From: Patescibacteria group bacterium
Lineage (GTDB): Bacteria > Patescibacteriota > Patescibacteriia > UBA9934
Reading direction: 5' to 3'
Length of the DNA: 64,000 bases
Assembly: GCA_041661425.1 (NCBI GenBank)
Contig: JBAZUI010000002.1
Location: forward strand, 38-64,037
Shown here: positions 1-64,000 of the stretch, piece by piece
Position numbering within the stretch: position 1 is the first letter of the stretch
Layout of the letters: every line of letters starts with the position of its first letter
Made by a program: the position numbers and the translations under genes
Notes under the pieces: model-generated
What the model was told of the DNA's origin: nothing
Database searches by the model: none
What the model saw: the letters and a program-made list of their open reading frames with translations, nothing else

Positions 1-1463
1 TCAAGAAGATTGGCGCTCAATGCTTTTGTTGTGGTGTATGTTGCCGAATGATCAACCTGGATAAGATCACCGTTTGTCAGAACTGATGATGTTGATTGTA
101 GGTCAATAGCATGTCCTGAGGTAAGCCCATCCGCACTCAAGGCAAAAAGGTTACCAATCGTTGTTCCATCCGCATTAACGACCACAGAATCCGCTGTTGT
201 TGCCGCACTGTCAACTTGTATCGAAGGACCACCGATTGCTTCCGAATCAATGGCAAGAGCCGCGCCAGTAGAGCCTGCGGAATTTTGATCCAGAAATAAG
301 ATATTCGCCGTATCGACAATTGAGCCCGCCAAAGCCGTTGTTGAACTTGAGAGTGTCGCAAGCGCTCCACTGAGGCCAAGAATATTTCCCCCACTATTCA
401 TGGTTAAGTCGCGTGACAAATCAAGAAGATTACCACTCAATCCTTTTGTAGAGACATAGGTCGCTGTATGATCCACCTGGATGAGATCGCCGCCTGTAAG
501 AACCGGGGAGGTTGATTGCATATCAATTCCGTTTCCCCATGTCAGGGCATCGACACTTAAAGCGAGGAGATTCCCGGTATTTGTTGAATCCGCTGTCACA
601 TCAATCGTATTTCCTGATGTTGAAGCGCTCGCAACTAGGATCGAAGCGGCCGTGGTTGCTTCGGAATCAATGCTCAGTGAATTCCCATTTCCGTGTTGAT
701 CGATAAATAACGATCGACCATCTCCGGCATTTTCTAAAACAAGCGTATCGACATCACCGCTTACATCGTTATTATCAATAACAAATGCATCATAAGCCGC
801 ATTGATTCCATCAACCGCAACAACGAACTCAAGGCCATTATGTGTTCCGGATCCATTATCATCAAGGGCGACTATAGCGGCACCCGTCTCGTAATTATCA
901 TACGCATCATTGAGGTCGATATCGGTAAGGAGAGCAAATTCACTCGAGTCCAACCCGTCTAGCATATCCGCATTCAACGCATATGGCGCCGCAACCATGA
1001 GTCGGCGAGGAGTTAATGTTTCGCCGGCAACAACCACCTCAAGATAGACCGCCGCATGCTCTCCGAAGACCGTATCGCTAATGGCGGCGTAGGAAGCTCC
1101 GGTATCTCCTAAATTTTCAGAGAATAATCCATCAGTCAACGTAACGCTTCGAGCAAGTGCCGATGCGCACGTTGCAGAAGAATTTGACCAAAGACAGCTT
1201 CCTCCGGTAAGTGCATCATAGAGTTTAAAAGAGATATTGATAGTCGCGTCCGTCAATGGAACACCGTTCGCGTTCAAGAGTCTCCCTTGATATCCAATGA
1301 TGTTATTTGGACTCGCTCCTGCGGCATTTGCTTGAAAGACTTGAAGCCCCGTCACCCCAAAAATAAAAGCAAAAACAAAAAACAGAACGAATAATTTCGT
1401 TATCTTTTTGAGCGGATTCAAGAAAAATTCCTCATGCTTCATACCGCAAGAGGTGGATTCCAT
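1..1463 (-). CDS. Large secreted repeat protein, 5'-partial in window (ORF runs off the left edge). Start ATG is the revcomp of 1461-1463; N-terminal signal/TM is 'ITKLFVLFFVFAFIFGVTGLQVFQA'.
   Basis: My own minus-strand translation; open frame with no stop from 1463 to the window edge. Internal ~140-aa protein repeats (GDLIQVDH[TS]ATY..TK.LS.NLL) and a matching ~420-bp DNA repeat (1-110 vs 421-530). Confidence 0.55.
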   Translation of the reverse strand, partial: MESTSCGMKHEEFFLNPLKKITKLFVLFFVFAFIFGVTGLQVFQANAAGASPNNIIGYQGRLLNANGVPLTDATINISFKLYDALTGGSCLWSNSSATCASALARSVTLTDGLFSENLGDTGASYAAISDTVFGEHAAVYLEVVVAGETLTPRRLMVAAPYALNADMLDGLDSSEFALLTDIDLNDAYDNYETGAAIVALDDNGSGTHNGLEFVVAVDGINAAYDAFVIDNNDVSGDVDTLVLENAGDGRSLFIDQHGNGNSLSIDSEATTAASILVASASTSGNTIDVTADSTNTGNLLALSVDALTWGNGIDMQSTSPVLTGGDLIQVDHTATYVSTKGLSGNLLDLSRDLTMNSGGNILGLSGALATLSSSTTALAGSIVDTANILFLDQNSAGSTGAALAIDSEAIGGPSIQVDSAATTADSVVVNADGTTIGNLFALSADGLTSGHAIDLQSTSSVLTNGDLIQVDHSATYTTTKALSANLL

Positions 1464-1500
1464 AAAAATTCACCTCCCACGATATGAATATCATTCATCA

Positions 1501-4500
1501 TTATACCTGGCGAGCTAGGGGGACATCAACAGAGATGGGGGTAAGTTCTTTTTTATTTCGATAATCAATCGGGCGTACTTCCCGCGGTTCATATCCCGTC
1601 TTCTCGAATGTGGCGTAATATTCATTCGGACCCACTAAAAATGTATACCGTCCCTCCCGATCCGTTATCGCGGTTTCAAGTAATTTATGATACTTTGGCT
1701 CAAATAATCGAACAATGGTATTTGCAAGAGGCGAACGAGTCTTTGCTTCGTACACAATCCCCCATCCTTTTTTCTTTTTTGGACGAATGAGAAGCCGAGT
1801 CATCAGATAAATAATCGCTTGAACTCCAAGCATGCAGTAGGAAAAAGTCGATGGTTGAATAATCACAACATAAAATGCGAGGATGATTCCCGTAAGAGCC
1901 AATATGTTCTGAAACACTCTTATCATTTTTTCGTAACGAATTCTCTTCACGACCTTCGCCCCCTCCTCGCTTACAGGATCAACCGGGATGTTCGCGGCAA
2001 TAACTGCCTGTCTGTCAGTCACCTGTAAGTACCCTTCTGTATAAAGATCAAGGTACTTCCCATCAGCTTTTTGACCCGAAAGATACCCACTTGGGAAAGT
2101 GAAACCTTGTTTTGTCACCCGAATGAAGTATTTTCCCTCATCGACCTTAAAGAAGTAGCGGCCTAAAGAATCAGTCACCATTGTTCGAACGAGTTTTCCA
2201 TTTTCCCCGTATAATCGAACCACCGCTAAATCGATCGGTACTTTTGTGACCGCGTTATAAATAATGCCAAAATTCTGACGTCGTCGACGGGCAAAGAAAA
2301 GAATTGGAGCGGTAAACAAATACTGAAGAATCGCGAAGATATTAAAGGAGGTTGCAAGGACTGCTGCGCTCGAAACAGCTGTCGCAATAACGATTGGGGC
2401 GGCAATATCCGCCACAGTCTGAACTTCCGCAATTCCACGGACGTCCGAAATAACCGCTGAAATCGCGACATAAGTATTCCCAGCGACTTCTGAAATGATA
2501 TCTGTCGGCTCTTCGACAATAATCGGTTCTTCATTTCGTCTCATTTCAATAACTGGAGCAAGAATTTGATTAGAAACAACAAATGCAAGCTCCTCTGTTT
2601 CATGTCCGTTTTTTTCAATCCGTACAAGATAAATCCCGTTTGGGGCATACCAGCCAACCGCCCCATCATTGCCGGTTGTCATGGGATTATTTTGACCATT
2701 CCACAAAGATCCCGACTGCAAAACAGTGACGACGACCCCGGAAACAGGAATATTTTGACCGTCGATTACCTCATAAATCAAACCATACGATTGCGGAGCG
2801 AGTCCAACACTCGTTCGTGTGCTTCCATCACGAAAACGGACCTCGACGATAATCGTATTGACGCCTCCTGGAATAGGAGCGGAAACAAAGTAGACTCCAT
2901 CAGTGACCTCGGATGGAAAATAGTCCTGATTACCAATAATCACCGTCACATCAGTGACTTCATCGTTATCCGGAACCTCTGTTCGAATAAGAACTGGAAT
3001 GCCGGGTAAAACCGACACCCCATCTTCCCCGCCGATTTCAACAGAACCATCGGAAGAAGTAACCGTGACATCAACCTCATACGCAACACCCGTTGTCTCG
3101 GTTGTTGTTTCTGGTGCTGCTCCTGGCGTCGAGGGTGTTTCCTCCGTTGCTCCAGGCTCTTCACCAGGTTCTTCACCGGTTTCCTCACCTGGCTCTTCTA
3201 CCGGAGGAATAATCGGCGGTTCAGTCGGCGGCTCAACCGGAGGTTCCTCGGGCGGCAATTCTTCCTCTAGCTCCTCTTCTTCGATGATTTCTGTTGTCTC
3301 AATGGTAAATGGGGCATTCGATACATCGGAGGAGATCGCTGTATCAGCAGAGAGGCCTTCAATTTTGATAAGAACATTCGTACTTTCCAATGATGGAAGT
3401 GTCCATTGATAGGCTCCATCGTTTGTTTCGCTTGATGCAATTGAGGTATAGCTACCCCCACCGTTTAATGAATAAAACAAATTTATCGCTGTGATCATGG
3501 ATCCGGACGTCCAGGTAATAACATGCGAGGAGCTCGGCTCATACACTTCCCCGCCATTTGGACCCGTGACTGTTACAAGATAATCAGCACCGATCGATGA
3601 TCCGATAATCGTAAAATTTGCATCCGAACTATCGGTTGTAAGAATCGTGGAAGCGTCCATCCCATTGATTTTCACGCGAGCGCGCGTTGTTGTGACGTCT
3701 GGGACGAGCCAAGTGTAGGTGCCGTCATTTGATTCGCTCGCGACAATGCCTGCGTAGCTGGCTCCGCCGTCAATCGAATAGTACAAATCAACTAAACCGG
3801 CGGCCTCACCATGCGACCAAAGAATGCTTGCAAAATCCGAGCCGTCGAGGACCTCACCGCCATTTGGCGCATCGAGTACGATGGAATATTCGGGAGACGG
3901 ATCGCCTTCTGGACCTCCGCCACTCCCTCCAGGAACTAAGGTTGGAACACTCGCTGCAACATTTCCGCCTTCACGACTCACGATAGGAACGGGAATCGAA
4001 CCCCGATCATCGAAGCTTGGTCCAAAATTTCCACCGAGAGCCAAAAAATAGGTTGCAACAGAACCTGGATTCGTGACTTGATTTGCCCCAATACCACTCG
4101 CTGATGCATTCGTTCCAATTTCAATAATCACCGTGCTTGCCGCTGTAATCGCCCCTCCATCGCCGGCACAAATCGAGATAGTCAGAACGTCCGTGACCAT
4201 TGTTACCGAAGCCTGCTCCGTTCCGGTACAATCAGCTGCAGTCGTGAGATCGACACTATCATCTGAAATATCAACATCATCTTCCGTTATACTAGTAGTC
4301 GTAAAACTACTGGGAAACGTTACAAGTATCTCTCGCCCCTCATCGATATCGCTTGCAGTCACAAAAAGAATTCGATGATTTGAAGGCGCGGAAGTCAAGA
4401 GTGTTGAGGGTTGGTCATAAACACTCGTCACCGTTGCAGAGAAAACAATCGAGGGGAAAAGCCAAAAAAATCCAATCGCAACAACGATGGTTTTCCAAAA

Positions 4501-4599
4501 ACGACGAACTCGATTCATCTCCATATTCTCGACCGTGCAAAGAAGAAGACGGCGAGCGCCAAAGAAGTCAAAAAGCCAAGAACGAGAGCGAGTCGCCAT
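1501..4599 (-). CDS. Very large (about 1000 aa) cell-surface protein. Signal peptide, repeated Ig-like modules (SIVLDAPNGGEV.., YLVTVTGPNGGEV..), a Glu/Pro-rich linker, TM segments and two CarboxypepD_reg-like beta-sandwich modules (GRYFF / GRYTF).
   Basis: ORF track plus motif reading. The true start is probably the internal Met at MEMNRVRRFWKTIVVAIGFFW (signal peptide). Confidence 0.6.
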   Translation of the reverse strand: MATRSRSWLFDFFGARRLLLCTVENMEMNRVRRFWKTIVVAIGFFWLFPSIVFSATVTSVYDQPSTLLTSAPSNHRILFVTASDIDEGREILVTFPSSFTTTSITEDDVDISDDSVDLTTAADCTGTEQASVTMVTDVLTISICAGDGGAITAASTVIIEIGTNASASGIGANQVTNPGSVATYFLALGGNFGPSFDDRGSIPVPIVSREGGNVAASVPTLVPGGSGGGPEGDPSPEYSIVLDAPNGGEVLDGSDFASILWSHGEAAGLVDLYYSIDGGASYAGIVASESNDGTYTWLVPDVTTTRARVKINGMDASTILTTDSSDANFTIIGSSIGADYLVTVTGPNGGEVYEPSSSHVITWTSGSMITAINLFYSLNGGGSYTSIASSETNDGAYQWTLPSLESTNVLIKIEGLSADTAISSDVSNAPFTIETTEIIEEEELEEELPPEEPPVEPPTEPPIIPPVEEPGEETGEEPGEEPGATEETPSTPGAAPETTTETTGVAYEVDVTVTSSDGSVEIGGEDGVSVLPGIPVLIRTEVPDNDEVTDVTVIIGNQDYFPSEVTDGVYFVSAPIPGGVNTIIVEVRFRDGSTRTSVGLAPQSYGLIYEVIDGQNIPVSGVVVTVLQSGSLWNGQNNPMTTGNDGAVGWYAPNGIYLVRIEKNGHETEELAFVVSNQILAPVIEMRRNEEPIIVEEPTDIISEVAGNTYVAISAVISDVRGIAEVQTVADIAAPIVIATAVSSAAVLATSFNIFAILQYLFTAPILFFARRRRQNFGIIYNAVTKVPIDLAVVRLYGENGKLVRTMVTDSLGRYFFKVDEGKYFIRVTKQGFTFPSGYLSGQKADGKYLDLYTEGYLQVTDRQAVIAANIPVDPVSEEGAKVVKRIRYEKMIRVFQNILALTGIILAFYVVIIQPSTFSYCMLGVQAIIYLMTRLLIRPKKKKGWGIVYEAKTRSPLANTIVRLFEPKYHKLLETAITDREGRYTFLVGPNEYYATFEKTGYEPREVRPIDYRNKKELTPISVDVPLARQV

Positions 4600-5486
4600 G
4601 GGAAAACAACAATCCAGAATGGCGGAGGCGAAACGCTCGTATCTTCAAATGGTAGAATCACGGATTCGATTTTGAAAATACCGATGGTAAAATGTTTCAT
4701 TTCCTCCAAAATTTCCTGCAGAAAACCTTCTTCGTAATCGTTATTGCCCCACAAGACTGATAATGTTCTTGTCTGGCCGGGAAGAATTCTCTGCGAGGAT
4801 TCGTTGAAGGTCAAAACATTTACAATGGATCCAAAAAGATTTCGAATCGTGATGGCGCCACTTGGCTGACTCATGCGCTGACCATCATTCTCTATTGTAG
4901 CAGAAAACTCAATTGGGAGATGTGCAAAAAATTCTTTTGTTGCTGAAAAATTCGAAATATCAGCGTGAGTCTCCATTTTGCCTTCAACGGTAAGGAAAAG
5001 TAAAGACACGGCGCCGTAGTTCACTGAAATGTTTGTTGGATTCCCCGCTTCCTCAAGCGCCTGAATACCAAATACATAACTACCGGGCCTTAAATCACTC
5101 GGGACATTGATATTCACAAGTAAGGAACGATTTTCTTTCGGAGCAAGCGAGACATTAGTTACCTCAGGAACGATCCATTGAGCGCCAATTTTCGTGGAAA
5201 GAAAAACAATATCCTGTGAATCCGAATCAACACTGGCATCCAGTACTTTAATCGAATAATTGTTTGAAAATTCACTACTATTCTCGATCAGAATCTCAAA
5301 AGAAAACGAAAATCCTTGTGACAATGAGATGTCGATATTCTCTGGCGCCAAAAGCATGGCAAAAGCCTGAGAATACCCTAAAAACAAAAAAAGACCTGCA
5401 AAAACGAGGCTTTTAGTAATCACCCACATAAAGGAACGAGAGACTCTGTGAGTAATTCGCGGATGCCTGTGCTGTCTCGACTCCAA
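4515..5486 (-). CDS. Putative cell-surface protein with an N-terminal signal peptide and a C-terminal TM anchor plus basic tail (DUF916/DUF3324-like architecture).
   Basis: Signal peptide LVFAGLFLFLGYSQAFA; C-terminal TM LALVLGFLTSLALAVFFFARSRIWR; ends in TGA. Confidence 0.45.
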   Translation of the reverse strand: MESRQHRHPRITHRVSRSFMWVITKSLVFAGLFLFLGYSQAFAMLLAPENIDISLSQGFSFSFEILIENSSEFSNNYSIKVLDASVDSDSQDIVFLSTKIGAQWIVPEVTNVSLAPKENRSLLVNINVPSDLRPGSYVFGIQALEEAGNPTNISVNYGAVSLLFLTVEGKMETHADISNFSATKEFFAHLPIEFSATIENDGQRMSQPSGAITIRNLFGSIVNVLTFNESSQRILPGQTRTLSVLWGNNDYEEGFLQEILEEMKHFTIGIFKIESVILPFEDTSVSPPPFWIVVFPWRLALVLGFLTSLALAVFFFARSRIWR

Positions 5487-6342
5487 CCTTCAGGGTTAGA
5501 AAATCACGTGATGAAAAACTCATGGCGCTTCGGCTGCTCACTTGTTGCGGAGATAATGTGATCCCCGTATCTGCCGTATCAAACGTCGAAGCGGACAGTG
5601 TCGTGTCCGATGAGCGAGCACCGTATTCAGAGGCACCGGTTGATACCGTCCCATCGGCAACATCAGGGATCGTGTACAAAGCACCTGCATCCCGTAGTTC
5701 CCCATCTTCCGTCACATAGACGCTGTAGCCATGGTCATCTTCAACGCTAACTTCCCAGGCAATTATTCCCGTTGCCGTCGACATATTTGAAAGCGTCCCA
5801 AATGAAACTGACGATGCATCGAGAACATAGGCATAATCCGTCGATCCATCGATAACAGGAGCGACTCCACTATTGGTCCAGGCGTCAACAGTAATGTCAT
5901 TCCCTGCAATTAAGATGATTTTCCCAATAGCGGATATCTGCGATTCACCGCTATCCTGAACAATCGCCATCATATCATCAACTGAAAATCCGCTTGCGCT
6001 CGTGACCGTTACCGTATTACTGCTAAGCGTTGTTGCCGCCACTTCAGAACTCCGATCTTGAATGTATACAATAAAATCAGCGACGCGATCATAAATACCC
6101 GCTCGAAAACCCGGAGTTAACTCGTATGTCGCTGAGGACGACGATAAGAGAGACGATGTACTTGCCGTATCACGAAGTTGATAAGAAGCCGATGACCCGG
6201 TATTACCACCGCCAAATGAAATATCATCAAAACGAATAATATAGTTCGTCGAAGTCATTTCGGCATGAGCAATTGTCGAGCCAAGAAGGCCTATGAGACA
6301 AAAAAAGACGAGTACAGGACCCACTACTTTCATACATTGCAA
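5413..6342 (-). CDS. Secreted Ser/Thr-rich hypothetical protein with a signal peptide.
   Basis: N-terminus MKVVGPVLVFFCLIGLLGSTIAHA; low-complexity S/T-rich sequence. Confidence 0.45.
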   Translation of the reverse strand: MQCMKVVGPVLVFFCLIGLLGSTIAHAEMTSTNYIIRFDDISFGGGNTGSSASYQLRDTASTSSLLSSSSATYELTPGFRAGIYDRVADFIVYIQDRSSEVAATTLSSNTVTVTSASGFSVDDMMAIVQDSGESQISAIGKIILIAGNDITVDAWTNSGVAPVIDGSTDYAYVLDASSVSFGTLSNMSTATGIIAWEVSVEDDHGYSVYVTEDGELRDAGALYTIPDVADGTVSTGASEYGARSSDTTLSASTFDTADTGITLSPQQVSSRSAMSFSSRDFLTLKVGVETAQASANYSQSLSFLYVGDY

Positions 6343-6547
6343 TTATATGACGAACAAATCATGTAGTCAAAAAGAAATATTGCTCATTTTAGCCAAATTT
6401 CAATCTTTTTTCTCGATGCTCCTGTGGATAACATATGGAAAACCTGGGATTTCTCCCGTTACTTGTGGATAAGTCTGAAAAATCTAGCTTCGTTTTTGTC
6501 TACTCTAGCGTAGACAAAAAAACGTTACATTATGAAAAAATAAGATC

Positions 6548-6838
6548 CTATAAATCTTGAATTTTTTTGTTTTTGCTAACCCAAAATCTTTTAAAAATTG
6601 GTAAAGTCAGGGTTGACAGAAGGAATCCAACTGTCGGAACGACTGCATTTATAAACGCGCGATCAATCCCTATTGCGATAAAATAAACAAAAATCGCTAT
6701 AAAGGTAAATATCATTAGTAGAATCTTTCGAGTGAAGCTCCCCTCCCATCTCTTATCTAGTTCAACTCTTTTATTCCGACTCTCAATCTTACTGATTCGT
6801 TTTTCAAGTTCCTGAAGCTTATCCATAAACAATTTCAA
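6548..6838 (-). CDS. Small membrane protein (N-terminal coiled coil plus 2 TM).
   Basis: ORF track; hydrophobic segments. Confidence 0.4.
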   Translation of the reverse strand: MKLFMDKLQELEKRISKIESRNKRVELDKRWEGSFTRKILLMIFTFIAIFVYFIAIGIDRAFINAVVPTVGFLLSTLTLPIFKRFWVSKNKKIQDL

Positions 6839-6987
6839 ATATTCTCTGATGGACCTAGATGGCGGAGTTTATCCACCAAAGCTCTAAAGGAGCGAAGGAG
6901 GAGCGTTCGAATCCTTCGCAAGCCAAATGGTTGGCTTGCTATAAAATACCAACCCACAAGGTTCCAATGATTTGAAACATTCTGGGT

Positions 6988-7064
6988 TGGTGGACCTAGG
7001 CGGATTCGAACCGCCGACCTGTGCAATGCGAATGCACCGCTCTAGCCAACTGAGCTATAGGCCC
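6988..7064 (-). tRNA. tRNA-Ala (anticodon CGC)
   Basis: The revcomp folds as a cloverleaf: GGGCCTA acceptor with G3:U70, T-loop TTCGAAT, anticodon loop TTCGCAT, CCA encoded. Confidence 0.85.
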
Positions 7065-7070
7065 ATATTC

Positions 7071-7147
7071 TGGTGACCCCGGCAGGATTTGAACCTGCAA
7101 TCTTATCCTTAGGACGGATCTGCTTAATCCAATTAAGCTACGGGGTC
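7071..7147 (-). tRNA. tRNA-Arg (anticodon CCT)
   Basis: The revcomp GACCCCG...CGGGGTCACCA folds as a cloverleaf; anticodon loop GTCCTAA; G27-A43 mismatch at the top of the anticodon stem. Confidence 0.75.
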
Positions 7148-7211
7148 TCGACCCGTTCCATGTGGAGTCACCTAGTCTCTCCTGGAACCTGAGTGTCGTA
7201 AAATACTCATT

Positions 7212-8390
7212 TTGACTCTCCCATTAGTGTATCGAAAAAAAACGCATGTGTCCAGTAAACAAAAAAATATGATACAATCAGCCTTACTTATGGAAACGTA
7301 TATCATACTTTTACTCTGCGCCATTCTTGGACTTTGTATTTGGCTCATATTTGCACGGAACAATAAAAATGACTCGCAAAACATCCTCATTGAGATGAAA
7401 CGCATGCAGGACGAGATGAACCGGATGACGTTCGAGCAGAGGCAGGAGTTGCAGACTCGTCTTGATCGTGTAAACGACTCTGTCAATCGAGGAATGACAT
7501 CATCGCACGATGCCATTCAAAAGCAATTCAGTGAAACAACAAAAGTCATTCAGGACATCACACAGAAAATGACAGAAATCAACTCTACAAATAAACAGGT
7601 TCTCGATTTTTCAAGCCAGTTGCAAAATCTACAGGAAATTTTTAAAAGTCCAAAACAACGTGGGGTGGTTGGTGAATATTTTCTCGAGACCCTATTATCG
7701 AATGTCCTGCCAAAGGATAGCTTTAGCATGCAGTATCCATTGGGAGTCGATGAAAAAACAAATCAAAAGCTCATTGCTGATGCTGTTATTTTTATCCGAG
7801 GCCTTATTATTCCAATCGACTCGAAATTCTCGCTTGAGAATTACAATCGCATGATGGGGGAGACAGATGCAATCCAAAAGGAAAAAAACGAAAAGCTCTT
7901 TAAAGCGGACGTAAAAAATCGAATTGACGAAACAGCAAAATACATTCAAGTTCAAAAAAATACCATGAATTTTGCCTTCATGTTCATTCCAGCAGAAGGC
8001 GTCTACTATAATCTCATGAATGCAGAGGTTGGTTCTGGAGTGAATAGTCGAAATCTCGTTGAATACGCATTTCAACAGCATGTCATGATCGTCTCTCCAA
8101 CCTCGTTTTATGCCTATTTGCAAACGGTTTTGCTTGGATTGCGGGAATTGCAACTTGAAAAATCAACACAGGAGATTCTCCGCCGGGTGAGTGAATTTAA
8201 AAAACACATGCAAGCATATGCCGATGTCCACGATCGGCTTGGCAGAAATCTTGATACCGTTGTCAATCAATACAATCAATCCAATAAAGAGCTTGGAAAG
8301 CTCAGTCGTGACGTTGTGAAAATTTCGGATGGTAACCTTGATGAGATTATTGAAATCGATGACGTGACGAAAACAATTTCCGATACGTAA
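7212..8390 (+). CDS. rmuC: DNA recombination protein RmuC
   Basis: N-terminal TM, coiled coil and RmuC motifs (VVGEYFLETLL..., IPIDSKFSLENY, MIVSPTSFYAYL). A TGaTACAAT extended -10 at about 7262-7272 suggests the real start is Met at 7269 or 7290. Confidence 0.85.
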   Translation: MTLPLVYRKKTHVSSKQKNMIQSALLMETYIILLLCAILGLCIWLIFARNNKNDSQNILIEMKRMQDEMNRMTFEQRQELQTRLDRVNDSVNRGMTSSHDAIQKQFSETTKVIQDITQKMTEINSTNKQVLDFSSQLQNLQEIFKSPKQRGVVGEYFLETLLSNVLPKDSFSMQYPLGVDEKTNQKLIADAVIFIRGLIIPIDSKFSLENYNRMMGETDAIQKEKNEKLFKADVKNRIDETAKYIQVQKNTMNFAFMFIPAEGVYYNLMNAEVGSGVNSRNLVEYAFQQHVMIVSPTSFYAYLQTVLLGLRELQLEKSTQEILRRVSEFKKHMQAYADVHDRLGRNLDTVVNQYNQSNKELGKLSRDVVKISDGNLDEIIEIDDVTKTISDT

Positions 8391-8392
8391 AA

Positions 8393-8415
8393 TCGGGCTT
8401 TTAGCCCGATTTCTT
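8393..8415. terminator. Bidirectional intrinsic terminator (aaatcgggc-tttta-gcccgattt) between rmuC and rpsT
   Basis: Perfect 9-bp stem flanked by A and T runs. Confidence 0.6.
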
Positions 8416-8673
8416 CTACTTATTGAGAAGTGATTGCATACGCGATTTGATTCGCGCCGCCGAATTCTTTTTAAGAATTCCTTGAGTAACAGCCTTGTCG
8501 GCTTTTTTGTAAATCTCTGGAATCATCTTCTTGGCCTCATCGAGTTTCTTCGCACTTGTAAGTAATCGAAATTGACGTCGAAGCGAATGAAGTTCCGAGA
8601 GTTTTGTCGCGTTACGTGTTGCACGTCGTACACTTTGTCGAAGTGCTTTTTTTGCATTGGCCAAATTTGGCAT
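8416..8673 (-). CDS. rpsT: 30S ribosomal protein S20
   Basis: MPNLANAKKALRQSVRRATRN... is a typical bS20 N-terminus; basic, 85 aa. Confidence 0.9.
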   Translation of the reverse strand: MPNLANAKKALRQSVRRATRNATKLSELHSLRRQFRLLTSAKKLDEAKKMIPEIYKKADKAVTQGILKKNSAARIKSRMQSLLNK

Positions 8674-8742
8674 AGATTTCGTTCGAGCGTGAACTAGAAA
8701 TAAATGGGACGCGTTGAATACTACGAGATTCTCGTGGTTTCG

Positions 8743-9714
8743 TCAAGCTTTTAGAATGTCAAAAACAATCTTTTCTACAAGAATATGGGGAAGGATTTTG
8801 CTTCGCTTCAGAAGATGATCATAGGTAAATATGCGTTGATAAAGCAAGAAAAGCTTGCTTCTGTCGAATTTCTTCACAAATGGAAGGGTTTTTTGCACCA
8901 CAAATGGCGGAATGGCAAGTGCACCGGCTATCTCTTGCGACCCCGCCCTAGGGTTCTTCTCGAGATAATCGGTCATCCCCAAAAGTAGCTTAATTTGCCG
9001 CATAAGCATCACCCACAAAAAATAGTCATCCGCATCGTGTTTTCTTTGTTCTTCTAGTAAAGTGAACGCTTTCTTTGTGTCTTTTGCCGTCAATGCATCA
9101 AGAAAAGGAAACATCGAATCATCAAAAGAATGCCGTAAAATACTTTCCAAATCTTGCATAACGCAAGCTCGACCAAGACAATAATCCGATAACTTCGTAA
9201 CTTCTTGATGAATAAGCCATGGATCATTCCCAAGTCGGTAGGAGAGCTCTGTAATGATTCGATGATCGCAGATCAATTGATGTTCTCTGGCTTCATTCGA
9301 TATCCAAGCGAATAACTGACTTGTTGAAAAATCCTCAAACGGATACAAAAAAACGTCCGGTCCTTGGCTGAATTGTTTTGCTAGTTCCTTTTTTAAAAAC
9401 TCTTTTTGCGAACAATCGTCGTAGAAAACCAAAATATGATCATTGTTTATTGACGATAGAACTTCCACCCACTTTTTCGAATCCTTCTTCGTAAGAGATG
9501 AGAGGAGATTTCGCAGAATAACAAGACGTCTCTCCGATAAAAACGGTGGGGAAGAGACTAAAATTGAAAAATCATCGACTTTTGAGGATTTATCATAACA
9601 AAAATCAATGATATTGATAGCTGATTTATCAAACCGATCAATAAATCTCAAGCGAATTTCCTTCAATTTTTGTGATGCGAGGAATGTATTCGAACCGAAA
9701 ACAAACAATTTCAT
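8743..9714 (-). CDS. holA: DNA polymerase III delta subunit
   Basis: Resembles HolA at the N-terminus (MKLFVFGSNTFL...PFLSERRLVILRN) and C-terminus; sits between rpsT and polA. Confidence 0.65.
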   Translation of the reverse strand: MKLFVFGSNTFLASQKLKEIRLRFIDRFDKSAINIIDFCYDKSSKVDDFSILVSSPPFLSERRLVILRNLLSSLTKKDSKKWVEVLSSINNDHILVFYDDCSQKEFLKKELAKQFSQGPDVFLYPFEDFSTSQLFAWISNEAREHQLICDHRIITELSYRLGNDPWLIHQEVTKLSDYCLGRACVMQDLESILRHSFDDSMFPFLDALTAKDTKKAFTLLEEQRKHDADDYFLWVMLMRQIKLLLGMTDYLEKNPRAGSQEIAGALAIPPFVVQKTLPFVKKFDRSKLFLLYQRIFTYDHLLKRSKILPHILVEKIVFDILKA

Positions 9715-9757
9715 ACCGACAACATCTTACCACGGCTTCAATACCTGACCAGAACAT

Positions 9758-12322
9758 TTATTCACCCTTTTTCCACGGCTCCAATACCCCCCAATTTTCT
9801 CCAACTTCACAGTCGACAAGAAGTGGAACTTCTGACCTCCAAATTCCTTCCATGATCTTTTTTATTGGCGAAATAACTTTTTCGAGATCCTTATCGCGAA
9901 CCTCAAAGACGAGCTCATCGTGAACCTGTAAAAGAATTTTGATTTCAAATTCATGTTTTTCGATCCATTCACTCACTTCGATCATGGCCATCTTCACCAA
10001 ATCAGCTTGAGTTCCCTGAATCGGCATATTCACGGCCATGCGTTCAGCCGCAGCAACGAGCATTTGGATTCCAGAATCGATATCGGGCAGATATCGACGA
10101 CGCCCAAAAAGCGTTTCAACATATCCGTCTTCCCGCGCCTTCTTTTTCATCGATTCGATATAGGTGCCGATGGCGGGATGGAGCTCAAAGTAACGATCAA
10201 TGAATTCTTTAGCCTTTTCCATTGGAAAACCCGTGCTTCGTGCCAGGTGTCGCGGGCCCATTCCATAGAGAATACCAAAATTGATTGCCTTGGCCGCCTG
10301 ACGTTCCGCTTTGGTGATATCATCTTCACTTTTTCCTAAAATCGCTGCGGCAGTCACGCGATGAATGTCAGCACCTTTTTGAAAAGCCTCAATAAAACCC
10401 TTATCACCGGACATCGCCGCCGCCAATCGAAGCTCGAACTGAGAATAATCTATCGAGACAAGAACAGAGCCTTTTGGAGCAATAAAAGCCTTTCGAATCT
10501 CATTCCCAAGATCGGTCCGAATTGGAATATTCTGTAGATTCGGTTCAGATGACGAGAGACGCCCGGTTGAGGCGATTGTTTGATTATAGGTGGTGTGGAT
10601 GCGCCCATCATTTTTAACAAGAAGAGGCAATGCATCAACATAGGTTGATTTGAGTTTTGAAAACTCACGATACCTCTGAATTTTTTCAATGATCGGATGT
10701 TCATCAAAAAGCTTTTCGAGCTGTGGCGCCGCTGTTGAGAATCCCGTTTTTGTCTTTTGAATACCCTTTGTTGGCAATTTTAGATCGATGAATAAAACAT
10801 CGGCGAGTTGCGATGGGGAAGCGATATTAAATTCTCGATGTGAAAGTGAGAATATTTCTTTTTCAAGAATCTTGAGCTCTTTTTCAAATTCCTTTGACAA
10901 TTTTTCCAAGCGTTGTTCATCAATCATGATTCCAGCTTCTTCCATCCTCGCTAGAATTGCGATAAGTGGCATCTCGATGTGTGAAAAAAGATCCAACATC
11001 TTTTCCGTTTCCAATTCTTTCTTCATGGGGTTGTACATCTTCTCAATCGCGAGAACAGCGTGCACCGGCGAAACAAGTGGAAAATCCTTTGCATATTGTC
11101 TCCCGATCGTTTCGAGATCAAACACACGAGTCCCTGGAGACAAGAGATAGGCAGCAACCATCACATCAAAAAGTGGAGATTCAAAAACTCCCACAATATG
11201 CATGAACATCTTCAAATCATGTCCAATGACGCAAGGGACTTTTTCAATGAATGCTAAAATTTCCGCAAGTGTCTCCTTTGTTGGCGAAGAAAAAATCAAT
11301 AATCCAGTGCCATCAAAAAGGACCAATTCTCCAATAACCGATCCAAAAAGCGTTTGTTCTGGGATGGAATAACCGATAAATATCGGGCCATGCTTCAAAT
11401 CCTTTAAAGAAGAGTAAACTCGAGTTGAACAGGGGACAGAGGCATTCTCTTTTTTCTCGGTATCATATTTTGAAGCGAGTTTTCGGAAGCCGTATTTCTC
11501 GTACAGTGCTTTTACTTCATTCGAGGATATGGAATTTCGTTTCGCTTCATCCAAAGTCAATTCAAGAGGAACATTTTTCACGAGCTCGACAAGATGGTGC
11601 ATTTCTTTTGCTTGCTCTTCCTGACCTTCCAGTTTTTTGGCAATTGATGCGCGGATCTTCCCAGCCTTCAGAGCTTTAAAAATATCCGGAAGATGGCCGA
11701 ATTCGTTCAATAGTTCAACCGCGGTTTTCTTTCCAATTCCCGCAACACCTGGAAGATTATCAGAAGGATCGCCCATAAGAGCCTTATAATCAATCATTTG
11801 TTCCGGCGTGACACCAAATTTTTCTTTGACGGCTTTTGCGTCGTACTCTTTTGTTTCAGAAATCCCTTTCACAAAAGCGTGGACAGAAATCCGTTCATCA
11901 ATTAGTTGCATGGTATCGGCATCACCCGTGAGAATGATGATTTTTGCCTTTTTTTCATAGCTCTTTGCAAGTGTGGCGAGAATGTCATCAGCTTCGAAGC
12001 CTTCTTTTGACAGAGAAGGAATGCCGTAAGCGGTCAAAAGCCCCTGAATCATAGGAATTTGATCGTAGAGTTCCTGCTCTTTTTTTTCTCGTTGAGCCTT
12101 ATAGGCCTCGTACTCTTTATGTCGGAAGGTCTTCTCCTTGAGATCCCAGGCAACGGCAAGATAAGTGGGTTGATATTTCTCAATGGATTTTTCCAAAATA
12201 TTGGCAAAACCATAAACCGCATTCACCACAACTCCGTCAGGAGAGGTGAGAGGGGGAATGGCATGCCAGGCGCGATGTAAAAGCGCATTTCCATCAATAA
12301 TAAGAAAAATTTCGTCATTCAT
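9758..12322 (-). CDS. polA: DNA polymerase I (5'-3' exonuclease plus 3'-5' exo-like plus family A polymerase domains)
   Basis: FEN motifs at the N-terminus (IIDGNALLHRAWHA), pol A motifs (RRxAKAINFGILYG, QVHDELVFE); 854 aa. Confidence 0.95.
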   Translation of the reverse strand: MNDEIFLIIDGNALLHRAWHAIPPLTSPDGVVVNAVYGFANILEKSIEKYQPTYLAVAWDLKEKTFRHKEYEAYKAQREKKEQELYDQIPMIQGLLTAYGIPSLSKEGFEADDILATLAKSYEKKAKIIILTGDADTMQLIDERISVHAFVKGISETKEYDAKAVKEKFGVTPEQMIDYKALMGDPSDNLPGVAGIGKKTAVELLNEFGHLPDIFKALKAGKIRASIAKKLEGQEEQAKEMHHLVELVKNVPLELTLDEAKRNSISSNEVKALYEKYGFRKLASKYDTEKKENASVPCSTRVYSSLKDLKHGPIFIGYSIPEQTLFGSVIGELVLFDGTGLLIFSSPTKETLAEILAFIEKVPCVIGHDLKMFMHIVGVFESPLFDVMVAAYLLSPGTRVFDLETIGRQYAKDFPLVSPVHAVLAIEKMYNPMKKELETEKMLDLFSHIEMPLIAILARMEEAGIMIDEQRLEKLSKEFEKELKILEKEIFSLSHREFNIASPSQLADVLFIDLKLPTKGIQKTKTGFSTAAPQLEKLFDEHPIIEKIQRYREFSKLKSTYVDALPLLVKNDGRIHTTYNQTIASTGRLSSSEPNLQNIPIRTDLGNEIRKAFIAPKGSVLVSIDYSQFELRLAAAMSGDKGFIEAFQKGADIHRVTAAAILGKSEDDITKAERQAAKAINFGILYGMGPRHLARSTGFPMEKAKEFIDRYFELHPAIGTYIESMKKKAREDGYVETLFGRRRYLPDIDSGIQMLVAAAERMAVNMPIQGTQADLVKMAMIEVSEWIEKHEFEIKILLQVHDELVFEVRDKDLEKVISPIKKIMEGIWRSEVPLLVDCEVGENWGVLEPWKKGE

Positions 12323-12351
12323 ACGCCTGAATTGTATCCTCTATCCTCAAA

Positions 12352-12380
12352 TAAAAAAAGGCGCCCGAGAATCGGGCGCC
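12352..12380 (-). terminator. Intrinsic terminator downstream of the lipoprotein gene (ggcgcccga-gaa-tcgggcgcc plus U run on the minus strand)
   Basis: 9-bp GC stem preceded on plus by an A8 run. Confidence 0.6.
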
Positions 12381-12391
12381 CCTTAAAATCC

Positions 12392-13177
12392 CTATGGCTG
12401 GAATATCGTCTCTTCTTCGCCGTTAACACTTACCACAACCGAGTCAACCGTATCAAATTGCATGAGTGTTTTCTCAATTTGCGCGCGCATGGCTGTCACT
12501 CGACACGATCCACCGCTCCATTCATTGATATCTGGGCTTTCAAATTCGACGGTCGCAACTCCATTCTTCACCGAGACGGATTTGATCGTGGTGAAATTTG
12601 GAACGACGGTCGTTGCCCATTCTGATGTTGGGCCAGAGAGAAGCTCACTCAACGCTAATTCCGCAACATTTGTGGTATAGGCCATGGTTCGCTTTTCAAA
12701 ATCAACTGCCGAACAATCTCCGTACTCAGCTGCCGCCGCGTCCATAAAGTACACATCAACCGATGTTTTTTCGAGTGAATCAAGTTTTAAACTTCGAGTG
12801 ACAACGTCCTGTTGGCTTCCATCCATCGCGGAATAAGTGAAAACCTCGAGCGTAAAATTTTCATCCTCGAGGACCGGAAGAAAAATTCTTGCTTCGAAAT
12901 CGCCAAATTCACCCGTATCAGGGGCATTAGCAATCACATTGCCTTCAAGAACCGAGACTCCCGAATGATCAAGAATGCTCCACGAAACTACATTTTCAAA
13001 AACACGCGCACGCCCAGATAGTGTTAATGGGGAAGTTACAATCGAGCCATCGGCAGGGCTCTCGAGAACAATATTCGATTCCGGCTCCTCAGTATTGGGA
13101 TCATCTTGCGTTGAAAAAAATGAACAACCAGCACCCAAAAAAGTAAGGCCGAGAAGAAGAAAAAGGCATTTTTTCAT
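12392..13177 (-). CDS. Lipoprotein with Gmad2 Ig-like plus GerMN domains
   Basis: Lipobox LGAGC after the signal peptide; GerMN-like C-terminal half (VYFMDAAAAEYGDCSAV...); architecture typical of GerMN/Gmad2 proteins. Confidence 0.6.
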   Translation of the reverse strand: MKKCLFLLLGLTFLGAGCSFFSTQDDPNTEEPESNIVLESPADGSIVTSPLTLSGRARVFENVVSWSILDHSGVSVLEGNVIANAPDTGEFGDFEARIFLPVLEDENFTLEVFTYSAMDGSQQDVVTRSLKLDSLEKTSVDVYFMDAAAAEYGDCSAVDFEKRTMAYTTNVAELALSELLSGPTSEWATTVVPNFTTIKSVSVKNGVATVEFESPDINEWSGGSCRVTAMRAQIEKTLMQFDTVDSVVVSVNGEEETIFQP

Positions 13178-13187
13178 AGAATCGTTA

Positions 13188-13988
13188 TTATTTAATGGAA
13201 ACTTCTGTGCAATCGGTCATCATCTCCTTGAGGTATTCGAGCTCCTTGGCATCGTCACAGGAATATTCCCCTGATCCATTCCAGAAAATAATCCAAGAGG
13301 ACCCGTTATAATGGGCAAGAAATGCATCGACGGTGCGTTGATTGGATGCATCACTATACTCGATTTCACCACGAATATGTTGTTCATCCTGGTAGAGGAC
13401 ATCAACACTCGCATTCGTTGCATCGAAACCAAGGGCGAAACCAAGCGAACCGAGCAAACCGTCATCGTATTCGGTTTCAATTGAGAAATCCTCGTCACCG
13501 GTTCCGCATTGTGCCGCAAACGTTCCAGTTTCAGTCGTTGGATTTCCTTCTTCATCGAATGTGGGAATCAACCCCAAAAGACAAACCGTATTTTCGTTTC
13601 GATACGCTCGTATCGAGGAGAGATCCGAAACAAACGTATTATATCCATCAAGGGCGAATCCGTGACTCACAAGAAAAGCCTCTGCTGCCTCCACTTGTTC
13701 GGGAGCAACTCGCGCAACCTCGATTTCAACTCCAGCGACTTCAATTTCTCGATCGCGTCCAATGTGCCAAATAAAATCTCTTGCGATCAATGTACTTTCC
13801 ATATTGCCGGCAAGCATCAATCCCTCAATAAGACCCCCGGCATCGTGAGTTGCCGAATCCTCATAACGCCTCTGCAAATTCCACAAAAAGAGGACGGCTC
13901 CAATGGCAACAAGAAGAATGAATAACGATGAAAGATATTTCCACATATCTGTACTAGATAGAGTAACAAGTCCGCGTTTTTTTGCCAA
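13188..13988 (-). CDS. Membrane-anchored hypothetical protein
   Basis: Single N-terminal TM (LSSLFILLVAIGAVLFLW); no recognisable domain. Confidence 0.45.
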   Translation of the reverse strand: MAKKRGLVTLSSTDMWKYLSSLFILLVAIGAVLFLWNLQRRYEDSATHDAGGLIEGLMLAGNMESTLIARDFIWHIGRDREIEVAGVEIEVARVAPEQVEAAEAFLVSHGFALDGYNTFVSDLSSIRAYRNENTVCLLGLIPTFDEEGNPTTETGTFAAQCGTGDEDFSIETEYDDGLLGSLGFALGFDATNASVDVLYQDEQHIRGEIEYSDASNQRTVDAFLAHYNGSSWIIFWNGSGEYSCDDAKELEYLKEMMTDCTEVSIK

Positions 13989-14014
13989 GAAAATTGGCCC
14001 CGAAGGGCCAATTT

Positions 14015-15085
14015 CTATTGCGCGATAAAGTTAATCGTCAATTCCGCGACACCGAGTTTCAACTCGGCATTCATATGTTTCGAGGCATTATCGTAATTAT
14101 TTGAACGATACACGCCATCACTAACTTCATGAAAATCTGAGATATTTTTTTCAGTTAACCCTGTGTCAAGATGTAACTCGACCCCGACATTCGCTGGAAT
14201 GCCAATAGAAATCTCACTCACTCCGGCATCAATTTCCATGGTTGCCCCATCAACAATATTCCCGACAACGATTTCAACCGATGAAGCGCCTGTGTCTAAA
14301 TCAAGGCTCTGAAGAATGATGGATTGCAGATCAAGATTAATCTCTGAAGCCCCGCTTTCAACCGTCAAATCCATTGGAAAATTCTCGGAAAGTGATAAAT
14401 CCATGTTATTAATCCAATTTCCGAATTGAATATTCGAATCGCCTTCCATATCAACGGTGATGTATTGAGTTCCATCCGAAGAAAGATTCGTCTCTGCTGA
14501 AAAATGAGTAAAATTCGATTCAAGATCGCCGGTTAGCATAGCAAAAGGCGTTGCAAGGAATGGATCACCGGAAAGATTGAGAGACCCCAATCCATGATGA
14601 ACGGTGATATCACCGCTTTGCGTAAAGGGGAATTGCTCAATAAGAAGGTTTGAGTTGTTGACCTCGTGATGTTCGCCAATGGCCACGGCTCCGAAAATCA
14701 CAACGGTAACGAGCCCTACAATCATGACACCAGTCGCAAAAAGAATTCGCATCCAACCTCGACCGGAAATGAGACTCAAGCCCGCAACAATAATGAGAAG
14801 TGGCCAGAGCTCGAAAAAATTTATTGAAAAATCCGGGAAGATTCCAAGATTCTTTCCAAGCCAAGCAAATCCGAAAAAGATAAAAAGAACTCCTAGAAAA
14901 ATAGCACCAAAATTGATGAATCGACGTTTTTCTTTCTTCTCTTCAGGCTCTGATGTCTTTGGAGAAACTGGGGGAGAAGTAAAACCATCATCAACTCGGT
15001 GCACAATGGTCTCGCGATCAGGATGAAGATTGTGTTCTGGAAGCTCCATATTATCGATTTTTAATAATAAGGAACAAGCCACCAA
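14015..15085 (-). CDS. LiaF-like / DUF4097 (putative adhesin beta-repeat) membrane protein
   Basis: N-terminal TM helices then a C-terminal beta-strand repeat region; overlaps and follows a PspC-domain gene, a known pairing. Confidence 0.5.
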   Translation of the reverse strand: MVACSLLLKIDNMELPEHNLHPDRETIVHRVDDGFTSPPVSPKTSEPEEKKEKRRFINFGAIFLGVLFIFFGFAWLGKNLGIFPDFSINFFELWPLLIIVAGLSLISGRGWMRILFATGVMIVGLVTVVIFGAVAIGEHHEVNNSNLLIEQFPFTQSGDITVHHGLGSLNLSGDPFLATPFAMLTGDLESNFTHFSAETNLSSDGTQYITVDMEGDSNIQFGNWINNMDLSLSENFPMDLTVESGASEINLDLQSIILQSLDLDTGASSVEIVVGNIVDGATMEIDAGVSEISIGIPANVGVELHLDTGLTEKNISDFHEVSDGVYRSNNYDNASKHMNAELKLGVAELTINFIAQ

Positions 15086-15479
15086 GAATAATCAGTGATG
15101 GCCAAAAAAACTTTAAATAATCAGCGAAATGAAGCATTGGTGCGAAAAGACAGTAAAAACCAATGATAATAATGAGAACCGCAAGTGTTGTTCTATTATT
15201 TTCGAACCACGATGATTTCTCAATGGCCGAAGGCTGGGCGATAACCGGCAATGGTGTTTGAACAGCTTGTTTTACTTCTTCACTCGACTCCGCCTCTGGC
15301 ACAAGAAGAACTAAGGCAAAATAGGCAAGGAGACCAATGCCGTGGAGAAAAATTGCGACAATGAAGATAATACGAACAATTGTCGCATCGATGTGGAAAT
15401 ATTCGGCCAATCCTCCACAAACGCCAAATAGAATGCGATCCTTTTTTGAACGAGTGAGCTTTTTTGTTTCTTCTTGCAT
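15051..15479 (-). CDS. PspC-domain (phage-shock protein C family) membrane protein
   Basis: RSKKDRILFGVCGGLAEYFHIDATIVRIIFIV matches the PspC domain core. Confidence 0.75.
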   Translation of the reverse strand: MQEETKKLTRSKKDRILFGVCGGLAEYFHIDATIVRIIFIVAIFLHGIGLLAYFALVLLVPEAESSEEVKQAVQTPLPVIAQPSAIEKSSWFENNRTTLAVLIIIIGFYCLFAPMLHFADYLKFFWPSLIILGGLFLIIKNR

Positions 15480-15541
15480 ACAAAATTAGATAGTCACTCC
15501 TATTTGTATCGAAGATTGCCTGTTTTGTAAAGGGAAAAACT

Positions 15542-16324
15542 CTATTTCTTGCGTAACCGAAGACCAACCGGGCAATGATCAGACCCGCGCACTTTTTGCC
15601 AAATAAAGGCCTCCTCAATCTGAGGGGCAAGAGCCTTATCGACCCAAAAATAATCTAAACGCCAACCAACATTGCGCAATCGTGCCCCGGAAACGACATC
15701 CCACCAGCTATATTCATTGGCGGCCTCCGGATGAAGGTATCGAAAAGAATCAACAAATCCATGTTCCTCGAGCTTATCGAGCCACTTACGCTCGATTGGC
15801 ATGAAACCCGAATTTTTCACGTTCTCTTTTGGGCGAGCAATATCAATTTCATGGTGCGCGGTATTCACATCACCGCAAAAAATCACCGGTTTCTTCTTGC
15901 GATAATCTTCAACGAGGTCCAAAAATCGATCATAAAACCTCATTTTATATTCCAAACGATCCTTACCGCGTCCACCATTCGGAAAATAAACATTAAAAAG
16001 ATAAAAATCATCATGCTCCGTAAGAATAATGCGACCTTCTTCATCGAGCAGTGGCTCACCGAACGTTGAGATAACCGCTTTCGGCTCATCTTTTACAAAT
16101 GTGGCAACTCCGCTATAGCCTTTTCGCTCGGGAAAACTCCAAATACCAAGATATCCTTCTGGATGGACTGCTTCCTCGGGGATTTGGGAAATTTGCGCCT
16201 TTGTTTCCTGAATACAAAGAACATCGGGCGATACTTCTTTGAGCCAAGAAAGAAACCCTTTTTTCAGAACCGCGCGAACTCCATTGACGTTCCAGGAGAG
16301 AAGCAATTGTGAATTCTTTAACAT
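15542..16324 (-). CDS. xth: Exodeoxyribonuclease III (AP endonuclease)
   Basis: LLSWNVNGVRA, VLCIQETK and the C-terminal SDHCPV motif of the ExoIII/APE1 family. Confidence 0.9.
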   Translation of the reverse strand: MLKNSQLLLSWNVNGVRAVLKKGFLSWLKEVSPDVLCIQETKAQISQIPEEAVHPEGYLGIWSFPERKGYSGVATFVKDEPKAVISTFGEPLLDEEGRIILTEHDDFYLFNVYFPNGGRGKDRLEYKMRFYDRFLDLVEDYRKKKPVIFCGDVNTAHHEIDIARPKENVKNSGFMPIERKWLDKLEEHGFVDSFRYLHPEAANEYSWWDVVSGARLRNVGWRLDYFWVDKALAPQIEEAFIWQKVRGSDHCPVGLRLRKK

Positions 16325-16416
16325 AGATATTCAAATTCTAGCACAATTGCATGAAGCACAAACAAAAAACCCTACTAAGTACAGTATGTGCAAGAAACGG
16401 GTGATGTATGGAAACG

Positions 16417-16541
16417 AAAAACCTCTTGTACTTTGTACGATACAAGGCGTGGGTGACAGTCGAGGAGACGTACCTTAATGGTACGTTGACGAAGACTGTC
16501 AGGACCCACAACGCAGTAGCGTGCAAGTACAAGAGGTTTTT
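16417..16541 (-). terminator. 125-bp multi-tier palindromic hairpin (outer 15-bp stem AAAAACCTCTTGTAC/GTACAAGAGGTTTTT with inner 5+8-bp and 7-bp stems) immediately 3' of tRNA-His; likely the tRNA-operon terminator, or a small structured element.
   Basis: Inverted repeats read directly; U5 follows the stem on the minus strand. Confidence 0.45.
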
Positions 16542-16542
16542 A

Positions 16543-16618
16543 TGGGGCGGCTAAAGGGAATCGAACCCTTATAGCTGGGACCACAACCCAGTGCACTAAC
16601 CATTATGCTATAGCCGCC
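16543..16618 (-). tRNA. tRNA-His (anticodon GTG) with encoded G-1
   Basis: Cloverleaf on the revcomp; extra 5' G pairing with C73; anticodon loop TTGTGGT; CCA encoded. Confidence 0.85.
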
Positions 16619-16669
16619 ATAATTTTGAGGACATGTCTTCCGAGACCCTGGCACAGCCCGAGCGAAGGC

Positions 16670-16746
16670 TGGTGCACCCGGCAGGACTTGAACCTGCAAC
16701 CTTGAGGTTAGAACCCTCCTGCTCTATCCAGTTGAGCTACGGGTGC
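16670..16746 (-). tRNA. tRNA-Arg (anticodon TCT)
   Basis: The revcomp GCACCCG...CGGGTGCACCA folds as a cloverleaf; anticodon loop GTTCTAA; G27-A43 mismatch, as in the other Arg tRNA. Confidence 0.8.
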
Positions 16747-16792
16747 TCACGAATCGTTTGCGAAGAGATAATGCCACGAAAAATGGAATAAA

Positions 16793-17716
16793 TCAAGCCC
16801 CCTTCTTATCGTGAAATGTTTTGTGGACCCGGCGGAGTTCTTTATCAGTAATATGAGTATAAACCTGGGTCGTTGTGATGGATTCGTGACCTAGGAGTGC
16901 CTGAACCGATCGCAGGTCTGCTCCATTGCGCAATAAATCCGTGGCAAAGGTGTGGCGCAACACATGGGGAGTAATGCGCTTTGTAATCCCGGATTCCTTT
17001 GCATATCGATCAATGATACGTTGAATTGAACGAGGCGTAAGTGATTCGACAGCCCCACGGGAGCGTTTTGCCGGGTCATGACCAACAAAAATAAACGGTG
17101 ATGAGTCTTTCCGAGTCGAGAGATAGTCTCGAATGGCATTTCGAGCCTCAGGAGAAAGAAAAACAACACGATGTTTGCTTCCCTTACCTTTGATTGTGAA
17201 TTCCTCACGCTTCAAATTGATATTTTCCCTTTTTAGCGAGGCGAGCTCGGAAACTCGAAGACCCGCAGAAAAAAGCGTCTCGATAATGGCCAAATCACGC
17301 AAGCCAATCAATCCGCCTGTTGCTTTTGGTGCGTTCCTTAAAAGGTTCAATTCCTCGGGCTCCAAGAAGGCGATGGCACGCGTTCCTTGCTTTGCGAGTT
17401 CGATTTTACTTGCAGAAATCACGCGGATATCTTGTTTTGCGAGATATTTGAGGAATGCTCGAAGAGCAATTAAGTGATAATTCTGTGTGCTTTTCTTGAG
17501 ATTTGATCCATCGCGCCCATCAATTGATCGATTGAGATAGAGGCGATATTCATGGATCATTTCCGAGGTGATTTTTGAGGGATTTGGGAATTTGGCCCAT
17601 TCGGCAAATCGATGGAGATAAAAGGCGTAATTATTGATGGTTCGTGCTGATCGTCCACGCTCAACCTCAAGATATTCAAGAAATTTTTTAATAAGACTTT
17701 CAATCCGACTTGCCAT
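16793..17716 (-). CDS. Site-specific tyrosine recombinase, XerC/XerD family
   Basis: Catalytic R..HxxR..Y motifs (GLRVSEL, HVLRHTFAT, LGHESITTTQVYTH). Confidence 0.85.
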   Translation of the reverse strand: MASRIESLIKKFLEYLEVERGRSARTINNYAFYLHRFAEWAKFPNPSKITSEMIHEYRLYLNRSIDGRDGSNLKKSTQNYHLIALRAFLKYLAKQDIRVISASKIELAKQGTRAIAFLEPEELNLLRNAPKATGGLIGLRDLAIIETLFSAGLRVSELASLKRENINLKREEFTIKGKGSKHRVVFLSPEARNAIRDYLSTRKDSSPFIFVGHDPAKRSRGAVESLTPRSIQRIIDRYAKESGITKRITPHVLRHTFATDLLRNGADLRSVQALLGHESITTTQVYTHITDKELRRVHKTFHDKKGA

Positions 17717-17760
17717 ATTCGAATATTATACGACACAAAGGCTGAAATGAGAATGAATTC

Positions 17761-17790
17761 TTGACAAATAGCCAAAAAACATGCTAATTT
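17761..17790 (+). promoter_or_regulatory. Sigma70-like promoter (TTGACA-18-TGcTAATTT) of paralog 1. Identical copies sit at 18346-18375 and 18916-18945; the rpsO version (TTGACA-17-TAGACT) is at 19504-19532.
   Basis: Hexamers and spacing read directly; conserved in every unit. Confidence 0.6.
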
Positions 17791-17795
17791 CACCC

Positions 17796-17829
17796 GTCGT
17801 AGAAATCCTCATAACGAGGAAAAACGACA
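17796..17829 (+). promoter_or_regulatory. Nested 5'UTR stem-loop (GTCGT..[TCCTC-loop-GAGGA]..ACGAC) directly abutting the AGGAG Shine-Dalgarno; repeated before each paralog.
   Basis: Stems are identical in all three copies while the loop and linker differ in copy 3 (ataac>acgac, aaa>caata). Confidence 0.5.
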
Positions 17830-17839
17830 GGAGCTGACG

Positions 17840-18271
17840 ATGGCCAAGCAGACCCGCGAAGAGCGCCAGGAGCTGATGCGCAATTTCGATGACTTCGCCT
17901 ACTGGTTGCGAACGTCCATCCTTGCGGGAGCGGTCACGGCCGAAGACTTCGGTCGCATGATCGACGTACTCCTCCCCGTGACTAAGGCGAGATCGAGCCT
18001 CACCCTACGCATCGATGAGCTTGGGCTCTCGACGCGAACTCTGACCTGCCTGAAAAACAGGGGGGACATCGAGAACGTCGGGCAACTCCTCGAGATGACC
18101 GAAGGAGAGTTGCTGAAGACCAAGGGCTTCGGCAGGAAGTGCCTGAACGAGGTCAAGGAGATCCTCGCGGACATGGAGCTCACCTTCGGCATGATGGAGG
18201 CCAAGACCGAGGTTCCGGACTTCATGCGTGAGCGGCTCCTGTCCGAGGCCCGAAAGCTCAGCGAGCCCTAG
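17840..18271 (+). CDS. Small protein with an RNA polymerase alpha-subunit C-terminal-domain (alpha-CTD, HhH) fold, paralog 1
   Basis: LTLRIDELGLSTRTLTCLKNRGDIENVGQLLEMTEGELLKTKGFGRKCLNEVKEILADMELTFGM aligns with the RpoA CTD consensus (ELELSVRSANCLK..I..VGDLV..TE.ELLKTPNLGKKSL.EIK..LA..GLSLGM). Unique 55-aa N-terminal region. Confidence 0.7.
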   Translation: MAKQTREERQELMRNFDDFAYWLRTSILAGAVTAEDFGRMIDVLLPVTKARSSLTLRIDELGLSTRTLTCLKNRGDIENVGQLLEMTEGELLKTKGFGRKCLNEVKEILADMELTFGMMEAKTEVPDFMRERLLSEARKLSEP

Positions 18272-18295
18272 CCGAGCCTCGCACCCTTCTCATCG

Positions 18296-18321
18296 CGCCC
18301 CAGCGGAACTCCGCCGGGGCG
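18296..18321 (+). terminator. GC-rich hairpin (cgcccc-agcggaactccgcc-ggggcg) after paralog 1; equivalents follow paralogs 2 and 3.
   Basis: Imperfect 12-bp inverted repeat; copy 2 keeps pairing through a bulge and different inner bases (covariation); no U tract. Confidence 0.45.
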
Positions 18322-18424
18322 TGAATTCGTATAAACAACATTTTCTTGACAAATAGCCAAAAATCATGCTAATTTTACCCGTCGTAGAAATCCTCATAAC
18401 GAGGAAAAACGACAGGAGCAGACC

Positions 18425-18841
18425 ATGGCCGAGATGACACGCGAAGAGCGCCAGGACCTGGTACACAAGTTCGACGATTTTTACTACTGGATCCGGACGC
18501 TCATTCTCACGGGAATGATCGGGCGTGAGACCGTCGATGGAATGATCAATGGCATCATCTCGATCGAGGCGGAAGCAGGGTTCATGAAGCGTTTTGACGA
18601 GCTCGAGCTCTCAGTACGCTCTCAGAACCTTCTGGCGAACGCTGAAATCCAGTATGTCTACCAGATCGTCTTGATGACCGAGAGAGATCTGATCATGACC
18701 AAGCTCGGTCGGAAGGGCATGAAGGAGATCATGGGGGTCGTCGCAGACATGGGACTCTCCATCATGTTCGATTGGTCCATGCCACACTTCGTCCGTCAAC
18801 AGCTCTGCTACTATATCCGGAAGCTTGTGGGCAAGCCCTAG
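18425..18841 (+). CDS. Alpha-CTD-like small protein, paralog 2 (most divergent)
   Basis: Same architecture; FDELELSVRSQNLLANAEIQYVYQIVLMTERDLIMTKLGRKGMKEIMGVVADMGLSIM. Confidence 0.7.
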   Translation: MAEMTREERQDLVHKFDDFYYWIRTLILTGMIGRETVDGMINGIISIEAEAGFMKRFDELELSVRSQNLLANAEIQYVYQIVLMTERDLIMTKLGRKGMKEIMGVVADMGLSIMFDWSMPHFVRQQLCYYIRKLVGKP

Positions 18842-18996
18842 TCCGAGCGTCGCCCCCCCCTCAACGCGCCCCAGCGGACTCCCGCGGGGCGTGAATTTGT
18901 TTAAACAACATTTTCTTGACAAATAGCCAAAAATCATGCTAATTTCACCCGTCGTAGAAATCCTCACGACGAGGACAATAACGACAGGAGCAGACC

Positions 18997-19428
18997 ATGA
19001 CCAAGCCGACCCGTGAAGAGTGTCAGGAGCTGGTGCGCAAGTTCGACGACTTCTCCCACTGGGTCCGTGCGCTCATCCTCGCGGGAGCGGTCACGAACGA
19101 AGACGTCGATCGCATGGTTGATGACTTCATGACGAGCACGCTCGACCCGCGCCTCACCATGCCCATTAGCGAGCTCAAGCTCTCCACCAAGAACCTGGTT
19201 AGCTTGCGGGACCGGAGGCGGGACATCCAGAACGTCGGACAGCTCATCACGAAGAGCGAAGAAGAACTCCTCATGTCCCGGAACTTCGGCCACACGGGTC
19301 AGAAGGAGGTCAAGGAGGTCCTCGCGGACATGGGGCTCTCGCTCGGCATGATGGACGTGGAGGTCGAGGTTCCAGGCTTCATCCGCGAGCGGATCCTGTC
19401 CGAGGCCCGAAAGCTCAGCGAGCCCTAG
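18997..19428 (+). CDS. Alpha-CTD-like small protein, paralog 3
   Basis: ISELKLSTKNLVSLRDRRRDIQNVGQLITKSEEELLMSRNFGHTGQKEVKEVLADMGLSLGMM; C-terminal tail RERILSEARKLSEP is almost identical to paralog 1. Confidence 0.7.
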   Translation: MTKPTREECQELVRKFDDFSHWVRALILAGAVTNEDVDRMVDDFMTSTLDPRLTMPISELKLSTKNLVSLRDRRRDIQNVGQLITKSEEELLMSRNFGHTGQKEVKEVLADMGLSLGMMDVEVEVPGFIRERILSEARKLSEP

Positions 19429-19588
19429 CCGAGCCTCGCACCCCTCTCATCGCGCCCCAGCGGAACTCCGCCGGGGCGTGAATTCGTATAAACAACATTT
19501 TCTTGACAAAATCCACATTTTGCCCTAGACTTTCCCCGTACGCATTAATCCTTATTGCTCTGGATCATGGCTTCTCGCTTGAGCGGCG

Positions 19589-19897
19589 ATGGCTAAGATC
19601 CACGAGACGAAATACCCATTTACTATGCTCAGCAAACAGCAAAAGCAAAATATCATCGATAAGTTCAAAGTCCACGATACCGATACCGGTTCTCCACAGG
19701 TCCAAATCGCTATTTTGACCGCAGAAATCAAGGATCTTACAAAACATCTTCGCATGCACAAGAAGGACTTCAGTTCACGACGTGGTCTTGTAAAAAAAGT
19801 CGTTGAACGACGTCGTTTACTCAAATACTTGGAACGGGAAGATAAAAAGGAACACGATACACTCGTTTCCGCGCTCGAACTTCGCATTACTACTTAA
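19589..19897 (+). CDS. rpsO: 30S ribosomal protein S15
   Basis: DTGSPQVQIAILTAEIKDLTKHLRMHKKDFSSRRGL matches uS15. Alignment with E. coli suggests the true start is Met at 19625 (MLSKQQ...). Confidence 0.85.
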   Translation: MAKIHETKYPFTMLSKQQKQNIIDKFKVHDTDTGSPQVQIAILTAEIKDLTKHLRMHKKDFSSRRGLVKKVVERRRLLKYLEREDKKEHDTLVSALELRITT

Positions 19898-19900
19898 AAG

Positions 19901-19935
19901 GAAAACCCGTTTTTACGGGTTTTCTTTGTTTTTTT
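19901..19935 (+). terminator. Intrinsic terminator after rpsO (gaaaacccgt-tttt-acgggttttc plus T run)
   Basis: 10-bp stem followed by TTTGTTTTTTT. Confidence 0.7.
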
Positions 19936-19942
19936 AAAAAAT

Positions 19943-20581
19943 ATGTTATCTACAACTACGCGACGCGTTGGTGTTTTCATTGATGTCCAGAACATGTACT
20001 ACAGCGCACGCAATCTTTTCAATCGCAAGGTCAATTTTGCAACCATCGTCAAAGAAGCCGTGGGGGATGCGCAGCTCATTCGAGCGATCGCCTATACCAT
20101 TTCAACAAAAGGAGGAGAGGAGGAACCATTTTTTGAAGCCCTCCGAAATAATGGAATTGAGGTGAAGTCAAAGGAACTCCAGGAATTCAATTCCGGCGTC
20201 AAAAAAGGGGACTGGGATGTTGGCATTACCGTCGACATCATTCGCATGCTCGATATGCTCGATGTGATCGTGATTGTCTCGGGTGACGGCGATTATATTC
20301 CGCTTGTGCATTTTATTCAAAGCCGAGGGCGCATCGTGCAAGTTGCCTCATTCCGCGAAACAACATCATCAAATCTTGTAAGCGCCTGCGATGAATACTT
20401 GAATCTTTCTGAGAATAAGCGCAAATTCCTGATCATGGATCGCCAGGGCCATATCAAGAAGAACGAAAAAAGCGCTCCCGCTCCAACGGATAAAATCAAT
20501 CCTTTTATCCCGAAGGCTGGAGAGTTCGATCATTCAAGTGCGTTCTCAGATAAGCAAATTGATGACCTTGGAATAATATAA
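19943..20581 (+). CDS. NYN-domain (LabA-like) putative ribonuclease
   Basis: VGVFIDVQNMYYSARN...VIVIVSGDGDYIPLV is the NYN/PIN-like signature; sits between rpsO and pnp. Confidence 0.65.
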   Translation: MLSTTTRRVGVFIDVQNMYYSARNLFNRKVNFATIVKEAVGDAQLIRAIAYTISTKGGEEEPFFEALRNNGIEVKSKELQEFNSGVKKGDWDVGITVDIIRMLDMLDVIVIVSGDGDYIPLVHFIQSRGRIVQVASFRETTSSNLVSACDEYLNLSENKRKFLIMDRQGHIKKNEKSAPAPTDKINPFIPKAGEFDHSSAFSDKQIDDLGII

Positions 20582-20584
20582 AAT

Positions 20585-22789
20585 ATGGATATCAAAACAT
20601 TTTCAACTGAATTCTGCGGAAAAACCCTCACGATTGAGACCGGTCACTTTGCCCAAGCGGCGAATGCAAGCGTTACGGTTCGCATGGGGGATACAACGGT
20701 ACTCGTGACTGCGGTCATGTCGCCGGAAAAAGCTCAAAATCTTGGCTATTTCCCACTCATGGTCGATTTCGAAGAAAAACTTTACGCCGCCGGACGCATT
20801 AAAGGATCACGCTTTATTAAACGCGAAGGCCGACCAACCGATGAAGCGATTCTTGTCGGCCGATTTATTGATCGCGCCATTCGCCCGCTTTTTGACGATC
20901 GCATTCAAAACGAAGTTCAAATTATTGTTTCCGCCCTCTCATTCGATGGCGAAAACGATCCGGATGTTTTGGGTCTTATTGGCGCCTCTTGTGCACTTCA
21001 CATGAGTAATATCCCATGGAATGGCCCGATTGGTGCAGTTCGTGTCAGCCGTCTTGGGGAATCATTCATCATGAGTCCGAGCTATGAACAACGTCTCACA
21101 ACGGAATTTGATCTCGACATTGCCGGCACACATGAAAAAGTTGTGATGATTGAAGCGCGAGGCAAAGAAGCCAAGGAAGAAGAAATCCTCAAGGCCTTTG
21201 AAATGGGACGAGAAGAACTAAAACCAGTTATCAAACTCATTGAAGAGGTGAGAAGTGCGGTTGGAAAAGAAAAACTTGATGTTTTGGCTCCAAAAAACGA
21301 AGAAGAGAAAATTGTCTCTGCACGTCGCAATGAAATCAAAGAAAAAACAATAGAATTCGTCGCCACTCAAATGGATGAATTGTTCTTCGATATTCCAAAA
21401 GCCTCAAAGACAGAACGCGGTCTTGCAAAAACTGAATTGAAGCATCGCCTTGAAGATCACCTCAAAGCACAGGAAGCTACAAAAGATGAAATTTCCTATG
21501 CAACCGGTCTGATTTACGAATTAGTGCAACGCGAGGTTTCAAAACGGATTCTTGAAAAGAAACAACGCGTTGATGGACGAAAGATCGAAGAAATTCGCCC
21601 ACTTTTCGCCGAAGTCGCTGTTCTGCCACGCGTTCATGGATGTGGTCACTTCATGCGTGGCGAAACACAAGTGCTCTCGGTTTGTACGCTCGGTGCGCCT
21701 GGCGATAAACAAACACTCGATGGCATGGAAACCGTTGGAGAAAAGCAATATATGCACCACTACAACTTTCCGCCATTCTCGGTTGGGGAAGCGAAACCGC
21801 TCCGAGGAACCGGGCGTCGAGAAGTTGGTCATGGCGCACTCGCGGAAAAGGCTGTGGAGTGTATGTTACCTGCGAAAGAGGACTTTCCTTATGCGATTCG
21901 TGTCGTTTCCGAAGTCCTCAATTCAAATGGATCAAGTTCCATGGCTTCAACCTGCGCCTCGATCTTAGCGCTTATGGACGCTGGAGTTCCTCTTAAAAAA
22001 CCGGTCGCTGGTATTGCCATTGGCTTGGCTTCAAATGAAAAAGAAAGCCAGGTTATTACCGATATTCAGGATTTGGAGGATGGACCAGGCGGCATGGACT
22101 TTAAGATTACCGGAAGTGCTGATGGAATCACCGCTATTCAGATGGACACAAAAACCGATGGAATTACACATGACATCATCGAGGAAGCGCTTCGACAAGG
22201 AAAAAATGCACGCCTCGAGATCCTCAAGGTCATGACTGATCTTATTGCGGCTCCACGTGCTGAATTATCGCCATTTGCTCCACGTATCTTTACCTTGCAC
22301 ATCAATCCAGAGAAAATTCGCGAGGTCATTGGCCCGGGTGGTAAAATGATCAATGAGATCATTTCAAAAACAGGGGTACAAGCCATTGACATTGAACAGG
22401 ACGGCCTTGTCATGATCACAGCAAAGGACAAAAAATCCGGAGAAGAGGCCTATAATTGGGTTCACAACCTTACGCGAGAAGTCGAAGCTGGTGAAGAATT
22501 CGAAGGTGAAGTCGCGCGTATTATGGATTTCGGGGCATTCGTCACAATTCTTCCCGGAAAAGATGGCCTTGTCCACGTTTCTGAACTCGCTCCATGGCGC
22601 GTTGAAAAAGTCACGGATATTGTCCAACTTGGAAGTCGTGTTCACGTCAAGGTTATCGAAATCGACAGCATGGGTCGAGTCAACCTTTCAATGAAACAGG
22701 CTCAAGGCAATACCTACACAGAAGAAATGAAAGCAAAGGCACAGAAATCATCTTCAAGACCCACAAAACCAATGCCAAAGAAGCACTAA
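20585..22789 (+). CDS. pnp: Polynucleotide phosphorylase
   Basis: 734 aa; two RNase PH domains, KH and S1 (GxxG ...EVGHGALAEKA..., ...GEEFEGEVARIMDFGAFV). Confidence 0.95.
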   Translation: MDIKTFSTEFCGKTLTIETGHFAQAANASVTVRMGDTTVLVTAVMSPEKAQNLGYFPLMVDFEEKLYAAGRIKGSRFIKREGRPTDEAILVGRFIDRAIRPLFDDRIQNEVQIIVSALSFDGENDPDVLGLIGASCALHMSNIPWNGPIGAVRVSRLGESFIMSPSYEQRLTTEFDLDIAGTHEKVVMIEARGKEAKEEEILKAFEMGREELKPVIKLIEEVRSAVGKEKLDVLAPKNEEEKIVSARRNEIKEKTIEFVATQMDELFFDIPKASKTERGLAKTELKHRLEDHLKAQEATKDEISYATGLIYELVQREVSKRILEKKQRVDGRKIEEIRPLFAEVAVLPRVHGCGHFMRGETQVLSVCTLGAPGDKQTLDGMETVGEKQYMHHYNFPPFSVGEAKPLRGTGRREVGHGALAEKAVECMLPAKEDFPYAIRVVSEVLNSNGSSSMASTCASILALMDAGVPLKKPVAGIAIGLASNEKESQVITDIQDLEDGPGGMDFKITGSADGITAIQMDTKTDGITHDIIEEALRQGKNARLEILKVMTDLIAAPRAELSPFAPRIFTLHINPEKIREVIGPGGKMINEIISKTGVQAIDIEQDGLVMITAKDKKSGEEAYNWVHNLTREVEAGEEFEGEVARIMDFGAFVTILPGKDGLVHVSELAPWRVEKVTDIVQLGSRVHVKVIEIDSMGRVNLSMKQAQGNTYTEEMKAKAQKSSSRPTKPMPKKH

Positions 22790-22790
22790 C

Positions 22791-23966
22791 ATGGAAGGAG
22801 ACCTTCAAATTCCACTTGGATCATCCCCAATAACCCGCCGATCTTCTTGGCGGGTTATTTGGATTGCTCCCGCGATTCTTTCAGCAGTTCTTCTTGGATT
22901 CTGTATCTTTTTTTTGGTGAATCGTCTCCATTCAACAGCAAAAATGACGGATTCTACGGCGACGATGACTGTTCGCATCTTCACAAACCCAAAGACAAAA
23001 ACAAATCTAATGAACCACATCGGGAATGAACCATTGTTTGCCAATGCTCCATGGACTTGGAAAGAAGTGCTTACGTCAACGAACAATGAACTGACGGTGA
23101 ATTATCACGAAGCTCTTCCATCATCAATCGTTTTTGATAAGAAAATCTGCTCTCTATGGAGCGAAAAAGTACTCGAGAGTGATTATCTCTGCGAGGAAAC
23201 GAATGGAATGAGTATGATCCATGAAAAAGATGCCACGATTCTTTTAAATTCAAAGGAGCCTCACTTCCTGCCAATTCCCTGGAAAGAAGGCTATTGGTTT
23301 GACCGAGATCTCTCAACAGATACCCGCGGAATGGTGAATATCTCAAAAACCAGTATCTCCTACTCCGGATATCCTGGAGTGACTCTAAAGGATCAGGAAA
23401 AAACCATCGAAGGTAATGCGATCGCGGAAATGACATTCTCAGACGAGTCGCTACCGGGCTTTGAATCAACGAACGGCTCTATTGGCATCAAACAAAACAA
23501 TGAGGAGATGAATATCGAGATCGTTTTTCAGCCTTTTGACATCTCAATCGATCAACTCGCACTTCTTAACAAGAATATTTATTCACAACTCGATTTGGCT
23601 ACCACAGCGTGGACAATGGAAGATGGCTCGACTGTCCAGGAAATAAGAAGTATGAGCGATGACACTGGGGATCCAACCATTGAAACAAATGACAATGAAA
23701 CGATTATTACGCAGAATAATGAAAGTCGCGAGGTCGTCACAAAAGAGAATGATAATCAGGAAATACGAATAATAGCCAATAATGTCGATGTTTTCATGAG
23801 CTCATCTCAGACCTCCAATGAAGATTTCAACATAATCCCCTCACTCTTTCTACAAGAAGTTTTTCAGTCCGTAAGTCGTCTTGAACAGTATCAAGGTTAT
23901 CGAATAACGAATTCTCAGTATTCGAGAATCGTTTTGAAGAACAATCGAGTGATCTGGATCTGGTAA
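22791..23966 (+). CDS. Hypothetical membrane-anchored protein (N-terminal TM, large extracytoplasmic part)
   Basis: ORF track; TM VIWIAPAILSAVLLGFCIFFLV. Confidence 0.4.
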   Translation: MEGDLQIPLGSSPITRRSSWRVIWIAPAILSAVLLGFCIFFLVNRLHSTAKMTDSTATMTVRIFTNPKTKTNLMNHIGNEPLFANAPWTWKEVLTSTNNELTVNYHEALPSSIVFDKKICSLWSEKVLESDYLCEETNGMSMIHEKDATILLNSKEPHFLPIPWKEGYWFDRDLSTDTRGMVNISKTSISYSGYPGVTLKDQEKTIEGNAIAEMTFSDESLPGFESTNGSIGIKQNNEEMNIEIVFQPFDISIDQLALLNKNIYSQLDLATTAWTMEDGSTVQEIRSMSDDTGDPTIETNDNETIITQNNESREVVTKENDNQEIRIIANNVDVFMSSSQTSNEDFNIIPSLFLQEVFQSVSRLEQYQGYRITNSQYSRIVLKNNRVIWIW

Positions 23967-23969
23967 AAC

Positions 23970-24015
23970 CTGTGGATAAACTATGACCTATCCGAAAGTT
24001 ATCCACAGTTTTTTA
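23970..24015 (+). terminator. Intrinsic terminator whose 10-bp stem arms are two inverted consensus DnaA boxes (cTGTGGATAA ... TTATCCACAg) followed by T6
   Basis: Read directly; perfect inverted repeat 23970-23979 / 23999-24008 then ttttttat. Confidence 0.6.
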
Positions 24016-24081
24016 TTTCAAATTGAACAACAATTGTGCACACCATTAATTTTTTCTTTTACTTAAGCCATTAATTTGATG

Positions 24082-24110
24082 TTGACATAGTTTGTTCATC
24101 AACATAAAAT
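24082..24110 (+). promoter_or_regulatory. Strong sigma70-like promoter (TTGACA-17-TAAAAT) driving a non-coding transcript
   Basis: Consensus -35 and near-consensus -10 with 17-bp spacer; no ORF downstream for ~400 nt. Confidence 0.5.
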
Positions 24111-24117
24111 GTAAGTA

Positions 24118-24472
24118 TAAATTGCTCTTTCAAAAACCCGTAATGTTTAACAACGTTAAGCAAGACACGGGGGAAGTTCCCCGAAGCCCACTCTTCGGGG
24201 TACATCTCGCTTCTTTACTGCACCATTTGTTCAGGGGGGACAATAACTGAACACGGTGACCGCGATACAAGGCTCATTTTCGCGCGAACCAAGGTCCGGT
24301 AGAGAAGGCTGTCATATTTCTGGTATGAGGTCGCAGACCGCATTGGGTACTGAGTTTTGTAGATAGCAAATATCTCCAAAACCCAGTGCCCACCTCGGTT
24401 TCCCCATACCGTCGTGGGCGCTTTCGCCAGGATATATTTTTAAAATAAGCCTGTTTGCATCGCGCCCTTTTA
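24118..24472 (+). ncRNA. Candidate structured ncRNA of about 355 nt, promoter to GC-stem plus T-run terminator; identity unknown
   Basis: Multiple long helices readable by eye, for example CCCCGAAG-cccact-CTTCGGGG, GTTCAG-12nt-CTGAAC, and a ~110-nt rod GGTATGAGG..GGGTACTGAGTTTTG..CAAAACCCAGTGCCC..CCTCGG..CATACC; closing GGGCGC/GCGCCC plus TTTT. No RNase P or tmRNA consensus motifs found. Confidence 0.3.
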
Positions 24473-24525
24473 TTTTTGCCTTTTTCCAACGGATAGCGTA
24501 TACTTTCTCATATTTCAAAATTCGT

Positions 24526-24897
24526 ATGAAAAAAGAATTTATTGAAGAAATGAAGGTTATCCTTCTTGCGGAGTTACAAAAATTGGAAAAAGGGCTCGGA
24601 GGCTTCGCTCATCGAAATGCAAAAATGGCTGATGATTTTACATCAGACTTTCCTTCCTTTGGCGACGATGAGGACGAAAACGCTTCTGAGGTGGCGACCT
24701 ATACCGATAATCTTTCGCTTGAAAATGCCCTTGAACGCGAGTATCGCGACGTAAAGAACGCGATTAAGCGTATCGAGGACACCAATTACGGCCATTGCAA
24801 ATATTGTAAAGCAGAAATTTCAGAAGATCGTCTTCGTGCGCGTCCAACTTCGACGTCCTGCATTGCCTGTAAAAAAACACTAACCCAGGAACGATAG
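24526..24897 (+). CDS. DksA/TraR-family C4 zinc-finger protein
   Basis: C-terminal CxxC...17 aa...CxxC (CKYCKAEISEDRLRARPTSTSCIACK) plus N-terminal coiled coil. Confidence 0.75.
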   Translation: MKKEFIEEMKVILLAELQKLEKGLGGFAHRNAKMADDFTSDFPSFGDDEDENASEVATYTDNLSLENALEREYRDVKNAIKRIEDTNYGHCKYCKAEISEDRLRARPTSTSCIACKKTLTQER

Positions 24898-24898
24898 C

Positions 24899-25351
24899 AT
24901 GAAGCGCTTTCTTGCCCTTGGCGCCATTACTGCCATTGGTATCGCGGATGTTTTTGGAAAATACCTGGCCCTTCATTGGCTTCCGATCTTTGACGGAAGC
25001 CATTTTGAATTGCTGAAACTGGAGCTCTATACAAATAAGGGGGCAGTTTTTAGTCTCGATATTCCGCAAATGCTCATTATTATCTTGAGTATTCTCCTCA
25101 TGTTTTTCTTGATTGTTGCCTTTAAAAAACAAATTTTCTCTTGGGACAATTCTCGCATCGGGCTCTTCGCGTCGATCACAGCAATTGAAATCGGGGCTCT
25201 TGGTAATGTTGTGGAACGGATTGCTTCTGGTTATGTCACGGATTACCTCATCTTTTTTAATACTTCCGCCATAAATCTCTCAGATATCCTCATTCTCTCT
25301 GGTATTTTTGGCTTATTCTGGTACTCTAGAAAGAGCGAACCGAAAAATTAA
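24899..25351 (+). CDS. lspA: Lipoprotein signal peptidase II
   Basis: YTNKGAVFSL, GALGNVVERI, VTDYLIFF...SAINLSDILILSG match LspA conserved boxes; 4 TM. Confidence 0.8.
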   Translation: MKRFLALGAITAIGIADVFGKYLALHWLPIFDGSHFELLKLELYTNKGAVFSLDIPQMLIIILSILLMFFLIVAFKKQIFSWDNSRIGLFASITAIEIGALGNVVERIASGYVTDYLIFFNTSAINLSDILILSGIFGLFWYSRKSEPKN

Positions 25352-25377
25352 AAAAACTCCCCAACCAATAATTTGGT

Positions 25378-26898
25378 ATGGGATTTTATTTTATTCGTTC
25401 GTTTTCGCATCTTGGTGTTGATCCGCACCTTGTCGAAATCGAATGTGATATCGCTCCAGGGCTTCCAAAAACGAATATCGTGGGGCTCCCCGATGCGGCG
25501 GTCACAGAGTCGCGTGACCGGGTAAAATCTGCCATTCGAAATAGCGGTTTCTCTTTTCCCCGATCACGTATCACCATCAATTTAGCTCCGGCTGATATCA
25601 AAAAGCAGGGACCGGCTTATGATTTACCCATTGCGCTCGCCATCCTTGCGAAAATGGGCGTTATCAAAGAGCAACTCCTTGAGCCCTATCTCTTTTGTGC
25701 CGAATTAGCGCTTGATGGGACTCTTCGTCCGGTGAACGGTGTTCTTTTGGGAGCACTCCTTGCCAAGGAACGCGGATACAAGGGACTCGTCCTTGCAAAA
25801 GAAAACGCACAAGAAGCTTCGCTTGTTCACGAGGTGAATGTCTATCCCGTCAAAACACTATCCGAGCTCATCGAACAACTGAAAAATGGGACGCTCATGC
25901 CACATCAATCGGGACATGTATTCTCTGAGGTGGCATCAAGCACTGACTTTGCTTGGGTCAAGGGCCAAGAATATGCAAAACGTGCACTCGAAATTGCCGC
26001 GGCAGGTGGACACAATGTTCTCATGATCGGACCTCCCGGTGGAGGAAAAACCATGCTGGCGCGATCGATTCCATCCATTCTTCCTCCACTCCAACGCGAA
26101 GAAGCTCTTGATGTGATAAAAATTCATTCCCTTGCAGGAATCCTCACGCGTGAACTCATTGAATCGTCCACACGTCCGTTTCGCGCCCCTCATCACAGCG
26201 CTTCATCGGTTGCTTTAATTGGCGGGGGAACATGGCCACGGCCGGGAGAGGTCTCGCTCGCGCATCACGGGGTGCTCTTCTTGGATGAATTCCCTGAATT
26301 TCCACGATGCTCAATCGAGAACCTACGCCAGCCACTCGAAGATGGAGTTGTAACGATCTCGTGAGCTTCCGGAACCCTCCAATTCCCAGCCTCATTCTCA
26401 CTCATTGCCGCCATGAACCCATGCCCCTGCGGTTTTTTTGGTGAAATTGGAGCTCAAGAATGTACTTGCACACAAAAACAATTATCGCTCTACGAACATA
26501 AAATCTCCGGGCCAATTTTTGATCGTTTTGATTTATGCGTTCGTGTAAATCGTGTCCCGTTTGAGAAACTAGATGTGGAAGGGGAGCAAGAATCATCAAA
26601 AATCATCCGAGAACGAGTGATTAAAGCTAGAAATATCCAATTGAAACGCTATGATTACGGTGTCTTTAAGACGAATGCTGGGCTTTCATCATCGCATCTT
26701 TCAACATACTGTTCCCTTGAACCGAACACAAAAAAACTGCTTCGCGCCGCTATCGAAACTTCACAACTCTCTGCACGGTCCTATACGCGCATCCTTCGTG
26801 TTGCCCGCACCATTGCCGATCTTGCCGCAAGCGAGCAAATAAAAGAATCGCATCTTGCGGAAGCGATTCAATATCATCCAAAACGGATGCTCCGCTAA
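25378..26898 (+). pseudogene. comM: Mg-chelatase-like AAA+ protein YifB/ComM, interrupted by an in-frame TGA at 26362-26364
   Basis: ORFs 25378..26364 and 26413..26898 share a frame; VTIS*ASGTLQFPASFSLIAAMNPCPCG aligns with the ComM segment IHLSRTRAKITYPARFQLVAAMNP, so the TGA replaces a conserved Arg codon (CGA>TGA). Confidence 0.8.
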
Positions 26899-28250
26899 CG
26901 AATATACTCCAATGGATTTTTTGTGGCTCCATTTACTCGTACCTCAAAGTGAAGGTGGGTTCCTGTAGATATTCCCGTTGTTCCACAAATTCCCAATGCC
27001 TGACCCTGCGCAACAGATTGCCCAGTAGTCACGTAAAGAGATTTATGATGCCCATAGCGTGTCACAATTCCATTGTCATGGCTGATTTCAACAAGATATC
27101 CGTAACCATTATACCAACCTGATTTTGTAACAATCCCGTCAGCAGCTGCATAATTTTGATTCGTATAAGCACAGTCAATATCGAGCCCATTATGCTTCCA
27201 ACTATAGTACTGGGTGATAACAAATAGATCAGATGGCCAAATCATACCTCCGGCCCCAGTCACCGTCGTTGTTGATGCGGTTGGCGTTGATGTAAAAATC
27301 TGGCTGATCGCGGTCGTACGAGCAGGAGCGACATAGATGATTTCACCGCCAGGGATCAATAATTGTTCGCCCACCGAGATATCATTTGCGCTCGCAAGTT
27401 TATTGAAAGCAAGAATATCATCAGCCTCAGCATTGTATTTTGAGGCAATTTTCGTGATCGTGTCACCACTTTTCACCGTATGTGACACTCCCGTTACCGG
27501 AAGAATCTTCAGTGTGGCTCCTGGACGAATAATAGACTTCACGGTTAAACTATTCGCCCAAAGAAGTGTATTGAGAGAAATCCCAAATTTCTCAGCAATA
27601 CTCGAAAGGGAATCGCCGGTAAGAACCGTGTACTCCTCAGTTTTTTCTCGAGGAGCGACCGAAGCTGACGACTCAGAGATAGGAAGAGCCACCAAAGAAT
27701 TTCCCCCAACCAGAGTTGTGGTTGTGAGATCGGTATTAATGTCATCGATCCCTCGCGCATAAGAGGAAAGCGCTGATTGCTCTTGATAATGAAGAGCTAC
27801 AAGCTGTTCCGCATTTTCCGGGGTAGCATATTCCTCAACGAGTTCAAGTCCATCCTCGTTGATCATATTATAAAGAAGACTCGTCTGCCCAAAAGTCTCC
27901 GCACGCACGGAATCTGTTCCAAGATTAAGAAGAACAGCAAGAATAATGAGGCTCGCAACTACCAAGTGGATCGTGTGTCTGTTGGCGAGAAAAAATGTAA
28001 ACCGATTTTTTGTTGGACGATCAATACGACCGAGATAACGTCGAAGTCGAAATGTCACGCGGTAGACCGGGATAAAAATCCCGAACAAAAAAGTACGTGC
28101 CAACCATTGAAAGGGGAGAAGAATTGCTCCAAACCCCGAGAGCACGTACGGTTTTACCCGAACGAGAAGCCGGATCATCCGCAGAAGAAAAGAAACAATA
28201 AATTGTTGATATTCGTTTGGTATAAAGTGTTCTAAGCTTAACAAATTCAC
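26895..28250 (-). CDS. M23-family metallopeptidase with two LysM domains and an N-terminal membrane anchor
   Basis: LysM motifs (TGDSLSSIAEKFGISLNTLLWAN; VKSGDTITKIASKYN...) and M23 catalytic HxxxD...HLHFE at the C-terminus. Confidence 0.8.
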   Translation of the reverse strand: MNLLSLEHFIPNEYQQFIVSFLLRMIRLLVRVKPYVLSGFGAILLPFQWLARTFLFGIFIPVYRVTFRLRRYLGRIDRPTKNRFTFFLANRHTIHLVVASLIILAVLLNLGTDSVRAETFGQTSLLYNMINEDGLELVEEYATPENAEQLVALHYQEQSALSSYARGIDDINTDLTTTTLVGGNSLVALPISESSASVAPREKTEEYTVLTGDSLSSIAEKFGISLNTLLWANSLTVKSIIRPGATLKILPVTGVSHTVKSGDTITKIASKYNAEADDILAFNKLASANDISVGEQLLIPGGEIIYVAPARTTAISQIFTSTPTASTTTVTGAGGMIWPSDLFVITQYYSWKHNGLDIDCAYTNQNYAAADGIVTKSGWYNGYGYLVEISHDNGIVTRYGHHKSLYVTTGQSVAQGQALGICGTTGISTGTHLHFEVRVNGATKNPLEYIR

Positions 28251-28350
28251 AACTATTGGTCAAGCTATTTTTGTATGTTTTCTTCTATAATTAGCGGAAT
28301 ATCCACATTTAATGGCCCGGGCATTTTTCCATGTATTCCATTTTGGTTTT

Positions 28351-28380
28351 TTGACAAATCGATATGAATCTCCGTATGAT
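28351..28380 (+). promoter_or_regulatory. Sigma70-like promoter TTGACA-18-TATGAT of the pyrophosphatase gene
   Basis: The -10 lies downstream of the first in-frame ATG (28364), so translation most likely starts at 28397. Confidence 0.5.
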
Positions 28381-28396
28381 GGGGGAAAATTTTACT

Positions 28397-30397
28397 ATGA
28401 ACATCTCTTATCTTGCGCTCATCGTTGCCGCGGCAGCGATCGTCTACACCGGTTTTCTTATCCGATGGATTTTCAAACGTCCATCAGGCGAAGGAAAAAT
28501 GAAAGGAATCGCCTTAGCGATTCAAGAAGGTGCCAATGCCTACCTCTCTCGTCAGTATCGCGCTATCGCGATGGTGGGAATCATCATCTTCTTCCTTCTT
28601 GGCTTCTTCTTGAACTGGACCATGGCCATTGGCTTCCTGGTTGGAGCCATTCTTTCCGGGCTTGCCGGTTACATTGGCATGCTCGTTTCCGTTCGAGCCA
28701 ATGTCCGAACCGCTGAGGCGGCCAAACACGGGCTTTCAAAAGCGCTCGACGTTGCGGTTCGCGGAGGATCGGTCACGGGGTTATTCGTCGTGACTCTTGG
28801 ACTCATTGGTGTCGTGGGATTTTACCTTATCACGCACGACGTCACAGCCTTGGTTGGCCTTGGATTCGGGGGATCACTCATTTCCGTCTTCGCTCGACTT
28901 GGTGGGGGAATTTTTACAAAAGCGGCGGATGTTGGAGCTGACCTCGTTGGAAAAGTTGAAGCCGGAATTCCGGAAGACGATCCACGTAATCCTGCGGTCA
29001 TTGCAGATAATGTCGGCGATAACGTTGGGGATTGCGCTGGCATGGCCGCGGATCTTTTTGAAACCTATGCGGTTGCCATGATTGCTTCCATGCTTATTGG
29101 TGTACAAGTATTTGGTAATATCGAGGCAATAACAACCTTTCCGTTTGCGATAGGTGCGGTTGCAATCGTAGCTTCCATTATTGGGAGCCTCATGATCAAG
29201 GTTGGAAAATCCGGAACAATCATGACAGCACTTTATAAGGGAGTGATTTCCGCAGGATTGATCTCCGCGGCCGCTTTCTATCCAATGACTCAATGGATCT
29301 TGGGTGATATTGCTGGAATTAATGCCATGAACATTTATTGGTCACTTCTCGTTGGTCTTGCGGTTACTGCCTTAATGGTTGTGATCACGGAATACTATAC
29401 ATCGACCGAATATAAGCCGGTTCAACGCCTTGCCGCTGCCTCACAAACAGGTCATGGAACAAATATCATTTCCGGTCTTGCCCTTTCCATGCGTGCAACT
29501 GTTCTTCCAGTGCTCGTGATTGTTGCCGCGCTCATTGCCGCCTATAGCCTTGCTGGAATTTACGGCGCTGCCATGGCTGTGATGGCCATGCTTTCCCTCA
29601 CGGGAATTATTGTTACGCTCGATGCTTATGGACCGATTACGGATAATGCCGGTGGCATTGCCGAAATGGCGGAACTTTCCGATGAGGTTCGCGCGGTAAC
29701 CGATCCATTGGATGCTGTGGGAAATACCACAAAAGCCGTCACAAAAGGATACGCCATCGCTTCTGCCGGGCTCGCGGCAACCGTTCTCTTTGCCGGATAT
29801 ACCGAGGGATTGGCCGCTCATGGCGTTAATGTCGTTTTTGATCTTGCTGATCCTTACATCATTGCCGGATTGTTTATTGGTGGCCTTCTTCCGTATCTTT
29901 TCGCCTCCTATGCCATGGAAGCGGTTGGAAAAGCCGCAGGAAAAGTCGTTGAGGAAGTGCGACGTCAATTCCGCGAGATTAAGGGCATCATGGAAGGAAA
30001 GGAAAAGCCAGATTACAGCAAAGCCGTTGATATCGTCACAAAAGCGGCAATTGCGGAAATGTTTATTCCTGCGCTCCTTCCGGTGCTCGTCCCCATTGCG
30101 GTTGGATTCATCCTTGGCCCAGCCGCGCTCGGTGGATTGCTTATTGGAACGATTGTTACCGGACTTTTCCTTGCCATCTCCATGACAACCGGTGGTGGAG
30201 CCTGGGACAATGCAAAAAAATACATCGAGAAAGGGAATTACGGTGGCAAACATTCTCCAGCCCACCAAGCAGCCGTCACAGGCGATACGGTTGGCGACCC
30301 ATACAAAGATACTGCCGGGCCAGCCATCAACCCAATGATCAAGATCGTCAATATTGTTGCTTTGATCATTGTTCCATTGATTGTCGCTGTTCTTTAA
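28397..30397 (+). CDS. hppA: Membrane-bound proton-translocating pyrophosphatase (the ORF track starts it at 28364)
   Basis: [44 protein letters not shown] are H+-PPase signature segments; about 15 TM. Confidence 0.9.
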
Positions 30398-30539
30398 TCA
30401 ATCATAAAACCGCTGACGACATTCGCCGGCGGTTTTTGTTATTGAATGGTTGACAAATCAGTAATTTTATCGTTAAATTTATTCGTCACGCGACCATCCG
30501 TGCATAAAGCTCGGATGCAACCGTTATGGGAGATTCACC

Positions 30540-30974
30540 ATGGATTTCTTTCACCTCTTCTTCTACTTGCTTGTCGGTGCTTTCACTGCGTCCTTGATTA
30601 GCCTTATCCAGCGCATCGGAAAGCAGAAAAAGATGGAATGCAAACTCCGTGACATGCAAAGGATGGCCGACGTCCTTGAGGCCAAAGTGTGGGACATGAA
30701 GCACAAATGCCATGACGTCGAGAGGATTGCTGACGACCTCGGCACGGTGATCGTGAACGAGATCAAGGGGCGCAAACCGCACATTGAGCGGACTCCCTTC
30801 AAAGGTGAGGATGGAACGGACAAGGAGTGCTTCCTTGTGTGGAACGGCGCCATCCTGACCGACGGGGAAGAAATCAGAGAAAGCGATCACGGACGAGCCT
30901 ACGAGGTCGTCGCGGTGACCCTCGACAAGGACGGGCTCTGTACCAGGGCCAAGGTCATCCCGCCCCGGTTCTGA
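30540..30974 (+). CDS. GC-rich small hypothetical protein (N-terminal TM plus coiled coil), likely horizontally acquired
   Basis: Local GC about 57% against about 42% in the flanks; promoter TTGACA-17-TTAAAT at 30453-30481; SD-ATG context gggagattcaccATG; terminator gccgacc..ggtcggc plus T run at 31000-31030. The opposite-strand ORF 30486..31067 looks antisense. Confidence 0.5.
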   Translation: MDFFHLFFYLLVGAFTASLISLIQRIGKQKKMECKLRDMQRMADVLEAKVWDMKHKCHDVERIADDLGTVIVNEIKGRKPHIERTPFKGEDGTDKECFLVWNGAILTDGEEIRESDHGRAYEVVAVTLDKDGLCTRAKVIPPRF

Positions 30975-31100
30975 CCCTCTCAGCGCTTCCTTCTTCTCCT
31001 GCCGACCCCTCGTGGTCGGCGTTTGGCTTTTAAATGGTTTTCTATACAAAACCGTTGACAGCATCATTATTTTCGCTTAGACTTTGCACAAAACTAACCT

Positions 31101-32381
31101 ATGCATACTCTTGAAATCAAAGACAATAAAGCCATTTTCACCCTCACCATTCCAGCCGATGAAGTGCTCCACGGCATGAAACATGCGGCCGAGCATATGA
31201 GCGAGGAATCGTCCATTCCTGGTTTTCGTCCTGGAAAAGCACCTTATGAGGTTGTAAAACAACGTGTTGGGGAAATGAAACTCCTGGAAGCCGCGGCTGA
31301 AGAGCTTATTCGAAAAGCCTTCGTGGAAGCCATGATTGCCGAGGATCTTGAAACGCTTGGCCAACCCTATTTTAATGCGGTCAAAATGGCACCTGGAAAC
31401 GACATGGTGATTACGGCCGAAGTCGCACTCTATCCAAAGATTATTGAGCTTGCCGATTTCAATAAGTTGTCTGTTGAGAGAAAAAACGTAGAACCCACAA
31501 AAGAGACAATCGAATCTGCAAAAAAAGAGCTTGCAACCATGCAAACAAAGGAAGTACGAAAAACCGCTGGTGAAATCCTTGAAAAAGGCGATAAAGCTGT
31601 TGTGAACCTTGTCATGAAAAAAGACGGAGTTGTGCTTGAAGGTGGGGAAGGACAAAATCACGGCATTTATACGGGCGAAGCTCATTACATCGATGGCATG
31701 GTTGATAAAATCCTCGGCGCAAAAGAAGGGGAAGAGAGAACATTCACACTTCCATTTCCAAAAGACCATTATCAAAAGCATTTAGCAGGACAAAATATCG
31801 ATTTTACAGTGACTGTGAAGGAGATCTTCCGGCTTGAGGCCCCAACGATCGATGACGCTTTTGCAAAGACGCTTGGATTTGATTCGCTTGCAAAACTCGA
31901 GGAAAAACTCTTGGAAAACCTCCGTGCGGAAAACCAACACGAGGAAGAAATCCGTGAGGATCGTGAAATCCTTGATCTTTTAGCAGAAAAATCGAAATTC
32001 GAGGAAATTCCGGATCTTCTGCTCAATCAAGAAATCGAAAAGATGATCCAGGAGCTTCAGCATTCAATAAAAGAGCGCGGGCTTGAATTCGAGGCCTACC
32101 TCAAGTCAATCAACAAATCACTTGCGGATTTAAAGCTTGATTTCTCTGCTCCGGCCCTCCGTCGCGTTCAGGTTGGTTTGATTCTCAAAAAAATCAGTGA
32201 GGATCAAAAAATCATTGTCCCAGAGGATGTCATCGATAAAGAATTAGATGATATTGCGGCAGAATACGATAACGCGGAAATCAAAAAACGCGTTTACGAG
32301 CCCGTCTATCGTGAGTACGTTCGCCATCAAAAGAAAAATCGCATGACGATTGATTTCCTCAAATCAAAAATGGTCAAATAA
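31101..32381 (+). CDS. tig: Trigger factor
   Basis: 426 aa; N-terminal ribosome-binding region, FKBP-like middle (GFRPGKAPYEVV) and C-terminal arm. Confidence 0.9.
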   Translation: MHTLEIKDNKAIFTLTIPADEVLHGMKHAAEHMSEESSIPGFRPGKAPYEVVKQRVGEMKLLEAAAEELIRKAFVEAMIAEDLETLGQPYFNAVKMAPGNDMVITAEVALYPKIIELADFNKLSVERKNVEPTKETIESAKKELATMQTKEVRKTAGEILEKGDKAVVNLVMKKDGVVLEGGEGQNHGIYTGEAHYIDGMVDKILGAKEGEERTFTLPFPKDHYQKHLAGQNIDFTVTVKEIFRLEAPTIDDAFAKTLGFDSLAKLEEKLLENLRAENQHEEEIREDREILDLLAEKSKFEEIPDLLLNQEIEKMIQELQHSIKERGLEFEAYLKSINKSLADLKLDFSAPALRRVQVGLILKKISEDQKIIVPEDVIDKELDDIAAEYDNAEIKKRVYEPVYREYVRHQKKNRMTIDFLKSKMVK

Positions 32382-32408
32382 TTGAGCCCCGCAAGGGGCT
32401 CCTTCATT

Positions 32409-32654
32409 ATGCTGATTGAAGTTCACGTTCGTCCAAATACAAAAAAGAATCAAATTGACTCTTTTCTTGCCCCAAATATTTTTCATGTTTCGCTCCACGC
32501 ACTCGCCAAGGAAGGTGAAGCGAATAACGCACTTTTGCGAGTCCTCGCAGATCATCTTCACATCGCTCCATCGCTTATTACCCTAAAACGCGGTGAAAAA
32601 TCTCGGATAAAACTCCTCGAAATCCCAAACGGAACACCATTTCCGCTCAGTTAA
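32409..32654 (+). CDS. DUF167 (YggU-like) small protein (the ORF track starts it at 32382)
   Basis: [16 protein letters not shown]...[37 protein letters not shown] matches the DUF167 pattern. Confidence 0.55.
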
Positions 32655-32910
32655 CAGAATCCACTCCTCCCGAGGACCAAGGGTGGCAACGAAGAATGCG
32701 CCAAATTCCAAGGGCAATGCCACGGAATACTCCTTTTTTCAAAATTGCCTGACGCGAATATTCCGAACAACTCGGATAAAACCGACAAAAACCGTAAGGA
32801 TAAGAATACTTTAGCCAACCGTGATCGGGTGAAAACGTTTTTTGATACAAAACAATAGGGCCTGTCGCGCAAATGCGACAAAACTTTATGAACTTTTGTT
32901 TTCCTGCCAT
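32647..32910 (-). CDS. yidD: Membrane protein insertion efficiency factor YidD
   Basis: [20 protein letters not shown]...[16 protein letters not shown] is the YidD signature. Confidence 0.8.
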
Positions 32911-33248
32911 ACTTTCCCTTTCTTGAAAATCGCGATTAGTCCTGTTTCTTTTTCCGCAAAAGGAATGTCGAGCGCTTTTTTTGAAGGAAGAAGAATAAAA
33001 TCACAGCCCGCAACGATATTTTCAAGATGTTTCTGGATTATTTCTCGATATTGACGACGGAGATAATTTCTCTTCACAGCACTTTTATGGACTTTTATTC
33101 CCGCAACAATAGCAAAACGAGAAGCATCTAGGCCGTTCTTCCTAAATTTAACGCCACAGATAGGATCAAAAATGCTTTTTCCTGAGGAAAAAACAAGATC
33201 AATGTCTTTTTTATTTCGCAGTCGATGTTCTTGAGGTAGCATACCCAC
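32886..33248 (-). CDS. rnpA: RNase P protein component
   Basis: [11 protein letters not shown]...[16 protein letters not shown]; basic; immediately downstream of rpmH. Confidence 0.8.
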
Positions 33249-33267
33249 TCATTCTAATTGAAATAAC

Positions 33268-33293
33268 AAAAGAAGGGGAGACCCCTTCTTTTT
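33268..33293 (-). terminator. Hairpin AAGAAGGGG-aga-CCCCTTCTT plus T run immediately 3' of rpmH
   Basis: Read directly. Confidence 0.55.
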
Positions 33294-33444
33294 ATCGTGG
33301 ACGCGCTTTTACGACTAATCGCTTACGTCCTTTTGCGCGGCGGCGCTTGAGAACATTTCGTCCGTCCTTTGAGGACATGCGGGCACGGAATCCATGTACT
33401 TTTGCGCGGCGGCGCTTCTTTGGCTGATATGTTCGACGTGGCAT
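33292..33444 (-). CDS. rpmH: 50S ribosomal protein L34 (not in the ORF track; 50 aa)
   Basis: My own translation [45 protein letters not shown]... is the canonical L34 sequence. Confidence 0.85.
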
Positions 33445-33513
33445 AGACCATTTGCTTCAATAAAGTGAGGGAAAAATACCATAGCACTTGCCAAATGTCA
33501 AACAATAGGCTTG

Positions 33514-33591
33514 CTATCCACAGATAGATATACTTATCCACAGTGCATCCCCAGAATCCTCACATTTTTATCGCTTGAGACCTGTGGATAG
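33514..33591. promoter_or_regulatory. Three DnaA boxes (cTATCCACAg, TTATCCACAg, TGTGGATAg) in the rpmH-dnaA intergenic region; dnaA promoter and origin flank
   Basis: 9-mers matching TTATCCACA with 0-1 mismatch at 33514-33523, 33534-33542 and 33583-33591. Confidence 0.7.
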
Positions 33592-33646
33592 GTAGTATAC
33601 AATGACCCCGTCGTCGATTTAAAACCTCAGGGTTACCTCTTGTCTT

Positions 33647-35044
33647 ATGAACACCCACGAATTGTGGCAGTCCGCACTTGGGCAGCTTGAACTCAAGTTG
33701 AGTAAGGCCCATTTTACAACTTGGTTTCGCAATACTTTCATTGCGGATTATTCCGAAGGGCATGTCATTATTGGGGTTCCAAACACCTTTACAAAAGCCT
33801 GGCTCGAAAAAAAATATCATCGTGACATTCTCGATTGCATTCAAAACATCACAGAACAACACATAAAACAGCTTGTCTATCGGGTGGAGACTCGCCCAAA
33901 CGAGCCCCAAACGATTATTTTCGGTCAAATTCCTGCAACGACTCCACTCAAAACAGAAGAACCGCGTGAGGACTATGGTTTTACGCCTTCTTCCTATGAA
34001 TCAAGTCCCTCACACGGGACGATCATCATCAACCCAGCCTATACATTTGGAACATTTGTCGTCGGCAAACACAACGAGCTAGCTCACGCGGCTGCTCAGG
34101 CGATTGCCGCCCAGCCAGGAGGGACTTATAACCCTCTTTTTGTCTACGGAGGAGTTGGCCTCGGAAAAACACACCTTTTGCACGCCGTTGGAAACGCAAT
34201 GCTTGAGCGAACCCCTAATGCGCATATCCTTTATGTGACGTGCGAGAAGTTCACTAATGACTTTATTCATGCCGTTCGTAGTGGGAAAGGGAAGGAATTC
34301 AAAGATCTCTATCGAAACGTTGACCTTCTCCTTATTGACGACATCCAATTTATTACCGGAAAAGAGGGAACTCAGGAAGAATTTTTTCATACCTTTAATT
34401 CCCTGCACCAGGAAAATAAACAAATCGTCATTTCCTCCGATCGCCCACCAAAAGCGATTGCCGCATTGGAAAAGCGTCTTCTTTCGCGTCTTGAATGGGG
34501 TATGCTCGTCGACATTGGGGCACCAGATCTTGAAACACGCATTGCCATCCTTCAAACAAAGTGCCAAAAACGCTCCATTGAACTTTCACGGGAGATCCTT
34601 CACTTTGTCGCTTCCAATATCTCATCCAATGTCCGTGAACTCGAAGGAGCACTTAACAAAATCATTGCGTTCCATCAATTTAAAAACATCGAACCTTCTT
34701 TAGAATCTGTAAAACCCCTCATCGCAAGTTTTGAGTTGAGCTCCATTCGAAAAACAATCTCTCCAAAACAGATCATCATCACGGTTTCCGAATATTTCGA
34801 CATTGCCGTCAACGATGTTTTGGGAAAAAGCCGTGAAAAACGCCTCGCATTTCCACGACAAATCATCATGTTCCTCTTACGAGAAGAAATGAAAAGCTCT
34901 TATCCAACAATCGGCACAGAGCTTGGAGGTCGCGATCATACCACTGCAATGCATGCCTATACAAAAATACAGGGCTTGGTAAAAAACGATGAGCAATTAA
35001 AACGTGATCTTGACCTCATCAAGCAGAAACTTTACTCAGGTTAG
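33647..35044 (+). CDS. dnaA: Chromosomal replication initiator DnaA
   Basis: Walker A GGVGLGKTHLL, sensor/box VII, C-terminal DNA-binding HTH (LGGRDHTTAMHAYTKI). Confidence 0.95.
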   Translation: MNTHELWQSALGQLELKLSKAHFTTWFRNTFIADYSEGHVIIGVPNTFTKAWLEKKYHRDILDCIQNITEQHIKQLVYRVETRPNEPQTIIFGQIPATTPLKTEEPREDYGFTPSSYESSPSHGTIIINPAYTFGTFVVGKHNELAHAAAQAIAAQPGGTYNPLFVYGGVGLGKTHLLHAVGNAMLERTPNAHILYVTCEKFTNDFIHAVRSGKGKEFKDLYRNVDLLLIDDIQFITGKEGTQEEFFHTFNSLHQENKQIVISSDRPPKAIAALEKRLLSRLEWGMLVDIGAPDLETRIAILQTKCQKRSIELSREILHFVASNISSNVRELEGALNKIIAFHQFKNIEPSLESVKPLIASFELSSIRKTISPKQIIITVSEYFDIAVNDVLGKSREKRLAFPRQIIMFLLREEMKSSYPTIGTELGGRDHTTAMHAYTKIQGLVKNDEQLKRDLDLIKQKLYSG

Positions 35045-35296
35045 TGGATAGAAGGTGAATATCCCCATCCAAAAAGGTGGATAAAACTCCGCATAACTCA
35101 GGGGATAAGAAGGAGATAACCAAATGAAAAATTTATCACTTACTTCATCCCCCTTAACTGCACCACTCCACACAGCAGTCATACACAAACGCTCTAACAG
35201 AATCATCGCGCTGCCACAAGCTCAAATGAGTTATCCACGCTATCCACACCCCTTACTATTATTACTGTCATATATAACTAATTAATTTTCTTCCCT
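35043..35296. other. oriC core: at least five DnaA boxes (GTGGATAGA, GTGGATAAA, GGGGATAAG, TTATCCACG, CTATCCACA) followed by an AT-rich unwinding element (35259-35295) abutting the dnaN start
   Basis: Boxes read at 35043, 35076, 35101, 35231 and 35240; the stretch ttactattattactgtcatatataactaattaattttc is about 85% AT. Confidence 0.7.
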
Positions 35297-36421
35297 GTGA
35301 AATTTTCATGCACCAGAGAGAATCTTCATCAAGGACTCTCCATAACAAGTCGCGTAGGAGGAAAAAATGTTAATCTTCCAATCCTTAGTAATGTCTTAGT
35401 TCGAGCTGATGGGGGAGGAATAAAGTTAATATCAACGAATCTTGAAATTGCGATCTCTTGTTCTATCCGAGGAAAAGTTGATCAAGATGGAGAATATACG
35501 GTTCCTGCAAAACTTTTCTTTGATTATGTGAATCTTTTGCCAAATGAGCGTGTTGATGTTGATTTACTTGATAATGCGATTTTTGTTGGTTGTGGCAATG
35601 CAAAGACGAAGATCCACGGAATTCCTGCAACGGAATTTCCACTTATTCCTCCAGTTGGAGGCGGGACCGTCTATTCAATTGGTGTTGCAAATTTCTCACA
35701 AGCACTTTCGCAAGTTTTATTTGCTGCTGCCACAAATGAATCACGTCCTGAACTCTCTGGGATCCTCCTCAACTTCGATGAACAGGGAAAACTAATATTC
35801 GCCGCTACTGATAGCTATCGCCTCTCTGAAGTTGAATTAAAGCTTCCAGTGCCCCAAGCAAATAAAGTCATCGTACCGCAACGGACACTTTCGGAGCTAA
35901 ATCGTATTTTGAGTATTTTTCGCGATGATGTTGAAGCACCAAGTGCTGTTGAAATTCGTTTATCCGATAATCAGATTGTCTTTCAGTATGGTTCAGTAGA
36001 GCTTACCTCGCGCGTGATTGAGGGATCCTACCCCGATTATAAGCAAATTATCCCAACGCAAGTAAAGACCGAGGTTCTGTTGGATTGCGCAGAGTTTCAA
36101 CAGGCGGTAAAAACCGTGAGTCTCTTCTCAAAAACAGGACTTTTTGATGTGACCCTTGGGTTTGATGCCACAAATCAGCAGATGGAGGTATCGGCGTCAG
36201 ACAAAACACGTGGAGAAAATACGGTGATATTGAAGGCGGCGATTCAGGGGGTGGAAAATCGTGTTGTTCTCAACTTTCGGTATCTTTTGGATGGACTCAA
36301 TGCGATTTCTTCCTCACAAATCACATTTAAGATGATTGATGGCATGAATCCCTGTCTTCTTTTGCCAAAAGAAATGCCCAATGAATCGTTCCAGTACATC
36401 ATCATGCCAATTAGGCAATAG
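35297..36421 (+). CDS. dnaN: DNA polymerase III beta sliding clamp (GTG start)
   Basis: MKFSCTRENL...LPILSNVLVRADGGG aligns with DnaN N-termini; 374 aa. Confidence 0.9.
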   Translation: MKFSCTRENLHQGLSITSRVGGKNVNLPILSNVLVRADGGGIKLISTNLEIAISCSIRGKVDQDGEYTVPAKLFFDYVNLLPNERVDVDLLDNAIFVGCGNAKTKIHGIPATEFPLIPPVGGGTVYSIGVANFSQALSQVLFAAATNESRPELSGILLNFDEQGKLIFAATDSYRLSEVELKLPVPQANKVIVPQRTLSELNRILSIFRDDVEAPSAVEIRLSDNQIVFQYGSVELTSRVIEGSYPDYKQIIPTQVKTEVLLDCAEFQQAVKTVSLFSKTGLFDVTLGFDATNQQMEVSASDKTRGENTVILKAAIQGVENRVVLNFRYLLDGLNAISSSQITFKMIDGMNPCLLLPKEMPNESFQYIIMPIRQ

Positions 36422-36451
36422 AAAAGAGTCGTTTGCGGTAACAAGAAAATT

Positions 36452-36483
36452 AAAACCCCCTCGAGATATTCGAGGGGGTTTGA
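36452..36483. terminator. Bidirectional terminator CCCCCTCGA-gatat-TCGAGGGGG between dnaN and the PBP gene
   Basis: Perfect 9-bp stem flanked by AAAA and TTT. Confidence 0.6.
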
Positions 36484-36491
36484 AATTTCGA

Positions 36492-39377
36492 TCAAAGAGA
36501 TGATGCGGGGTCGGTGACAAGAACTCGGACAGGCGAAGTGTCAATGAGGCTTCCGCCCGTGCTTGCTTGTGCGGTGAGAATGTAATCACCGGCACTTGGA
36601 AGCGTCCAGGTGAAAGTTGCAAAGTTTTCCGGATTGTAAACAGTCCCAATGGTCGCAACGCTCCCGGTGACGGCATTTGTCGCCTTGAGTGTTAAAGAAT
36701 CGTAGGTGTCGATATCTCTTCCCTCAACCACCACCGTATAAGTTGGCTGTGTTTTCTCAATGGTTTGGCTATTAAATGGATTGGTGATATTGAATCGCGT
36801 ATAACTACCAGAGGATGTGATTGAAAGCTCGACGCTATCAGCATTTTTATTATCGACGTCATCGTAGGCCACGGCATTGAGGACGTGTAATCCTGATTCG
36901 ACCCAGCTTGGGAGCGTTATCGTTGTTCCAGATCGACTGGTTGATGTCTGAACATACTCATCATTGATGTAATACTCAACACGTGAGACTCCTCGAGGAG
37001 CGGAAGTGGAAATCGAGACATTAAAACTACTGCCCACGCTATCGCGGTTATCTGGGGAGAGGATTTCGATGGTTGGTTGATTCCCCGGGACGTGGACATC
37101 ATCATATTCAGTGGGAACATCACAATTTTCCATGGCAACTTCGCCATCCGCAAGGCTGGCATTACGCTCGGCAATATAGCTTTGAACTGCAGATTCCCAG
37201 TAATTGAAATAAGGGTCTTTTTCCGGGTTGCTTGGGATAGCGCCGAGCGGATTCGAACGATCAACGTAATAGAGAATATCGTGATATTCGCCGCACATCA
37301 CTGTTTTTTTGAAGCGATCTGGCGTGGCTTCGGTTGCGAGTTTCCCGGAAGCGGTATCAATTGTGACGGTTGTTGTTGGCATTTGGCCATCGAGTACAGC
37401 TTTTCCGGTTGTTGGAATGGATGGGCTTGGGAAATATTCAATGGGCGTTCCATCGAGAGAAGATCGCATGAATGAATTCCAAATTGGACCGGCAACAACC
37501 GATCCGTCAGCTCCGCGTTTCATGGCCGTGCCATCGGTGTTTCCAACCCAAACACCTGCGGCAAGCGATGGAGTGTATCCAACGGTCCAAGCATCCTTAT
37601 AATCATTTGTGGTTCCAGTTTTCACCCCAACCGGGCGCGATCCAAGGGTTAAATAACTGCTGGCACCGAAAATATAGGTGCGTGCTTCATTGTCGGAAAG
37701 GACATTGGAAATCATATTGGCGATATTCGCCTCAAGAACCTGTGATCCTTCTTCCTCGAGTTTATTTTCGTAGAGGATATTCGCTTTCGAGTCTTCAACT
37801 TTTAGAATTGAGAGCGGTTCGTGATACTTTCCTTCATCGGCAAAGACCCCAAAAGCCGCCACATGGTCGATGAGTTTGACTTCAGCGCCGCCCAAAACAA
37901 TGGCAAGTCCGAAATTCGACCGATCTTCAAATGTCGTATAACCAAGGCGTTCGGCAAAGTCGAGTGCATTGGAAACGCCCACAAGATAGAGCGTCTTTAC
38001 CGCTGGAATATTGAGTGATCCCTGGAGAGCCTTTCGCATGGTGAGAAGCCCATATTCTTTGAGTGTATAGTTTTTTGGCTCATACATCCCGGTCGACGTG
38101 GGGAATTGGGTTTCAACATCCCAAAGAAGAGTATTCGGGGTATATCCCTTTTCGAATGCGGCCGCGTAAACAATTGGCTTAAAACTACTTCCCGGTTGCA
38201 AGGGTTGCAACGTGACATTTACTTGACCTTGAATGTCGTCATTGAAGTAGTCGACGGAGCCAACCATGGCAAGAATTTCACCCGTGTTTGGGTCGAGAGC
38301 AAGGAGACCGGCATTATTGAAGCCATAAGAGGTTCCTTTTGCATCGACCGTATCTTTCACGGCCTCTTCTGCATAAATTTGTTTCTCATAATCAAGTGTC
38401 GTGATGACGCGAAGTCCGCCTTGTTCGACCTCGGCCTCACCGAATTTTTCGACTAATTGTTCTTTGACCCAAAGGACAAAGTGCGGAGCAACCATATTGG
38501 AGATGTTGACGCGCACCGGAGTTTCCTCAGCAAGAGCGGCGTCAAGTTCCTCCTGAGTGATAAAGCCCAATTCCAACATGTCTCCGAGAATCCAATCTCG
38601 TCGACCCTTTAATTCTTCTGGATTATTAAGGAAAAAGCTTGGTCGATTAGGGAGAGCAGCGAGGGTTGCGGCTTCGGCCAGGGTGACATCGCTGATGTGT
38701 TTGCCGAAATAGGCTTGCGAGGCTGATTCAATGCCATAGTTCATGGACCCGTATGGGATTTCATTGAGGTAGAGCTGCATGATTTCATCTTTTGTATAGC
38801 GTTTTTCGAGCGCGAGCGACAAAATAATCTCCTTAATTTTCTGAATATAGGATTTTTCATGCGTAAGAATGGCGTTTTCAACAAGTTGTTGCGTAACCGT
38901 TGATGCCCCTTGGCCGGTTGGGTCGAGCGTGATGATATTGTTGATCATGGCGCGGATAATCCCCTTGATATCGATTCCGCCATGTTCGTAGAATTTTCGA
39001 TCTTCTGCGGTGATGGTCGCCTCAACCATGTAGGAGGGGATATCTGTCAGTTGAACAAGTGTGCGCTTTTCTGAGCCTGAAATTTCATACAGAAGATGCT
39101 CGCCCGTGCGATCGTAAATTTTTGTCGATTGCGCCACTTCGCGAATTGTGAGGGAATTTGGATCAGGAAGATCGCGTGAAAACCAAGCAAAGAGTCCCAA
39201 GAAGGCAATGGTGCCAAAAAGACAAAGTGCGATGCCCAAAAGCAGGACATTCTTAACAAACGCCCTTCTTGTGTGTTTATTGTGGAAAAAGCACTTGAAA
39301 AGTCGTTTTAGGAACGACCCGCTCGAGCGCACTCGCTCGGTTGCCCAGCTATGCCGGGATTTGAAGAATCGATTCAT
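36492..39377 (-). CDS. Class A penicillin-binding protein (PBP1A: glycosyltransferase GT51 plus transpeptidase) with a C-terminal Ig-like extension
   Basis: GT51 motifs (EDRKFYEHGGID, GASTVTQQL), TP motifs SSFKP (SxxK), SLN, KTGTT; N-terminal TM anchor; 961 aa. Confidence 0.9.
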   Translation of the reverse strand: MNRFFKSRHSWATERVRSSGSFLKRLFKCFFHNKHTRRAFVKNVLLLGIALCLFGTIAFLGLFAWFSRDLPDPNSLTIREVAQSTKIYDRTGEHLLYEISGSEKRTLVQLTDIPSYMVEATITAEDRKFYEHGGIDIKGIIRAMINNIITLDPTGQGASTVTQQLVENAILTHEKSYIQKIKEIILSLALEKRYTKDEIMQLYLNEIPYGSMNYGIESASQAYFGKHISDVTLAEAATLAALPNRPSFFLNNPEELKGRRDWILGDMLELGFITQEELDAALAEETPVRVNISNMVAPHFVLWVKEQLVEKFGEAEVEQGGLRVITTLDYEKQIYAEEAVKDTVDAKGTSYGFNNAGLLALDPNTGEILAMVGSVDYFNDDIQGQVNVTLQPLQPGSSFKPIVYAAAFEKGYTPNTLLWDVETQFPTSTGMYEPKNYTLKEYGLLTMRKALQGSLNIPAVKTLYLVGVSNALDFAERLGYTTFEDRSNFGLAIVLGGAEVKLIDHVAAFGVFADEGKYHEPLSILKVEDSKANILYENKLEEEGSQVLEANIANMISNVLSDNEARTYIFGASSYLTLGSRPVGVKTGTTNDYKDAWTVGYTPSLAAGVWVGNTDGTAMKRGADGSVVAGPIWNSFMRSSLDGTPIEYFPSPSIPTTGKAVLDGQMPTTTVTIDTASGKLATEATPDRFKKTVMCGEYHDILYYVDRSNPLGAIPSNPEKDPYFNYWESAVQSYIAERNASLADGEVAMENCDVPTEYDDVHVPGNQPTIEILSPDNRDSVGSSFNVSISTSAPRGVSRVEYYINDEYVQTSTSRSGTTITLPSWVESGLHVLNAVAYDDVDNKNADSVELSITSSGSYTRFNITNPFNSQTIEKTQPTYTVVVEGRDIDTYDSLTLKATNAVTGSVATIGTVYNPENFATFTWTLPSAGDYILTAQASTGGSLIDTSPVRVLVTDPASSL

Positions 39378-39535
39378 AAGATGTCCTTATTGTAGCAGAA
39401 CACCAGGTTCTCGCAATGGTAAAATTGGTTGATTTTAGCTAAAATTCGCCTTTTTTCATTGACGATTCGTGATTTTCATGATACCCTCTCGTTATCCTTT
39501 GGAATAAATCCCAGAGGTTTTTTAATTGATTTCCT

Positions 39536-40072
39536 ATGAATTTCGCCAAGAAATTGAAAGGGTATGCGCAAATGGTGCTCGCACGCTTTCCTTTTGAAGG
39601 AGGAATTTTTTTGCTTGTTGTCGGGTCTCTTATTTTGGCGCCACTTGCCTCTGCAGACGCACAAGCCATGGAAAAACAAAAGCGTCTTGAGGCGGTATTT
39701 TCCCATGAACAAACAAATAAAAACAAAGCGTTTGGATCATTTCCTCATGCGAACCTTCGTTTGCCGGCACAAGCCACGACAATTCCAGTGACTGCCTATA
39801 ATTCCGTGACCTGGCAAACCGATTCAACTCCCTGTATTGGAGCGCAAGGAACTGATATTTGTAGCTTTTTGGATGAGGGAAGTAATACTTGCGCGGCTAA
39901 CTTCGTTCCATTAGGGACAAAATTGCATGTGGAAGGACTCGGAACGTGTGTGGTACGGGATCGAATGAATGATCGATATTACTATCGGGTTGACTGGTAC
40001 ATGGGTGAAGACATCACAAGTGCAAAACAATTTGGTGTTCAATACAAGGAGGTTGGCGTCTACCCATCATAA
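39536..40072 (+). CDS. 3D-domain (MltA/RlpA-like) cell-wall protein with signal peptide
   Basis: C-terminal VTAYNSV...PLGTKLHVEGLGTCVVRDRMNDRYY..VD resembles the 3D domain. Confidence 0.6.
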   Translation: MNFAKKLKGYAQMVLARFPFEGGIFLLVVGSLILAPLASADAQAMEKQKRLEAVFSHEQTNKNKAFGSFPHANLRLPAQATTIPVTAYNSVTWQTDSTPCIGAQGTDICSFLDEGSNTCAANFVPLGTKLHVEGLGTCVVRDRMNDRYYYRVDWYMGEDITSAKQFGVQYKEVGVYPS

Positions 40073-40154
40073 TTACTTCAAAATACGGCATTGTGTGCCG
40101 TATTTTGTTATGCTAGAGTGAAACTATTAAAGAGCCTCCATTAATGATTTTTTT

Positions 40155-40727
40155 ATGAAGAAACTCCTTATTCCTCTTGTTGGGCTTCTGTTTCTTGGCG
40201 CTGGTTGTCTTGGGTTCGGTTCTGGCGGGCAAGCGATTGTTGGCGATTGGTGGCTTAATTTTTCACTTCCACAAGGCTGGGTCGTTACTCGTGACTATCG
40301 CGCATCGGACGCGACCGCAAAATTAAATACGGAAATTGATTCAAGTCTTTCAGATCTTGTGATCCAGAGTACAGATAAGCTCATTTTAACATCCGGTCAG
40401 GCCGCTGACCTTTCTGGTGGCAATACCGCTGATCAATATATCAATGAGAACTATACAGCGATTCGCGTTTTCCATCTTGACGCGCGTAGCATTGTTCCGT
40501 CCGAAGCAGAGGATATTGGTGATGGATTCAAAAAACTCGATCTCTGTGCCACGAGTGAGACGTGTACTTACGACGGTTCAAGCCGATACGTTTATTATTT
40601 TGAGACTGGAGTCGAGAAATTCAAATTTACGATCCTGCAGAATGGGCAGACAATTGATGTTGCTGAATCGACAATAAAGACCGCGCAACTTGTTACGGCG
40701 TTCACTGAGGATCAGTCCGCAGAATAA
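40155..40727 (+). CDS. Lipoprotein, hypothetical
   Basis: Signal peptide plus lipobox LGAGC. Confidence 0.45.
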   Translation: MKKLLIPLVGLLFLGAGCLGFGSGGQAIVGDWWLNFSLPQGWVVTRDYRASDATAKLNTEIDSSLSDLVIQSTDKLILTSGQAADLSGGNTADQYINENYTAIRVFHLDARSIVPSEAEDIGDGFKKLDLCATSETCTYDGSSRYVYYFETGVEKFKFTILQNGQTIDVAESTIKTAQLVTAFTEDQSAE

Positions 40728-40741
40728 GGGTAAAAGAAAAT

Positions 40742-40766
40742 CCGCGATTGACTTCGCGGGTTTTTG
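40742..40766 (+). terminator. Intrinsic terminator CCGCGA-ttgactt-TCGCGG-gTTTTT
   Basis: Read directly after the lipoprotein gene. Confidence 0.6.
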
Positions 40767-40823
40767 TTGCGCCAATATCTGGCAGGCTTGCAATGCCTTT
40801 GTACGAGAATTTCAGCTTTTTTA

Positions 40824-40899
40824 TGGAGGCCACGGCCGGAGTTGAACCGGCGCATAGCGGTTTTGCAGACCGCCGCGTTAACCACTTCGCCACGTGGCC
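40824..40899 (-). tRNA. tRNA-Cys (anticodon GCA)
   Basis: The revcomp GGCCACG...CGTGGCCTCCA folds as a cloverleaf; anticodon loop CTGCAAA; T-loop TTCAACT. Confidence 0.85.
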
Positions 40900-40943
40900 A
40901 AAAGGTAGACCGATCGTAGCAAAAAAATTGAGTCTTTGCAAGA

Positions 40944-41402
40944 TTAGGAACGATGTTCTTGAAGAATCCGAATGATTTGATCGGTTGGGAGGGAAGCGAG
41001 ATTTTTTGGCACGAGAGCCGAAATGCGAGCGGCAACATCGGCATGCATGGCGTCCTGGATTTCGACTTTATGCGCTTCAGGAGCGCAAAGGACAATGTCA
41101 AGTTCACGATTCGCCTCGACTTCTCGTAATAAATAGTCGCTTAAATTTTTATAAAGTGCCAATCGAAGGCTATTTTTAATTTCATCAATATCCGGTGGCC
41201 CATCATTCGGGGTTCCGGATCCGCGTCCTTGAATTTCAGGTTTTTGGATGAGTAAGAGGTTCACTTCGTCGATGGTATGATCTTTTGCGCGGAAAATTTT
41301 TGCTGATTCGTTATTTGTGACAACAATGAGGGTCTCATGCTCGTAGGCAGAATAGTGTTCGGAGATTTGCATATAAAGACATTGTAACAAAAATTTACTC
41401 AC
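40944..41402 (-). CDS. Hypothetical protein (possibly host-attachment / eRF1-like family)
   Basis: Only a weak resemblance, recalled from memory; no motif certain. Confidence 0.3.
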   Translation of the reverse strand: MSKFLLQCLYMQISEHYSAYEHETLIVVTNNESAKIFRAKDHTIDEVNLLLIQKPEIQGRGSGTPNDGPPDIDEIKNSLRLALYKNLSDYLLREVEANRELDIVLCAPEAHKVEIQDAMHADVAARISALVPKNLASLPTDQIIRILQEHRS

Positions 41403-41493
41403 TTTGCATGCGCGTAAGGCTCATGTATACTAAAAATAATGTCGCAAGGAAGAGGCGAATTCGGATTGTCACGACTTTCTTCCTGAATTTCAT

Positions 41494-42489
41494 ATGCTTT
41501 TGCATCGAATTGGAAAAGTTCGCGCCGCAGAATTTCCACCCAATATCGAGTGGTTGAATTCAAAGCCTCTCAAGATGAAAGAACTCTTGGGAAAAGTTGT
41601 TTTACTTGATTTTTGGACGTTCTCTTGCGCAAATTGTTTAAGAGTCGTGCATTTTCTACTTGATTGGCAAAAGAAATATGAGAGTCAAGGCTTGGTCGTG
41701 ATTGGCGTTCATTCTCCGGAATTTGCTTTTGAAAAAGAAAAGGAAAACGTTGAGTGCGCGATTGATCGCCTAGGGATTACCTATCCTGTGGCGCTTGACC
41801 CGGATTATAAAATTTGGAATCTTTATGCCAATCGTTGGTGGCCACGGAGTTTTGTTGTGGATCATCGTGGGTACATTGAATATGATCATATTGGTGAACG
41901 AGGGTATGCCGAAACCGAATCTGCGATTCAGGCCGCTCTTGCCGCCATTGGCGCAAAAGATCTTCCGGCGATCACTCCGGATCCGCTCATTGGTGGAGGA
42001 ATTTGCTATCGCGTAACTCCAGAAACGTATTTGGGTTTTTTGCGTGGACGTTATGGGAATGGCATGGATTTGGTGCCAAATGTTGAACATAGTTTTACTG
42101 ATCAAGGAAATCACGAAGAAGATTTGGTGTATTTGCATGGTCATTGGCTTGTTGGCGGGGAATTCATTGCTCATGCGCGTGATCTTTCGGCTCCGACGGA
42201 ATACATTCTCGTGAAATATGGTGCATTTGCCGTAAATGCTGTTTTAAAACCCTATCAGGGCGGAAAAGCTGAGGTCGAGGTGACATTCGATGGAATGCCA
42301 TTACCAAAGGAGATTGCCGGAATTGACATTGTTTATCGAGGAGATCAATCGATTGTTAAAGTCACTGAGTCGCGACTCTATCAACTTGTAAATTCAGAGC
42401 GTTATCATCGGGGAACATTGAAAATCAGTACAAAATCATCAAATATTGCCATGTATGCCCTGACCTTTGGCGGATGTAAAGATATCTAA
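41494..42489 (+). CDS. Thioredoxin-fold redoxin (TlpA/ResA-like thiol-disulfide oxidoreductase) with a C-terminal extension
   Basis: GKVVLLDFWTFSCANCLRVVHFL with a CxxC active site; AhpC/TSA-type fold. Confidence 0.7.
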   Translation: MLLHRIGKVRAAEFPPNIEWLNSKPLKMKELLGKVVLLDFWTFSCANCLRVVHFLLDWQKKYESQGLVVIGVHSPEFAFEKEKENVECAIDRLGITYPVALDPDYKIWNLYANRWWPRSFVVDHRGYIEYDHIGERGYAETESAIQAALAAIGAKDLPAITPDPLIGGGICYRVTPETYLGFLRGRYGNGMDLVPNVEHSFTDQGNHEEDLVYLHGHWLVGGEFIAHARDLSAPTEYILVKYGAFAVNAVLKPYQGGKAEVEVTFDGMPLPKEIAGIDIVYRGDQSIVKVTESRLYQLVNSERYHRGTLKISTKSSNIAMYALTFGGCKDI

Positions 42490-42537
42490 TCGCACTCAAT
42501 TGACGGAGGGCGATTTTTTGTTTATGATTATTTTCTT

Positions 42538-43740
42538 ATGGAAAAGCCATCCATCTACGTTGATTACGCCGCAAGCACGCCGCTCGATGAGCGTGTTCTC
42601 CAAACAATGAAACCGTATTTTACGGACAATTTTGGCAATTCCTCAAGTTTCCATAAAATAGGAATGCATGCAAAAGAGGCGCTTGATTCGGCTCGAAAGA
42701 GCGTGGCAACTTCTCTTGGGGCTCGACCGCAGGAAATCATTTTTACAAGCGGAGGAACGGAAGCAGACAATTTAGCCATTCTTGGATTTGCGCGAAAAAA
42801 TAAAGAAGCCGGAAATCATATTATTGTAAGCGCAGCCGAGCATAAAGCGATTTTGGAACCAGCGATAGCATTAAAAAAGGAGGGGTTTGACGTTACAATT
42901 CTTGAAACCGATGCATTTGGGATGGTTTCTCGAGAATTGGTTCTCGCTTCAATGAGGCCCGAGACGATCCTTGTATCCGTTATTTATGGGAATAACGAGG
43001 TGGGAACACTGAATCCCATTCAAAAAATTGGGGCGGGGATTCGAAAATATCGTGAGGCACAAAAATCGTTGTATCCGGTTTTTCATACGGATGCCTGTCA
43101 GATTGCCGGTACGGAAGAGATGAATGTTCAAAAGATCAATGTGGACATGATGAGTGTGAATGGGGGCAAAATGTCTGGGCCAAAAGGAGTCGGGTGCCTC
43201 TCTGCACGTCAAGGAGTCAAGATTGAGCCACTTCAATATGGAGGCGGGCAAGAGCAAGGTCGTCGACCGGGTACAGAGAATGTTGCGGCCATTGTTGGTT
43301 TTGCTGAGGCGCTTCATTACGCGGTTCAAGAAGGGGCGACGGAAAAACAGAGGTTAACGGATCTTCGCGATTATTTGGTTAAAGGACTGAAAAAGTCTAT
43401 TCCGCATATTCGTCTCAACGGCCATCCAAAAGAACGATTAGCAAACAATGTTAACCTTTCTTTTTGCGATGTGGAGGGTGAAGCACTGCTTTTATACCTC
43501 GATGCCGAAGGAATTTTTGCATCCACGGGTTCTGCGTGTACAAGTGCTTCACTCGATCCGAGTCATGTTATTTTGGCTCTTGGATTGCCACCGGAAGTGG
43601 CGCACAGCAGTCTTCGAATGACGCTCGGACGCTCAACAACGAAAGAAGATCTTGATGTCATCATTTCAGTTTTACCGCAAGTCGTTGAGAAATTGCGTGC
43701 GATGAGTCCAAAATCCGGTAACGAGCGTTTTTATGAATAA
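42538..43740 (+). CDS. iscS: Cysteine desulfurase (IscS/NifS)
   Basis: PLP-lysine region (SVNGGKMSGPKGVG), active-site Cys loop (STGSACTS). Confidence 0.9.
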   Translation: MEKPSIYVDYAASTPLDERVLQTMKPYFTDNFGNSSSFHKIGMHAKEALDSARKSVATSLGARPQEIIFTSGGTEADNLAILGFARKNKEAGNHIIVSAAEHKAILEPAIALKKEGFDVTILETDAFGMVSRELVLASMRPETILVSVIYGNNEVGTLNPIQKIGAGIRKYREAQKSLYPVFHTDACQIAGTEEMNVQKINVDMMSVNGGKMSGPKGVGCLSARQGVKIEPLQYGGGQEQGRRPGTENVAAIVGFAEALHYAVQEGATEKQRLTDLRDYLVKGLKKSIPHIRLNGHPKERLANNVNLSFCDVEGEALLLYLDAEGIFASTGSACTSASLDPSHVILALGLPPEVAHSSLRMTLGRSTTKEDLDVIISVLPQVVEKLRAMSPKSGNERFYE

Positions 43741-44413
43741 AGCGCCCTACGAAGCCCAGAAGATCGTTGGGGGCGGGGGCGATGTTGTAAGCCAAGATGG
43801 AAAAACATCGTGGTTTTATAGTGAAATCGTGAAAGATCATTTTTTTCACCCAAGAAATTTTCTAGATAGCGAGCCAAAAAATGGGGAATTTAATGCGAGT
43901 GGCCGTGCCGGGTCTCCTGCCTGTGGCGATGAAATGCGCATGTGGCTTTTTATTGATCCCGAGACCGAACGCATCAAAACATGCCGATGGCGAACATTTG
44001 GATGCGGATCGGCCATTGCCGCAACCTCGATGGCTTCGGTATTGGTGACTGAAGGCGATGGCATGACGCTCGAGGAAGCGCGCTCCCTTCGTCCTCAAGA
44101 CGTTATGGAGCATTTGGGTGGATTGCCTGCACGTAAATTTCATTGTTCAGTCCTTTGTGATAAGGCGCTTCGGGATGCTATTAATGATTATCTTTTCAAA
44201 TCAAATCAAGGCTCGCGTGTGATTCTTGAAGCTTCTCGCGTGATCGATTATTCGGCCCGGGTCACTGATCGTGACATTGAAGATGCGGTAAAAGACGGTT
44301 GTCTCACACTCGCACAAGTCGTCGAGCGGACAAAAGTGGGAATTGGCAACAAAAGCGTTATTCCTGAGGTCGAATCTCTCATTCGGTTTTACAAGGAAAA
44401 ATACTTTGGCTAG
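43733..44413 (+). CDS. NifU/IscU-like Fe-S cluster scaffold with C-terminal extension
   Basis: HFFHPRN...GSPACGDEMRMW...FGCGSAIAATS...KFHCSVL: three conserved Cys of the U-type scaffold. Confidence 0.8.
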   Translation: MNKAPYEAQKIVGGGGDVVSQDGKTSWFYSEIVKDHFFHPRNFLDSEPKNGEFNASGRAGSPACGDEMRMWLFIDPETERIKTCRWRTFGCGSAIAATSMASVLVTEGDGMTLEEARSLRPQDVMEHLGGLPARKFHCSVLCDKALRDAINDYLFKSNQGSRVILEASRVIDYSARVTDRDIEDAVKDGCLTLAQVVERTKVGIGNKSVIPEVESLIRFYKEKYFG

Positions 44414-44426
44414 AATGGGGTGAGCT

Positions 44427-44690
44427 ATGAAAATTACCATCAAAGTCGATCCTGATCTTTGCATCGGGGTCGCGAGCTGTGTCGCGGTTTCTCCCAAAGT
44501 GTTTGAGTTGAATGCAGAGAATAAGGCTGTGGTTCTTGAGAAAGAGAGTACAAATCCTTCATCGTATGATCGTACGCTTGAAGTGACGGAAGAAGAAAAG
44601 GAAAACATCCTTTTGGCAGCACAGTCTTGCCCAACGCTTGCGATTTCCTTATTCGACGAAGAAGGGAAGCAATTCTTCCCAGAACTCTAG
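44427..44690 (+). CDS. Small ferredoxin
   Basis: VDPDLCIGVASCVAVSPKVF ... AQSCP cysteine pattern. Confidence 0.6.
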   Translation: MKITIKVDPDLCIGVASCVAVSPKVFELNAENKAVVLEKESTNPSSYDRTLEVTEEEKENILLAAQSCPTLAISLFDEEGKQFFPEL

Positions 44691-44692
44691 AT

Positions 44693-45844
44693 ATGAAGCG
44701 ATTTGTGATCATTGGGGGAGGAATTGCAGGGACAACCGCGGCCGAAACATTACGCAAATTATCTCCTGAGGCAAGCGTCTCTTTGATTGAGCGTGAAGAA
44801 CATCCGCTTTATAGTCGGGTTCTTTTGGCAAAATACGTGATGGGTGAGATTTCACGAGAAAAATTATTTCTCAAAAAGCCGGAATGGTATCAAAAAAATA
44901 ATATTGAGCGATTTGCTGGCGTAGAAGTTGAAAAAATTGATCGTAAAAATCATTTTATTGCAACAAGTGAAGGCCGTGAGATTCCATACGATGTTCTTTT
45001 GATCACGAGCGGGCTGGATGTGAACTTACTCCCTTTTGATCTTAGGGGAATTTGTTATTTGCGGACGCTTGACGATGCAGAATATTTGCGCGGATTAATT
45101 GCTGATCGCGTGGCACAAGGGGAAAAATCCGTTGCCGTGATGGGTGGAAGTTTTATTTCAGGAGAATTTTTGAATATTTTTTCTCATTTCGGGTTCGAAA
45201 TTTCACTAATCCTTCGTTCGGGTTTCTGGTCAAGAAGTTTATCGCCTGAATCACAAAAAATCATTGTTGATCATCTTGAATCAAAGGGAATTCATATATA
45301 TTACTCAAAAGATGATATTGAATGTGAGGGAAAAGAGGAGCTCCAATCTCTCAATTTTGAAAATCAAAAGATTCCGGCCTCTATTCTTGGTGTGGGAATT
45401 GGACTTCATGCGGATTTTTCTCTTTTTGAGGATTCGGGAATCGATGTAGGGAAAGGGATTCTCGCAAATGAATATCTCGAAACCAATGCCCCGGATATTT
45501 TTGCGGCCGGTGACATTGCAGAATTCAATGATCTGACCATCAAACGATCACGCATGGCGCCAAGTTGGACAAGTGCCGTGATGCAAGCGCGCACAGTGGC
45601 GCAAACCATGATGGGTGAGCGAACGCTATTCGAATCGGTCAGCTCGTATGCCACTTGGATTCTTGGGCTCGATATTGTCTTCTTGGGTGACACTTTGCGT
45701 GAAGCCGCAGATGATGTAAAAGTAAATGTATCTTCCGGCAAGAGTGAAGAATTGTTCTATCGAAAAGGAAAATTAGTGGGAGCGGCGCTTATTGGGGACG
45801 TTTCAAGACGTCAGGAGCTCACAAATGAAATCAAAGACAACTAA
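44693..45844 (+). CDS. FAD-dependent pyridine-nucleotide-disulfide oxidoreductase (ferredoxin/rubredoxin reductase-like); the ORF track starts it at 44627
   Basis: GGGIAGTTAAE FAD fold, second Rossmann VMGGSFISGE, AAGDIAEF. Confidence 0.8.
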   Translation: MKRFVIIGGGIAGTTAAETLRKLSPEASVSLIEREEHPLYSRVLLAKYVMGEISREKLFLKKPEWYQKNNIERFAGVEVEKIDRKNHFIATSEGREIPYDVLLITSGLDVNLLPFDLRGICYLRTLDDAEYLRGLIADRVAQGEKSVAVMGGSFISGEFLNIFSHFGFEISLILRSGFWSRSLSPESQKIIVDHLESKGIHIYYSKDDIECEGKEELQSLNFENQKIPASILGVGIGLHADFSLFEDSGIDVGKGILANEYLETNAPDIFAAGDIAEFNDLTIKRSRMAPSWTSAVMQARTVAQTMMGERTLFESVSSYATWILGLDIVFLGDTLREAADDVKVNVSSGKSEELFYRKGKLVGAALIGDVSRRQELTNEIKDN

Positions 45845-45852
45845 CTGATTTT

Positions 45853-46914
45853 ATGTTGGACACACAGAAAACCTATGCCACGTTCGATAAGGAGGAATTG
45901 AGCTTTGGTATTGAGCATTTGCCAGAGCAAGTGAAAATCGCTTGGGAAGAGACGCGTTCTCTATCAATTCCATCAAATTATCGGTTATGCGATCGTATTG
46001 TGGTGATTGGGATGGGAGGCTCTGCGCTTGGGCCGCATATCGTACAATCTGTCTTTTTCTCTCGATTGAAGGTTCCGCTTGAGGTTGTACGAGGATATAC
46101 CATTCCCGCATCCGTGAATGCAAAAACATTAGTGATTCTTTCGAGTTTCTCGGGTGGTACCGAGGAAGTCCTCGCGGCCGCCAAAGAAGCACGTCGACAT
46201 CGAGCAAAAATGGTGGTGATTGCAACCGGTGGCGCACTTTTAAGCTTTGCCAAGCGTGAACATATTCCATTTTACGCGTTCAAGCCCGGTGATTTGGCAA
46301 AGGAACCTCGCCTTGGCGTTGGATTTTCCATGATTGGGATCGTGGGAATCCTCGAGCGCGCTGGTTTTTTAAAAGTCGCGACCGGTGAAATCCGTCATAT
46401 GACTCAGGCCATGAGTGAAGTGGTTGAGGGAAGCCGATTGGAGATAAAAACCGAGAAGAATGCGGCAAAAACAACAGCCTTAGAACTGAAGGGTCGGAAT
46501 ATTTTAGTGGTCGCTTCGGAACATTTGACCGGGAATGCACATTTGCTTGTGAATCAAATCAATGAGGTCGCAAAGCAGATGGCATTTTATGCGGAAATTC
46601 CCGAGCTCAATCATCATTTGATGGAAGGGCTTACCTATCCAAAAGATAATTTTTCCGGCTGGACCGTGCTCATGCTTCATTCGAGTCTCTACTATCCTCG
46701 CATTGAAAAACGGTATTCCATTACTGCGGATATTTTTGAAAAACAAGGTGGAACTGTGATTGATTATGAGGTGGGAGGAGGATCGGTATTGGAAGAGAGT
46801 GGTGAAGTGATGCAGTTTGGAAGTTTTGTGGCTTATTATTTGGCAATGCTCAATGAAGTCAATCCAAAAGAAATTCCTTTTGTGAAGTTTTTTAAGGACG
46901 CGATGGGAAAATAG
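45853..46914 (+). CDS. Bifunctional phosphoglucose/phosphomannose isomerase (SIS-domain PGI/PMI family)
   Basis: VVIGMGGSALGPH, ILSSFSGGTEE, and conserved C-terminal catalytic region. Confidence 0.8.
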   Translation: MLDTQKTYATFDKEELSFGIEHLPEQVKIAWEETRSLSIPSNYRLCDRIVVIGMGGSALGPHIVQSVFFSRLKVPLEVVRGYTIPASVNAKTLVILSSFSGGTEEVLAAAKEARRHRAKMVVIATGGALLSFAKREHIPFYAFKPGDLAKEPRLGVGFSMIGIVGILERAGFLKVATGEIRHMTQAMSEVVEGSRLEIKTEKNAAKTTALELKGRNILVVASEHLTGNAHLLVNQINEVAKQMAFYAEIPELNHHLMEGLTYPKDNFSGWTVLMLHSSLYYPRIEKRYSITADIFEKQGGTVIDYEVGGGSVLEESGEVMQFGSFVAYYLAMLNEVNPKEIPFVKFFKDAMGK

Positions 46915-46963
46915 TCTCTAAGAACGACAAAACCCCTGATCTCAAAGCGAGATTCCAGGGGTT

Positions 46964-46997
46964 GAGCGCCGAGCGAGTTCGCTCGGCGTTATTTCTT
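46964..46997. terminator. Bidirectional terminator cgccgagcga-gt-tcgctcggcg plus T run, shared by PGI/PMI (+) and the GC-rich gene (-)
   Basis: 10-bp GC inverted repeat; marks the left boundary of the GC-rich island. Confidence 0.6.
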
Positions 46998-48731
46998 GTG
47001 GCGGCACGGAAGCTTTGTGCAGCCGGCGTAGGGGTCGTCCTCCGGGAGCGTGCCCTCCTCCTCGGCGCGTTCGTACGAGTAGTCCTCGTACGCTGGGACG
47101 ATCGTATTGTCCCAGGTCCAGTGGACCGAGGCGCCAAAGACCGTGATGCCACCACCGCAGATGATGAAGGCAACGGCCACGGCAACTCCCATGGCGAAGA
47201 TTCGGACCACGCGCTTGCTCATTTTCTTGTCTTCCTCGAAGGTGTTCCGCCACCCGGTTCGGGAAATCAGATCATTGAGCATCGCGACGAAGCAAATCCC
47301 GATGCAGACGAGTCTCGTTGCGTACATCGCGAACGAGGCGTCCGCAAGGGCGGAGAAGAGGATCAGGAACGCGGCCGTGAGTCCAGCGGCCACGATCGAG
47401 ATGCTGGTCGCGGTTCGGTGGAACCAGCCCGTGTGGTGCTTCTCGGGCATATCGAGACGGAGCACCCGATCGACCACGACCTCGGGCACGGGGATCCCAA
47501 GAGCCCTCAGGCTCTTCCCGAATTTGGAGAGCATCCGGTCGAGGATCCCTGGCTCGTCCACCCGCTTTCCAGTCAGCAAGGTGGTGATGCCCCGGAGAAC
47601 ATGCCCAGGAATCGGGAACAGGAGCCGTCCCACGTACAGGGTGCTAAGTCCTGCCACGAGGAGGAGAGTCACCCATCCGGATTCGGGGGCATAGAAGCCG
47701 ATCAAGAGGCCCAGGAACCAGATGATGGCTCCCAAGCCACCCGCGCCGGCGGCGAGCGCGACGATGGCGGCGAGTACCATGATTGCCGCAATCATCAGCC
47801 CTGCGAGGATAGTGATGTTTTTGGGGCTGACGACCCATTTCACCCAGGCCTTGATGGCTGGCACATCGACCCAGATGTCCGCGAGGTCTCTGGCGCGGGC
47901 CTTGAGACTTGGGCTGTGGTGGGCCATCACCGGGAAGTACACTTCGCCCCCGTACTTCATGGGATCCTGAAGGATCATCGCGGGCGTAACGCCGGCATCG
48001 ATGAGGCCTCGAAGCGCCGGCTTGGCCCAGGCCGGGTTGTAATCCATGAAGTGGCGCATGGCCTCGTAGGATTGGCTTGCGATTCCATCGAGACCTTTCA
48101 TGTGACCGTCTGCTGCGGTCGAGGCGGGGCGGTCGAGGTAGATTGCGTCCCAGAGGGCCTGGAACAGGGCCGCGAAGAGTCGGCGCTCGTCATTCTCGAG
48201 CACCTCGAAGACGAGCACCGGAATTTCCTCGGGCTGATCGGCCGTGCCCCTGAGGAATCCTTTGCGAATGGCATCGAGGAGCATGGAGCGGCGCACCGTA
48301 GCGCCTTCTACGCTCTTGCCCTCGCGTCGGGCGTTCTCGAGGCTCTCCTGGATTCCGTACCCCAGGTTCGTGAGTACGGTGTCAAGAATCCCGGCCGCCA
48401 GTCGGTTGTGGCGGCGAACCTTCTGGTCCACCACCTTTCCGAGGACGTTGAAGACCCATCCATAGGCACCGGGAGGCACCACAGCCAGAAGATCAGCGAC
48501 GCCAAGGATCGACCCAACGAGCCGGACTCCTCCGGCAACGTCCTGTTGCTCGATCCAGCGCTCGAAGGCCTCGCCGACTGCTGTCTGGAAGACGCCCTCG
48601 GCCGCTGTTTTTTCAGCTGGATTTTTGGCCTTGGCAACGCCCTCGGCCTTGGTCTTGAAGGATTCGACAAAGCGATCGAAAAAGGACATGGTGTCTCCAA
48701 TTTTGTTTTCGGTTGTGAGGGAACGATTCAT
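46989..48731 (-). CDS. High-GC (GC3 about 85%) hypothetical protein: ~300-aa soluble N-terminal domain plus C-terminal multi-TM domain; likely horizontally acquired
   Basis: Coherent TM helices and normal amino-acid composition on the minus strand, whereas the plus-strand ORF 46962..48971 is an R/G/E/D-rich antisense artefact. Probable start is Met14 (48692), preceded by GGAG. Confidence 0.6.
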   Translation of the reverse strand: MNRSLTTENKIGDTMSFFDRFVESFKTKAEGVAKAKNPAEKTAAEGVFQTAVGEAFERWIEQQDVAGGVRLVGSILGVADLLAVVPPGAYGWVFNVLGKVVDQKVRRHNRLAAGILDTVLTNLGYGIQESLENARREGKSVEGATVRRSMLLDAIRKGFLRGTADQPEEIPVLVFEVLENDERRLFAALFQALWDAIYLDRPASTAADGHMKGLDGIASQSYEAMRHFMDYNPAWAKPALRGLIDAGVTPAMILQDPMKYGGEVYFPVMAHHSPSLKARARDLADIWVDVPAIKAWVKWVVSPKNITILAGLMIAAIMVLAAIVALAAGAGGLGAIIWFLGLLIGFYAPESGWVTLLLVAGLSTLYVGRLLFPIPGHVLRGITTLLTGKRVDEPGILDRMLSKFGKSLRALGIPVPEVVVDRVLRLDMPEKHHTGWFHRTATSISIVAAGLTAAFLILFSALADASFAMYATRLVCIGICFVAMLNDLISRTGWRNTFEEDKKMSKRVVRIFAMGVAVAVAFIICGGGITVFGASVHWTWDNTIVPAYEDYSYERAEEEGTLPEDDPYAGCTKLPCRHKK

Positions 48732-49080
48732 TCGGTTTTGAATCGAAATGAACCCCTATTTTTAGCAAAAAAATGGGGTTTTGTCAATGATTGCCACAGG
48801 GAGCTCCACCCCCTGACCCCGGCCTGCTTTTCTTGTGTAGGGGCGACCGGCCGCCTGCCTGCCGGTAGGCAGGGTCGCCCCTACATGCCTGTTTTTCCGG
48901 CGGGCCGTGTTTGCTTTATAAACGTACGGGCGGGTCTGCGACCCGCCCCATACAGAATTGAATCGCCGTAGGGACGTAGCCTGCTACGTCCATTGATTAG
49001 AGACGGTCTGCATTGACGAAAGCTCATTTTTTTGCTACGCTCTTGTGTTCCGGTTTTCCACCGGATAAGGGAGATTTACC
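48732..49080. promoter_or_regulatory. Divergent promoter region of the GC island with three GC-rich palindromes (48837-48884, 48928-48948, 48972-48991) and two similar promoters (TTGACA-17-TAAAAT on minus; TTGACG-17-TACGCT on plus, both with cATTTTTTTGCTA)
   Basis: Inverted repeats GTAGGGGCGACC..GGTCGCCCCTAC, GGGCGGGTC-tgc-GACCCGCCC and GGACGTAGC..GCTACGTCC read directly. Confidence 0.5.
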
Positions 49081-49917
49081 ATGTTCCAGACGCTTTTCGT
49101 GGTTCTTTTTATCCTGTTCTCTTCCGTGGCCGAGGCCGCCTGCCTCGCCTGGGGAGCGGGAACGGTGCTCGGGTTCGAGGCTGCGGTCTGCACCCACGAA
49201 TACGTGGGTGCTTACTGCGCCGAGACCCACCGGGTGGTGGTGCGCCTGCCGAGCGGGCGTGTGGCCGAAAAAATGGCCTGCGTTCGCACGGTCTCGTATG
49301 TGAGCCATGCCTACGTTCACACCTATGCACCGCGACCCGTGTACCACCCCCCGGTGCACTATGTGGCCCCGAGGCCTTACTATCAGCCTCGGCCCGCATA
49401 TCATCCGCCGCAGGTCGTCTATACCACTCGGCCGCACTGGGTGCCAACGAGGAGCATCCCGCAGGCGCCGATGGTGTCGGTGACGCTTCGCGAGGAGCGT
49501 CGAGTGGCCTCACCGCCCGCGCCGCTCGCGGGTGTGAACCTTGGGGGGCCGACCACGCTTGCACAGGCGCGGGTAGTGCGTGAGCAACGCGCAAGCGAGG
49601 CAGTTGCTTCGGCTTCATCCCCGCAGCAAACGCTCGTGGTGATGGCGGCCGCCCCGAGTGCGAGCGCGGCCGATCTTGAATCGGCGCGTCGCGAGAGCGC
49701 CTCAGCTCAGGCCGAAGTGGCACGGCTCCGCGCCGAGCTCGAGAGACTCAAGCTCGAGCGCGATCAGGCGCTCCGAAACCTCGAGGCGCTCCGCGCCGAG
49801 AACACAACGCTCGTCGACCAGAGCCGAGAGATCCTCGCTCAGCGCGCCGAGTACCTGGCGCAGGCCAAGCTCCGCGCCGAGAGGATTGAGGAGCTCGAGC
49901 GGCGGCTCGAGAACTAG
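49081..49917 (+). CDS. High-GC secreted protein: signal peptide, Cys-containing N-terminal region, Pro/Tyr/His-rich repeats (YHPP, PRPYYQPRPAYHPP), C-terminal ~90-aa coiled coil
   Basis: SD GGGAGA-7-ATG; third-codon-position GC very high; followed by a 22-bp perfect palindrome gggcggacccgcgggtccgccc (49918-49941). Confidence 0.55.
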   Translation: MFQTLFVVLFILFSSVAEAACLAWGAGTVLGFEAAVCTHEYVGAYCAETHRVVVRLPSGRVAEKMACVRTVSYVSHAYVHTYAPRPVYHPPVHYVAPRPYYQPRPAYHPPQVVYTTRPHWVPTRSIPQAPMVSVTLREERRVASPPAPLAGVNLGGPTTLAQARVVREQRASEAVASASSPQQTLVVMAAAPSASAADLESARRESASAQAEVARLRAELERLKLERDQALRNLEALRAENTTLVDQSREILAQRAEYLAQAKLRAERIEELERRLEN

Positions 49918-49996
49918 GGCGGACCCGCGGGTCCGCCCATACGTCAAAATCAAAACCCCCAAAGCCAATCGTCTTGTGCTGAGGGGGTTTATGCTG

Positions 49997-50374
49997 TTAG
50001 GAAGCGTCAACGGATAGGCCGATTTGTGTCATCACAAAATTTGTTATCGCATAAGCTGCAAGAATGATGATAAGACCAATCACAGCGTTCATAAGGAGAG
50101 TTTGTGCTTTCTTTGTTTTTTCAGCCTCACCGCCTGCTGTCATCCAAAGGAATCCGGCATAAATCGTGAAAGCAAGGAAGACAATGCCAAGGAAGCTCAA
50201 GAGCGTATAGATGATTTGTCCAATGAATGATGGAAGGTCCATATTGGAGAGCCCGCTATTCCCTTGAACGTCACTTAGCCATCCGTCTCCCAATGGCGTT
50301 TGGGCGAATGTTGGCGTGACTCCGGCAAAAATCGGCAGAACCGTTGCAATGGACGTGGCAATGATTTTTTTCAT
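49997..50374 (-). CDS. TrbC/VirB2-like (T4SS-pilin-like) small membrane protein, paralog A
   Basis: Signal peptide; TM1 ...IYAGFLWMTAGG; loop EAEKTKKAQ; TM2 AVIGLIIILAAYAITNFV. Confidence 0.55.
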   Translation of the reverse strand: MKKIIATSIATVLPIFAGVTPTFAQTPLGDGWLSDVQGNSGLSNMDLPSFIGQIIYTLLSFLGIVFLAFTIYAGFLWMTAGGEAEKTKKAQTLLMNAVIGLIIILAAYAITNFVMTQIGLSVDAS

Positions 50375-50400
50375 ATTGAAATAATTTATTTAATCACATT

Positions 50401-50799
50401 TTATAGGTTGGTGGTTGTTACACCTCCATATTTTCCTGACACTAAGTCTATCACAAATGCCGCGATGGCATAAGACGCAAGAATGAGGATAAGCCCAATA
50501 ACAGCATTAATAAGAAAACTTTGCGCTTTTTCCACCTGTTCTTTTTTTCCACCGGCTGTCATCCAAAGGAACCCGGCATAAATATTAAATCCCAATAGAA
50601 TAATTCCCACGATTGAAAGAACGGAATAAATCAACAACGAAGTAATCGAAATGATATTTTGATTTTCCAGTTCGTTGCCGTAGATTTGTGTTCCAGCGGA
50701 TTCTAACTGATCGTCAAAAATATCTGCAAGTTGCGCTTGCGCCATTTGAGGAAGAAAACCGCAGGAAAGACCAAAAAGGAGAACGAGAAGGTATTTCAC
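50401..50799 (-). CDS. T4SS-pilin-like paralog B (the ORF track extends to 50937; probable GTG start 2 nt after the stop of paralog C)
   Basis: VKYLLVLLFGLSCGFLPQMAQA signal peptide; IYAGFLWMTAGGKKEQVEKAQ...AVIGLILILASYAIAAFV. Confidence 0.5.
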   Translation of the reverse strand: MKYLLVLLFGLSCGFLPQMAQAQLADIFDDQLESAGTQIYGNELENQNIISITSLLIYSVLSIVGIILLGFNIYAGFLWMTAGGKKEQVEKAQSFLINAVIGLILILASYAIAAFVIDLVSGKYGGVTTTNL

Positions 50800-50801
50800 A
50801 A

Positions 50802-51173
50802 TTAGGAGGTTAGCATGGTAAGGACAAACTGTGTGAGGGCGTACGCCGCAATAACAATGAGAAGCCCGATTACGGAATTCACAAGAATATCCTGTGCTTT
50901 TTTGACGTGCGTTTTTTCTCCCCCGGCTGTCATCCAAATGACACCAGCGTAAATAGTGAGGACCAGGAAAATAACGCCAAGAATGCCAAGAAGGGGAGAA
51001 ATAATGCGCGCGCCGACAAAGCTTCCGATGTCTTGCGTGGCATCGGAACTATCAAGAGAACCATAAATCACTTCACCGGTTTCTGTAAGTCCAGTACTGT
51101 CCGTACTGATTTGCGCAAAAGCAAAACCTGGAAAGAGCAAGAGAATCCCCGTGAAAACTATCAGTTTTCGCAT
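50802..51173 (-). CDS. T4SS-pilin-like paralog C (the ORF track extends to 51278; probable start MRKLIVF)
   Basis: IYAGVIWMTAGGEKTHVKKAQ...SVIGLLIVIAAYALTQFV. Confidence 0.5.
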   Translation of the reverse strand: MRKLIVFTGILLLFPGFAFAQISTDSTGLTETGEVIYGSLDSSDATQDIGSFVGARIISPLLGILGVIFLVLTIYAGVIWMTAGGEKTHVKKAQDILVNSVIGLLIVIAAYALTQFVLTMLTS

Positions 51174-51219
51174 AGCGAAAGGTCCAAAAATCTTTGGACC
51201 AATCGTCGTGTGAAAACAA

Positions 51220-51627
51220 TTACGCGGTTGCGTTGATGACTGAGTCGAGAACGAACTGCGTGATGGCGTACGCGGCAAGAATAAGCGCTAAACCAATCAC
51301 ACCGGCAATGAGAAGCTTTTTTGCATCCGAGACCTTATCGTCATTTCCACCGGCTGTCATCCATTTGAATCCGCCAATAAGAACAATGATGACAGCAATG
51401 ATTCCAAGGAAACCAAGAGCGACTTTAATAAGGTTTCCGATTGTCTCTTTGAGGTCAGCGGTTCCAAGGCCGGAAGCATCGCTAAAATCTTCATCCAAAA
51501 GATCGGAAGTGTCGAGTTCGGCGTGAGCAATCATTGGCTTAGCGATTTGAACAGCGCTCAAGAGCGAGATAGCAAGGGTCATGCCGAGTCCAATGCTCAA
51601 GGTGTAGCGAAGGAGAGGTGTGATCAT
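51220..51627 (-). CDS. T4SS-pilin-like paralog D
   Basis: IGGFKWMTAGGNDDKVSDAKK...GVIGLALILAAYAITQFV. Confidence 0.5.
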   Translation of the reverse strand: MITPLLRYTLSIGLGMTLAISLLSAVQIAKPMIAHAELDTSDLLDEDFSDASGLGTADLKETIGNLIKVALGFLGIIAVIIVLIGGFKWMTAGGNDDKVSDAKKLLIAGVIGLALILAAYAITQFVLDSVINATA

Positions 51628-51656
51628 AGGAAAGATTAATTATTTATTATTTATTT

Positions 51657-51995
51657 TTAACCGGCGACATTGCCCGAAAGGACCGCATTGAAAATGGCAT
51701 CCACCGCAACATAGGCTCCTGCAATCAAGATGAGTCCAAGGGTGGTCCAGATAAGAATGGATTGCCCTTGTTTGATTTGCTCAGGTTTTCCCATTGAGAT
51801 GATCCAAAGAAGCCCGCCGTACATGAACATCACAAGCGCGACGGTTCCAAGAACCGAAAGGGCGCCCTGGATAATACGTGCCGCAATGAGGCGGGGATCG
51901 GTAATACCCAATGGATTCGTAAGTGCGACCGCTTGTGCGATGCACGGGAAGGCGATGAGCCCTGTAGAAAGAATAAATGGGAGGACCTTTTTCAT
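51657..51995 (-). CDS. T4SS-pilin-like paralog E (the ORF track extends to 52100; probable start MKKVLPF)
   Basis: MYGGLLWIISMGKPEQIKQGQ...TTLGLILIAGAYVAVDAIF. Confidence 0.5.
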   Translation of the reverse strand: MKKVLPFILSTGLIAFPCIAQAVALTNPLGITDPRLIAARIIQGALSVLGTVALVMFMYGGLLWIISMGKPEQIKQGQSILIWTTLGLILIAGAYVAVDAIFNAVLSGNVAG

Positions 51996-52020
51996 AAAAA
52001 CATTATACCAAAGATATCCA

Positions 52021-52542
52021 TTATTCAGTGGTGGTATTGAGGATATCATGCGCATCGCCGGAACCGGCATTATCGAGGATGTCGGAAATGGTTTCCTCAC
52101 CTTCGGGCGATTCTCCTGTTTTGAGGACGCTTACCACAAACGCGATAATGGCATAAGACGAGAAAATAATGACGATTCCAATCACCGCGCCAACAATCGC
52201 TTTCTGGCCGGTTTTAATGGCCTCGGGTTTTCCTTGAGCCGTGATCCAAAGGAATCCTCCATAAATAAAAACGCAAAGAACCGCGGTGCCGCTGATGCCA
52301 AGAAGAAAGACGGAAATATTCACGACAACCTGCAAAAGGTCATCGAGCGTGCATTCGCCGGTGTCGCGGCATGCGCAATCATCGTCAGCTCCTGTGCAGA
52401 TATTTGCATAAATCAATCCTTGATCCATGATGTCATTGTATTGTTCTCCAACCGTCTGCGCTTGCGCGGTTGGCAGAAAACAAAACATCCCGGTGCAAAG
52501 AACCGACGCAAAGAAAATTCCAAGACGTTTGGCCAAAGCCAT
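52021..52542 (-). CDS. T4SS-pilin-like paralog F with Cys-rich acidic mature N-terminus (the ORF track extends to 52581)
   Basis: IYGGFLWITAQGKPEAIKTGQ...AVIGIVIIFSSYAIIAFV; CTGADDDCACRDTGEC segment. Confidence 0.5.
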   Translation of the reverse strand: MALAKRLGIFFASVLCTGMFCFLPTAQAQTVGEQYNDIMDQGLIYANICTGADDDCACRDTGECTLDDLLQVVVNISVFLLGISGTAVLCVFIYGGFLWITAQGKPEAIKTGQKAIVGAVIGIVIIFSSYAIIAFVVSVLKTGESPEGEETISDILDNAGSGDAHDILNTTTE

Positions 52543-52637
52543 AATTAACTGCAGTATAGCAAATCCAAGAGCGAGGCTCAAAATAAAAACACACAGCTTG
52601 GAAAAAGTGTGTGTTTTTTTGTGAGTCGTTTGGTGAG

Positions 52638-54026
52638 CTAGTACGTTTGGCTGACTTTTTGCGCGGCGTCATCGATGGCTTCGTCGCCCTCGACCGAACC
52701 GTCGAGCATTTGTGTTATTAAGTCGCGCAGGGCCTGCTCCGCCACCTCAATATCATTCCCAAGATACCAACTTTTTGCCGTGAGAGTCTGTTCGGCAAAC
52801 ACTCCAAGCTCCGGATCGTCAAGATCGTTCCCAATGAGCGATCGGAGTGCGGTTGGTTTATTGGCGGCCTCAAGATAATTGGTCACCTGATCCTCGTCGG
52901 CGGCAAAGAGAATAAAATCCCAAGCCCAATCAGAGTGCTCCGTATTTTTTGCAACGGTTTCAATCCAATAATTGGCGAAATTTACTTCTTGACCGCCATC
53001 GATTTGTGGAAGTTTACTGATGCTGAAATTGAGTTTTGGTGCGGCCGTTCGAACGAGTGGGATGTAATAGCTGTATCCAAGCATCATGGCGGTTTGTCCG
53101 CTTGTGAACGCATCAAAGGAGTTGGAGTATGAATCATTCCAGGTGTAAACCTCTTTTGTTGGATTGGCAAAATCTGTGTAAAAACGCACGGCATCAAGCC
53201 CGGGGTAAACGTCTTCTCCGGCATCATCGGGAACGAGATTGAACGTGACTCGGCCGCGATCATCGGTCATGGCTGTGCCATTTTGCATCATGAGGATGGA
53301 GAGAATATCACCAGCGCGTTCAACGTTTTCAGCGGTTCCCAATGCAGCGCCCGATTGGTCGACTTCACCTTCAGCATTGTAAGTTGTGAGGGCGATCACA
53401 TCATTTTGGAACTCGGTCCAGGTGGTTGGGGGAGTGGCGATTCCTGCGGCGTCAAGCAGATCCTTATTATAAAAGAGTGCGAGGGAATCAACGGAAAGCG
53501 GAAGCCCGAAAATACGGGACTCAACATCAGAATTATCATCCGCCTGATAATCGCGAACCACATCGAATGCAATTTGCTCTACAAACGTTGCTTCCAATTC
53601 GCGGGCGGTCATGGTGGGTTTTTGAACGGCCACGTTTACGGTTTCGCGTTTAACTGTTCCTTGAGTTTGGAGTTCGGATACGGTGATTTGAGATGGCATG
53701 GGTTGCATCAAGCCCTGATATTCGCCCATCCAGGTATTGTGCACGGAGAAAATATCCGGGCCTTTTCCTTCGGCAAAAGCACGCACGAGTTCATCCCGAT
53801 ATTCATCGTAGCGAAGTTCACGATAATCAATGGAAACATTCGGGTGGAGCGTCTCATAGGCATCAATTAGGGGTTCGTATGCATTTGCATCATCAAAAAC
53901 TCCCCAAATCGTGAGGGTTAACTCCTCAGCCGTGGTGGTTGTACCACCGCCAAGACAGCCTTGGCCGGTTGTCACGAGGAGCGAAGCAAGCGCTAAATAA
54001 CTCAATGGGCGTAAAAATCGATGCAT
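52638..54026 (-). CDS. ABC transporter substrate-binding lipoprotein (family 1, sugar-type); no cognate permease or ATPase in the window
   Basis: Lipobox TTGQGC; SBP_bac_1-like sequence (LTIWGVFDD..., ...FSVHNTWMGEY...). Confidence 0.75.
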   Translation of the reverse strand: MHRFLRPLSYLALASLLVTTGQGCLGGGTTTTAEELTLTIWGVFDDANAYEPLIDAYETLHPNVSIDYRELRYDEYRDELVRAFAEGKGPDIFSVHNTWMGEYQGLMQPMPSQITVSELQTQGTVKRETVNVAVQKPTMTARELEATFVEQIAFDVVRDYQADDNSDVESRIFGLPLSVDSLALFYNKDLLDAAGIATPPTTWTEFQNDVIALTTYNAEGEVDQSGAALGTAENVERAGDILSILMMQNGTAMTDDRGRVTFNLVPDDAGEDVYPGLDAVRFYTDFANPTKEVYTWNDSYSNSFDAFTSGQTAMMLGYSYYIPLVRTAAPKLNFSISKLPQIDGGQEVNFANYWIETVAKNTEHSDWAWDFILFAADEDQVTNYLEAANKPTALRSLIGNDLDDPELGVFAEQTLTAKSWYLGNDIEVAEQALRDLITQMLDGSVEGDEAIDDAAQKVSQTY

Positions 54027-54027
54027 A

Positions 54028-54897
54028 TTATTTCATGAGTTGTTCGAGGTATTGTTTGAAATCTTCGCCAATTTCCGGGTGTTTGAGTCCCAACTCAACC
54101 TGGGCGCGAAGAAAGCCAAGTTTATTTCCACAATCGAGACGATTGCCTTTCATGACTTTGCCATACATGGGAATCGATTGTTTGAGAGCTGTCACAAAAG
54201 CATCGGCCAGGCGAATTTCACCATCTTTTCCCGGTTCCTGGGTTTTTAGAATGTTCATGATTTCCGGGGTGATTACATAATGCCCTGGCGCAATAAAATT
54301 GGATGGGGCATCTTCGGCTTTTGGTTTTTCAACAAAAATATCGATTTTCAAGACGTTTTTCTGTATCATCTCACCCCCGACAACGCCGTAACGTGAGACC
54401 TGATCGTGAGGGACCTCAATAAGGCCGATGACCGGTGCTTCATATTCTTCGTAAGTATCAAGAAGTTGTCGCATCCCAGGCACCTTTGCATCGAAAATAT
54501 CATCGCCAAAAAGAATAGCAACAGGCTCGTCCGGTCCCACAAAAGGAATCGCGGAAAGGAGAGCGTGTCCATCTCCCAATGGTTTTGCTTGGCGTACAAA
54601 GGCGAATTTGGCTAATTTGCCAATGGATCGAATTGTTTCCAGCTCTTGAAGTTTATTTTTTTGCTCCAAGCGATATTCAAGCTCGAAGTTGCGGTCAAAA
54701 TGATCCTCAATGGCGCGTTTGCCATAGGAGGTGACGAAAATGATTTCTTCAATACCAGAATTTACAGCTTCTTCCACGATATATTGAATAATTGGCTTAT
54801 CAACTACGGCAAGCATTTCTTTTGGCTGGGCTTTTGCCGCCGGGAGAAATCGGGTTCCCAATCCCGCAACCGGGATAATGGCTTTTTTGACCTTCAT
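54028..54897 (-). CDS. galU: UTP-glucose-1-phosphate uridylyltransferase
   Basis: [38 protein letters not shown]. Confidence 0.9.
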   Translation of the reverse strand: [289 protein letters not shown]

Positions 54898-54990
54898 AGT
54901 AGTTTTAGTATAACAAATTTGGCGCGTGACGTCTTCATAGGGATTTGGGCTTGATTTTATGGTATTTTTCTGCTATTATTCAGCCGGATT

Positions 54991-55081
<91 letters not shown>

Positions 55082-55083
55082 TG

Positions 55084-55113
55084 AAAAAATCTCAGCTTCT
55101 GCTGAGGTTTTTT
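55084..55113 (+). terminator. Intrinsic terminator CTCAGC-ttct-GCTGAG-gTTTTTT after tRNA-Ser
   Basis: Read directly. Confidence 0.7.
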
Positions 55114-55259
55114 CATTCTGAGGTGGGATTCGAACCTGCCTACCGGCAGGCAGGCGGGTTGGAAGCGAGGCTTGCCAATTCGTAGCCGAGCGATCGAAAA
55201 ACTGCCAGTGGCAGATTTTCGCCAACCCAGGACAGAGTGAGTGAAACGAACGACGACAA

Positions 55260-55277
55260 AATCCCACCCTCTCCGCC
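55260..55277 (+). repeat. 18-bp direct repeat of the tRNA-Ser 3' end (aatcccaccctctccgcc), identical to 55063-55080; att-core-like
   Basis: Exact match read by eye; the 181 bp between the copies contains a T-arm-like fragment and a GC palindrome. Confidence 0.7.
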
Positions 55278-55324
55278 CCGAATATTTTTGTTTGGAGACC
55301 TGGAATGCATTGCCAAAAACAGCA

Positions 55325-56131
55325 TTATAAGGCAACTCGTTTCTTCCGTTTGCCGTTCACTTGTTTGATGCCGTTGCTAGTTAGTATATCGAAGGTAACG
55401 TCGCTTTCTACCAAATAATCACGAGTAGACATTTTCCATTTTTGAGCACCAGAAAAGAGCTCATTGAATGCCATGCAAAAATGATCATCTACAAAGGCCA
55501 TCATGGTTTTTAAGACCTCAGTACGAATTTTGGTCGCTTGTTTCTTGAATTCATCCATGACTGATGGTTCAGGCGGTTTGCCCACGGTTTCTGATAGCTT
55601 CAACCAAAACTCATCCACCATCTTTTCGGTAGGGGGGATTGCATCGATGAATAAAATATTTGTAGCTTCCTCAAGTCTTGGAAACAAATGAAGCCAAGCA
55701 TTCACATAGGTCCAGTATTCGTGCGAAGATGCGGAATAAGTGCTTTTCGCATCTGCTAGTTTTTTTACGTATTCGTTCCGATGTTGTGTGTATTTAAGAG
55801 ATGGTTCTGCCGCGATGAGTTCGGTCGTCTCCAGTACAAGTGGCTCCATTATGTTGTATAGCTGCACAGCCGCACTGTCTACCTTACTTTTTAAATCGTA
55901 AAGCTGACGATATACATCAACTCTCGCTTGTCGCTCTGTTGCTTTGCGCTGTGTAAACATTGCAACCCATACCGAAAAAAGCAAAGTAATAAGCGTTGTT
56001 GAAACGGTTATCCCAGCATCCCACCAAAAGGTAGTTTTAGACTCCAAGGCCCATTTCTGAAAAAGCATTATTATTTGATCCGCCTTACTGGAGAGGTCTA
56101 TAAGGAAATTCTCGTACATATTGTGCAACAC
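55325..56131 (-). CDS. Hypothetical protein with one N-terminal TM (in an AT-rich block)
   Basis: ORF track; no motif. Confidence 0.4.
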   Translation of the reverse strand: MLHNMYENFLIDLSSKADQIIMLFQKWALESKTTFWWDAGITVSTTLITLLFSVWVAMFTQRKATERQARVDVYRQLYDLKSKVDSAAVQLYNIMEPLVLETTELIAAEPSLKYTQHRNEYVKKLADAKSTYSASSHEYWTYVNAWLHLFPRLEEATNILFIDAIPPTEKMVDEFWLKLSETVGKPPEPSVMDEFKKQATKIRTEVLKTMMAFVDDHFCMAFNELFSGAQKWKMSTRDYLVESDVTFDILTSNGIKQVNGKRKKRVAL

Positions 56132-56287
56132 TACTGCTCAAGAGGACTAGATGCAATATCAAGGTCTGTTGATAAAGCAGTATCATTAATTATTGATTTT
56201 TATAACGAATGATTATCCCCTTCGTCACATGATGGCGTATCCGGTGGCCACTTTTATGCTAGACTAAATAAAGTAGATTGATTTTCT

Positions 56288-56548
56288 ATGAAATTTGAGA
56301 ATATTGTAAAAATATTATTGATGTTTGTTGTCGCGATCGTCGCTTTGTTATTTATTCGAAAAGTTGAAAGATACTTGAATGCTGATATTGCCTACAGTCA
56401 ACTGATTTGTGGTGATAGTGCATACATAATCTATAAGGGCTACGACGATCAGGCGGATGATGTAAGGGAGCATGATTTGGCATTAAGATTGCAAGAATGT
56501 CTAAATGTTCAAACTGAATTCCAAAAGACTTCTTTGTTTGGTGAGTAG
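56288..56548 (+). CDS. Small membrane-anchored hypothetical protein
   Basis: ORF track; TM LLMFVVAIVALLFI. Confidence 0.35.
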   Translation: MKFENIVKILLMFVVAIVALLFIRKVERYLNADIAYSQLICGDSAYIIYKGYDDQADDVREHDLALRLQECLNVQTEFQKTSLFGE

Positions 56549-56600
56549 TCTCCTGATATCTTAATTAATCGCTCACGTAGTTGTTTGCCATAAGAACAGG

Positions 56601-57518
56601 TTGTTACTCATTGCATTTATCAACCTCAATAGGGATTATTTGCTATACTTCTTCTATATGAAAAATCATCTTGTAAAAAAAGAGCAAATCGTTGCGGGCA
56701 TGAGTTTACTTGCCGGAACGATCATGTTTGCTCTCTTGATTCTTGCGCTTTCATTAAGACTACCTTCTCAACTATCAACATGGGAGGCCTTGGCGGTGTC
56801 TCTATTTTTATGTCCCTTTTTCGATTATTCTTGGATTATTATTAATAAAGCAAAAACTCAACGCGCAGAATGGAAAACGGATTCGAGCACATTCGAGAAG
56901 GCACATTTATATTACGATATTATAAAGGGCATTTTTGGAATTCTATTGATTTGCGCTATCGGGATTGGACTGGGATATCTTTTCTTGCGTGAGACAACGG
57001 GTTTCCTGGTCGGAGCGTCGTTCTTTGTACAGATTGGAGTCTATTTTCTTTATTTTGTATTTCTTCGAAAACCAATTCGTAAATTATTCAAAGGAGCGAT
57101 CTCAAAGGTTCAGCCAAAATCAAGTAAATTCATCCCCCACTATGAGCTAAAAGGGGATAGCGTTTCACTCGATTTAGGAATTCAAGATCTACACAACCGC
57201 GAGAAGCGATTTGTTATTACTTTTTCTTTTACAGAGCTTGAAAAGCTCGAAGTGATGACTTATTTGGAGGCACAACAATTTATGAAATACCAGTCTGGAT
57301 TGGGTCTTGGGGAGAGAATTTCAACGGGCGCAAGTTCTATTCGCGAAAAAATCGAGTTTATCCGAAAAGGTGAGCGACCAAATTATTATAGTGACGTGCG
57401 GGATATGCGCTTGCCTGTGCTTATTATGATGGGGCCAGAGATTTTGTATGCAGTGAGTGTGGGAAATGAGGAAAATGAGGGATTAGTGAATGCATTCAAT
57501 GAATATAAACAAAAATAA
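56601..57518 (+). CDS. Polytopic membrane hypothetical protein
   Basis: 4-5 predicted TM helices. Confidence 0.4.
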   Translation: MLLIAFINLNRDYLLYFFYMKNHLVKKEQIVAGMSLLAGTIMFALLILALSLRLPSQLSTWEALAVSLFLCPFFDYSWIIINKAKTQRAEWKTDSSTFEKAHLYYDIIKGIFGILLICAIGIGLGYLFLRETTGFLVGASFFVQIGVYFLYFVFLRKPIRKLFKGAISKVQPKSSKFIPHYELKGDSVSLDLGIQDLHNREKRFVITFSFTELEKLEVMTYLEAQQFMKYQSGLGLGERISTGASSIREKIEFIRKGERPNYYSDVRDMRLPVLIMMGPEILYAVSVGNEENEGLVNAFNEYKQK

Positions 57519-57524
57519 ATATTT

Positions 57525-57857
57525 ATGAAAAAAATTACTCCTGCCCTGCATTCATTTCTTCATGCCCTGCTTCTTACAAGCTACATCGTGCTTGTTGTGC
57601 TTGTCTTATTTAATGCAGAGGCGTGGTTTGGAGACATGAATACGATTCTTGGCCCAATGGCGTTTCTCATGCTCTTGGTTCTTTCAGTTGCTATTTCCGG
57701 AGTGCTCATGTTTGGCAAACCAATCCTCATGTATTTGGATAATAAGAAAACCGAGGCAATACGATTTTTTGGATACACCATCCTTTGGTTTTCAATTCTC
57801 ATGATATTAGTTTTTGCCACTCAGTTTATTGTTGAGCGTTTATTATTCGTGGCATAA
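57525..57857 (+). CDS. Small 3-TM membrane hypothetical protein
   Basis: ORF track. Confidence 0.4.
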   Translation: MKKITPALHSFLHALLLTSYIVLVVLVLFNAEAWFGDMNTILGPMAFLMLLVLSVAISGVLMFGKPILMYLDNKKTEAIRFFGYTILWFSILMILVFATQFIVERLLFVA

Positions 57858-57889
57858 CTGGTATCCTTAGGTCAGGGTAATCCAAGAAT

Positions 57890-58462
57890 ATGGAAACTGA
57901 CCGTCTCTTTTTAGCTATTCCACTGCCGATTGAGGTTCGCAAGGAAATCGCCGCAATTGCCGGCCATGTGCACGAACAGTTGCGATTTTCCAAGGTGAGC
58001 TGGGTTCCGATTGAAAATTATCACATCACTCTGCATTTTCTGGGAGAATTCCCCAAGGAATCGCAGAGTGATTTTGTTTTAGCACTTCGAGAAAAAATCT
58101 ATCCAAACTCATTTGAAATTCGGTTAAAAGAGATCGGAGCATTTCCAAGCAAGAAAAATCCACAAACGATTTTTGTGGAAACGACCATTCATCCGTCCCT
58201 TTTGGGCTTGCGAAAAAGGGTTGGAGATGTACTTGCGAGCTTTGGGTGGTCTATTGATCGCCGTGTTTGGCATTCACATGTGACCATTGGTCGAGTGAAG
58301 AAACGCTCGGAAGTTCTGCAACCGGAAAAAATATCTGTTCCTCCCACGTATTTTTCTGTTCGGAGTTTTCAACTCATGAAAAGCACGCTTGGCCACGAGG
58401 GGAGCGCTTACGAGATTGTCTCTCGGTTTCGGCTAGAGGATAAGGAGACCAAGAAGAAGTGA
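57890..58462 (+). CDS. thpR: RNA 2',3'-cyclic phosphodiesterase (LigT/ThpR, 2H family)
   Basis: Two H-x-T/S-x motifs (HITLHFLG, HVTIGRV). Confidence 0.75.
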   Translation: METDRLFLAIPLPIEVRKEIAAIAGHVHEQLRFSKVSWVPIENYHITLHFLGEFPKESQSDFVLALREKIYPNSFEIRLKEIGAFPSKKNPQTIFVETTIHPSLLGLRKRVGDVLASFGWSIDRRVWHSHVTIGRVKKRSEVLQPEKISVPPTYFSVRSFQLMKSTLGHEGSAYEIVSRFRLEDKETKKK

Positions 58463-59659
58463 CGTGAAGATTGAAAGGTCGTTTTTCATGAATGGCACGT
58501 CCACGAGTCCGTGGATCACCATGGTCATGATCGCAGCAAAAGCGGCAATTTTTATGATATTTCGCGGCTCACGGAATAGCGATTTTGTGATGAGTACAAG
58601 AAACCAGATGCTCGCAATGATGCCAATGACTCCAAGCTCGCTCCAGATATTGAGGAGAATATTGTGCGGATACTGGAAGATTTCGTAGAGTGTGGGGTCG
58701 TGATAGGGCTCAAGAACTTGCGGATAGGCATTAAGACCAGCGCCAAAAAATGGGTGATCAAGAAGCATTTGTAATGTTTCTTGCCATTGTGAACGTCGCA
58801 CAAGTCCGGAATCATCGAGTAAAAGGACCTTCTCCTGCACAGCCGGGAAAGCAAGAAACAGGGCGGCGAAGATCACGGCCGCTGTGAGAGCGAGGTACCA
58901 TTTTTTGCGTGGGTGGATGTCGATCGCGAGCGTTGTGACAATCAAGGCAAAAGGAATAGCGATAAAAGCGGCCTCGGTTTTAGCGAGGATAATGGCCGTG
59001 CCGCAAAGAATCGCGGAAGATGCCCAAAAAATAAGTACTTGTTTTCGATGGGAAAACCACGGATGTTTTTCTTTTGAGAAAAGAAAAATGAATGAAAAAG
59101 CCGTAATTGGGGCAAGGAAAAGGCCGAGCGCATTCGGATAATCAAACCAACCCGTGATACGACGCTCTAAATCCCATGGTTCCGGGATTCCCATGCCTGT
59201 TGCATATTGAAAGATGGCAAAAAGACTTGCCATCATCCCGGAAATCGCAAGAACGGAAAAAAGAATCGTGCGATCTTCGGGTTTTTTCAAGAGCGAAAGG
59301 GACATGAGAAGAACAAGAATGGCTTCAAAATAATAAGCCTTGAGAATTCCAAGTGCTCCATAAAGATCGGGAGCAATCATGGCTCCAAGGCAAGCGGCCG
59401 CAAGGAGAAGAAGAATTGGGCTCGCCCAAGGCTTAAGGGCGGAAAGAGGGATATTGCGATAGCCTTTTTTGATAATCCAAACGACGAAGAGCTCAAGAAT
59501 CATTCCTTCAAGAAGCGTTGAAGGGATCGGACCGATTGAAAAACGGATAAGATAGACGGGAAGAAGCCCGGCAAGAGCAAAGAGGGCGATTTTTTGATTT
59601 CTCCAAGCAAGAAAAGCAAATGCGGCGAGGAAAATGGTAATGAAGATCGCGAAGATCAT
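58433..59659 (-). CDS. O-antigen ligase-like (WaaL/Wzy_C family) polytopic membrane protein
   Basis: About 10 TM with a large periplasmic loop; assignment by architecture and context (adjacent Wzx). Confidence 0.5.
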   Translation of the reverse strand: MIFAIFITIFLAAFAFLAWRNQKIALFALAGLLPVYLIRFSIGPIPSTLLEGMILELFVVWIIKKGYRNIPLSALKPWASPILLLLAAACLGAMIAPDLYGALGILKAYYFEAILVLLMSLSLLKKPEDRTILFSVLAISGMMASLFAIFQYATGMGIPEPWDLERRITGWFDYPNALGLFLAPITAFSFIFLFSKEKHPWFSHRKQVLIFWASSAILCGTAIILAKTEAAFIAIPFALIVTTLAIDIHPRKKWYLALTAAVIFAALFLAFPAVQEKVLLLDDSGLVRRSQWQETLQMLLDHPFFGAGLNAYPQVLEPYHDPTLYEIFQYPHNILLNIWSELGVIGIIASIWFLVLITKSLFREPRNIIKIAAFAAIMTMVIHGLVDVPFMKNDLSIFTSLLLGLLIL

Positions 59660-59660
59660 A

Positions 59661-61094
59661 TTATGGAATGGCTATTGGGGGTTTTTCAGGGAGAAAGAGA
59701 TTTTTCATATCGCGAATTTTGGGTCCGCCAATGGCCGAGAGAGCAATAAAGTACACACCAATGCCAATGAGGATCGCAAAAATCACATTCATATCCGGAA
59801 GAAGTCGCAAAATAATATACATCGTGAGCCCCGCGAGCATGGCGCGTGCGGCAGAAAGGAGCTTTGGGACGAACTTCCCACATTTTGCAACGCAGATGAA
59901 TGTGAGTATTCCAATGGAAGTCTCGGCAATGAGCGTCCACCAGGCCGCGGCCCACATCCCGTAGATTGGAATGAAATAGAAATAGCCGGCAACCGTCATG
60001 ATTGCGACAGCAAGATAGGCGAGTGTCATGATCTTTTGTTTTTTTACAGCAACCACCGCATGTCCAAATAGGGAATTGATAAATACAATCGATGCCGCAG
60101 GTCCAAGAATTGCAAGCACGGCTCCTGCCTCGCTAAATTCTTCGCCTGAGATGAGCTCCATGACAGGTCTCCCAAGTGCGATTGATCCGAGGGCAAAAGG
60201 AATCGCAAGAATGATCAGAAAATCGAATGAATCTTGCATGGAGCGCAGAAAATCTTTTTTATCACCCATAAATGCCCTCACCAGTATCGGGAGGGCAAGC
60301 CCCATATACATAACCGGGATCGTTGTGATGACGTCAACGACTTTATAGGCCGCGCCATAGATGCCAACTTCAGCGTTCGATCGGAAAAGCGAAAGGAAAA
60401 TGATATCGCCGCGAAGATAGATGAGATTGAAAAAAATCGAGGCGCCAATCGGCCAACTTCGGGAAATAATATCTTTGACCGTTGCTAAGTGGAAACGGAA
60501 GCGAAGCGTGACGTGATGCCGAGAGAAAAAGAGAATGGAGAGAAGCTGAAGTGCATTTCCAAAAACAAAAAGCCAAACAATGCTCACGAGTCCAAGGTCG
60601 TATTTGGCTGCAAAACAAGCTCCAACAAGAACAAGCAGACGATTGAGCAACTCAGCGAGAACGGTCCAGTGCATGATGAGACGTTTTTGAAAAACACCCA
60701 CGAGCATCTGCGAGGTCGTGCCAAAAAGATAGGAAATCGCTCCAACGGCAATGCCGATGATAATAACGTGATCGTATGGGAAAAAGAGCGCGGTCACGGG
60801 CGCGAGAGAAAGAAAGAGAACCGCAGAAATAATGCGGATTGTTAGGAGGTTCCCGAGAATTTTATTTTCTTCTGCTTTATCCTCAGAAATCATTTGGACG
60901 GTCGTGAGCGTGAGGCCAAAATCAACAATCGCGGCAAAAACCGAGAGGAAAGTGAGAATAATGGTGAGTTGCCCATAGCCCTCTGGGGCAAGATAGCGGC
61001 TAAGAACGGCAACGGCAAGGATCCCAAAGATATTTCCAAGCATTTTTCCAATGCTTTGGATGGCGGTATTGCGGGCAAGCGCGGTTTTGTCCAT
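59661..61094 (-). CDS. Oligosaccharide flippase (Wzx/MOP superfamily)
   Basis: 12-14 TM; N-terminus MDKTALARNTAIQSIGKMLGNIFGILAVAVLSRYL typical of polysaccharide-biosynthesis MOP flippases. Confidence 0.7.
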   Translation of the reverse strand: MDKTALARNTAIQSIGKMLGNIFGILAVAVLSRYLAPEGYGQLTIILTFLSVFAAIVDFGLTLTTVQMISEDKAEENKILGNLLTIRIISAVLFLSLAPVTALFFPYDHVIIIGIAVGAISYLFGTTSQMLVGVFQKRLIMHWTVLAELLNRLLVLVGACFAAKYDLGLVSIVWLFVFGNALQLLSILFFSRHHVTLRFRFHLATVKDIISRSWPIGASIFFNLIYLRGDIIFLSLFRSNAEVGIYGAAYKVVDVITTIPVMYMGLALPILVRAFMGDKKDFLRSMQDSFDFLIILAIPFALGSIALGRPVMELISGEEFSEAGAVLAILGPAASIVFINSLFGHAVVAVKKQKIMTLAYLAVAIMTVAGYFYFIPIYGMWAAAWWTLIAETSIGILTFICVAKCGKFVPKLLSAARAMLAGLTMYIILRLLPDMNVIFAILIGIGVYFIALSAIGGPKIRDMKNLFLPEKPPIAIP

Positions 61095-61160
61095 ACGGAA
61101 GAAGTATAGCAGAAATTGATTGCTTTTTTGAGCAGATATTTTGTGCTATCATAGGAGTGT

Positions 61161-63017
61161 ATGACTCATTTTACTGTTCATAAGAATTTTTTGAGAAAGA
61201 TCGTGGTCGCTTCTCTTGCTTTTGCAAGCATATTTACTGGGTGTTTTGGAACAATGGCTCCAGCAAAGGCGTCCGGGTCATATGAAGCCATGATTGTTTC
61301 GCTCTCGGGGAGTGGCACGCTTTCGATGCTCCCTGGGGAAAAGAAAGAGGTGACCGTTGTTTTCCAAAATACAGGTTCAGCCACATGGAAAAATGATGGA
61401 GCCGGCTATCTTTCGCTCTACACGTACAATCCAAAATATCGCAAAAGTGTTTTTGATCCCGGCACCTGGCTTTGGGGAGATCATGTGAAGCGTATTCGTG
61501 AGGCGAGTGTGGCTCCCGGGGGGACGGCGAGCATTTCTTTTGAATTGAAGGCGCCGCTGGCGAAAGGAGTCTACGAAGAGAGTTTTCAACTGGCGGCCGA
61601 GGATACGGCCTGGGTCTCGGGTGGGGCGGTTGCCTTTAAAATTTCCGTGCAGGATGTGGGAACCTCGGCTTCGACAACAACTTCCACGACTGCGTCAGCA
61701 ACCACGACGAATTCGAGCGATGGATACGAGGCATCTCTAAGTGTGCGATCTGCAGATTCCATTAAAGCTATTGCTGGTCGATCCATTCTTTTTACAGTCG
61801 GATTTACAAATACCGGAACAAAAACATGGAATTCCTACAGCCTCACTACAGGGGATGTTTCCATGGCTTCCTCTTCCTCTTTTCGTCATCCATCATGGGT
61901 CGATTCGCAATTAGCAGTGGCAAGTAGCTCGGTAAAGCCAGGAGAAATGGCGATTCTTTCTTTTTCACTAACCGCACCGAGCACGAATGGCCGTCACACA
62001 GCGAAATTTCAATTTAGCGCTGATGGAGTAGATGTTGATGATGCGTTTATCGAGATCCCGGTTGATGTGACCGGTGGATCAGCTGAAGCGGTTGCCTCGC
62101 CGGAAAATGAAAATGCCATCGATACCACGGATTACATCGAAGAGCCTCTGCTTCGAGTTGGCGTGTTGATTGTCGATGAGGAAACAGATAATGAGGTTGT
62201 GATCACCTGCGAAGAGAATGATTTTAATCTTCGTGATATCAATGGAAATCTTCTCGCGGAGCTCGAAGCAGGCGATGAAGTCACGGCCTCCTACGACGGT
62301 GAACGCTATCTTTATGATGTCGGTCGGGGGACGGAATATTCTTCGTATGGCTTGCGTTTTGAACCGGAAACAGAGAATGCGGTCATGAAAATTGCTAATT
62401 TCGATCGCCGGGTAACGCGCAGCGCGGCTTATGCTGATAATGAATATCGAAATATTCTTGAGCTTCGCTATAACGACTATAAGGATCGGACATGGATCAT
62501 CAATGAAATTGATATTGAATGGTATTTGCGTGGATTAGCGGAAACATCAAATTCTTCCCCACTTGAATATCAAAAAGCACTCATTAGCGCGGCGAGAACT
62601 TTCGCCTATTATCATTGGACACACGCGACAAAGCGTGCAAAGGAGTTTATGACGATCGTCGGATACTCCGATGATCAAGTTTATAACGGATACGGACAGG
62701 AAAAACGCTCACCGAATATTGTCGCTGGAGTTGAGGCAACACGCGGAAAAGTGGTGACCTATGCCGGTGACATTGCCATTACTCCATATTTTTCGCGATC
62801 CGACGGCCACACGCGTAATTGGTCTGATGTTTGGTATGGAAGTTTAGCGTGGTGCCAATCAGTTGATGTGCCATGGGATGATGGAAAAACGCTTTGGGGT
62901 CATGGAGTAGGGATGTCTGCTTCCGGCGCACTCGGAGCAGCAAAAGATGGATATAATTGGGAAGAGATCCTTAAGTATTTTTATACTGGGATCGATTTAG
63001 AAAAACGATGGGAATAG
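61161..63017 (+). CDS. SpoIID/LytB-domain protein with N-terminal tandem Ig-like (NBR1-like) modules
   Basis: C-terminal SpoIID region (EMDIEWYLRGLAE..., ...VVTYAGDIAITPYFSRSDGHTRNWSDVW...); three N-terminal beta-sandwich repeats. Confidence 0.75.
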   Translation: MTHFTVHKNFLRKIVVASLAFASIFTGCFGTMAPAKASGSYEAMIVSLSGSGTLSMLPGEKKEVTVVFQNTGSATWKNDGAGYLSLYTYNPKYRKSVFDPGTWLWGDHVKRIREASVAPGGTASISFELKAPLAKGVYEESFQLAAEDTAWVSGGAVAFKISVQDVGTSASTTTSTTASATTTNSSDGYEASLSVRSADSIKAIAGRSILFTVGFTNTGTKTWNSYSLTTGDVSMASSSSFRHPSWVDSQLAVASSSVKPGEMAILSFSLTAPSTNGRHTAKFQFSADGVDVDDAFIEIPVDVTGGSAEAVASPENENAIDTTDYIEEPLLRVGVLIVDEETDNEVVITCEENDFNLRDINGNLLAELEAGDEVTASYDGERYLYDVGRGTEYSSYGLRFEPETENAVMKIANFDRRVTRSAAYADNEYRNILELRYNDYKDRTWIINEIDIEWYLRGLAETSNSSPLEYQKALISAARTFAYYHWTHATKRAKEFMTIVGYSDDQVYNGYGQEKRSPNIVAGVEATRGKVVTYAGDIAITPYFSRSDGHTRNWSDVWYGSLAWCQSVDVPWDDGKTLWGHGVGMSASGALGAAKDGYNWEEILKYFYTGIDLEKRWE

Positions 63018-63164
63018 GGAATGGATACTTTTACCTTTGGATGCAGAACGAGGAAAAAACCGAGCAACGAGGAGCCGTACCAATATGTACGGTGACGAAG
63101 TGCGGAGGTTTTTGACAAAGTTATGCGCCAAAGGTGAAAGTATCTAATAATCAAAAATCGGCGT

Positions 63165-63935
63165 TTACGCCGGTTTTTGTTTTAGGTAATCCCAAAGCAA
63201 GTTGAAAATTGTGCGCTGAAGATCGGCTAATTCCTTTGATTCAATAATGACGGCCATTTTTTCTTTCCACGAAGCGATGAGCATTTTATCGTTATAGATA
63301 TTTACTTCGGGTGAAAACGTCACATTCTTGTCCTGAAGGATGATGGATTCACGAAGTTCGTGATTATCTTTTTTTGCTCGATCAATTGATAGTTTATTGT
63401 TAGGCATTATCGCCTTGATGGGAATCCCTGCCTTTGCCCGACGGGCATAGTATTCCGGAAAGAATTCCGGCAACCCCTCGTGCATGGTTTCGACGTTTGC
63501 ATAGGCGAGAATGCCTTCTTTTGTGGTGAGCGTATCCTCATAGGCTTCGCGCATGCCTTTTTCACCTTCGTAAAAGGCAACCTTTGGCTTCGCACTTTTA
63601 GGATGTATAAGCGAAGATAATTCCGGTAGAATTTCCTTGATTTTTTCTTTTTGTTGATTGATTTTCTTTTCAGCCTCTTCTTTCTCTCTATCCAAATAAT
63701 TCAATAATCGCCGCGGATCGCCTGCAGTAAAGTAAATCTTGCCCTTTTTCCGGAATTTGCTTACAAGTCCGCGTTTTACGAGGTGTTCAAGTACGTCATA
63801 ACAACTCGTCCGGTTGATACCGGAATTCTTCGAAACTTCGGTAACCGTAGCAGAATCGAGCTCCAGAAGGGCAATATAGACCTTGATTTCACTTTGTGCA
63901 AAGCCGAGTTCTTCGAGAATCTTTGGATATTGCAT
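63165..63935 (-). CDS. TrmB-family transcriptional regulator
   Basis: N-terminal wHTH (LGFAQSEIKVYIALLELDSATVTEVSKNSGINRTSCYDVLEHLVKRGLV) plus coiled coil plus C-terminal sensor-like domain. Confidence 0.6.
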   Translation of the reverse strand: MQYPKILEELGFAQSEIKVYIALLELDSATVTEVSKNSGINRTSCYDVLEHLVKRGLVSKFRKKGKIYFTAGDPRRLLNYLDREKEEAEKKINQQKEKIKEILPELSSLIHPKSAKPKVAFYEGEKGMREAYEDTLTTKEGILAYANVETMHEGLPEFFPEYYARRAKAGIPIKAIMPNNKLSIDRAKKDNHELRESIILQDKNVTFSPEVNIYNDKMLIASWKEKMAVIIESKELADLQRTIFNLLWDYLKQKPA

Positions 63936-64000
63936 AGTTTTTGTGGGAGTTACTTACGACAATAATATCATATCAAATTAGCCAAAATATGTCAATAATT

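Follow-up and report, generated by a model that had tools for sequence, protein, structure and literature searches.

Three tandem genes between a tyrosine recombinase gene (xer) and rpsO in the genome of an Uhrbacteria-like member of the Patescibacteria encode small proteins, here a1, a2 and a3, with the fold of the C-terminal domain of the RNA polymerase alpha subunit (alpha-CTD). The array is real and unusual, and its products are genuine alpha-CTD-fold proteins without an alpha N-terminal domain (alpha-NTD). In bacteria, UP elements and class I activators dock mainly on the alpha-CTD, and a free alpha-CTD protein would offer a cell or a phage a simple means of reprogramming promoter use. 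The explanation we favour, giving it about an even chance, is that a free alpha-CTD gene was captured beside rpsO and amplified in place, its products modulating transcription.

The window, that is the whole 64,000-nt stretch of DNA that was analysed, holds the array as three direct-repeat units, which start at 17758, 18343 and 18915 and lie 585 and 572 nt apart, and the 11-nt TTCTTGACAAA marks both ends of the array, at 17758 and at 19500-19510 (Table 1). A sigma70-type promoter, a 5'UTR hairpin, an ORF and a GC-rich hairpin are found in every unit, much as in the three units of about 578 bp with ORFs of about 140 aa described in the sequence-only reading. A stretch of 41 nt at the 5'UTR hairpin is the same in units 1 and 2, and the 3' hairpin of unit 1 has an identical copy at 19451-19484 in unit 3. 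Folding energies range from -14.5 to -15.6 kcal/mol for the 5'UTR hairpins and from -25.4 to -27.3 kcal/mol for the 3' hairpins, both with z between -2.7 and -3.6; no U tract follows the 3' hairpin in any unit, and Rfam gave no match for the unit hairpins. The repeated motifs of the units occur nowhere else in the 64-kb window, nor in shuffled controls. Tandem Repeats Finder did not report the array because the longest period tested was 500. The 3' flanks of units 1 and 3, earlier described as identical over more than 110 bp, are indeed nearly alike (about 98% identity over about 113 nt) but not identical, the longest exact match being 55 nt. Since exact repeats between units do not exceed 55 nt, a collapsed repeat is an unlikely artefact, and both flanks are collinear with the closest relative. 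The array is known from one metagenome-assembled contig. Antisense ORFs of 108-118 aa are also present in it, and long ORFs come easily in GC-rich DNA.

Table 1. Features of the array and its surroundings, with positions counted from the first nucleotide of the window
Feature	Position	Strand	Remarks
tRNA-His	16543-16617		Far side of xer
tRNA-Arg	16670-16746		Far side of xer
xer, Xer-type tyrosine recombinase, divergent neighbour outside the array	16793-17716	-	NF040815; kept beside rpsO in relatives
Whole array, three full units plus terminal 11-nt TTCTTGACAAA	17758-19510	+	Direct-repeat families, unit alignment
Unit 1 predicted promoter	17761-17790	+	-35 TTGACA 17761-17766, 18-nt spacer, TG-extended -10 TAATTT 17785-17790; resembles rpsO promoters of relatives
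Unit 1 5'UTR hairpin, two-tier	17793-17831	+	-15.6 kcal/mol, z -2.71; 3' arm overlaps first bases of Shine-Dalgarno AGGAG (17829-17833)
a1, 143 aa	17840-18271	+	Orphan helical N-terminus ~1-50, alpha-CTD ~52-111, C-terminal helix 127-141; Pfam, AlphaFold2, Foldseek, GC3 0.84
Unit 1 3' GC-rich hairpin	18293-18324	+	-27.3 kcal/mol, z -3.61; no U tract after
Unit 2 predicted promoter	18346-18375	+	
Unit 2 5'UTR hairpin	18378-18416	+	-14.5 kcal/mol, z -3.13
a2, 138-aa paralogue, most diverged	18425-18841	+	Lowest GC3 (0.76); keeps R265, N268, G296, K298 equivalents
Unit 2 3' hairpin	18865-18893	+	-25.4 kcal/mol; alignment: stem intact, changes confined to loop
Unit 3 predicted promoter	18916-18945	+	
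Unit 3 5'UTR hairpin	18948-18988	+	-15.2 kcal/mol, z -3.59; loops and bulges alone differ from units 1 and 2
a3, 143-aa paralogue	18997-19428	+	R265K, N268V, K298T equivalents; GC3 0.87
Unit 3 3' hairpin	19450-19481	+	-27.3 kcal/mol, z -3.60
rpsO predicted promoter	19503-19531	+	TTGACA, 17 nt, TAGACT; -35 is the last piece of the repeat; apparent paralogue of unit promoters
rpsO (ribosomal protein S15), downstream neighbour	19625-19897	+	TIGR00952, 109.9 bits

The alpha-CTD assignment made from sequence alone was upheld by both profile and structure comparison. All three proteins exceed the gathering score of 23.8 bits for Pfam PF03118, RNA_pol_A_CTD (a1 66.6, a2 43.6 and a3 42.4 bits; E 1.6e-18, 2.5e-11 and 5.6e-11), and in the PDB profile search solved alpha-CTDs reach up to 76.9 bits, Caulobacter being the best of them. 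The AlphaFold2 model has the compact helical alpha-CTD fold with two helix-hairpin-helix motifs, at pLDDT 75-90 across residues 51-110 and only 58-68 in the N-terminal helices, and it superposes on the solved alpha-CTDs of Caulobacter and E. coli (Foldseek against the PDB: probability 1.00, target-normalised TM 0.8-0.94, rmsd 0.6-3.3 A). Duplicated fragments of a true rpoA, the case that had been named as counting against the assignment, are improbable. Among the RpoA equivalog models tested (TIGR02027, NF0035xx), the full RpoA model TIGR02027 stays below its threshold (59.8 versus 227.8 bits), model positions ~228-298 alone matching; the best NCBIfam model is NF003513, of 338 positions. Pfam finds no alpha-NTD in a1-a3, and their site between xer and rpsO lies outside the rpsM-rpsK-rpoA-rplQ operon. 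As products without an alpha-NTD, they therefore cannot be polymerase core subunits. NCBI, where the proteins have the accessions MFA6130781-84, calls them 'alpha C-terminal domain-containing protein'.

The N-terminus, previously called unique and 55 aa long, is without a detectable relative both in the exhaustive profile search and in a word-index search with the N-terminal alignment, but its length is closer to 50 aa. The possibility that it is a diverged end of the RpoA NTD plus linker was set aside as unsupported: BLAST extends into it at about 20% identity, whereas HMMER and the PDB profile search do not. Kinship with the N-termini of a phage group (L123, L128, L160) was not borne out either, since in hhalign nothing but the alpha-CTD aligned. 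With a1 as query, a word-index protein search recovered a1 alone and a look-up of contigs encoding it gave no record, and the exhaustive profile search gave no full-length relative; the candidate P0082 matches profile positions 7-119 but is a protein of 342 aa with two alpha-CTDs and a sigma-region-4-like end. No match for a1-a3 was found in PHROGs, and the sole match in PADLOC was a weak one (18.7 bits) to the alpha-CTD-like segment of PglW.

The paralogues differ at the residues that we take, from published E. coli work, to form the '265 determinant' for DNA contact (R265, N268, C269, G296, K298 and S299). In the alignment the equivalent positions read R, T, C, G, K, C in a1, R, N, L, G, K, G in a2 and K, V, S, G, T, G in a3. 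By this comparison a1 and a2 appear to retain most of the determinant, and a3 appears to have lost most of it. Since the paralogues differ at exactly the contact residues, they probably differ in target.

The coding DNA of the array is foreign in composition, in line with the earlier suggestion of a GC-rich donor lineage. GC3 is 0.84, 0.76 and 0.87 in a1, a2 and a3, whereas 10 other genes of the window range from 0.41 to 0.49, and the GC contrast reported between the array and its flanks was reproduced (0.54-0.61 versus 0.40-0.47). Polarised changes ran from GC to AT in 85 cases and in the opposite direction in 40. GC-biased gene conversion as the source of the high GC3 was rejected because the flanks, which are the most homogenised parts, are AT-rich. 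The alpha-CTD and C-terminal tail are 45-46% identical to alphaproteobacterial RpoA (Azospirillum RpoA 45%), the Azospirillum alignment ending no more than one residue short of the RpoA C-terminus. On this evidence, together with the best matches to Caulobacter and NF003513, the captured gene would be proteobacterium-like and nearest to the alphaproteobacterial RpoA type.

Between paralogues the coding parts have reached a dS of 0.5-0.75 with dN/dS of about 0.6, and the regulatory flanks of the units are about 83-100% identical. For the alpha-CTD the dN/dS ratio is 0.46-0.73, which speaks for coding constraint, and for the linker and tail it is 0.8-1.0; the latter range and the overall 0.6 come close to relaxed constraint, and no value exceeds 1. 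All seven gap runs in the coding parts are multiples of 3, and all four internal gap runs in non-coding parts are of 1-2 nt, which argues for coding constraint on a1-a3.

The unit promoters point to a link with rpsO. As read by eye, they consist of TTGACA, an 18-nt spacer and TAATTT, with TG one base upstream; a consensus promoter scanner did not flag them because TAATTT agrees with TATAAT at only 3 of 6 positions. The pattern TTGACA-N15-19-TAnnnT-N1-8-CCCGT occurs four times in the 64 kb, in the three units and at rpsO, and the rpsO leader aligns in register with the beginning of the unit leader. Comparison with the closest relative (L001) and others puts the probable true start of rpsO at 19625 instead of 19589, where the ORF begins. 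The unit promoter and the rpsO promoter of the window match the rpsO promoters of relatives equally well, and in the control for this similarity the observed median was reached by 5 and 6 of 200 conservative shuffles. The unit promoters thus look like paralogues of the rpsO promoter of the clade, and this paralogy suggests capture followed by amplification in place; both steps, like expression of the units, are inferred.

The same site was compared in 80 related loci, in 49 of which xer and rpsO adjoin. None of the 80 contains an alpha-CTD ORF, and no evidence was found for a functional link between the array and the recombinase. In the closest relative, whose neighbouring genes are 81-86% identical in protein and which is collinear with the window on both sides of the array, the gap between xer and rpsO is 125 bp, which makes the array a lineage-specific insertion. 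Among relatives the gap ranges from 125 to 3777 bp: L011 and L013 have GC3-rich orphan ORFs in it, and L006 has at least seven tandem units with conserved ends and variable centres that resemble structured RNAs. The recombinase itself is a housekeeping Xer. Its best passing model is the XerA-type NF040815 (231.1 bits against a cut-off of 220), and it fails the integron-integrase models (TIGR02249, 125.5 versus 265; NF011946, 75.7 versus 435). The two tRNA genes noted earlier in the neighbourhood are present, but they lie beyond xer and do not mark the insertion point.

The array strand holds no attC core, GTTRRRY (R') or RYYYAAC (R''), between 17700 and 19600, and inverted repeats of at least 14 nt were likewise absent. 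A motif conserved upstream of xer, ATTATACGACACA, is single-copy and not repeated at the unit junctions, and the pre-array region resembles these junctions no more than expected by chance (393 of 3000 shuffles). A search of the junctions for a repeated dif-like dyad site of about 28 nt, made without the clade's own dif sequence as a guide, found none. No phage genes surround the array. Elsewhere in the window lie pilin genes of type IV secretion and another GC-rich island. With the full alignment as query, no locus was recovered from genomes, metagenomes or viral contigs; a scan of metagenome contigs for an exact 27-nt promoter/leader pattern gave no match, and neither did the a1 alpha-CTD alone in viral contigs.

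Standalone alpha-CTD proteins are widespread. An alpha-CTD ORF was present in 78 of 80 viral loci (IMG/VR, L085-L164), in all 78 as a small standalone gene of 84-273 aa and often with a short N-terminus preceding the alpha-CTD, and the exhaustive profile search gave 11,838 matches at E <= 0.001, true RpoA included, among which proteins with 2-12 alpha-CTD repeats dominate and are the top matches. The viral structure library BFVD contains proteins of 128-135 aa from uncultured Caudovirales annotated 'RNA polymerase, alpha subunit, C-terminal', and a 149-aa protein of Mycobacterium phage Mithril with the same annotation. In three viral contigs (L087, L092 and L122) the standalone gene abuts a gene for an Erf-type annealing protein in the early region, a hint that these proteins act in DNA metabolism and not in transcription; an Erf neighbour was seen in only 4 of the 78 loci. 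Ten phage alpha-CTD proteins tested had no match in PHROGs. Matches in phage and plasmid records proved to be no standalone genes but true rpoA on chromids, host contamination or full-length rpoA paralogues (Streptomyces, Yoonia). No study of standalone alpha-CTD proteins or of their function was found in the published literature.

The most plausible course of events, on the explanation favoured here, begins with a foreign GC-rich gene for a free-standing alpha-CTD that would have landed between the housekeeping xer and rpsO and come to be driven by a duplicate of the rpsO promoter with the beginning of its leader. Amplification in place would have produced three tandem transcription units, whose coding parts then diverged under weak purifying selection; the promoter, 5'UTR hairpin and 3' hairpin have diverged far less, through gene conversion, selection or both. 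The products would be small alpha-CTD (helix-hairpin-helix) modules flanked by helices; these modules would bind either A/T-rich, UP-like DNA or the usual protein partners of the alpha-CTD, and they may modulate transcription as competitors of the contacts made by the alpha-CTD of the polymerase or as an addition to them. Most likely, then, a1-a3 are free DNA- or partner-binding modules that modulate transcription, possibly as decoys. The R265, G296 and K298 equivalents kept in a1 and a2, with that of N268 in a2 as well, favour this explanation, whereas the loss of the R265, N268 and K298 equivalents in a3 counts against it, as do the dN/dS near relaxed constraint, the low pLDDT of the N-terminal helices, the Erf neighbours in phage contigs and the single source contig. 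The close likeness of the flanks beside the coding dS would also fit three independent acquisitions at a recombination site.

A different role is conceivable for the same fold. If a1-a3 were generic helix-hairpin-helix DNA-binding proteins of phage origin, they could act in recombination, replication or nucleoid organisation with no tie to RNA polymerase. The uniformly small, standalone viral genes with their often similar layout, the three that lie directly beside an Erf-like gene and the multi-repeat proteins, which fit a reusable DNA-binding module, all agree with such a role; we nevertheless consider it unlikely, since the alpha-CTD and tail are nearest to true RpoA almost to the last residue, the Erf neighbour is confined to 4 of the 78 loci, and neither phage genes around the array nor PHROGs matches were found. 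One may also speculate that the proteins are conflict decoys, which soak up phage factors aimed at the host alpha-CTD or are delivered by a presumed episymbiont into a GC-rich host as alpha-CTD mimics. The paralogues would then have diversified in an arms race, and the foreign, proteobacterium-like gene, the tandem paralogues with raised dN/dS and altered contact residues, and the pilin genes and second GC-rich island of the window are compatible with such decoys. However, no N-terminal signal peptide is evident in a1-a3 when the sequences are read by eye, the PglW segment is their only match in a defence library, dN/dS stays at or below 1 and no defence genes were seen nearby, and we regard these decoys as quite improbable.

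Other alternatives concern how the array arose and whether it works at all. In single-recombinase Xer systems the dif sites adjoin xer, and the units could be cassettes captured singly beside xer, integron-like or by Xer/dif, with their flanks as recombination sites. The variable xer-rpsO gap, the orphan ORFs and tandem units found in it in relatives, and the conserved flanks and diverged centres of the units in the window too would suit such an array. The failed integrase models, the missing attC cores and inverted repeats, the absence of ATTATACGACACA from the junctions with their chance-level similarity, and flanks that are promoter copies rather than recognisable recombination sites nevertheless make this very unlikely. 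Least probable in our judgement is a non-functional remnant or an artefact, either decaying duplicates of a captured 3' fragment of rpoA or a misassembled chimera. A dN/dS of about 0.6, a single source contig and the ease with which GC-rich DNA yields long ORFs, the antisense ones here included, would be expected of it, but coding indels are all in frame and non-coding ones are not, a Pfam-significant fold is kept in all three proteins, the units have preserved their promoter, Shine-Dalgarno sequence and hairpins, the closest relative is collinear on both sides, and the repeats are shorter than a typical read.

A broader and quite speculative proposal, to which we give little credence, is that the xer-rpsO site in Uhrbacteria-like Patescibacteria is a hot spot where foreign genes or RNAs are captured and multiplied in tandem under copies of the rpsO promoter, possibly involving Xer, with alpha-CTDs diversifying there for conflict with alpha-CTD-targeting phages or with the transcription machinery of a GC-rich host. 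The contents observed at the site are the three alpha-CTD genes here, the structured-RNA-like units of L006 (at least seven) and the GC3-rich orphans of L011 and L013.

The capture and amplification favoured here would make the locus a record of how, in a candidate-phylum bacterium, a foreign gene came under the promoter of a ribosomal-protein gene and was multiplied there, at an insertion site that varies in related genomes. It is also a clean natural example of free alpha-CTDs: three paralogues that differ at DNA-contact residues, with strong and well-defined predicted promoters, in a reduced genome. This combination makes it a good starting point for testing what a free alpha-CTD does.

The likeness to integrons is that a tyrosine recombinase is divergent from an array of short units with conserved ends. 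Here, however, IntI-specific features and attC cores are missing, each unit has its own -35 and -10 whereas integron cassettes are generally promoterless and expressed from Pc, and the recombinase is kept in relatives without any array. Phages are known to interfere with the alpha-CTD by other routes, as in the ADP-ribosylation of alpha R265 by T4 Alt and ModA. These two proteins and gp67 of phage G1 disable alpha-CTD/UP-element function; the comparison with them draws in part on PMC3694059. The outcome proposed here would be similar, namely less UP-element-dependent transcription, but it would come from competition by a free alpha-CTD rather than from modification or sigma-bound blocking, and there is no sequence relation.

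Compared with the alpha-CTD of RpoA (PF03118; Caulobacter PDB 9zum and 7ye1; Azospirillum), a1-a3 share fold and family at 45-46% identity, the C-terminal tail to within one residue of the end and, in a1 and a2, apparently most of the helix-hairpin-helix DNA-contact residues. They differ from RpoA in having an orphan helical N-terminus of 50 aa in place of the alpha-NTD, and with it neither alpha dimerisation nor beta/beta' assembly, and in being three diverging copies with a promoter each, outside the rpoA operon. Metagenomic multi-repeat proteins likewise reuse the module outside RpoA, but with 2-12 copies per polypeptide, whereas here three genes carry one domain each. The phage standalone alpha-CTDs are of the same size class and often combine a short helical N-terminus with one alpha-CTD and no alpha-NTD; their N-termini are not detectably homologous to those of a1-a3 (hhalign aligns the alpha-CTD only), and their genes are single, whereas here a tandem array lies in a cellular chromosome with no phage genes nearby. 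The view that the array belongs to no recognised named system holds for the arrangement, but the class of protein is not unprecedented, as the NCBI naming, the 78 viral loci and the BFVD entries attest.

The three array proteins (a1, a2 and a3) share 43-58% pairwise identity, and their assignment to the C-terminal domain of the RNA polymerase alpha subunit RpoA (alpha-CTD) is solid. All three pass the Pfam RNA_pol_A_CTD threshold, and their joint profile matches solved alpha-CTDs over positions ~49-118 only, best those of Caulobacter (76.9 and 73.3 bits), followed by E. coli (58-62 bits), Gram-positives (45-50 bits) and Thermus (26 bits). In the AlphaFold2 model (mean pLDDT 71; 75-90 in the alpha-CTD), residues 52-111 form the alpha-CTD, preceded by helices 6-28 and 34-44 and followed by helix 127-141; the model superposes on solved alpha-CTDs with a target-normalised TM of 0.8-0.94, so that profile search and structure prediction both uphold the domain proposed in the sequence-only reading. 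The best NCBIfam model for each protein is NF003513 (338 positions), and none of the three reaches the full RpoA cut-offs of the NCBIfam models. Across the alpha-CTD and on to at most one residue from the RpoA C-terminus, a1 is 45% identical to Azospirillum RpoA. The proteins have no N-terminal domain (alpha-NTD), which rules out their assembly into the polymerase core. Their first 50 residues are an orphan, as had been claimed: an exhaustive profile search of 1.84 billion representatives gave full-length matches to the window's own paralogues only, and the N-terminal alignment alone as query gave no match. The proposal that this segment is the end of the RpoA NTD plus linker was rejected; BLAST stretches over it at ~20% identity and profile methods give no support.

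Direct-repeat analysis delimited three units, spaced by 585 and 572 nt, and the presence of TTCTTGACAAA at both array ends indicates three full units plus the 11-nt start of a fourth. Each unit comprises a promoter-like site read from the sequence (TTGACA, 18 nt, TG before TAATTT; below the promoter scanner's threshold), a 5'UTR hairpin (-14.5 to -15.6 kcal/mol, z -2.7 to -3.6) that takes in part of the AGGAG Shine-Dalgarno sequence with its 3' arm, one ORF (143, 138 and 143 aa, respectively) and a GC-rich 3' hairpin (-25 to -27 kcal/mol) that is not followed by a U tract; the architecture first described is confirmed. The repeated motifs had no other copy in the 64-kb window and none in shuffles. 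Since no exact repeat between units exceeds 55 nt, the collapsed-repeat artefact raised at the outset is unlikely. Antisense ORFs of 108-118 aa crossing the array are not separate genes but follow from the GC3-rich composition of the sense genes.

The genes have diverged (dS 0.5-0.75; dN/dS ~0.6). The first 30 codons have a dN/dS of 0.3-0.5, the alpha-CTD one of 0.46-0.73, and linker and tail one of 0.8-1.0. All seven gap runs in the coding part are multiples of three and all four internal non-coding ones are of 1-2 nt, so that the ORFs are under coding constraint. Non-coding flanks are ~83-100% identical (promoter and 5'UTR 90-100%), and identity declines gradually from both unit ends to the centre. 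The most similar pair varies by segment: unit 1 pairs best with unit 2 at the 5' end and with unit 3 in the final ~113 nt; the earlier claim of 3' flanks shared by units 1 and 3 over more than 110 bp holds in length, but their identity is ~98% rather than complete (~80% to unit 2). Such a mosaic is the expected outcome of gene conversion among tandem copies, and selection on regulatory elements has possibly added to the likeness of the flanks.

The base composition of the genes is foreign. GC3 is 0.84, 0.76 and 0.87 in a1, a2 and a3 versus 0.41-0.49 in ten other window genes, and majority-rule polarised changes among the copies run 85 GC->AT to 40 AT->GC, with the greatest excess in a2, the paralogue of lowest GC3. 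Such a bias would suit a very GC-rich gene that is ameliorating in an AT-richer genome. The hairpin-bearing 3' flanks are GC-rich too, whereas the unit promoters and 5'UTRs are AT-rich and host-like. The composite TTGACA-N15-19-TAnnnT-N1-8-CCCGT has only four occurrences in the window, one in each unit promoter and one in that of rpsO. Past the shared TTCTTGACAAA, the unit and rpsO leaders align in the same register (TTTACCCGT-CGTAGAAATCCTCAT versus TTTCCCCGTACGCATTAATCCTTAT), with a score reached by 35 of 2000 shuffles. The rpsO promoters of four relatives (L002, L006, L049 and L056) are as similar to the unit promoter as to the window's rpsO promoter, the observed medians being reached by only 5 and 6 of 200 conservative shuffles. 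We infer that a copy of the rpsO promoter and leader start came to precede a foreign coding sequence and its GC-rich hairpin, that the short TTCTTGACAAA homology may have served for a first duplication, and that unequal crossing-over between the 580-nt repeats would then have yielded three copies. The rpsO leader itself is conserved with the closest relative (L001) and others (CATGG.TT.TCGCTTGAGCGGCG...CTAAGATCC) and is probably the S15 autoregulatory structure; an rpsO start at 19589 is probably wrong.

Coordinates of the array, its surroundings and comparable loci (window positions unless a locus is named)
Feature	Position	Strand	Remarks
Array	17758-19510		between xer and rpsO
Unit 1	starts 17758		a1 17840-18271 (+)
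Unit 2	starts 18343		a2 18425-18841 (+)
Unit 3	starts 18915		a3 18997-19428 (+)
TTCTTGACAAA	17758; 19500-19510		array ends
Antisense ORFs	17899-18225; 18611-18967; 18964-19293	-
xer	16793-17716	-
ATTATACGACACA	17725-17737		just upstream of xer
ATTATACGACACA, two mismatches	7192-7204	-
RmuC-family recombination gene	7212-8390
rpsO leader	19556-19624
rpsO	19625-19897	+	conserved start (MLSKQQKQ)
Local GC peak	30486-31067		GC 0.57
Second GC-rich island	46930-49950		GC 0.60-0.70
580-aa ORF	46989-48731	-	multi-pass membrane-like; GC3 0.77; no Pfam match
278-aa ORF	49081-49917	+	coiled-coil-like; GC3 0.77; no Pfam match
Type IV secretion pilin genes	49997-50374; 50401-50937	-
xer-rpsO gap, L011	701-4041
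xer-rpsO gap, L013	2490-5561
xer-rpsO gap, L006	1861-5637		CAZTKG010000004
alpha-CTD/Erf-like pair, L087	2938-4237		early region
alpha-CTD/Erf-like pair, L092	3902-5241		early region
alpha-CTD/Erf-like pair, L122	3758-4878		early region

A possibly mobile module next to the recombinase and tRNAs had been suggested; comparison with the relatives of this Patescibacteria MAG, mostly labelled Uhrbacteria, does not bear out a link to either. The closest relative (neighbouring genes 81-86% identical in protein) has the order exoIII, xer, rpsO, NYN, pnp, its xer and rpsO being separated by just 125 bp, so that the 1.75-kb array is a lineage-specific insertion. Divergent adjacency of xer and rpsO recurs in 49 of 80 related loci, while tblastn and hmmsearch detected an alpha-CTD ORF in none of the 80. 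The recombinase passes an XerA-type model and fails integron-integrase models, and neither attC core motifs nor long inverted repeats are present at the array. That the array lies close to the recombinase, and to the tRNAs on its far side, is best taken as coincidental. A site between xer and rpsO dedicated to capture or amplification is kept as a low-probability alternative on account of the gap in relatives, which ranges from 125 to 3777 bp and is filled in L006, L011 and L013. Those of L011 and L013 hold operon-like sets of small orphan ORFs of GC3 0.72-0.84, in loci of 45-50% GC, with zero Pfam matches and one family in common (130 and 143 aa), and that of L013 also a 146-nt repeat (99% identical) and a hairpin in three copies; the site is thus variable and repeatedly houses GC-rich DNA. 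No recombination site that would back such a spot was found.

The gap of L006 holds at least seven tandem units of ~205-260 nt, each with an rpsO-type promoter copy, an invariant 11-bp closing stem (5' UCGAUUUGCU, 3' AGCGAAAUCGA), a conserved CCGCGCCCCGCGG hairpin showing compensatory C-G to U-A changes, a hypervariable centre and a terminator made of a hairpin and a T run. These units have no Rfam match and no convincing ORF, and may be a new structured-RNA family or MITE-like element. Separately, ATTATACGACACA overlaps the xer -10 element and is conserved: of 54 loci for which sequence upstream of xer was available, 17 have exact 10-mers. In L026, L027 and L032 it stands in the opposite orientation. 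Its two-mismatch copy holds the same relative position upstream of the RmuC-family gene, and the motif may serve as a common operator of genes for DNA recombination. Elsewhere in the window, a second GC-rich island directly adjoins the two pilin genes, and a short GC peak carries ORFs overlapping on both strands (193 aa, -; 144 aa, +, GC3 0.75) with no Pfam match.

The roles of alpha-CTD residues are established from E. coli, including DNA contacts and the sigma contact E261. Alignment with the E. coli and Caulobacter alpha-CTDs shows that a1, a2 and a3 differ exactly at the DNA- and sigma-touching positions: they carry R, R and K at R265; T, N and V at N268; C, L and S at C269; G throughout at G296; K, K and T at K298; C, G and G at S299; and G, E and K at E261. 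The best-supported reading is that they are free alpha-CTD modules that would bind A/T-rich DNA or alpha-CTD partners and would act on transcription as competitors of, or supplements to, the alpha-CTDs of the polymerase itself, each paralogue with a different target. A decoy role, as originally envisaged, is plausible.

As an annotation this class is not new, since NCBI already names the array proteins alpha-CTD domain-containing. PHROGs has no standalone alpha-CTD family, and no functional study of such proteins was found in the literature. Among 80 IMG/VR loci fetched by a degenerate-pattern scan, 78 encode small standalone alpha-CTD proteins (84-273 aa), many likewise with an N-terminal extension ahead of a single alpha-CTD. 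Neighbouring genes encode terminase, Erf-like annealing proteins and replication initiators, confirming the contigs as viral; in three phage contigs the alpha-CTD gene abuts, or overlaps by start/stop codons, an Erf-like single-strand annealing gene. Similar phage proteins occur in the viral structure library, including one of Mycobacterium phage Mithril, and the exhaustive profile search was topped by proteins with 2-12 alpha-CTD repeats. The N-terminus of a1-a3 is absent from the viral standalone and multi-repeat proteins compared. New here are thus the orphan N-terminal module, the tandem triplication and the candidate-phylum setting and, presumably, the use of a captured ribosomal-protein promoter. 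Although a singleton, the locus offers a tidy entry to a widespread, unstudied class of free alpha-CTD proteins.

Follow-up and report, generated by a model that had tools for sequence, protein, structure and literature searches.

The locus described here raises the question of why a member of the Patescibacteria should carry six related genes for small membrane proteins in uninterrupted succession, and what their products might do together. The window, by which we mean the whole 64-kb stretch of DNA that was analysed and which derives from a Patescibacteria metagenome-assembled genome (MAG), includes six tandem minus-strand open reading frames at 49997-52542, at a distance of roughly 14 kb from dnaA/dnaN and from the minimum of the cumulative GC skew, which encode paralogous proteins of 112-173 amino acids (aa). 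In operon order these are paralog F (52021-52542, ATG start, 173 aa), E (51657-51995, 112 aa), D (51220-51627, 135 aa), C (50802-51173, 123 aa), B (50401-50799, GTG start, 132 aa) and, last, A (49997-50374, 125 aa). Six contiguous paralogs of common layout were what the original prediction described, and both the reading frames and the protein alignment bear it out. The gene models were set by start-site analysis; the lengths of A, B, D and F equal those of database entries from the 81,588 bp source contig (125, 132, 135 and 173 aa), which are labelled 'Patescibacteria group bacterium', among them P0010, the 132-aa entry with which the start of B agrees. Intergenic gaps from F to A measure 25, 29, 46, 2 and 26 nt, and the 2-nt spacing noticed earlier between C and B is confirmed, the stop codon of C ending at 50802 and the GTG of B starting at 50799. 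A consensus scan places a promoter-like site (TTGAGC-17-TATACT with TG, minus strand, 52553..52581) just upstream of the ATG of F, although this is weak evidence because such sites are no more numerous in the region than expected by chance. At the DNA level, segments coding for transmembrane (TM) helices recur through the array with a period of 371-427 nt and 60-78% identity, so that the paralogy is real and not fortuitous; the proteins are 27-47% identical in pairwise comparison, and no recent gene-conversion tracts were seen among the six genes.

All six proteins have three hydrophobic segments by hydropathy, a cleavable Sec-type signal peptide and two TM helices, and each has an A-x-A-type cleavage site (between AQA and Q, AHA and E, or FA and Q). 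Their mature N-termini are acidic, with a net charge of -3 to -8, except in E, where this region is short and starts with an LTNPLG motif. The two helices are joined by a tight Gly-rich turn with lysines nearby, and an AF2 model of D is a helical hairpin (helices 59-91 and 96-134, four-residue turn, core pLDDT above 90); hydropathy, cleavage sites and model together give the succession of signal peptide and two-helix hairpin that characterises the VirB2/TrbC superfamily. The alignment is invariant at the G and W of 'GxxW', the G of 'TAGG' and the Y of 'AAYAI', but the motifs that had been described as common to all six paralogs are exact only in A to C and are degenerate in the others: D carries LIGGFKWMTAGG and lacks KAQ, while E has WIISMG and F has WITAQG. 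Paralog F consists of a signal peptide (cleaved between AQA and Q), an acidic N-terminal segment with four cysteines, the TM hairpin and an acidic C-terminal tail. The Cys-rich segment that had been ascribed to one paralog is real and forms a conserved hallmark of F-type orthologs: the motif C-x(n)-C-x-C-R-x-x-G-x-C-x-L-x-D is present in 15 of the 44 F-type proteins but absent from all other types. A signal peptide, acidic N-terminus and hairpin in this order imply an N-out/C-out membrane topology, which would account for two kinds of related protein: naturally tandem-fused double pilins, and giant surface proteins of 600-3400 aa that carry a whole pilin module at the N-terminus, or, in other cases, at the C-terminus. 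Both are consistent with modules that lie side by side and with termini that face outwards.

The assignment of these proteins to the VirB2/TrbC-like (T4SS-pilin-like) family, as originally proposed, is supported. When searched against Pfam, all six match T4SS_pilin (PF18895; gathering score 26.6 bits) with E values from 1e-8 to 7e-5; A (31.0 bits), B (27.6), D (35.5) and E (27.7) exceed the gathering score, and C (25.3) and F (23.3), which are clear paralogs of the others, fall just under it. Further support comes from a profile comparison between our family alignment (A2, 109 sequences) and an alignment of seven annotated plasmid VirB2/TrbC proteins (A3) gathered by tblastn with Agrobacterium VirB2. 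Using hhalign, the two align with 80% probability and an E value of 1.4e-5 over 61 columns that span the N-terminus, TM1, loop and TM2; the local score is 32.2, whereas none of 40 block-shuffled controls exceeds 18.4 and the alignment when reversed scores 12.7, so that the similarity rises above a background driven by composition. Matches to the TrbC/VirB2 profile itself (PF04956) are weak, at 19.9 bits for D (E value 8.7e-4) and 19.0 bits for F (1.6e-3) against a gathering score of 27.9, with none for A, B, C or E, although many close database homologs bear both PF18895 and PF04956. Likewise, the best score against NCBIfam NF045849 is 36.1 bits (A), below the cut-off of 40, and paralog E does not match. 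The structure search was uninformative because it returned only generic helical hairpins: the best PDB match of the D model in Foldseek was an ATP-synthase c subunit (E value 0.6), and no conjugative pilin appeared among the top 50, the hairpin fold being a generic one. A sequence-profile search of the PDB likewise found no pilin.

Comparison with relatives shows that the six paralogs correspond, position by position, to orthologs in divergent genomes, in the order F-E-D-C-x-A. Scores between positional orthologs are 125-216 bits against a close relative (L003) and, for the F to C types, 89-153 bits against L004; those between paralogs are 42-96 bits, and orthologs outscore paralogs. Thus, paralog F corresponds to L3_1 (173 bits) and L4_1 (129 bits), both first in their arrays; E to L3_2 (140) and L4_2 (89); D to orthologs scoring 216 and 153; C to L3_4 (142) and L4_4 (107); and B to L3_5 (125), while A is 72-73% identical to its counterpart in a relative (L3_6/P0013). 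Across relatives six is the commonest number of genes (24 of 61 arrays); the F type leads in 48 of 54 arrays, 28 of which begin F-E-D, and the D type is present in 58 of 61. D is on sequence the most conserved type and a candidate for the major subunit. It is 54-78% identical between genomes; alignment A2 includes 107 database homologs, the majority of them 53-78% identical to D, and the N-terminal consensus residues are conserved. The original suggestion that the variable N-termini reflect diversification therefore holds in one respect and fails in another: these segments differ between paralogs, but they are conserved between orthologs of different genomes. Since the six types are ancient, ordered and orthologous position by position, we regard them as non-redundant subunits and not as variation cassettes, which points to a heteromeric structure.

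Directly upstream of the array and on the same strand is a gene for a family 1 solute-binding protein (SBP; 52638..54026, 462 aa), whose N-terminus bears a Cys motif, TTGQGC, and which matches SBP_bac_1 and SBP_bac_8; its closest NCBIfam models are carbohydrate SBPs, with scores far under their cut-offs. Upstream of this, again on the minus strand, is galU (54028..54897), encoding UTP-glucose-1-phosphate uridylyltransferase (TIGR01099, 325.8 bits). The same arrangement recurs among relatives: in 45 of 52 related arrays a lipoprotein-type sugar SBP gene immediately precedes the pilin genes, usually with galU before it (within 2.5 kb upstream of the array in 35 of 52), and the SBP gene is probably co-transcribed with the array or functionally linked to it. 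There is no comparable association with secretion genes. As originally observed, no VirB4, VirD4 or recognisable VirB6 was detected in the 64-kb window, and neither a VirB4-like large open reading frame with a Walker A motif nor any other T4SS gene occurs within 10 kb of 80 related loci; linkage to a T4SS at the operon level is thus absent in this lineage. The genes that accompany the operon in Uhrbacteria-like lineages are galU and one for a sugar-binding protein, and not one for a secretion ATPase. That the conserved partner gene is an SBP and not a T4SS gene counts against a T4SS-linked role, and the connection between array and T4SS depends on homology and on what has been published for another class. 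Across the phylum, VirB4 is reported in 2,417 of 3,035 Patescibacteria genomes (PMC12102498), and T4SS genes have been described near dnaA in several classes of the phylum. In the studies cited here no Patescibacterial T4SS pilus is described as observed; a review treats such a pilus only as a possibility and speculates about a pilus conduit (PMC12857230).

On its other side the array abuts a GC-rich island, as had been noticed: it adjoins a segment at 47-50 kb with 59-64% GC, compared with about 45% elsewhere. However, the segment is syntenic in relatives, and its genes evolve fast and have GC3 values of 0.77-0.90, so it is no foreign insertion confined to this genome. Convergent with the array is a gene for a 278-aa secreted or coiled-coil protein (49081..49917, plus strand, GC3 0.77), which is syntenic and fast-evolving (25% identity to L2_299 at the same position) and has no match in Pfam, NCBIfam or PHROGs; an independent Logan contig of 1.7 kb holds this gene together with paralog A. 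Beyond it lies a gene for an apparently polytopic protein of 580 aa (46989..48731, minus strand), with an all-helical N-terminal part and a hydrophobic C-terminal half, whose GC content at the three codon positions (0.63/0.44/0.77) favours the minus frame over a plus-strand open reading frame. This protein too is syntenic and fast-evolving (28% identity to L2_632), and in many relatives the same position is taken by a protein of 530-850 aa that has 5-8 TM segments. As a possible VirB6 it gave no match in Pfam or NCBIfam, and a word-indexed search retrieved only the protein itself; it has eight homologs among 1.84 billion representatives, of which the full-length ones are without a Pfam domain, and its AF2 model (pLDDT 55) is unusable. 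Between these two genes, a 27-nt inverted repeat at 48763-49037 was considered as an invertible promoter and rejected, its arms being two back-to-back consensus promoters; the same promoters occur in relatives, only 10-23 nt apart.

Three other explanations of the array need to be weighed. That the proteins are unrelated two-TM proteins, such as holins, bacteriocin-immunity proteins or type IV pilus/competence pseudopilins, which resemble pilins through hydrophobicity alone, is most improbable. The fold is admittedly a generic helical hairpin and small TM proteins frequently produce spurious profile matches, yet the match to genuine VirB2 outscores controls that preserve composition, and the family comprises more than 3,000 homologs, which, among the matches listed with an organism name, all belong to Patescibacteria or to an unclassified 'bacterium'. 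An origin as holins or from phage was rejected for want of any PHROGs match. A class III prepilin signal has a short basic leader, cleavage between G and F/M-x-x-x-E, and a single N-terminal hydrophobic helix; the present proteins instead have type I (A-x-A) signal peptides and two further TM helices, and match no pilin N-methylation family, and the candidature of type IV pilins and competence pseudopilins was dropped accordingly. It is also very unlikely that the array is a set of interchangeable major-pilin variants, used for evasion or for switching between host strains. Divergence between paralogs is greatest in the exposed N-terminal segment, and the 27-47% identity fits the variable arrays described in PMC12102498, both of which such a role would lead one to expect. 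But each type is kept at the same position from genome to genome, with orthologs outscoring paralogs and the F-E-D-C order recurring, and the N-termini of the D type are conserved rather than variable across its database homologs. Neither tracts of gene conversion nor long identical repeats occur, and there is no invertible or silent-cassette architecture, the genes being separated by short gaps behind a single promoter-like site. Moreover, all six genes of a similar array in Candidatus Southlakia epibionticum ML1 (SEML1_0014-0019, each matching PF18895) are reported to be individually essential (Wang et al. 2023, PMC10633639).

The remaining alternative takes the SBP as its starting point, and supposes that the VirB2 fold has been recruited for a new role in a heteromeric membrane complex independent of any T4SS, in which six hairpins, with twelve TM helices, would work with the SBP as a docking platform or as a channel for importing host sugars. 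A galU-SBP-pilin order, kept in 45 of 52 arrays, is maintained even where SBP identity falls to 32-38% and over a genome GC range of 28-63%, while other neighbours shuffle; SBP gene and array are separated by only 0-143 nt, on the same strand, in related loci. No ABC permease family is found among the recurrent neighbour clusters, T4SS genes are missing from the vicinity, as stated above, and the top structural match, although not significant, is a membrane hairpin that forms rings. Nevertheless, we think this unlikely. Such a complex is without precedent, and the adjacency could reflect an operon maintained for co-expression only, in loci that were selected by pilin similarity and are consequently clustered phylogenetically. 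Pilin modules on giant extracellular proteins point to surface display and not to a channel, and the Southlakia array adjoins genes for VirB4, PrgI and VirB6-like proteins, with no SBP noted there in the available text of PMC10633639. A bolder version, that pilin hairpins detached from the T4SS have combined with the SBP in a new uptake device, either a heteromeric channel fed by the SBP or a filament for host sugars, is distinctly unlikely; were it correct, the cell would draw its nutrition through this operon and not through a classical ABC importer. In a weaker form, a fixed stoichiometry of six subunits could make for a heteropolymeric pilus unlike known conjugative pili.

With moderate confidence we read the locus as the Uhrbacteria/ABY1-type version of the Patescibacterial 'VirB2 array', encoding six non-redundant VirB2-like proteins of the pilin family PF18895. 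In the mechanism that we propose, the six subunits would gather in the cytoplasmic membrane and join in a single heteromeric assembly, D being the major subunit and the remainder, F included, specialised minor or adaptor ones. By analogy with VirB2 pilins, their extraction and polymerisation would be performed by a chromosomal MPF-FATA-like T4SS (VirB4, VirB6, PrgI) encoded elsewhere in the genome, and the product may be a pilus-like filament or the lining of a channel at the point of contact with the host cell. The co-oriented SBP and GalU genes suggest a coupling of this structure either with the capture of sugars or with glycosylation, whether of the envelope or of the pilins. No new kind of system is added by this locus, but comparison with relatives reduces the range of hypotheses for a group that makes up a large share of uncultured bacterial diversity; whether the array depends on VirB4, and whether SBP and pilins interact, both bear on how epibionts extract nutrients from their hosts.

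The features of this array have analogues in several other systems. In common with the VirB2/TrbC proteins typified by the Agrobacterium T-pilin (PF04956), its products are small, have a long signal peptide cut after A-x-A to leave mostly an N-terminal Gln, and form a two-helix hydrophobic hairpin whose profile can be aligned with theirs. But the VirB2 system has one major pilin together with VirB5, where the array has six distinct subunits, known here from their genes and scoring under the Pfam TrbC threshold, without adjacent virB genes and in a host of a type reported to be monoderm (PMC12102498). For five of the six proteins, the top-scoring NCBIfam model is that of Mbov_0395/MMCAP2_0565 from Mycoplasma ICEs (NF045849; E values 4e-9 to 5e-3, with scores under the 40-bit cut-off), a pilin-like conjugal transfer protein with two TM helices from a conjugation system of wall-less or monoderm cells; however, it is a single gene within an ICE and not a chromosomal operon of six. 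VirB2-like genes have also multiplied in tandem in other host-dependent bacteria, in the T4SS virB2 arrays of Bartonella and Anaplasma, for which a role in antigenic variation has been proposed, and suggested for Patescibacteria as well (PMC12102498); the present paralog types differ in being ancient and conserved in their order.

The nearest analogues come from the Patescibacteria themselves. Like the present array, that of Southlakia is chromosomal and consists of six tandem genes encoding proteins of about 100-185 aa, all matching PF18895 and some PF04956, with paralogs that are divergent in sequence but have the same structure (PMC10633639). It adjoins its VirB4, PrgI and VirB6-like genes divergently, whereas ours follows galU and the SBP gene, and in Southlakia, the one genetically tested species of the phylum, the T4SS including the pilin genes is essential (PMC10633639). 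On a wider scale, 441 VirB2 arrays of 2-11 genes have been reported from 383 Patescibacteria assemblies, with paralog identities averaging 25% and reaching at most 54% (Quinonero-Coronel et al. 2025, PMC12102498). The published arrays are most abundant in Microgenomatia and Saccharimonadia, and their neighbourhoods were analysed around virB4; in the available text of that study we found no fixed F-E-D-C order, no SBP/galU linkage and no separation from virB4, and solute-binding proteins go unmentioned. Nonetheless, with six contiguous genes and the paralog identities given above, the present locus falls within the published definition of a VirB2 array, and, since such arrays have already been published for the phylum, it represents a further case of a known array type.

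Six consecutive open reading frames occupy the minus strand at 49997-52581. With starts chosen by start-codon inspection they resolve, in operon order, into pilin genes F (52021-52542; 173 aa), E (51657-51995), D (51220-51627; 135 aa), C (50802-51173), B (50401-50799, with a GTG start; 132 aa) and A (49997-50374; 125 aa); four of these lengths (A 125, B 132, D 135 and F 173 aa) agree with database entries from the source contig, which carry the label 'Patescibacteria group bacterium', and that for D is named 'pilin'. From F to A the intergenic gaps are 25, 29, 46, 2 and 26 nt, so that the gene models bear out the 2 nt claimed between the stop of C and the GTG of B. A common core can be aligned across all six proteins, each of which has three hydrophobic segments, a signal peptide and then two transmembrane (TM) helices. 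Every copy carries an A-x-A cleavage motif; the mature N-terminal residue is mostly Gln and belongs to an acidic segment of 11-35 residues with a net charge as low as -8. TM1 terminates in GxxW(M/I)(T/I)(A/S)xG and is followed by a short turn, with lysines close by, and then TM2. The TM-coding DNA of the paralogs repeats with a period of 371-427 nt and 60-78% identity, and contains no long identical tracts. Because the proteins share this layout and their TM-coding DNA is repeated without such tracts, the six-gene paralog array is real and a chance pattern is ruled out.

The original prediction took these proteins for VirB2/TrbC-like pilins, and this identification proved correct. All six match T4SS_pilin (PF18895): A, B, D and E score above the gathering threshold, C and F slightly under it; D and F have sub-threshold matches to TrbC/VirB2 (PF04956), and the nearest NCBIfam model, the Mycoplasma-ICE pilin-like NF045849, scores under its cut-off. 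Profile searching returned >3,000 homologs, many bearing PF18895 and PF04956 together; no match listed with an organism name came from outside Patescibacteria (Uhrbacteria, Falkowbacteria), apart from those labelled simply as an unclassified 'bacterium'. The reference set for conjugative pilins was drawn from MPF-T conjugative plasmids and comprised seven genes annotated as VirB2/TrbC; its alignment was compared by hhalign with a 109-sequence alignment of the window's pilin family. The two matched with 80% probability (E 1.4e-5) over 61 columns spanning the mature N-terminus, TM1, turn and TM2; a local rerun scored 32.2, against 12.7 for the reversed alignment and at most 18.4 for 40 block-shuffled alignments that preserve the hydrophobic layout. 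Membership of PF18895 and a remote homology to VirB2 are supported; strict membership of PF04956 is not. In the AlphaFold2 model of D the signal peptide is helical, the acidic segment is disordered, and residues 59-91 and 96-134 form a tight helical hairpin, with a core pLDDT >90. Its top PDB match was the ATP-synthase c subunit (E 0.6), the fold being too simple for such a search, and no pilin was among the top 50 structure matches; a sequence-profile search likewise found no pilin in the PDB.

We compared the array with 80 related loci from species-representative genomes and three more obtained through protein look-ups. Each paralog is closest to its positional counterpart elsewhere: bit scores against the positional orthologs at one related locus (L003) are 173 for F, 140 for E, 216 for D, 142 for C, 125 for B and 180 for A, compared with 42-96 bits between paralogs. 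The first gene is of F type in 48 of the 54 arrays with an intact 5' end. Among 61 arrays, 28 start with F-E-D and 19 with F-E-D-C, a confidently assigned D type is present in 58, and six genes is the commonest size (24 arrays). The Cys-rich segment noticed in one paralog was confirmed, and proves to be a motif that F-type proteins alone possess. D is the most conserved type, with 53-78% identity to most of the 107 database homologs in the family alignment, in whose consensus the N-terminal acidic segment is kept. Both the gene order and the paralog types are ancient and conserved, a pattern that fits non-redundant subunits of one assembly and does not fit interchangeable variants.

Tandem double-pilin proteins also exist in nature as single chains (P0001-P0006, P0009, P0015, P0049 and P0056), their two modules being joined by a linker of ~30 residues; this implies that adjacent modules would lie next to each other, with N- and C-terminus facing the same side of the membrane. 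Some proteins, of 600-3400 aa, have a complete pilin module N-terminally and others have it C-terminally, and the fusions and large proteins together fit a predicted N-out/C-out topology and a surface-display role. Komeilibacteria, Falkowbacteria and other relatives encode pairs of proteins, one of 576-973 aa and the other of 1900-3400 aa, each with a complete N-terminal module of signal peptide, TM1, loop and TM2 (L031, 7080-18946; L032, 9980-20195; L038, 7996-19918; and loci L041, L043, L044, L049, L050, L059, L060 and L075). Genes for His-tRNA synthetase and signal peptidase I turn up repeatedly in the fetched loci, and in the examples checked they adjoin these pairs. One complete chromosome, OZ246408.1, carries a five-gene array (L082) in addition to such a pair (L038); OY970357.1, OW818634.1 and JBLYPX010000001.1 are further complete chromosomes with arrays of the type seen here.

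Upstream, the array is linked to genes for a family-1 solute-binding protein (SBP; 52638-54026, minus strand), a divergent carbohydrate-type binding protein, and galU (54028-54897, minus strand). A same-strand SBP gene lies directly upstream, at a gap of 0-143 nt, in 45 of the 52 arrays with enough upstream sequence, galU precedes it in 35 of the 52, and the SBP-array linkage persists to 32-38% SBP identity. Other neighbours (PGI, Wzy_C, flippase, SpoIID) vary in place and orientation, and no ABC permease family recurs near arrays at the related loci. In seven loci from lineages without the GC-rich genes described below (L039, L054, L061, L062, L065, L070 and L079) a protein of ~500-600 aa with 8-10 TM segments is encoded within ~2 kb downstream of the array, accompanied in five by a GT2-like protein of ~240 aa. 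Both were classed as glycosyltransferase-like by eye; given also the nearby genes for GalU, PGI, Wzy_C and a flippase, glycosylation functions seem abundant in this neighbourhood.

The GC-rich segment at 47-50 kb, earlier called an island, is not a foreign insert confined to this genome, relatives being GC-elevated at the same place: the counterpart in the close relative L002 has 58-63% GC against ~45% in its flanks, that in L004 has 64-70% against ~53%, and many other related loci are similar. The segment encodes a secreted protein of ~200-350 aa together with a larger one, of 530-850 aa, that is a membrane protein having 5-8 TM segments (46989-48731, minus strand, and 49081-49917, plus strand, in the window; L002, 10455-13401; L004, 11797-15377; and many other loci). 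The excess falls at third codon positions: GC3 is 0.77-0.90 in these genes, compared with 0.41-0.58 in the others tested, which encode the pilins, SBP, GalU, PGI, PolA and PNPase. The two neighbours keep their position at 25-28% identity to relatives, the 580-aa protein being 28% identical to its L002 ortholog compared with 70-79% for flanking genes, and both evolve fast. The 580-aa protein, which may conceivably be a VirB6-like partner, has no known domain, no usable structural model and only 8 homologs among 1.84 billion representatives. Such a persistently GC3-rich, hypervariable syntenic locus could possibly reflect a recombination hotspot, biased gene conversion or repeated replacement. 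Between its two divergent genes lies a 27-nt inverted repeat (48763-49037; 89% complementary), whose arms form two back-to-back near-consensus promoters of the TTGACA-17-TGcTAAAAT type. The same arms are merely 10-23 nt apart in relatives (L002, 11347-11410; L004, 13853-13955) whereas here a GC-rich insert of 221 nt stands between them. By eye it contains three hairpin-forming palindromes, and it may be either a small inserted element or a structured RNA.

Elsewhere in the window, three tandem paralogs of 138-143 aa (17840-18271, 18425-18841 and 18997-19428, plus strand) have as their sole recognised domain the RNA polymerase alpha-subunit C-terminal domain (PF03118, E 1.6e-18 to 5.6e-11) and a very high GC3 of 0.76-0.87; tandem stand-alone proteins of this kind are unusual. 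A ComM/YifB-type Mg-chelatase-like ATPase is divided between two plus-strand frames 48 nt apart (25378-26364, covering Mg_chelatase profile positions 1-138, and 26413-26898, covering 156-206 and the C-terminal domain), which may reflect a frameshift, a pseudogene or an assembly error. A 152-aa protein (40944-41402, minus strand) matches baeRF_family12 and Host_attach ('protein required for attachment to host cells'), and is conserved in L002 (18972-19400) and in a cluster present at six loci. Since dnaA and dnaN (33647-36421) coincide with the cumulative GC-skew minimum near 35-36 kb, the window spans a probable replication origin.

The window's large ORFs encode PolA, PNPase, H+-PPase, PBP, surface proteins, DnaA and DnaN, and this survey upholds the earlier statement that the window has no VirB4 or VirD4; no T4SS gene was found in its 64 kb, and at none of the 80 related loci does a large ORF resembling VirB4 and bearing a Walker A motif occur within 10 kb. 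The array lies ~14 kb from dnaA/dnaN and the skew minimum; T4SS genes likewise lie near dnaA in several Patescibacteria classes according to Quinonero-Coronel et al. (PMC12102498), who report VirB4 in 2,417 of 3,035 Patescibacteria genomes. We consider it probable that the pilins are exported by Sec, processed by signal cleavage and pooled in the membrane, that the six would assemble into a heteromer, and that a distally encoded VirB4-type T4SS would polymerise them at the interface with the host, giving a structure that resembles a pilus or lines a channel. The main alternative, assembly independent of a T4SS and working with the SBP, we regard as unlikely. Rather less likely again is a role as a variation cassette: the orthology pattern speaks against it, as does the finding that every one of the six genes is essential in the corresponding array of Candidatus Southlakia epibionticum ML1.

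In that organism SEML1_0014-0019 are six PF18895 genes encoding proteins of 103-185 aa, divergent from the genes for VirB4 (0008), PrgI (0010) and a VirB6-like protein (0013), as described by Wang et al. (PMC10633639). The six PF18895 genes of Southlakia stand beside T4SS genes, whereas no T4SS gene accompanies those of the window within its 64 kb. Quinonero-Coronel et al. (PMC12102498) describe 441 'VirB2 arrays', each with 2-11 pilin genes, whose identity averages 25%, and a review (PMC12857230) has speculated that a pilus might act as a conduit in uptake from the host. The Patescibacterial pilin array is already known as a kind of feature; the present example belongs to that published kind, and its lineage-specific context generates hypotheses rather than anything categorically new.
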